This document shows positions 1 to 20,000 of a DNA stretch of 20,000 nucleotides, one piece after another. The stretch comes from an uncultured virus (IMG/VR IMGVR_UViG_3300025789_000002) (lineage: Duplodnaviria; Heunggongvirae; Uroviricota; Caudoviricetes). Under the pieces are notes generated by a model. The model was not told where the DNA came from, did no database searches, and saw only the letters and a program-made list of their open reading frames with translations. The position numbers and the translations under genes were made by a program. Where the stretch lies: the IMG/VR virus record IMGVR_UViG_3300025789_000002, one strand, 5' to 3'. Positions within the stretch are counted from its first letter, which is position 1. Each line of letters starts with the position of its first letter.

Positions 1-1167
1 CTTAACTTAAAAGGTGCAATTATTAACCTCGTCAATAACACGTCGGGCACAGGTAAATCTACAGTACTTAAAATGTGCAATAGCGTATATGGTCATCCTG
101 AGGAACTAATGCTTCAGTGGAAAGATACTATGAACTCTATGGTTCATCGCTTGGGTATTATGAATAACTTGCCTGTAACTATTGACGAGATTACTAAGTT
201 ATCGGGAGACAATTTCTCGGACTTAGCGTACAGCATATCTCAAGGCCGTGGTAAGAACCGCATGATGCAGCATGATAATGCCGAGCGAATTAATGCTACT
301 AAGTGGGCGACTATTGCGCTATGTAGTTCCAATGCTTCATTCTATGACAAACTTGCTTCTATCAAAGCTACTCCGGATGGTGAGTTCATGCGCCTGCTAG
401 AGTATAGGATTGAAGTAACCGAGGCCTTAACGAAGGAAGAAGCCGATGCTATATTCAATGAGCTTTATTCTAACTATGGTCACGCAGGGGATATGTATAT
501 TAAGTACCTCGTAGCAAACTTAGAAACAGCGATTGATACAGTTATTCAAGTACAAAAGAAGTTAGATGAGGAAGTAAACTTCACAAGCCGTGAGCGTTTC
601 TGGTCGGCGACGGCTGCATGTAATATTGCAGGAGCTTTGCTTGCTAAGGATCTAGGTATTATCCCTGACTTTGATATTGGCAGAGTGTATCGCTGGTTAG
701 TTAAAGAATTACAAGCCATGCGTGGTGAAGTAAGAACGCCGACTGCAACCAACCAAGCTAGTGTTATTGGTGAGTTTATGAATGAGCACCGTGCATCTAC
801 CCTAGTTATTAATAGTAAGGCCGATGCTAGATCAGGAATGGAGCAGTTACCCATTGTTGAGCCAAAATTTAATGATCTCTTCGTTCGCATTGAGCCTGAT
901 GATAAGCGCCTTTATATCAATGCCAAGCAACTGCGTACTTACTGCGCTAAGCAACAGATTACTCTTAAGGACATCCTCAAGGGACTAACCGCTGACGGTA
1001 TCTATCTAGGGCAAGTGAAGAAGCGTTTGTCTAAAGGAACCAAGTTATCTTCTCCAGCTATTGACGCCTATGTATTTGACCTTAGTGCTGAGAACTTCTT
1101 GGATACTGAGACTTATATAACCGCTGCAAAGAACGCACCTGATGTTGATTCACGGGCTGGACTTTAA
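1..1167 (+). CDS. DUF927-type phage primase-associated helicase / P-loop NTPase, C-terminal part (5' partial)
   Basis: The frame is open from base 1 (LNLKGAIINLVNNTSGTGKSTVLKMCN...), so the gene starts upstream of the window. Walker A SGTGKST at 43..63, Walker B-like PVTIDE and SF3-like motif C (IALCSSN) are present. This pattern matches DUF927-containing phage replication proteins. Confidence 0.8.
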   Translation, partial: LNLKGAIINLVNNTSGTGKSTVLKMCNSVYGHPEELMLQWKDTMNSMVHRLGIMNNLPVTIDEITKLSGDNFSDLAYSISQGRGKNRMMQHDNAERINATKWATIALCSSNASFYDKLASIKATPDGEFMRLLEYRIEVTEALTKEEADAIFNELYSNYGHAGDMYIKYLVANLETAIDTVIQVQKKLDEEVNFTSRERFWSATAACNIAGALLAKDLGIIPDFDIGRVYRWLVKELQAMRGEVRTPTATNQASVIGEFMNEHRASTLVINSKADARSGMEQLPIVEPKFNDLFVRIEPDDKRLYINAKQLRTYCAKQQITLKDILKGLTADGIYLGQVKKRLSKGTKLSSPAIDAYVFDLSAENFLDTETYITAAKNAPDVDSRAGL

Positions 1168-1339
1168 GATAGAGTGGTCTAAGTTTATAGTTGGCGCTTC
1201 CTTTTTTATCCCTTGTTTGGATACCAAAGAGGCGCTGACTCAGATTAAACGTACCACTAGCAGACTAAGATTCCGCATAAAATCCCGGGCCGTTATCGAA
1301 GAAGGGGTTTATGGCTTGCGTGTTTGGAGAATTAAGTAG
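1142..1339 (+). CDS. Hypothetical phage protein (65 aa)
   Basis: ATG ORF overlapping the helicase 3' end, with a globular alpha/beta-like composition (GASFFIPC...YGLRVWRIK). It is the last gene before the convergent terminator. Confidence 0.75.
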   Translation: MLIHGLDFKIEWSKFIVGASFFIPCLDTKEALTQIKRTTSRLRFRIKSRAVIEEGVYGLRVWRIK

Positions 1340-1345
1340 TATTAT
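1316..1345 (+). promoter_or_regulatory. Putative sigma70-type promoter
   Basis: TTGCGT (1316..1321) - 18 nt - TATTAT (1340..1345). It points into the intergenic hairpin region and no + strand ORF follows. Confidence 0.35.
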
Positions 1346-1346
1346 C

Positions 1347-1421
1347 GGGGGGTAGTCCGTTTGGTTTCGGCTACTCCTTTCGAGTGATATTTGGTCCCGC
1401 CGTAAAAAGCGGGACTTTTTT
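1347..1421 (+). ncRNA. Candidate small non-coding RNA (two hairpins, ending in an intrinsic terminator)
   Basis: Hairpin 1 is GGGGGGTAGTCCG/TTTGGTTT/CGGCTACTCCTTT (1347..1380). A linker follows, then the terminator hairpin and U-tract. A promoter-like element lies directly upstream. Confidence 0.3.
1393..1421 (+). terminator. Rho-independent terminator at the convergence of the two transcription units
   Basis: Perfect 7-bp stem GTCCCGC (1394..1400) / loop CGTAAAAA / GCGGGAC (1409..1415), followed by TTTTTT. It lies just beyond the stop of the - strand giant gene, so it may also act weakly on that strand. Confidence 0.85.
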
Positions 1422-4400
1422 ATTCTTCAGAATACCCAAGCATCGGTGCTAGCTTGCCAATAGCCTTCTTATTAATGTTTACGCCACCTGTCATATTGGC
1501 TAAAGCACGCTGCATGTAACGACGTTTAATTGAAGCCTGTAATCCTTTTGCGTCAATCATATACTCAGGATTTGCTGTATCAAACTTAATAATCTTTTGC
1601 ATTACACGCTGTTGCATATCAGAATCACCGCTATCAAATGCCATAAAGAAAGCGTTTTCTAAGTCAGTCTTGCGTTGAGTAATTTCCATATCTTGGCTCT
1701 TCATTTCCATTGCAGCTTTTTGTTTTTGAGCTGTATCTTCTGGAGAGAAACCAAGCATTTGTTTTAAAGCGTCTCGTGCTGGAACGTTATCGTCTAGTGT
1801 GTCGCCCTTCATAGTTAGAGCTTTACCCTCTACTAAATACCTAGTACCGACAAAGATATTCTTAATACCGGCGGGTAACATAGCTTCAGCAGCACGTTCA
1901 TAGTGCCCGTCATTTAGACGTTTAAGCGCCTCGGCGTATCCTAGTGCAGCACCAGCTACAGGACCCATTAAGTTAGTCATAACATTTTGTAAATATTGCA
2001 CTTCATCTTGGCTTTTCTTAACGCTTGGGAACCACATATCGCTCATGTTAATACTCATACGGTCTGCAAAGTTTGCTCCAGTAGCCTGGGATAATACGCC
2101 ACGAGATATAGAGTCGCCGACAAACCCACCAAAATGCCTATTACACCAATTCTTAAACCAATTATCTGCATCAAATGGCTCGTCAGAATCACCAAAAGCA
2201 GCGTGGAAAGCTGATGCAATAGCAGAGAATAGGAAGTAGAAAGGCATACCAGATAGGCCAGCAGTAATCATAGTCATACCCATCATGCCCCAGAAAGATT
2301 CAATTGCTTCTTTCTTAATATCTTTTAGCTCAGCCTCTTTAGCTTTCATTAATTCAGCTTTGCGTGGGTCTTTTTCTACTTGCTTCGCATAGGCTTCTAA
2401 CTCAGTTTTCATGCCCCCGCCTAAGGAGTTATAGAATGTACGTGCCATTAGCACAGTCATTTGCTGTGGGTACATCTTAAACTGAGACACAATACTTACT
2501 AAGTTACCACGGAAGTAGCGGGGCTTATTAGCTGTGTTGTAGTTAAACATAGTCTTTTGAACTAGGTCACGTGCATCCTGAGTAGCTTTCTCAAATGCTT
2601 TTGCAGGGCTAAGAGTCTGTATGTGCTTAGCATAGGCTAGCTCAAACGTAGCCATGTATGTAGTTTCACGGTTGTATTTCTCAGCTGCATGGAATGGTAA
2701 GCTGGCATAGTACATGAACTTTTGGAAGCGCCCAGTATAGTCTGCTGATGGAGTATCACCAACGTGTGCGCTCTCATGACTAAGGGTTGTATCAATAGCA
2801 CCAAGCAACACACCTTTTTCATATGCATCGGCATAAGTCATTGCTACTTTGTTGGTCTGTCCGGTAGTCTCATCTACTTTATCTATTAGAATCTTTTTGC
2901 CGTTCTTGTCTAGCAATGGCATCTCGCTCATCTTAGAACGTGCTAGGGATAGGAATTCGTATTTACCAGTCTTATCATTAACAAAACCAGTTCCCCCTAA
3001 AAGCTTATTGTATTTTGCAAGCGCAGCCAAAACAGGCTTAGTGCCATACTTAGCTCGGGCAAATGGAATATAGATTCCAGGGATTGCCATCATGTTCACA
3101 ACAGCGGAAGCGGGCGAAGTTAAGAAATGTAAAAAGCCAAATTGTGTAATACCACGCACTATAGCGCTTTGCTTTGGCGGCTCAAGTACTGCAGTCTTTA
3201 AGTTTAGCTCTAATTCACGCACTAACGCACGATTTAATGCTGCTTCTTTACCATAAGGCATATCTCGTAAACGAATGCGTGCGGCTTCAACTGCGTTAAA
3301 TAACTGTGGCATATGTTCAAAGCGGGCCCGTTGATACGCAATACGGTATCTAGATTCTGCAAAAGCACGAAGCATATCCTCGCTCGCACCTTGAATGTTG
3401 TCACGATGTAGGAACATTTTGCGAATACTTTGGTTAGGTGCAATCTCTAGCACGTATTGATCCATGCTATCTTTCATAGCTTCACGAAGCGAATTAAGTT
3501 CGTTACCCACTGCAGTAGGGTCGGCAGCCACATCTTCTGTAGCCATATCAATACGTTCTTTTAGCCTATTAAGCTGAGCAATGTCAGATAAGCTAGATTT
3601 AGCAAGTTCTGTAAAACCCTCGCCAGTACGAAGTAAAGTATTAATATCCTCGTCTTTATATCCTTGTTTACGTTTATCTGCTTTTACTTGTTCTATACCA
3701 GCATTTCGTGCTGCAGCAGACTCGAACTGCATAAAGATTTTATCTTTACCTTTTCCAAACTGGAGCCAGTATTCTCCAAAACGTTTTAATGGGAAATAAG
3801 GACTAATAATTCCTTCTTGGATAGCTTTACGCTGCTCTAATGCAAGCCGCTTAATTTCTTTAGGGTCGGTGTTTTTAGCCTGCTCCCTTTCTACTAAACG
3901 TTTTTCTTGTATCTCTAAATACTCATCCATACGACGCTCGTAAAATGCACGGACATCTCTATAGATTTTCATTGCGATAGCGCCATCTTTACCTGATACT
4001 AACTTATTCCATGCTTCTTGCGTTTTAGGGAAGTTAGGCAAATCTTTAGCGTTATACCCACGGCTTGTTGGGTCTGGATCTATTTTGTTAATAGTAGCTT
4101 GTAGCATCATATGTGCTAATTGCTGAGATTTTTCTGGATTAGATTTAAGTAGCTCAGCCCATGCTCTAATAGGTTTGTCACCTTCTGCCATAATGCGATT
4201 ACGAGTAGCAATCATGGCGTCTATTTCATGCACATAAAGCTTAAACTGTGGTAATTCCTCGCCTGCTAAGTCTGTAAGTTGGTCAAGGGTCAATGCGCCG
4301 AGTAAATACTGACGGTAATGGTCGTTCACATTAGTAAAGAAGCTCTTTACGTTCGCTTTATTAACGTCTTTCCAATTTAGGCGGCCTTTAATTAAACGGC

Positions 4401-7400
4401 TCCAGTATCCAGAATTTTCTCCAGGGTTTAAGACAAAGTTTTCCTCGTGTACTCCACCTTTAGTTATTTTTGGCAGTTCATCTGATGTCTCGTTGGAGAA
4501 TATAGTAGAGTTTGTTGGGGTCGATGTGCTGCCTTTATTAGCAGAGAATATAACGTCGGCGTTAGCCATAGTATGGAATAGCACATTATCTGTGCCGAAA
4601 ATCTGTCCAACTAACTGAATGAATTTAGACCACATAGATTGGTCAGAACGCATAGTTGTTTTTAATTTGCGTAATTCTTTTTGGAATTCTGGATTACTAA
4701 ATGCTTCTGCTATAAACTCATGGATATTAGTAAATCCATACTGACCTTTATTAATTTTTGCCTTGGCATTCTGGTATAATATTTGGAGGTTACCGACTGC
4801 TCTGCGTTGTTTTTCATCTAATAATTCTGGATGGTCAATAGCCCAATGCGTAGCCGCATGAGAAATTTCATGTATAACAGTATGATTAGTATTCCCGCCT
4901 AAATTAGGGTTTATATTAATAGCATCTTGTATATCAAAATAAGAACCTGCTGCTCTTGTAAGAGTTTTATTAACATCGCTATACCTTTTAGCTAGGTCTG
5001 CTAAATCCTGAGCTATAGGGTTTAGGTCTACTTTTACTAGTTTGCCTTTTTCTGCAACTGCGCCACCAGCACGTATAAAATTAAAATAATACGCCAACAT
5101 TCTTATAGCTTCTGGATTATAGGTATCGAATTTAATCTGTACTGGCTCAAAATATTTTTTGTATGCGTCTGGGTAGTTCGCCTCAATATAGAGTAAAAAT
5201 CTTTCCCTCTGGCCTTTAACAGTATCTAAATAAGCTTTAACCAATTCATTTTGCTTATTAGAATATATATTAGTAGTTAACCCTAGTTCAGATAGACGTT
5301 TAGCGAACGCTGCTAGAAATTTGTTACCCTTAGTTTTGTAGAAGTTAAGCACACCCTTAAGGTTGTTATCTTTGATTGCTTGTTCTACTTCTGGATGCAA
5401 AGGTTTACGCAACGGGTCATCAGCAGATAGCTCGTTTTCTTTAGGGCTAGAGGTTACTTGGGCTTTTTGTTTTTGTTGTCTAAGTACGTGGTTATACACG
5501 CTTTCGGCAGTTATTTCGCCTTGGCGCCTATCATTGTTTGCCAGCTCTGGGTATTGTTTATTAAAAGCGTTAATAAAAGCAGCTCTTGCTTTACCAGACT
5601 TTACATTGCGGCTTTGGTTTTCTTGCCAAATTGGGTTTTGTGCTACATATAATTGTTCGCTTCTATCATATGCACGCTCGTCAGACTTTTCTAAGCGTTC
5701 AGTTTCATGCCCTACCGCAGTATTTAAAAGGGTTTGTAAGTGTTCTGGCATTGCGGCAGCAATATCACTTAACCGACTATCTTGTGCAGGTGCATTTAAT
5801 ATCGTAGGTAACTCTGATTTTATTTCTGGTGGGTTTAGGTTATTTAATTCTCTATCAGATGCTATTGATTTAACTGTTTTTACTGGGTTTCCATTTTCGT
5901 CAAAACCTTCAGGGTGTCCTTCTACATCAATTTCAATCTCGTACATATTCGTAAATTCAGAACCAGGACCTTCATCAAGCACTTTAGTTACTCGGGCTTT
6001 TTGTCCGGGGTATTGGTTTTGATTTACAATTGCGCCTGGCTTAAAGTAAGTCCACGGGCCAGTAGATGTTTGATATGTCTCTCTATCATTTTGTTCTTGA
6101 TTAGCTGGAGTAGTTTGCGCCGAGGTTATTTGCTGCTCTAGGTTCTTTTTAAAATCTAAAGTGTCTACATGTTGCTGTAGCATTGCAACTTCTTCAGGGG
6201 TTTGTGCTTCTCTTGTAGTTTGTTGTGCTTCTACAGGAGCAATAGCAGTCTTAATAGCCTCAATGGTATTAGCCATCTTAGCGCCTTTTTTAACTTCAAG
6301 GCCAAGGTCTCTTGCAATACTATTAACTGTTCTAGCTGTTGGTATTAGTGTTTTGTCATCTATAGAAGCTAAGTAGTTTGTTGCCCGTGCTTTTACTTCA
6401 GGGTCTAATGCACCACGCTCTGTTTCTTCTCCTGCTGTAGTAACGCCAGCAGCTCGTTGATCTCCACCCAAGCTTCCAGTGGTAGATGTTGCAGTTCCAG
6501 TGGCGGGCTCGTTACTTCCTTCTTGCTCAGATACTTGAAGGCCAGGTTCAGCTGTTCCGGTGTCAGTTCCAATATCTGCATATTCTTCCCCTTTATTTTC
6601 TTCCGCCGCTGCAGGTTCTTCTGCCATAACTTTGAAGTGGTTATCGACAATTGTATCTAATTGGTCTTTAGTTGGCTTCTCGCCTTTAGCTTCTAAGTCC
6701 TGTTTATATATGTCTCTAACTTCGGCACGTTGCTGCTTCTCGTCTAAGTGACCTTTAAGGGATTGAACACCTTTATTAACACTAGCTCCAGCGCCCATCA
6801 TAATACCGCCTTGGACTACTGTAGCAGCTAATGTATCTGCAGCACCTTCAAAAAACTCTTGTAACCCAGCTTCTGGGTTCATGCCATAGCCTTTATCTAC
6901 TGCAAACTGTCCAGCATAGGTAAGCTCTTCTCCAGGTACTTCTCTTGCCAGCGCTTTAGCAAAGTATCCCGCAAGCTCTTTAGTAGGTACGCCTTTAGCA
7001 GAAGCTTTCAGTGCTTTAATCTCTGCACCTAAACCAAACTTTTCACCGACAACTTCTAATGTTCCGTATAAGCCTGAGCGAATCGTACTGTCTTTTAAAT
7101 CTAAACCTTCTCGGCGGCTCTCATCATAAGTCTGACCAAACGATTGGACAAACATTCCTGTTAACGCAGTACCACCAGCAATAGCTTCAGCAGCGCCAGC
7201 CGTAGCAAGAGCAGCACCACCAATTACAGGAGCAGCGGCAGCGGCACCGATACCACCAATAATAAGAGGTACTTGTTGAATAATAGAACTTACAGCGCCT
7301 TCTACAATTTTAGCTGCGTGACTTTCTGGACTACCTAAAGTTTTTGTAACCGCATCAAGATGGTCAAGATTCTTTTGGTTATCAGTATTATCTAAGCCAA

Positions 7401-7791
7401 GAATATCGTTACCAAAGCGCTTCAAACCACCAAAACTTTGTTCGACACCGACAGCAGCTTGTTTTCCTGCACGTTTTAAGAGGCGGCTAGCATAATCAAT
7501 ATTCCCCATTTCAGAGGAAATACCATATTCTTCTTTGAGCTTTGCTTCTTCTTCTGGGTCTAATTTTGTTTCTTGTTTGGCAGCATCGTATCTACCTAGC
7601 TCATCAGGTTTTGGTGCTTTAGTATCTACAGGTACTCCCCCAAACTGCGCAGCTAAATCGTTAACAGCTGGTTTTTCTTCGACAGGTTTCCCTCCGAACT
7701 TAGCGGCTAATTCATTTACTTCAGTTTTCTTAGGCTCTTCGGCTTCTACTGGCTTACCACCGAACTTAGCAGCTAATTCATTAAGATCCAT
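1420..7791 (-). CDS. Giant virion ejection / large polyvalent protein (2123 aa) with a zincin-like metallopeptidase motif and a PLxRFG motif
   Basis: 2123-aa ORF at the end of the structural operon. It has N-terminal repeats, a hydrophobic Gly/Ala-rich segment, HEISH (4858..4872) with downstream HEFIAE (4705..4722), and YFPLKRFGEY (PLKRFG at 3775..3792). The C-terminus is helical and hydrophobic, as in podovirus internal virion proteins. Confidence 0.8.
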   Translation of the reverse strand: MDLNELAAKFGGKPVEAEEPKKTEVNELAAKFGGKPVEEKPAVNDLAAQFGGVPVDTKAPKPDELGRYDAAKQETKLDPEEEAKLKEEYGISSEMGNIDYASRLLKRAGKQAAVGVEQSFGGLKRFGNDILGLDNTDNQKNLDHLDAVTKTLGSPESHAAKIVEGAVSSIIQQVPLIIGGIGAAAAAPVIGGAALATAGAAEAIAGGTALTGMFVQSFGQTYDESRREGLDLKDSTIRSGLYGTLEVVGEKFGLGAEIKALKASAKGVPTKELAGYFAKALAREVPGEELTYAGQFAVDKGYGMNPEAGLQEFFEGAADTLAATVVQGGIMMGAGASVNKGVQSLKGHLDEKQQRAEVRDIYKQDLEAKGEKPTKDQLDTIVDNHFKVMAEEPAAAEENKGEEYADIGTDTGTAEPGLQVSEQEGSNEPATGTATSTTGSLGGDQRAAGVTTAGEETERGALDPEVKARATNYLASIDDKTLIPTARTVNSIARDLGLEVKKGAKMANTIEAIKTAIAPVEAQQTTREAQTPEEVAMLQQHVDTLDFKKNLEQQITSAQTTPANQEQNDRETYQTSTGPWTYFKPGAIVNQNQYPGQKARVTKVLDEGPGSEFTNMYEIEIDVEGHPEGFDENGNPVKTVKSIASDRELNNLNPPEIKSELPTILNAPAQDSRLSDIAAAMPEHLQTLLNTAVGHETERLEKSDERAYDRSEQLYVAQNPIWQENQSRNVKSGKARAAFINAFNKQYPELANNDRRQGEITAESVYNHVLRQQKQKAQVTSSPKENELSADDPLRKPLHPEVEQAIKDNNLKGVLNFYKTKGNKFLAAFAKRLSELGLTTNIYSNKQNELVKAYLDTVKGQRERFLLYIEANYPDAYKKYFEPVQIKFDTYNPEAIRMLAYYFNFIRAGGAVAEKGKLVKVDLNPIAQDLADLAKRYSDVNKTLTRAAGSYFDIQDAININPNLGGNTNHTVIHEISHAATHWAIDHPELLDEKQRRAVGNLQILYQNAKAKINKGQYGFTNIHEFIAEAFSNPEFQKELRKLKTTMRSDQSMWSKFIQLVGQIFGTDNVLFHTMANADVIFSANKGSTSTPTNSTIFSNETSDELPKITKGGVHEENFVLNPGENSGYWSRLIKGRLNWKDVNKANVKSFFTNVNDHYRQYLLGALTLDQLTDLAGEELPQFKLYVHEIDAMIATRNRIMAEGDKPIRAWAELLKSNPEKSQQLAHMMLQATINKIDPDPTSRGYNAKDLPNFPKTQEAWNKLVSGKDGAIAMKIYRDVRAFYERRMDEYLEIQEKRLVEREQAKNTDPKEIKRLALEQRKAIQEGIISPYFPLKRFGEYWLQFGKGKDKIFMQFESAAARNAGIEQVKADKRKQGYKDEDINTLLRTGEGFTELAKSSLSDIAQLNRLKERIDMATEDVAADPTAVGNELNSLREAMKDSMDQYVLEIAPNQSIRKMFLHRDNIQGASEDMLRAFAESRYRIAYQRARFEHMPQLFNAVEAARIRLRDMPYGKEAALNRALVRELELNLKTAVLEPPKQSAIVRGITQFGFLHFLTSPASAVVNMMAIPGIYIPFARAKYGTKPVLAALAKYNKLLGGTGFVNDKTGKYEFLSLARSKMSEMPLLDKNGKKILIDKVDETTGQTNKVAMTYADAYEKGVLLGAIDTTLSHESAHVGDTPSADYTGRFQKFMYYASLPFHAAEKYNRETTYMATFELAYAKHIQTLSPAKAFEKATQDARDLVQKTMFNYNTANKPRYFRGNLVSIVSQFKMYPQQMTVLMARTFYNSLGGGMKTELEAYAKQVEKDPRKAELMKAKEAELKDIKKEAIESFWGMMGMTMITAGLSGMPFYFLFSAIASAFHAAFGDSDEPFDADNWFKNWCNRHFGGFVGDSISRGVLSQATGANFADRMSINMSDMWFPSVKKSQDEVQYLQNVMTNLMGPVAGAALGYAEALKRLNDGHYERAAEAMLPAGIKNIFVGTRYLVEGKALTMKGDTLDDNVPARDALKQMLGFSPEDTAQKQKAAMEMKSQDMEITQRKTDLENAFFMAFDSGDSDMQQRVMQKIIKFDTANPEYMIDAKGLQASIKRRYMQRALANMTGGVNINKKAIGKLAPMLGYSEE
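6405..6581 (-). CDS. Putative overprinted small protein (58 aa) in an alternate frame of the giant gene
   Basis: AAAGGGGAAGAAT-ATG at 6581 gives a Shine-Dalgarno with 6-nt spacing. Translation: MQILELTPEQLNLAFKYLSKKEVTSPPLELQHLPLEAWVEINELLALLQQEKKQSVVH, stop TAG at 6405..6407. It has an amphipathic helical pattern, while the host frame here is a low-complexity linker. Confidence 0.55.
   Translation of the reverse strand: MQILELTPEQLNLAFKYLSKKEVTSPPLELQHLPLEAWVEINELLALLQQEKKQSVVH
7624..7782 (-). repeat. Three N-terminal peptide repeats N(E/D)LAA(K/Q)FGG(K/V)PV(E/D)
   Basis: Seen in the translation. DNA copies CCGAACTTAGC(A/G)GCTAATTCATT lie at 7694..7716 and 7760..7782, with a diverged copy near 7638..7662. 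Confidence 0.9.
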
Positions 7792-7794
7792 TAA

Positions 7795-10704
7795 TTACCC
7801 GTTTTGTTTTTGTTTCGCAGCCTTATAAGCATCTAAGCTCTTTTGGTCAGGGAATACGTGTCCATCCATTATAAGTGAAGATTGACCTATAGGTGGTGGG
7901 GCATTTCCGGCAACAACTTGTTTTTGATATCTATCACGAATAGGTGCAGCAATCTCTTCAATTTGTTGTTGTAATGCCTTACGTTTTTCTGGGTCTTTTT
8001 CAGTTTGTAATTGCAGCTGCAACATACCCGTAGCTTTATCAACAGCAGCATCAGCCGCCTTATTAGAAGATATATCTGAAGCTTCCATACGTGGTGCATT
8101 TTTAACTGCGGCGTATGCTTCCCAATCAGTTGCTCCTGGATGTGTTTTCTTATACATTTCCATAGCTTGTATCTCAAGGTTTGTGGCTTTGCCTGAAGAA
8201 GCAGCATTAATACCAGCAACTTTTTCAGCGCTAGCAGCACGCATTTGCTCAATATCTCTATCTTTCTTAAGCTTCTCAGCTTCTTCATAAGACTTAGTAG
8301 CACCTTGCCAATCACCTTCAGCAGCTTTGCGATTAGATTCCTCAAGGGCAGCTTGGCTTTGGGCATTAGCAAGTTTAGCTTTATCAGCAGAATCTACGGC
8401 TTGAGCATACCCAGTAGCACCAACACCAACAGCATGCGCAGCAGGTTTAAGTAATCCAGCAAGGCCTGTACCTGTAGCAGGAGTTTGTGCAAAATCTAAG
8501 AAGCCTTGCGCAATAGCCAAACGTTTTTGGAAATCAGACTTGTCCGGTTCTGCAGCTTGTTGTGCTTCTAATGCAGACATTGCTGATTTAGACTTAGCGC
8601 CAACACCTGGCTCAATGCCACGAGATTTAAAGTAGTTTTCTTGCTCAGCTAAATATGCTTCTTTAGAGCCAGGGGCTGGAGCATTAGGGTCTTGTACCTC
8701 ATCACCTGCAGCGAAAGCTAAAATACCGCCGCCAGCCATACGAACTGGAGAACTCATACCTTGGAACGCACCGCCACCACCTTGAGCAATACCTGATAGG
8801 CGTGCATCCATCGGCATTTGCTGTGGATTCTGTGGTGGGGGAGGTGGCATACCAGCTTGAGCAATAGCTTGTCCTGCACCAGGAATTTGACGTAGTCGGT
8901 TTTGGTCAGCTTGAACACCTTGGAATAGCTGGCGTTCGTCTGGGTTTACTGAAGGGTCAGTGATGCGCTTTTGTAACTGTTGTGAGCTTAGACCTTGAGC
9001 GTCATTTTGTAATTGAGCTTGATTAATTAAAGTACCATATTTAAAACCCGGAACTTCTCCACCAGCTTTCATGCCAATAACGCCGCCTTCTTTCTTAGTA
9101 GCGCCGGCCAATGCAGCGCCAGCACCGAGTAAACCAATACCAGATTGAACTGCAGTAGGTTGTGCTTGATATGATGCTGTGCTTGATTGCTGCATTGGTA
9201 AACCACGTAACATAGCATTGAGCTGACCCAATTGCATAAATGGATACTGTTGTGCAGTAGCATAGTTTTGAACAGCTTGATTGATAACGTTTTGCTGTTG
9301 AGTCTGCTGCTGCGCACCCTGTGTAGATTGCGTATTAATAATACCTTGTTGGGCTGCAAGATCCTGAGCACCGATATTAGCAAGATTAGATGCCTGTGCA
9401 CCCGCTTGAGCATATCCAGCTTGTTGTGCGCCGACGCCAGATAGACCAGCTTGAGCGCCTTGAATACCTAGGCTACCCGCTTGTTGTGCGCCTTGAAGTC
9501 CTTGTGCTGTACCTTGCATACCTAATTGGCCTTGCGCTTGCGCACCAGCTAAACCAGCATTTGCACCAGAGATACCAAGTTGACCGGCCTGTGCTGCACC
9601 AGAAAGACCCATGCCATAGCCTTGCATAGATTGCGCACCAGCTTGTTGAGCACCTTGTAATCCTTGAGCAGTACCAGCTAAACCTAATTGGCCTGCTTGG
9701 TTAGCACCAGCTAGTCCTTGTGAAATTCCTTGTTGGGCTTGAGCGTTACCACTTAGAGCCGCTTGATTAGCAGCATTCATTTGATTCTGAGCATTAGTAA
9801 AGGCTGTGTTATATCCTTGACCAATAATTTGATTTTGGGCCAGCATTTGATTTTGCTGATTTAAGCCTTGCATTAAAGCATTACGTGAGCCACCAAAAGC
9901 CCCTTGTTGAGTAGCTTGGCCTTGCTGCGCTGCACCTTGCATACCATATTGTTGCGCAGCTAATTGTAATTGCGGAGCTAAAGATTGCTGAATATACGGG
10001 TTCATGTAAGCGCCAATAGCGCTTGGGTTTGTTGATTGTTGGCCTAAACTTGCACCAATTTGAGCGCCTTGTTGTCCTTGTCCAACACCCATACCACCAA
10101 GCATATTAGACATTCCAGCAGCCTGCTGCCCTGTTTGCGCACCCATACCACCATACATACTTGATTGGCCTGCGGCCTGTTGGCCAGCCATAGAACCTAG
10201 ACCGCCATATACATTAGATAATCCTGCAGCTTGTTGTCCTGTAGCCGCACCCATACCACCATACATACCAGCTTGTTGCCCAGCTTGTTGGCCAGTAGCA
10301 GCACCAAGATTACCATAAGCGCTAGACATACCAGCAGCTTGTTGACCAGCCATATTACCCATTGCGCCATAGCCTGCAGCCTGGCCTGTTGTACCCAATG
10401 CACCTAAAGCAGAAGTACCAGCTATGTTAGAAGCCGCACCATATTGACCTGGAACCTGTAAGTTAGCCGCTGAAGATTGCGCTTGTTGCTGTAGTGGAGA
10501 AAAGCTAGCTACATAATCTTGTGGGTTAGTACTATATGGGTTGTAGGCGTTAAACCCAGTCATATCAGGGTTAAATACTTGGGTTTGCGCAGCCTGCAAC
10601 ATATTCATTACATACGGCTGTGCGTAGTCAGGAATATTAGTATTCGTTACCGTTGTATTTGTCGGTGCTGCTGATGCTGATGGAGCTGATGATCCGCCAC
10701 TCAT
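7795..10704 (-). CDS. Putative DNA ejection / internal virion protein (969 aa), Gly/Gln/Ala-rich
   Basis: SD AGGA precedes the ATG. The protein has long G/Q/A heptad-like repeats, a hydrophobic GIGLLGAGAALAG segment and a coiled-coil-like C-terminal half. It lies between the GNAT gene and the giant ejection protein gene. Confidence 0.7.
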   Translation of the reverse strand: MSGGSSAPSASAAPTNTTVTNTNIPDYAQPYVMNMLQAAQTQVFNPDMTGFNAYNPYSTNPQDYVASFSPLQQQAQSSAANLQVPGQYGAASNIAGTSALGALGTTGQAAGYGAMGNMAGQQAAGMSSAYGNLGAATGQQAGQQAGMYGGMGAATGQQAAGLSNVYGGLGSMAGQQAAGQSSMYGGMGAQTGQQAAGMSNMLGGMGVGQGQQGAQIGASLGQQSTNPSAIGAYMNPYIQQSLAPQLQLAAQQYGMQGAAQQGQATQQGAFGGSRNALMQGLNQQNQMLAQNQIIGQGYNTAFTNAQNQMNAANQAALSGNAQAQQGISQGLAGANQAGQLGLAGTAQGLQGAQQAGAQSMQGYGMGLSGAAQAGQLGISGANAGLAGAQAQGQLGMQGTAQGLQGAQQAGSLGIQGAQAGLSGVGAQQAGYAQAGAQASNLANIGAQDLAAQQGIINTQSTQGAQQQTQQQNVINQAVQNYATAQQYPFMQLGQLNAMLRGLPMQQSSTASYQAQPTAVQSGIGLLGAGAALAGATKKEGGVIGMKAGGEVPGFKYGTLINQAQLQNDAQGLSSQQLQKRITDPSVNPDERQLFQGVQADQNRLRQIPGAGQAIAQAGMPPPPPQNPQQMPMDARLSGIAQGGGGAFQGMSSPVRMAGGGILAFAAGDEVQDPNAPAPGSKEAYLAEQENYFKSRGIEPGVGAKSKSAMSALEAQQAAEPDKSDFQKRLAIAQGFLDFAQTPATGTGLAGLLKPAAHAVGVGATGYAQAVDSADKAKLANAQSQAALEESNRKAAEGDWQGATKSYEEAEKLKKDRDIEQMRAASAEKVAGINAASSGKATNLEIQAMEMYKKTHPGATDWEAYAAVKNAPRMEASDISSNKAADAAVDKATGMLQLQLQTEKDPEKRKALQQQIEEIAAPIRDRYQKQVVAGNAPPPIGQSSLIMDGHVFPDQKSLDAYKAAKQKQNG
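9400..10400 (-). repeat. Low-complexity coding repeats (GMGAxTGQQAAG / QGLxGAQQAG units)
   Basis: Repeated peptide units in the 969-aa protein. DNA words such as CGCACCCATACCACCATACATAC recur near 10138 and 10246. Confidence 0.75.
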
Positions 10705-10705
10705 A

Positions 10706-11164
10706 TTAATTTCCTAACATTTTTGTAAATACTTTATCTGTTATTTTGTAACCTAAATATTCAAACAATCTTGAATTGTCTAAATGAATCTTCGTGTTCA
10801 CTACTATTCTTTGTACACCACGACGTTTTAAAGCATCTTCTGCGTACTGAAATAATCTAATACCAATCCTACCCTTGCGATATTCTTTTCTAACGAAGTA
10901 AATATCTTCTGTTGCTGTTACACAAGATTTATAATGCAAATGCGGGGACACAAAAAATATAATGTATCCAATTAACTCACCATCTGCTCTACAAGTAATA
11001 CACCGCAACATACCTGCCTGTGCTACACGCCTATACCCTTCATAATCTGGCTCTAGCGGAAATTCTTTAGTAACACTTAATTCTTCATAGTGGAGAGGTA
11101 AGAGTCGTTCAAATTCAGGTAAAAATCCAAAAGCATCTACATCTTCATAAACAATAGTGGTCAT
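10706..11164 (-). CDS. GNAT family N-acetyltransferase (152 aa)
   Basis: GNAT motif A-like IYFVRKEYRKGRIGIRLF, ELIGYIIF strand and C-terminal LFEYLGY. ATGA overlap with the upstream gene. Confidence 0.85.
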   Translation of the reverse strand: MTTIVYEDVDAFGFLPEFERLLPLHYEELSVTKEFPLEPDYEGYRRVAQAGMLRCITCRADGELIGYIIFFVSPHLHYKSCVTATEDIYFVRKEYRKGRIGIRLFQYAEDALKRRGVQRIVVNTKIHLDNSRLFEYLGYKITDKVFTKMLGN

Positions 11165-13389
11165 TTTGGCATGTATTTATTTACGTTAACTTGCGGGGCT
11201 TGCTTCTTTCGCCCTGTCCGTGCTTTCCTTATTTTATCCATCATTGCGTATAAGTGCTTAGCTCCTGCTTCAGTAGAGCCATTGCCCAAATGAGACACAA
11301 CATCAGCAGGCACCACAAACTCGCCATCTGCCAAGCGTGCAGGTTGTTTAGCACCAATTTGAGCCGGGATAGAATCGGACATGCCATCTCCAGGGCCTTT
11401 CAATAAGTGACCACCGTCAGAATAAGAACCTAAACTTGGTATATCTCCGCCATGCGCATAATGTAATTCGTTTGGCATTAGCCCACCTCCAGCGCCACCA
11501 GGTCCTGCATCCCCATAGTAACCATTTTGCTGTTGTTGCTGTGCCGCTGCCGCTTGGGCCTGCGCTGCTTGTTGCGCTTGCATTTGTTGGTAAGCAGGGG
11601 AGCCTACCATAGTTGTTGGGTCTATTGCACGGCCTGTAGAAGTTGGTGCTGTTGCTCGTGTTGGCGCTACGATACCTTGTTGTGGGTAAGCTCTCGTTGC
11701 TGCTTGTAGTTGTGCAGGAGCCATTGTTGGCTGAGGCTGAAATGGTGTTTGTTTGTAATTAGCATATTGTGGGTGATATATTGCAGCACCGCCACCGGCC
11801 ATACCAATAACTCCGCCTTCTGCTGCTTCTGTTTCTGGTAATTGAGCCGCAGCTTGTTGTGCTTGGGCTTGTTGTGCTTGGGCTTGTTGCTTTGCAGCAG
11901 CTAATTGTGCCATATAGGAATCAGAAGACATACCTGAGCTTAGAGTTCTTGCTGAAGGCAAAGCTGATTTTATACCAGCAGTAGGCATCTTAGCAGCGGC
12001 TTGAATTTTTGCTTGGCGAGCAATAGTAGCTGAAAATGCGTCTAAATTTCTTGTATCAGGGTCTGTATCTTGGTAGGTTGTTGCATCAGCTGGGTTAGCT
12101 GCAGGAGCTGTTCCGTGCTTAATATAGCTTTGTGGGTCATATGGATTATTACTGCCCATATAGCTTTGTGGGTCGTATTTATTAACCAAATCACCGGATT
12201 TAAAAGCAATAGCTCCGCCGCCAGCAAATCCTTGAGGCATCATTTCACCAGTCATAGGATTAGTTTTAGTATCGTAGTCAGCCGCAACAGCTTGGGCACC
12301 AGTATTCATTTGAGTCGGTGTTGCATACTGTGGGCTAGTAATCTGACTTTGTGGGAACATTCCTGTAGAACCACCAACTGCCATACCCTCTAATGGGCTA
12401 CTGCTATCTGTTATACCACCAGCTGCCATGTTTGTTGTCGGCGCATATGGGTTATATGGGTTTTGCACATAGTTAGGGTACTGTGCTTGGTAATGTGGAT
12501 TAGGTTGTGTTGGAAATGAGCCTTGGAAATTAGACGAAATTCTTTGCAATGGTTGACCATACCCACTTGTACTATTTGACGTTGCAGGACCACCTTGCAA
12601 TGTAGGAGTTCTAGTTAAAGCACTACCAACTAAAGGTGCAGCTACTGCAGCTACTTGGCCTAAATGACTACCCATATAATCCATCACGTTGCCAGACCCT
12701 AAACCAGCATACGCTGTAGATAATGGGCTTGCTGCCGCTTGCGCATTAGCACTTAGCATACCGGTAGCTTGCGCTGTACCTGCTGGGTTAAATGCTGCAT
12801 TTGCGTTTAAAGCTGCTGTTTGTTCTGCTGTTAAACCTGCGGTGTTAGCTACTTGATTTTGTGCTATGCTGGTTGCTAGACTAGGGTTTTCCCCAGCTAA
12901 CATTTCTGAGGGTGTAAAACCACTAGTAGCTGGGTTATATCCAGAAATACCTTCACCTAAAGTTTTAGCAGCTTCTGCATTATAAGCAGCGTTCCCAGCA
13001 TCGCCCCCGCTTTGTACTAAAGCATCGGCACCTAACCCTTCAATCCCACTAGCCAGACTACCACCACCCCATGCGCCAAGACCAGCCATAAGGCCTTGGG
13101 TTAAAGAGCCAGTCATAGCGTAGTCGGCAAGACCAATACCACCTGCAACAAGCGGAAGCATCTCTGGACCTAAAAAAGCAGAAGCTGCAACACCGGCAAC
13201 CATAGGTAAAACACTGCTTAAAAAGCCTGCTTCTGGTAAACCCGTAGTTGGGTTAATTGTTAAGTCACCACCGTGGGCTTGAGCAAGCTGACGTAAACCC
13301 TTAATCTCACCTTTTGTCATGTGGATTAATTCAGTATCAGGGCCTCGGCCTTGTGCTTTTAGGTGCTCTGCTGCTATTTTTAGGCTCAT
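11161..13389 (-). CDS. Putative internal virion / ejection protein (742 aa)
   Basis: SD AAGGGG. N-terminal GRGPDTELIHM...TINPTTGLPEA domain, followed by Gly/Ala hydrophobic helices and a P/Q/A-rich middle with repeated AxGG motifs. The C-terminal domain is GPGDGMSDSIPA...ARLADGEFVVPADVV. Confidence 0.7.
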   Translation of the reverse strand: MSLKIAAEHLKAQGRGPDTELIHMTKGEIKGLRQLAQAHGGDLTINPTTGLPEAGFLSSVLPMVAGVAASAFLGPEMLPLVAGGIGLADYAMTGSLTQGLMAGLGAWGGGSLASGIEGLGADALVQSGGDAGNAAYNAEAAKTLGEGISGYNPATSGFTPSEMLAGENPSLATSIAQNQVANTAGLTAEQTAALNANAAFNPAGTAQATGMLSANAQAAASPLSTAYAGLGSGNVMDYMGSHLGQVAAVAAPLVGSALTRTPTLQGGPATSNSTSGYGQPLQRISSNFQGSFPTQPNPHYQAQYPNYVQNPYNPYAPTTNMAAGGITDSSSPLEGMAVGGSTGMFPQSQITSPQYATPTQMNTGAQAVAADYDTKTNPMTGEMMPQGFAGGGAIAFKSGDLVNKYDPQSYMGSNNPYDPQSYIKHGTAPAANPADATTYQDTDPDTRNLDAFSATIARQAKIQAAAKMPTAGIKSALPSARTLSSGMSSDSYMAQLAAAKQQAQAQQAQAQQAAAQLPETEAAEGGVIGMAGGGAAIYHPQYANYKQTPFQPQPTMAPAQLQAATRAYPQQGIVAPTRATAPTSTGRAIDPTTMVGSPAYQQMQAQQAAQAQAAAAQQQQQNGYYGDAGPGGAGGGLMPNELHYAHGGDIPSLGSYSDGGHLLKGPGDGMSDSIPAQIGAKQPARLADGEFVVPADVVSHLGNGSTEAGAKHLYAMMDKIRKARTGRKKQAPQVNVNKYMPK

Positions 13390-13417
13390 ATACGCCCCTT
13401 GGTATAGTGTTGGGTTG

Positions 13418-13426
13418 ATTTTATCA
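13418..13426 (-). promoter_or_regulatory. Putative extended -10 promoter upstream of the ejection-protein module
   Basis: The minus strand reads TGATAAAAT (TG-n-TAAAAT) in the 38-nt gap before the 742-aa gene, followed by SD AAGGGG. There is no good -35 element. Confidence 0.45.
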
Positions 13427-13427
13427 T

Positions 13428-13718
13428 TTAGACTACAGTTCCACTAGCATTTACCCAAGCTTTACCGTTCCACCAAATGGGATACCCAAGGGTAGTATCA
13501 AAAAACTGCCATCCAACTTGTAGGTTAAGTGTCGGTCTTTGAGTCTTAGGGCCATTGTCAGGGGTTAAAACAGACTGGGTAAAATTATCTATTTGTGTGA
13601 AGTAAAGGCGAAATGAGTTGTTAAGCTGGTCTTGGTATTGCTGTGTATAGTCTACCGGTGCAATAGGTAAATTAGGTGCCTTTGAAGGGCGTAGGACTAT
13701 TGTTTTTGGTGTAGCCAT
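13428..13718 (-). CDS. Small virion / tail-associated protein (96 aa)
   Basis: TAATG coupling to the nozzle gene. N-terminal APNLPIAP...FRLYFTQIDN helix and C-terminal RPT...FFDTTLGYPIWWNGKAWV module, a type seen in phage tail proteins. Confidence 0.7.
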   Translation of the reverse strand: MATPKTIVLRPSKAPNLPIAPVDYTQQYQDQLNNSFRLYFTQIDNFTQSVLTPDNGPKTQRPTLNLQVGWQFFDTTLGYPIWWNGKAWVNASGTVV

Positions 13719-15997
13719 TATCTTCTACCATCCGGCCTAATATCAATACGTGGGCTACCAAGCTGCCATGTGACACCAAGCTGGCCCATTGACTCAATCC
13801 TAAAGCTCATCTGACGCCCACGAAGTCGTGTATAAACTTGACCAGTAAATTGTTGGATTGTATAGGCTGGCAAAACAGTATAGTTTTGTGAACTAGTAAC
13901 TTGAGGATTATCTGCTTGTCCATAAGCGGAACCAGAGTTTGCCCGTGGTTTTACAGTCATAGTTACATAAGGCTGATTTGTAGTAGAGCCATTAAAATTA
14001 ACGTCAGGAAGTATACGCCACACAAACCCAAAATTATGACCATCCCCAATATCAAAATCAGAAGATTGTACATAAGAATCAATAGGTTGCGGGTTAGTAG
14101 TTGCTTGGTCATCACACCCATTCTCATGGTAAAGCAGTCGTCCATTGTAGTCGGCGGCGATAGGGTAAGGCTGTGTTCCTGTTTGCATCCAAGCAGTGCG
14201 GCCATTTAAAGCCCATGCCATGCCAGTACCAGACCCAGTACCAGTAGCAACAAAATACGTACCTACATCGTTAGAAGAAGCACCGATAAGCTGGAAATTA
14301 GTAGTTCCAACGCTAGCAATAACGTATTGTTTACCCACCACAAAAGACCCAGCTTGTACTTGGCTAGCATTAAATGTGCCGTAATACCATACACGGTCTA
14401 AGTAGTTATAAATAACGTAGCGGTCAACGGAAAAATCTAAGCTTTCTTCACTAACATAAAACCACCACACTTCATTAAAGGCTTCGTTCGCACCAGTAAA
14501 GACTTGGTATGCTTGCTGTTGATTTATATCGTCAAAAATATATTGGCGAAGCGAACAAGGTAAAGTCTCTACTCGGCCTGAGTACATATAGAATCGGTCT
14601 CGGCCCATCCAGTAAGTCACATTATTAACTGTAATCATTGAGTTAGGCGAAATAATAGATATGTTATCCATCAGAATTTGGAACCCCCAAACATAAGGAG
14701 CACCTAAATACTGCATAGAATAAATAGCAGAATCAGTCCAAACTAAAATCTCTTGACGAGTTGCACGGGCGCCCATAATATAAGAGCCGTTAGTTAGTAA
14801 GTATTCGCCAGATTGGTTTGTTAATTGAGGTATCCATTGGTATGCGTTCGCTTGGTCCGACCATCTAACCAACATAGGGTTAAATGTAGTCGCTGCATTA
14901 TTAGGCGAATATGAATTAGCACCAAAAGCAATAACAAATTCTTGGATAGCTGAAGTAATAACTTGATAAGTTTGCGTAGGTACAAAGGCACCAGCGTAAG
15001 AATAGTTATAATTACCTGAGCTGGCCCCAGAAGTTGTAGTAGTGATAGGAACTGTTGTAGCCCCTGTTATATAGCTAGATGCTATTTTTGTATTTGCAGG
15101 TAGGTTAGTTCCTGTGATAACCATGTAAGGAAATAGGTTTGGTGCTGCTGCTGAAGAAACAGTAATGCTTGTTGCACTTCCTGCAAACGTAGTTCCCGAA
15201 TCTACATAAGATGTAGTTGTGTTTGCTATGGAGCTTAAATACTGAGCACGAGATGACACGGTACCAGAATCTGCCCAATAGAAGATAGGACCACCTCGAG
15301 GTGCAATAATTAAGTCTGAACCAAAGTTGTCGCTAGACCAAAGGCGTAGTTGCTGCCCAATACCAGCAGAATATGAAGAACCCCAACCACCACGGCTCCA
15401 AGGGCCAGTACCCCAGCCAGTTCCTATAGAGAAAATATTTAAGCCAACTGGGTATTCGTAAGCGGCTGTAACTGTTCCACCACCTGTAGCACTAGATGTA
15501 GCTGCCGATGCCGCTGTGATGGTGTAAGTCGTTGATGATGGGACTGACTGTACTTGGTAGTTACCAGAAATAGTTAAGCCACCTACTGCTGAAGCGCCAG
15601 AAAATGTAACAAAATCCCCCACCCCTGGGTTATAGCTACTATCGGTAACTGTAACTGTTTTAGAAGTATTAACTGTAGTAAATGGGTTTGTAAGCGTATC
15701 TGTTTGGACTATGGGGGTAATATCGTTATAAATACCACCAAAATAAATATAGTATTTAAGGTTAGTTCCTAGCCCGATATATGTATTACCAGCACCAGCA
15801 TCACCATCTAACCATATCCAAATAGACCTGCATAAGCCTAGGAATTGGTTGTTAGATACTTGAGTCCAGCCGCCTATTTTCTCTGGATAGCCAGAACGAA
15901 AACGTATTTTATCGCCGTCATACCAACCACCTTCATTAGAATAGTCAGTGCCTTCACGGTTTAAACCTGGTCTAAATTGTAGTTTTTGTAACGGCAT
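13718..15997 (-). CDS. Tail nozzle / stabilisation-like protein (tail tubular B / P22 gp10-like beta-propeller; 759 aa)
   Basis: The size, the beta-rich Trp/Tyr pattern (LVRWSDQ, ILVWTDSAIYSM, TYWMGRDRFYMYSG, FNEVWWFY) and the position before the ejection genes fit a podovirus nozzle. It also contains Thr/Ser-rich inserted domains. Confidence 0.65.
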   Translation of the reverse strand: MPLQKLQFRPGLNREGTDYSNEGGWYDGDKIRFRSGYPEKIGGWTQVSNNQFLGLCRSIWIWLDGDAGAGNTYIGLGTNLKYYIYFGGIYNDITPIVQTDTLTNPFTTVNTSKTVTVTDSSYNPGVGDFVTFSGASAVGGLTISGNYQVQSVPSSTTYTITAASAATSSATGGGTVTAAYEYPVGLNIFSIGTGWGTGPWSRGGWGSSYSAGIGQQLRLWSSDNFGSDLIIAPRGGPIFYWADSGTVSSRAQYLSSIANTTTSYVDSGTTFAGSATSITVSSAAAPNLFPYMVITGTNLPANTKIASSYITGATTVPITTTTSGASSGNYNYSYAGAFVPTQTYQVITSAIQEFVIAFGANSYSPNNAATTFNPMLVRWSDQANAYQWIPQLTNQSGEYLLTNGSYIMGARATRQEILVWTDSAIYSMQYLGAPYVWGFQILMDNISIISPNSMITVNNVTYWMGRDRFYMYSGRVETLPCSLRQYIFDDINQQQAYQVFTGANEAFNEVWWFYVSEESLDFSVDRYVIYNYLDRVWYYGTFNASQVQAGSFVVGKQYVIASVGTTNFQLIGASSNDVGTYFVATGTGSGTGMAWALNGRTAWMQTGTQPYPIAADYNGRLLYHENGCDDQATTNPQPIDSYVQSSDFDIGDGHNFGFVWRILPDVNFNGSTTNQPYVTMTVKPRANSGSAYGQADNPQVTSSQNYTVLPAYTIQQFTGQVYTRLRGRQMSFRIESMGQLGVTWQLGSPRIDIRPDGRR

Positions 15998-16590
15998 TAG
16001 TATGTATCCAGTGCTTTTTGTGCTTCTGCTGTTTTAGCTACTCGCTCGGCGTAACCATTCATACCGCCATTAATGCGATGGGTCATTTCTTTTATATCAC
16101 CAGCATCTGCAAGGGCATTAAGCCCTTTTTTATTCCAAAACCATCCAGCGGATAAGCAAGCATATTTAGGAGTAAGAAGAGTATCCGGTTCGCTAATAAT
16201 ATCTATACCAAGCGCCGACCCGCAAAATAAATACGCATCTTTTCCAGTAAGCTGAATAACGCCACGCCCTCTAAACTTAAAGCCATCGCCATCCTCTGTG
16301 TTACCCATTCTACCAGCATAGACCTTATTTGCAATCTTTTCGGGGTTATGTGCATACTTATCGGCGGTGTCATGGTCAGGAAAACGACTAGGCCAAACAC
16401 GCATTAACGCAGCTGCTGAGTAATCTAAATCTTCTTCAAGCTTTTTAAAGTTACCTGACTCTACAATACACTGCCCTAAGAATGCAGCTTGGCGACGGGT
16501 AGTAGAAATTCCATATTTAACAAACGTAGCTATGAGTGGGTCATACCACTTTTCATCAATACCAAGAGATTTTAGTTGTTCTGGGCTCAT
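15997..16590 (-). CDS. Glycoside hydrolase family 19 endolysin (197 aa)
   Basis: GH19 motifs AAFLGQCIVESG..LEE, IANKVYAGRMGN, FRGRGVIQLTG, SAGWFW and THRINGG.NG..ER. It sits next to the spanin and holin genes. Confidence 0.9.
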   Translation of the reverse strand: MSPEQLKSLGIDEKWYDPLIATFVKYGISTTRRQAAFLGQCIVESGNFKKLEEDLDYSAAALMRVWPSRFPDHDTADKYAHNPEKIANKVYAGRMGNTEDGDGFKFRGRGVIQLTGKDAYLFCGSALGIDIISEPDTLLTPKYACLSAGWFWNKKGLNALADAGDIKEMTHRINGGMNGYAERVAKTAEAQKALDTY

Positions 16591-17006
16591 TTAATTGCTA
16601 CCTGCTCTAGCATCCATTTTTGAAGTTCAACTAGTTGGAGCGTGGTTTCTGCGCATTGTCCAACAAGAATTGTGTAGGCGGTTGTTGCATCAGCGATGCT
16701 GGAGGCTGTGGAAATACCGGGCACTGTACTGGTACTGGGCTGGCGCACCCCGTTAACATAATACTGGCGTAAAAGAGCCAGCTTCGCATTATATTCATCT
16801 TGTATTCCTTTAGTTACTAATTCGTGTTGTTTTTGTATTGATTCAACATGTGCTTCTTGGGCTTTAGCTAAGGTTTCTTGTTCTTGTTTGTATTCCAAAT
16901 ATCTATTATTACCGATATGAAACCCACCATAAAAACAAATGCAAGCAACCAAAACAGCGGCTCCAATTTTGAAGTAATTAGCATATATACTTATTAAACT
17001 CCACAT
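16587..17006 (-). CDS. Rz-like inner-membrane spanin (139 aa)
   Basis: Single N-terminal TM helix (IGAAVLVACICFYGGF), then a coiled-coil and a C-terminal Cys. It contains an embedded lipoprotein ORF and lies in the lysis cassette. Confidence 0.8.
   Translation of the reverse strand: MWSLISIYANYFKIGAAVLVACICFYGGFHIGNNRYLEYKQEQETLAKAQEAHVESIQKQHELVTKGIQDEYNAKLALLRQYYVNGVRQPSTSTVPGISTASSIADATTAYTILVGQCAETTLQLVELQKWMLEQVAIK
16631..16798 (-). CDS. Rz1-like outer-membrane lipoprotein spanin (55 aa), embedded in Rz
   Basis: Alternate frame read by hand, with SD AAGGA 7 nt before the ATG: MNIMRSWLFYASIMLTGCASPVPVQCPVFPQPPASLMQQPPTQFLLDNAQKPRSN-TAG. It has a signal peptide, lipobox LTGC (Cys18) and a Pro-rich mature part with a second Cys. 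Confidence 0.85.
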   Translation of the reverse strand: MNIMRSWLFYASIMLTGCASPVPVQCPVFPQPPASLMQQPPTQFLLDNAQKPRSN

Positions 17007-17230
17007 TATTCTGGTTCCGTATCTTTTTTCATCATTACTGCAGCACCATGAGCACCGGCAACAATGCCTACAGCTTCTGCAAACTCCCTAAGATTAACTG
17101 GGCCGGAATGCATTAACTCATATCCAGCACCAGCAATTATTGCAATTAAAGAAATCATCCAGCTCCATCTTGCAATGTCTTGCGTATGGTTATCTTTGCC
17201 TGTTAGGAGCTGGGTGAAAAACTCTTTCAT
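17006..17230 (-). CDS. Putative holin (74 aa, two hydrophobic segments)
   Basis: Two TM-like stretches (WSWMISLIAIIAGAGY; FAEAVGIVAGAHGAAVMM) and a charged C-terminus. It is the first gene of the holin-spanin-endolysin cluster. Confidence 0.55.
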   Translation of the reverse strand: MKEFFTQLLTGKDNHTQDIARWSWMISLIAIIAGAGYELMHSGPVNLREFAEAVGIVAGAHGAAVMMKKDTEPE

Positions 17231-17433
17231 TTTTTCTTAGTGCGAGGGGTCTTAGCAGCTACAGCGAGTTTCTTGGCACGAGTAGTAGCTTTCTTAACTA
17301 CAGGTTTTCTTTTTTCTGCTGGTACAGGAAAGGGCCAAGTATCTTCTATCTTTAAATCTACTTCGCCAACTTGCACATCAATTTTAGGCATATAGCCTAG
17401 CTTGTCCATTAACCATGTAAACGTAAAGTTCAT
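17227..17433 (-). CDS. Hypothetical protein (68 aa) with a WPFPV motif and a Lys/Ala-rich basic tail
   Basis: SD AAGGAG and ATGA overlaps at both ends. The C-terminus is KKATTRAKKLAVAAKTPRTKKK. Confidence 0.7.
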   Translation of the reverse strand: MNFTFTWLMDKLGYMPKIDVQVGEVDLKIEDTWPFPVPAEKRKPVVKKATTRAKKLAVAAKTPRTKKK

Positions 17434-17645
17434 GCTTGCTCCTTAGGTGCAGAAATAGAATCAGACAGCATTTTAAAGAATGTTGCTTTTCCGACCGATA
17501 GCTGATCTAAGTTAAACTTTGCAGAATCAATTTTGCGGTCTAAATCAATGCAATGATGAAATAACTGTTGTTGCTCTTTAGTTAAATCTTCATACTGGTA
17601 CTCTTTACCATCTATAGTGATAGGGGTCTTTTTATCTTGTCCCAT
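17430..17645 (-). CDS. Hypothetical protein (71 aa), resembles the DUF6447 pattern
   Basis: SD AAGGAG. ITIDGKEY beta-hairpin followed by a coiled-coil helix. The family resemblance is by eye only. Confidence 0.7.
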   Translation of the reverse strand: MGQDKKTPITIDGKEYQYEDLTKEQQQLFHHCIDLDRKIDSAKFNLDQLSVGKATFFKMLSDSISAPKEQA

Positions 17646-17656
17646 ACTATTCTCCT

Positions 17657-17684
17657 TAAAATACCGCCAAAATAGGCTGGCGGT
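17657..17684 (-). terminator. Intergenic hairpin, possibly a weak terminator or attenuator
   Basis: ACCGCCA (17663..17669) / 8-nt loop / TGGCGGT (17678..17684). On the minus strand it is followed by ATTTT and then directly by the SD AAGGAG of the next gene. Confidence 0.5.
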
Positions 17685-17689
17685 TTGCC

Positions 17690-17920
17690 TTACTTATTAA
17701 TTGCTGCAATAAAGGGGGCTAAATCATTAGAGCCGTAATAATTCGCACCTTTAGCTACTTGGATTTGTAGGTGTTCTTTATTACGAGTGACCGTGTCCGC
17801 CCATTCTGCATCAGTTCCATACCAATCCGCTGGCTTACCGGCATTAATTAGATTAACTGAATCCATTGCAGCTTGATACTCTCGAGCGATTTGCTCTGTT
17901 GTTGGTTTAATAATTTCCAT
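17690..17920 (-). CDS. Hypothetical protein (76 aa) downstream of the tail fibre, possibly a fibre-associated chaperone
   Basis: SD AAGGAG and a helical sequence (AAMDSVNLIN...TVTRNKEHL). The chaperone role is inferred from position only. Confidence 0.65.
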   Translation of the reverse strand: MEIIKPTTEQIAREYQAAMDSVNLINAGKPADWYGTDAEWADTVTRNKEHLQIQVAKGANYYGSNDLAPFIAAINK

Positions 17921-17933
17921 TTTTTAAATCTCC

Positions 17934-20000
17934 TTAATAAAGTTCAGACCAAAAACTTAGATTTGCTGGGCTACCACCACCACCTACTGAATATGTTCCA
18001 CCAGCGGGTACTATAAATGAAGCAGTCCAAGAAACACTATTTCCTTGGGTAGTATAAGTCCCCACTGAAACTCCACTTACAGTAGCATTACCATAAATAC
18101 TATTACCATTAATGCCCACGTTAACCATAATAGGATAGGTTCGTGAATTTGTATAAGTACCACCATTAAATGAATGTGTTCCTGAAGCATCATGCCAAGT
18201 TTCACCGGTCATTCCAAGACCCAATTGCTTGTAAGCTAATGCACTTCCAGTAGAAGCTAAGGCATATCCAGAAGTCCCAACAGAAGTTAATCCAGTACCG
18301 CCGTTAGCTACATTTAAAGTACCCGCAAGAGTAACTGCTCCTGTTGTTCCAGTAGAAGGGGTTAAACCAGTTGTACCTGCAGAGAATGAAGATACGCCAA
18401 GAGTGGATAAGTTAACCCAAGTAGGTGCGCCAGAAGAACCGTTAGATTGTAGTATTTGCCCAGAGGTTCCATAATTTCCGCCACCTAGCCCCATTGCACC
18501 AGAACCGTTAAATATTTGTCTTGGGTTTCCGACACCATCTGATAAAACAACAAAATTTGAACCGGTAGCATTTACTTCAGTACCCGCACCACCTTGATAC
18601 CCACCAATAATTACATTAAGATTTCCTGTAGTTACACCAAATCCAGAAGGGTTATATCCACCACCAAAGAATTGGTTTCCATAACCAGTAGTTAAGTTAT
18701 ATCCTGAATTAGAACCTACGCAAGTATTTCCGTATATAGAATTATTTGAATTTGAAGTGTAACCAGCAGCATCACCAACGAAAGTATTTCCATTAGATGT
18801 TGTGCTATACCCTGCTACCCTTCCTAATGCCACATTGTTTGTACCAGTTTGATTTGTGTAAAGTGCTTGATAACCAAAACCAGTATTACTACCGCCAGTT
18901 GTGTTTCCTTGAAGTGCGTAAAAACCATAAGCTGTATTAACATTTCCAGTTGTGTTTGACACTAAAGCAGCTTGCCCAAAAGCGCAGTTATATGCGCCTG
19001 TTGTGTTGTAATACATAGCAGACAAACCAATAGCAGTGTTATATGCGCCTGTTGTGTTGCTGTAAAGAGCTTGAGCACCAACAGCGGTAATAAGGCTACC
19101 AGTAGTGTTTGAATAAGCAGCCTGATAACCTACTGCAGTGTTGTTAGATGCAGTGGTGTTTGCTTGTAACGAACCCGTGCCAATAGCTGTATTATTTCCA
19201 CCAGTAGTATTTGACAATAATGAAGTTTGACCAAAAGCAGCGTTATAACTTGCAGTCGTATTGGCTGTTAATGCCCTATCACCAAAAGCTGCATTATATC
19301 CTGTTGTATTTGCATAACCAGTTAGATAACCAAAAAAACAATTTTGACTTTGTGTAGTAGTGCTGTAACCAGCCTGATAACCTACTGCGGTGTTGTTAGA
19401 AGCTGTGGTGTTATGAGAAAGTGCTCCATTACCAACAGCCACGTTAGAGGTTCCTGTAGTGTTGTTATAAAGTGTTGGATAACCCGTTGTATCTAATGAC
19501 CCAAGCGCTGTATTAAAGCTGCCTGTGGTATTTAAGCCCATACTGCCATAACCTATAGAACTATTATATCCTCCTGTTGTATTACCTACAGCAGCTTGAT
19601 AGCCTATAGCTGTAATACCTGTGGCAGTTGTGTTATTAAGAGCGGCTTGGAAGCCAATAGCGGTATTGCTGGACGCAGTATTAGCTTGTAGTGCCCCAAC
19701 ACCCACGGCAACGTTGTTTATACCTGTTACGTTTGTTGTTAATGCAATTGTCCCAATAGCAGTATTATTACTACCTGTTGTATTACCTACAGCAGCTTGA
19801 TAGCCTAATGCTACGTTGTTGCTTGCAGTAGTGTTTGAAGTAAGAGCTTGCTGACCCAATGCTGTATTTCCAGCACCCGTGGTATTTTGTGATAGGGCTG
19901 AATTACCAAAAGCCGAATTAGATGTGCCAGTTGTGTTATTAAGAAGAGCGCTATATCCAACGGCTGTATGTCCGGCGCCTGTTGTGTTGTTAGACAAAGA
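17934..20000 (-). CDS. Tail fibre / receptor-binding protein with ~16-17-aa NTTG-x-x-N-x-A-x-G repeats (5' partial)
   Basis: The frame is open to the window edge and contains many N-T-T-G/A..N-T/V-A-hydrophobic-G..AL repeats, consistent with a beta-solenoid. Fibre linkers (GTSGQILQSNG..APTW; TLNVANGGTG) and a C-terminal tip domain (TYTNSRTYPIMVNV...FIVPAGGTY...WSELY) follow. Confidence 0.8.
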   Translation of the reverse strand, partial: SLSNNTTGAGHTAVGYSALLNNTTGTSNSAFGNSALSQNTTGAGNTALGQQALTSNTTASNNVALGYQAAVGNTTGSNNTAIGTIALTTNVTGINNVAVGVGALQANTASSNTAIGFQAALNNTTATGITAIGYQAAVGNTTGGYNSSIGYGSMGLNTTGSFNTALGSLDTTGYPTLYNNTTGTSNVAVGNGALSHNTTASNNTAVGYQAGYSTTTQSQNCFFGYLTGYANTTGYNAAFGDRALTANTTASYNAAFGQTSLLSNTTGGNNTAIGTGSLQANTTASNNTAVGYQAAYSNTTGSLITAVGAQALYSNTTGAYNTAIGLSAMYYNTTGAYNCAFGQAALVSNTTGNVNTAYGFYALQGNTTGGSNTGFGYQALYTNQTGTNNVALGRVAGYSTTSNGNTFVGDAAGYTSNSNNSIYGNTCVGSNSGYNLTTGYGNQFFGGGYNPSGFGVTTGNLNVIIGGYQGGAGTEVNATGSNFVVLSDGVGNPRQIFNGSGAMGLGGGNYGTSGQILQSNGSSGAPTWVNLSTLGVSSFSAGTTGLTPSTGTTGAVTLAGTLNVANGGTGLTSVGTSGYALASTGSALAYKQLGLGMTGETWHDASGTHSFNGGTYTNSRTYPIMVNVGINGNSIYGNATVSGVSVGTYTTQGNSVSWTASFIVPAGGTYSVGGGGSPANLSFWSELY
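18987..19807. repeat. Direct DNA repeats within the tail fibre gene
   Basis: Exact 34-bp repeat at 19573..19606 and 19774..19807. Exact 22-bp repeat at 18987..19008 and 19038..19059. A ~43-bp repeat with 3 mismatches at 19118..19160 and 19370..19412. All spacings are multiples of 3. Confidence 0.9.

Follow-up and report, generated by a model that had tools for sequence, protein, structure and literature searches.

The gene for a giant virion-type protein in an uncultured tailed phage raises the question of whether a stretch that reads as a low-complexity linker in the main frame also encodes a second, separate protein. The DNA analyzed here (the window) is the 20,000-nucleotide stretch of the IMG/VR record IMGVR_UViG_3300025789_000002. 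A first-pass annotation of this window, made from the sequence alone, proposed that a 58-aa gene with its own Shine–Dalgarno (SD) sequence and ATG is overprinted on the linker, that its product is a folded two-helix protein, and that this protein might serve as a chaperone of the giant protein or as an inhibitor of its metallopeptidase. The features needed to follow the argument are the following.

1420..7791, minus strand: host gene, encoding a giant polyvalent or internal virion-type protein of 2123 aa (Pfam LPD39; PHROG matches)
6730..7656, minus strand: all-helical conserved N-terminal domain of the giant protein, aa 46–354 (alignments A5 and A8)
6588..6593, minus strand: Shine–Dalgarno sequence AAGGGG, 6 nt upstream of the small-gene ATG
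6405..6581, minus strand: predicted embedded small gene, ATG at 6581–6579, 58 codons, TAG at 6407–6405, in the +1 frame of the giant gene
6403..6582, minus strand: G/A/T/P/V/S-rich spacer in the main frame, approximately aa 404–463, overlapping the small gene; open but not conserved as protein

The Giant Host Gene and the Embedded Reading Frame

Within the giant protein, Pfam LPD39 was identified at aa 1157–1302 (E = 1.3e-19) and PHROG matches, including phrog_10089 (“DarB-like antirestriction”), were found in the C-terminal third, and the genes near the giant gene encode virion structural proteins, a tail-spike-like protein and an endolysin. The host gene product, giant and multi-domain with an LPD-type domain and a virion/late-gene context, is thus a polyvalent protein. 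The giant proteins found around the small ORF are mosaics with a modular architecture. An AF2 model of the N-terminal 404 aa is helical, with low confidence (pLDDT 53). The only sign of a metallopeptidase is an HExxH motif at residue 974, in a region that returned no Pfam match and weak PDB sequence matches (E 0.09–0.2), and the suggested role of the small protein as a metallopeptidase inhibitor found no support.

Across the overlap the main frame reads YADIGTDTGTAEPGLQVSEQEGSNEPATGTATSTTGSLGGDQRAAGVTTAGEETERGAL. The small ORF lies wholly within 1420–7791 on the same strand, and position 1 of its codons corresponds to position 2 of the main-frame codons. The six nucleotides AAGAAT (6587–6582, minus strand) separate AAGGGG from the ATG, and translation from this ATG yields exactly the 58 residues quoted in the first-pass annotation, which had also noted correctly that the ORF listing displays a single, longer version with a non-ATG start (81 aa from TTG 6650). 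When the codons of the window were redrawn with the main protein kept, the alternate frame was open over the length of the ORF in 8% of draws, and open with a start codon at the site in 4.6%; longer alternate-frame ORFs (114–219 aa) are also present in the window. The ORF in the window, taken alone, is therefore not significant, and the significance of the small ORF comes from its relatives rather than from a single window sequence.

Distribution of the Small ORF among Relatives

Two sets of relatives were retrieved without reference to the small ORF. Nine viral loci (L001–L009) were fetched with main-frame peptides from outside the overlap, and all nine contain a homologous +1-frame ORF (HMM matches with E 1e-34 to 2e-6, the HMM having been built without L003–L009). 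A further 30 metagenome loci were fetched with the N-terminal domain of the giant protein, and the ORF was identified in 24 of them; two of the six remaining loci are truncated and four (L037, L038, L040, and L041), all N-domain homologues, truly have no such ORF. The small ORF is therefore dispensable for some giant proteins. Overall, the homologous ORF was found in 128 out of 134 sources and in 87 distinct versions, a count in which most positive sources were fetched with the small peptide itself and many are duplicates, the nine viral and 30 metagenome loci being the unbiased sets. Alignment A4 was too diverse for the locus scans and alignments A5 and A3 were used.

Another 80 viral loci were examined, and in every one of them the small ORF sits inside a longer ORF (600 to >2000 aa), in its +1 frame. 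Six loci (L012–L015, L021, and L023) have N-terminal domains that look unrelated and have nevertheless kept the small ORF; nucleotide conservation in these diverged loci begins immediately upstream of the ATG and extends no further than the stop codon. Matches to the small protein were found for 176 database proteins at E ≤ 0.01 and for 354 cluster representatives at E ≤ 1e-3, nearly all of the matches reaching the C-terminus of the protein, and one subfamily alone accounts for 314 matching stretches in IMG/VR. The small protein has therefore already been output by gene callers many times. The “phages” collection of cultured phages returned no match, whether the region was searched by blastn or tblastn or the family member P0003 by tblastn, a scan of bacterial genome contigs with the small-peptide alignment found none, and full-text literature searches found no report of the small gene. 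Contigs from four freshwater DNA runs are identical over 5900–7100 wherever they cover it, and hence contain no population variants. Among the sequencing runs listed for the stretch, none was an RNA run.

Conservation of the Translation Signals

The start region is conserved in diverged relatives to a degree that control ATGs do not approach. Of the 87 distinct versions, 83 have a core SD, compared with 7.0% of 3804 control ATGs, and a strong SD 5-mer is present in 70 of the 87 compared with 2.8% of the controls. The modal distance between SD and start is 6 nt among the 87 versions, and of the 79 versions whose SD includes GGAG or GAGG, 61 have a spacing of 6–7 nt, the optimum for initiation. 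ATG was picked as the start in 86 out of 87 versions by a script that prefers ATG; four or five versions have no ATG at the canonical start site, with GTG (L045 and L106) or ATA-TTG (L115, L116, and L121) in its place. The length is 57 aa in 59 of the 87 versions, and all three stop codons are in use. The overprinting of a small gene with its own SD and ATG on the low-complexity linker, as proposed in the first-pass annotation, thus holds for the window and recurs, with SD, start, open frame, and stop, in its relatives.

Counts from a promoter and terminator scan around the ORF were at the level of shuffled sequence. The small ORF is probably translated and, since any promoter signal of its own stays at chance level, is presumably co-expressed with the giant gene.

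Selection Acts on the Alternate Frame

Variability at positions 1, 2, and 3 of the alternate-frame codons is 0.456, 0.327, and 0.544 within the overlap (0.404, 0.284, and 0.494 on 86 sequences), the least variable position being the wobble position of the host frame. The N-terminal domain, used as a control, displays the normal pattern (0.361, 0.259, and 0.570). OLGenie-style estimates of dNN/dNS for the alternate frame were 0.40 (0.26–0.59), 0.32 (0.21–0.46), and 0.21 (0.13–0.32), ratios that are rough because the NS sites are near saturation (d 1.2–1.5). In one of two analyses, none of 1000 bootstraps of this ratio reached 1; resampling was by column rather than by lineage, in a set of related sequences. 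The corresponding main-frame dNN/dSN values, equally rough, were 1.45, 1.28, and 1.19, and their excess over 1 stems partly from changes at alternate position 2 being harsher than those at position 1, such that a complete absence of main-frame constraint does not follow from them. Amino acid identity was higher in the alternate frame than in the main frame in 325 out of 325 pairs (mean 43% vs. 26%). These estimates agree with the pattern of position variability and bear out the expectation of purifying selection on the alternate frame.

The giant frame is open across the overlap in 86 of the 87 versions; the remaining one reaches the end of its locus. When codons were redrawn with the small protein kept, the giant frame was open in 3.3% of draws, and in 0.4% for the window. 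Both frames are therefore kept.

Properties of the Small Protein

The small protein of the window has 58 aa and a pI of 5.2; it lacks Cys, and its N-terminus has no hydrophobic segment. Acidity is shared by all 86 distinct versions (net charge -1 to -8, pI 4.05–5.69). Five residues are invariant: A13, L17, L29, W37, and L44 in the numbering of the 86-sequence alignment, corresponding to A14, L18, L30, W38, and L45 in the window protein. An AF2 model places helices at residues 8–19 and 35–55 (pLDDT 75), in line with the earlier two-helix reading.

The small protein was compared with known families and folds. No significant family was identified among Pfam-A and PHROGs v4 when 13 members were scanned (best E 0.06 and 0.029, respectively, each from a single member), and a scan of 25 members against NCBIfam 20 returned no match. 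The best Foldseek hits of the model had E-values of 2.1 (PDB) and 1.3 (BFVD), and the best Z of VIA-align wide was 5.0, too low to be meaningful when the model is helical. A PDB sequence profile search found nothing, and the Protein Atlas gave no usable match for the small protein. Predicting the small protein (A6) in complex with the N-terminal domain (A5) yielded no verdict, at a score of 0.00 and in a run without controls.

A Probable Dual-Coding Segment and Its Possible Role

The best explanation, to which we assign a probability of about 0.85, is that 6405–6581 is a genuine dual-coding segment in which an internal SD and ATG give rise to a separate acidic protein of ~57 aa, and the small ORF is very probably a real, unannotated protein gene. 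The late mRNA of the giant gene would hold the internal SD and ATG in the +1 frame, within the spacer that follows the N-terminal helical domain, and ribosomes initiating at the internal ATG would produce the separate protein (58 aa in the window), for which a hairpin of two helices and a proline-rich loop is predicted. Selection would target the amino acid sequence of the small protein, and the giant frame over the overlap would only be kept free of stop codons, its G/A/T/P/V-rich reading being that of a passive tether.

Three alternatives would deny that a separate protein is made or selected. A chance ORF without function could draw on the ~8% of window codon redraws in which an open +1 frame of this length arises and on the longer alternate-frame ORFs of the window, but it is contradicted by the comparative data (relatives, selection, SD, and nesting) and its probability is close to negligible. 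The alternate frame might instead be entered by programmed +1 ribosomal frameshifting, producing an N-domain protein that is cut short and ends in a helical tail of 57 aa. Frameshifting can be stimulated by SD-like sequences, as in prfB and dnaX, and in both the window and L001 no stop interrupts the alternate frame over the 25 codons that precede the ATG. However, an alternate-frame stop codon lies 0–4 codons before the start in L005, L006, L009, L013–L015, L021, L048, and L049, the start codon is kept as ATG, or rarely GTG, even though the main-frame residues spanning it vary (Y/N/D then A/E), the spacing between SD and start is mostly at the initiation optimum, and no conserved slippery motif was apparent on informal inspection. 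With stops just before a conserved start in at least nine distinct loci, a programmed +1/-1 frameshift product was rejected as a candidate, and this explanation is highly unlikely. A further alternative is that a nucleic-acid element rather than a protein is conserved, either a recombination hinge at which the giant gene's modules are shuffled or a structured RNA, with the ORF as a by-product. A conserved nucleotide block between flanks that cannot be aligned, main-frame homology between the window and L001 that ends at residue 464, just past the ORF, and the mosaic nature of the surrounding giant proteins all speak for such an element. Against it, variation is three-periodic in the alternate frame with the alternate wobble position most variable, substitutions are largely between similar residues, start, stop, length, and hydrophobic pattern are kept at ~55% mean nucleotide identity, and the SD is kept even where the main-frame phase moves by one base (L004–L006). 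Conservation of a nucleic-acid element in place of a protein is thus very improbable, and a role as a hinge could exist alongside coding.

The function of the small protein is a matter of more even competition. The best guess, offered tentatively, is a dedicated partner or chaperone made beside the giant protein, which might keep the N-terminal domain, hydrophobic and Gly/Ala-rich, shielded or accompany the giant protein into the capsid. A comparably doubtful possibility is that the protein is real but acts as an anti-defence or host-takeover factor, for example as an acidic mimic or inhibitor of a host protein, and not as a chaperone; the polyvalent gene would then be a carrier that provides late co-expression and possibly packaging. 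The uniform acidity, the match of the host gene's C-terminus to a PHROG annotated as antirestriction, and a description of polyvalent proteins as carriers of conflict effectors (PMC5512222) are in keeping with such a factor. The same holds for the small-protein tree, which does not track the N-terminal domain: the window peptide is 64–66% identical to the peptides of L012 and L013, whose N-domains get no phmmer match, and 34–39% identical to those of L003 and L026, despite N-domain identities of 58–64%. However, no anti-defence or other family was matched in Pfam, PHROGs, or NCBIfam and the fold searches gave nothing meaningful, and a gene expressed late would be an odd home for a factor that acts early, unless the protein were packaged.

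A wider and rather speculative reading accommodates both roles. The tether of giant injected polyvalent proteins would carry an old and widespread “spacer gene”, a selected acidic hairpin of ~57 aa that acts as an escort or a co-delivered counter-defence factor, with the giant frame simply reading through it, and the conserved cassette would also serve as a homology hinge for exchanging N-terminal and downstream modules of the giant genes. The contigs to which this reading extends are many and come from uncultured tailed phages, the window itself being of freshwater origin.

On comparative grounds, the small gene ranks among the nested genes of tailed phages that have better support. The usual gene-calling programs and curated family libraries overlook the small protein or leave it unnamed, and an apparent “disordered linker” within a giant phage protein can be the shadow that a second gene casts. 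This bears on the annotation of polyvalent and ejection proteins, on the interpretation of linker composition and on engineering that recodes such genes. If the small protein is indeed a chaperone or a co-delivered factor, it would offer a handle on the loading and ejection of giant internal proteins.

Comparison with Known Systems

The host gene belongs to the polyvalent proteins of phages and conjugative elements (Iyer et al. 2017, PMC5512222). In the main text of that account the words “overlapping” and “frameshift” do not occur, the single use of “reading frame” concerns neighboring ORFs, and a gene nested in an inter-domain spacer, as predicted here, is not described. The features shared with the class are a giant multi-domain host protein, LPD39, the DarB-like PHROG match at the C-terminus and mosaic modules.

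Small acidic helical-hairpin chaperones of the YscE/PscE type serve the secretion of type III systems. The small protein resembles them, by analogy only, in its size of ~60 aa, its acidity, its predicted two-helix hairpin and a putative substrate that would later have to pass a narrow channel, but no sequence similarity or significant fold similarity was found for it. The lambda gpG/gpGT pair, a programmed frameshift product of phage structural genes, likewise provides a second product from an alternate frame in a late structural operon; here, in contrast, independent initiation is predicted from the SD and ATG and from the alternate-frame stops just upstream in many relatives.

Closer in arrangement is the embedded spanin gene Rz1 of phage lambda, which is nested in Rz and encodes a secreted lipoprotein with a lipobox Cys. 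In both cases a short gene with its own ribosome-binding site and start lies wholly within a longer one, on the same strand and in the +1 frame, and two frames are functional (as predicted here). Unlike Rz1, the window peptide is acidic and predicted to be helical, and an Rz1-type embedded spanin was rejected as a candidate since the peptide has neither a lipobox Cys, or indeed any Cys, nor a hydrophobic N-terminus. Unlike Rz, which is a structured partner domain, the host frame here would be an unconstrained spacer of a giant virion protein.

Overprinted genes are also known from small phages and other viruses, as in phage phiX174, where B lies within A and E within D, and K is a further example. 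As in phiX174, an alternate-frame gene would lie over a region of an older frame and constraint is frame-specific. The setting differs in being a tailed phage with double-stranded DNA, where genome compression is not an obvious driver, and, unlike in phiX174, it is the embedded frame rather than the host frame that appears to bear nearly all of the constraint.

The Small ORF and Its Host Gene in the Window

The 58-codon small ORF lies on the minus strand within the gene of a polyvalent or internal virion-type protein (giant gene), whose reading frame is referred to as the main frame.

Features of the small ORF and its surroundings
6581–6579 (ATG) to 6407–6405 (TAG), minus strand: small ORF, 58 residues, from sequence and translation
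6593–6588, minus strand: Shine–Dalgarno (SD) sequence AAGGGG, 6-nt spacer to the ATG
1420–7791, minus strand: giant gene, 2123 aa, with the small ORF in its +1 frame
Residues 1157–1302 of the giant protein: Pfam LPD39, profile match
10706–11164, minus strand: GNAT acetyltransferase gene, between large virion-module genes

The SD, the ATG, and the 58-residue translation described in the first-pass annotation were all reproduced from the window sequence, the ORF track does list only an 81-aa version starting at TTG 6650, and translation of the main frame confirmed the G/T/E/S-rich stretch across the overlap. The neighbors of the giant gene encode an endolysin, virion structural proteins, a tail-spike-like protein, and the GNAT acetyltransferase. 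PHROGs of giant proteins match the C-terminal third of the giant protein, one of them annotated as DarB-like antirestriction. Three copies of a short, lineage-specific motif open the giant proteins of the window (7624–7791, minus strand; LAAKFGGKPVE-like) and of the related loci L013 (PFWxxDK), L014 (LPEGFKLE), and L023 (FSFEEA), and may represent a multivalent docking or packaging signal.

Taken alone, the window sequence makes the small ORF unremarkable, because the alternate frame is open in 8% of trials when the codons of the main protein are redrawn and because longer alternate-frame ORFs (114–219 aa) are present elsewhere in the window. These include a 219-aa ORF within and antisense to the giant gene (5363–6022, plus strand) and same-strand ORFs of 161 aa (7887–8372, minus strand) and 114 aa (9069–9413, minus strand) inside a 969-aa gene.

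Conservation of the Small ORF among Related Loci

Relatives were retrieved independently of the small ORF in two scans. Six peptide patterns from residues 1–700 of the giant protein, none within the overlap, identified nine loci among viral contigs (L001–L009), and an HMM of the small peptide built solely from the window, L001, and L012–L015 matched a +1-frame ORF in all nine (E 1e-34 to 2e-6), every time directly after the N-terminal domain. The other scan, of metagenome contigs, used an N-terminal-domain alignment and returned 30 loci, several of which are the same contigs as the viral loci (not already in the viral set are L025, L026, L029, L036, L042, L045, L047–L049, L051, and L052), and the small ORF is present in 24 of the 30. 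Two of the six remaining loci (L039 and L050) stop short of the expected site, and the ORF is absent from the four that cover it (L037, L038, L040, and L041). The N-terminal domains of these four (42–50% identity) are followed by P/A/E/K-rich sequence and other downstream modules (at about 2700–3300 in the loci).

Scans with the small peptide led to giant genes whose N-terminal domains are unmatched to that of the window by phmmer (L012–L015 and L021–L023). The small ORF is intact in each (59–65 aa), and nucleotide conservation extends from a few bases 5′ of the ATG to the stop, with unalignable flanks. In a database search with a 25-sequence small-protein alignment, 176 predicted “hypothetical proteins” matched at E ≤ 0.01, most of them 56–57 or 69 aa long and none with a Pfam domain. 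An exhaustive search of representatives yielded 354 clusters at E ≤ 1e-3 (80 of them at E ≤ 1e-10), and nearly all matches reach the C-terminus of the protein. Two database proteins (P0214 and P0173) lack the usual stop and extend to 163 and 116 aa, and in other long versions the upstream portion resembles out-of-frame junk. A scan of IMG/VR with the commonest subfamily gave 314 matching stretches, and each of the 80 that were kept has its 57-aa ORF embedded in the +1 frame of a longer ORF (600 to >2000 aa). In run X10, a contig of 14.7 kb with a much higher depth (42) matches the window only at 6541–6577 (37 bases, 5 mismatches); as this is the most conserved part of the small gene, its start, the contig is probably another phage in the same sample that carries the small-gene family.

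Start and Stop Signals

Overall, the small ORF was found in 128 out of 134 sources, giving 87 distinct versions. A core SD at −17 to −4 precedes 83 of the 87, compared with 7.0% of 3804 control ATGs in the same loci, and a strong 5-mer SD precedes 70 of the 87, compared with 2.8% of the controls; the most frequent spacing to the start is 6 nt. The SD is kept despite differing main-frame residues, and its main-frame phase is one base off in L004–L006. ATG was picked in 86 of the 87 versions by a script that favors ATG; the canonical start site is GTG in L045 and L106 (GGAGG 6 nt 5′) and ATA then TTG in L115, L116, and L121. Lengths range from 55 to 70 aa (57 aa in 59 versions) and the stop occupies a single alignment column throughout (53 TAG, 31 TAA, 3 TGA). 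Conservation of SD, ATG, and open frame among relatives, which the first-pass annotation had named as a check, is thus observed.

Entry into the alternate frame by frameshifting is made unlikely by the conserved start codon and by alternate-frame stops 0–4 codons 5′ of the start in L005, L006, L009, L013–L015, L021, L048, and L049. Computationally, the small ORF is a separate cistron that carries start signals of its own. A promoter scan around the small ORF remained at chance level, and ribosomes would initiate internally on the late mRNA of the giant gene.

Selection in the Two Frames

Mean pairwise nucleotide differences at alternate-frame positions 1/2/3 of the overlap were 0.456/0.327/0.544 among 26 distinct ORFs and 0.404/0.284/0.494 among 86, and the N-terminal domain control gave 0.361/0.259/0.570 in the main frame. 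Position 2 of the alternate frame is the wobble position of the main frame, which makes the host wobble the site under the strongest constraint in the overlap. Over identical nucleotides, amino acid identity was higher in the alternate than in the main frame in 325 out of 325 pairs (means 43% vs. 26%).

OLGenie-style site-class comparison in the overlap (bootstrap intervals in brackets). Given the relatedness of the sequences, the near saturation of NS sites, and the intrinsically harsher effect of changes at alternate-frame position 2, the main-frame ratio signifies no detectable constraint, not zero constraint
26 distinct ORFs: alternate dNN/dNS 0.40 (0.26–0.59; 0/1000 reached 1); main dNN/dSN 1.45 (1.12–1.91)
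86 sequences: alternate dNN/dNS 0.32 (0.21–0.46); main dNN/dSN 1.28
60-sequence subfamily: alternate dNN/dNS 0.21 (0.13–0.32); main dNN/dSN 1.19

The small ORF is therefore under purifying selection at the protein level (alternate dNN/dNS 0.21–0.40), a check for which the first-pass annotation had asked.

The openness of the host frame across the overlap is itself forced. When each small protein was kept and its codons were redrawn from the usage of the locus, the giant frame remained open in an average of 3.3% of redraws (0.4% for the window), whereas it is actually open in 86 of 87 versions, the 87th (L051) running off the end of the locus. This excess indicates a dual-coded segment in which selection preserves the sequence read in one frame and the continuity of the other. 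Codons for a protein rich in L, E, and Q (L 21.5%, E 12%, Q 11.5%), when read one base earlier, account for the composition of the main frame (G 17%, A 14%, T 12%, P 11%, V 11%).

In the main frame, the window and L001 are homologous (89% identity) up to residue 464 (about 6400, minus strand; 4392 in L001), just past the stop of the small gene, and again farther downstream; similarity of the small gene does not follow that of the N-terminal domain. On this sequence pattern, the small-gene cassette may lie at a module-exchange junction of giant genes.

Properties and Possible Function of the Small Protein

An AlphaFold2 model based on the 25-sequence alignment (mean pLDDT 75, pTM 0.51) places helices at 2–5, 8–19, and 35–55 and a loop with a conserved PP at 20–34; the predicted helices 8–19 and 35–55 agree with the two-helix protein suggested earlier. 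Within an 86-sequence alignment, A13, L17, L29, W37, and L44 are invariant (A14, L18, L30, W38, and L45 in the window protein, numbered one higher), L5, P25, L32, L47, and E50 are 98–99% conserved, and P26 is 95% conserved. All 86 versions are acidic (net charge −1 to −8, pI 4.05–5.69). The protein has no match in Pfam, PHROGs, NCBIfam, PDB sequences, or Protein Atlas, fold searches with its model returned nothing over the level expected of small helical models, and in sequence databases it occurs solely as unnamed hypothetical proteins.

The small gene always follows a hydrophobic, Gly/Ala-rich helical N-terminal domain, and the modeled two-helix hairpin, with its conserved hydrophobic face, would need a partner or dimer. 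Both points suggest that the small protein may serve the giant protein as a dedicated partner or chaperone, a tentative assignment to which we give little more than one chance in four; a putative anti-defense role is about as likely. The metallopeptidase inhibitor proposed in the first-pass annotation has nothing behind it except an HExxH motif without family support: the motif (HEISH, residue 974 of the giant protein, about 4870, minus strand) lies in a domain that is conserved in L001 and L013–L015, belongs to no Pfam family, and has weak matches among PDB sequences (E 0.09 for one and E 0.21 for another, a phage “tetrameric ejection protein gp48”).

Comparison with Known Nested Genes

Full-text literature searches found no report of the small gene, and in a term search the main text of a study of polyvalent proteins (PMC5512222) proved to contain no mention of frameshifts or of genes that overlap.

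Same-strand nested genes are known from lambda, where Rz1 lies within Rz, and from the overlaps of phiX174. The small gene resembles these in being nested on the same strand. Its predicted product in the window has none of the lipoprotein features of lambda Rz1. The small gene is unusual in that constraint falls on the embedded frame, with the host frame forming a passive tether in a giant virion protein.
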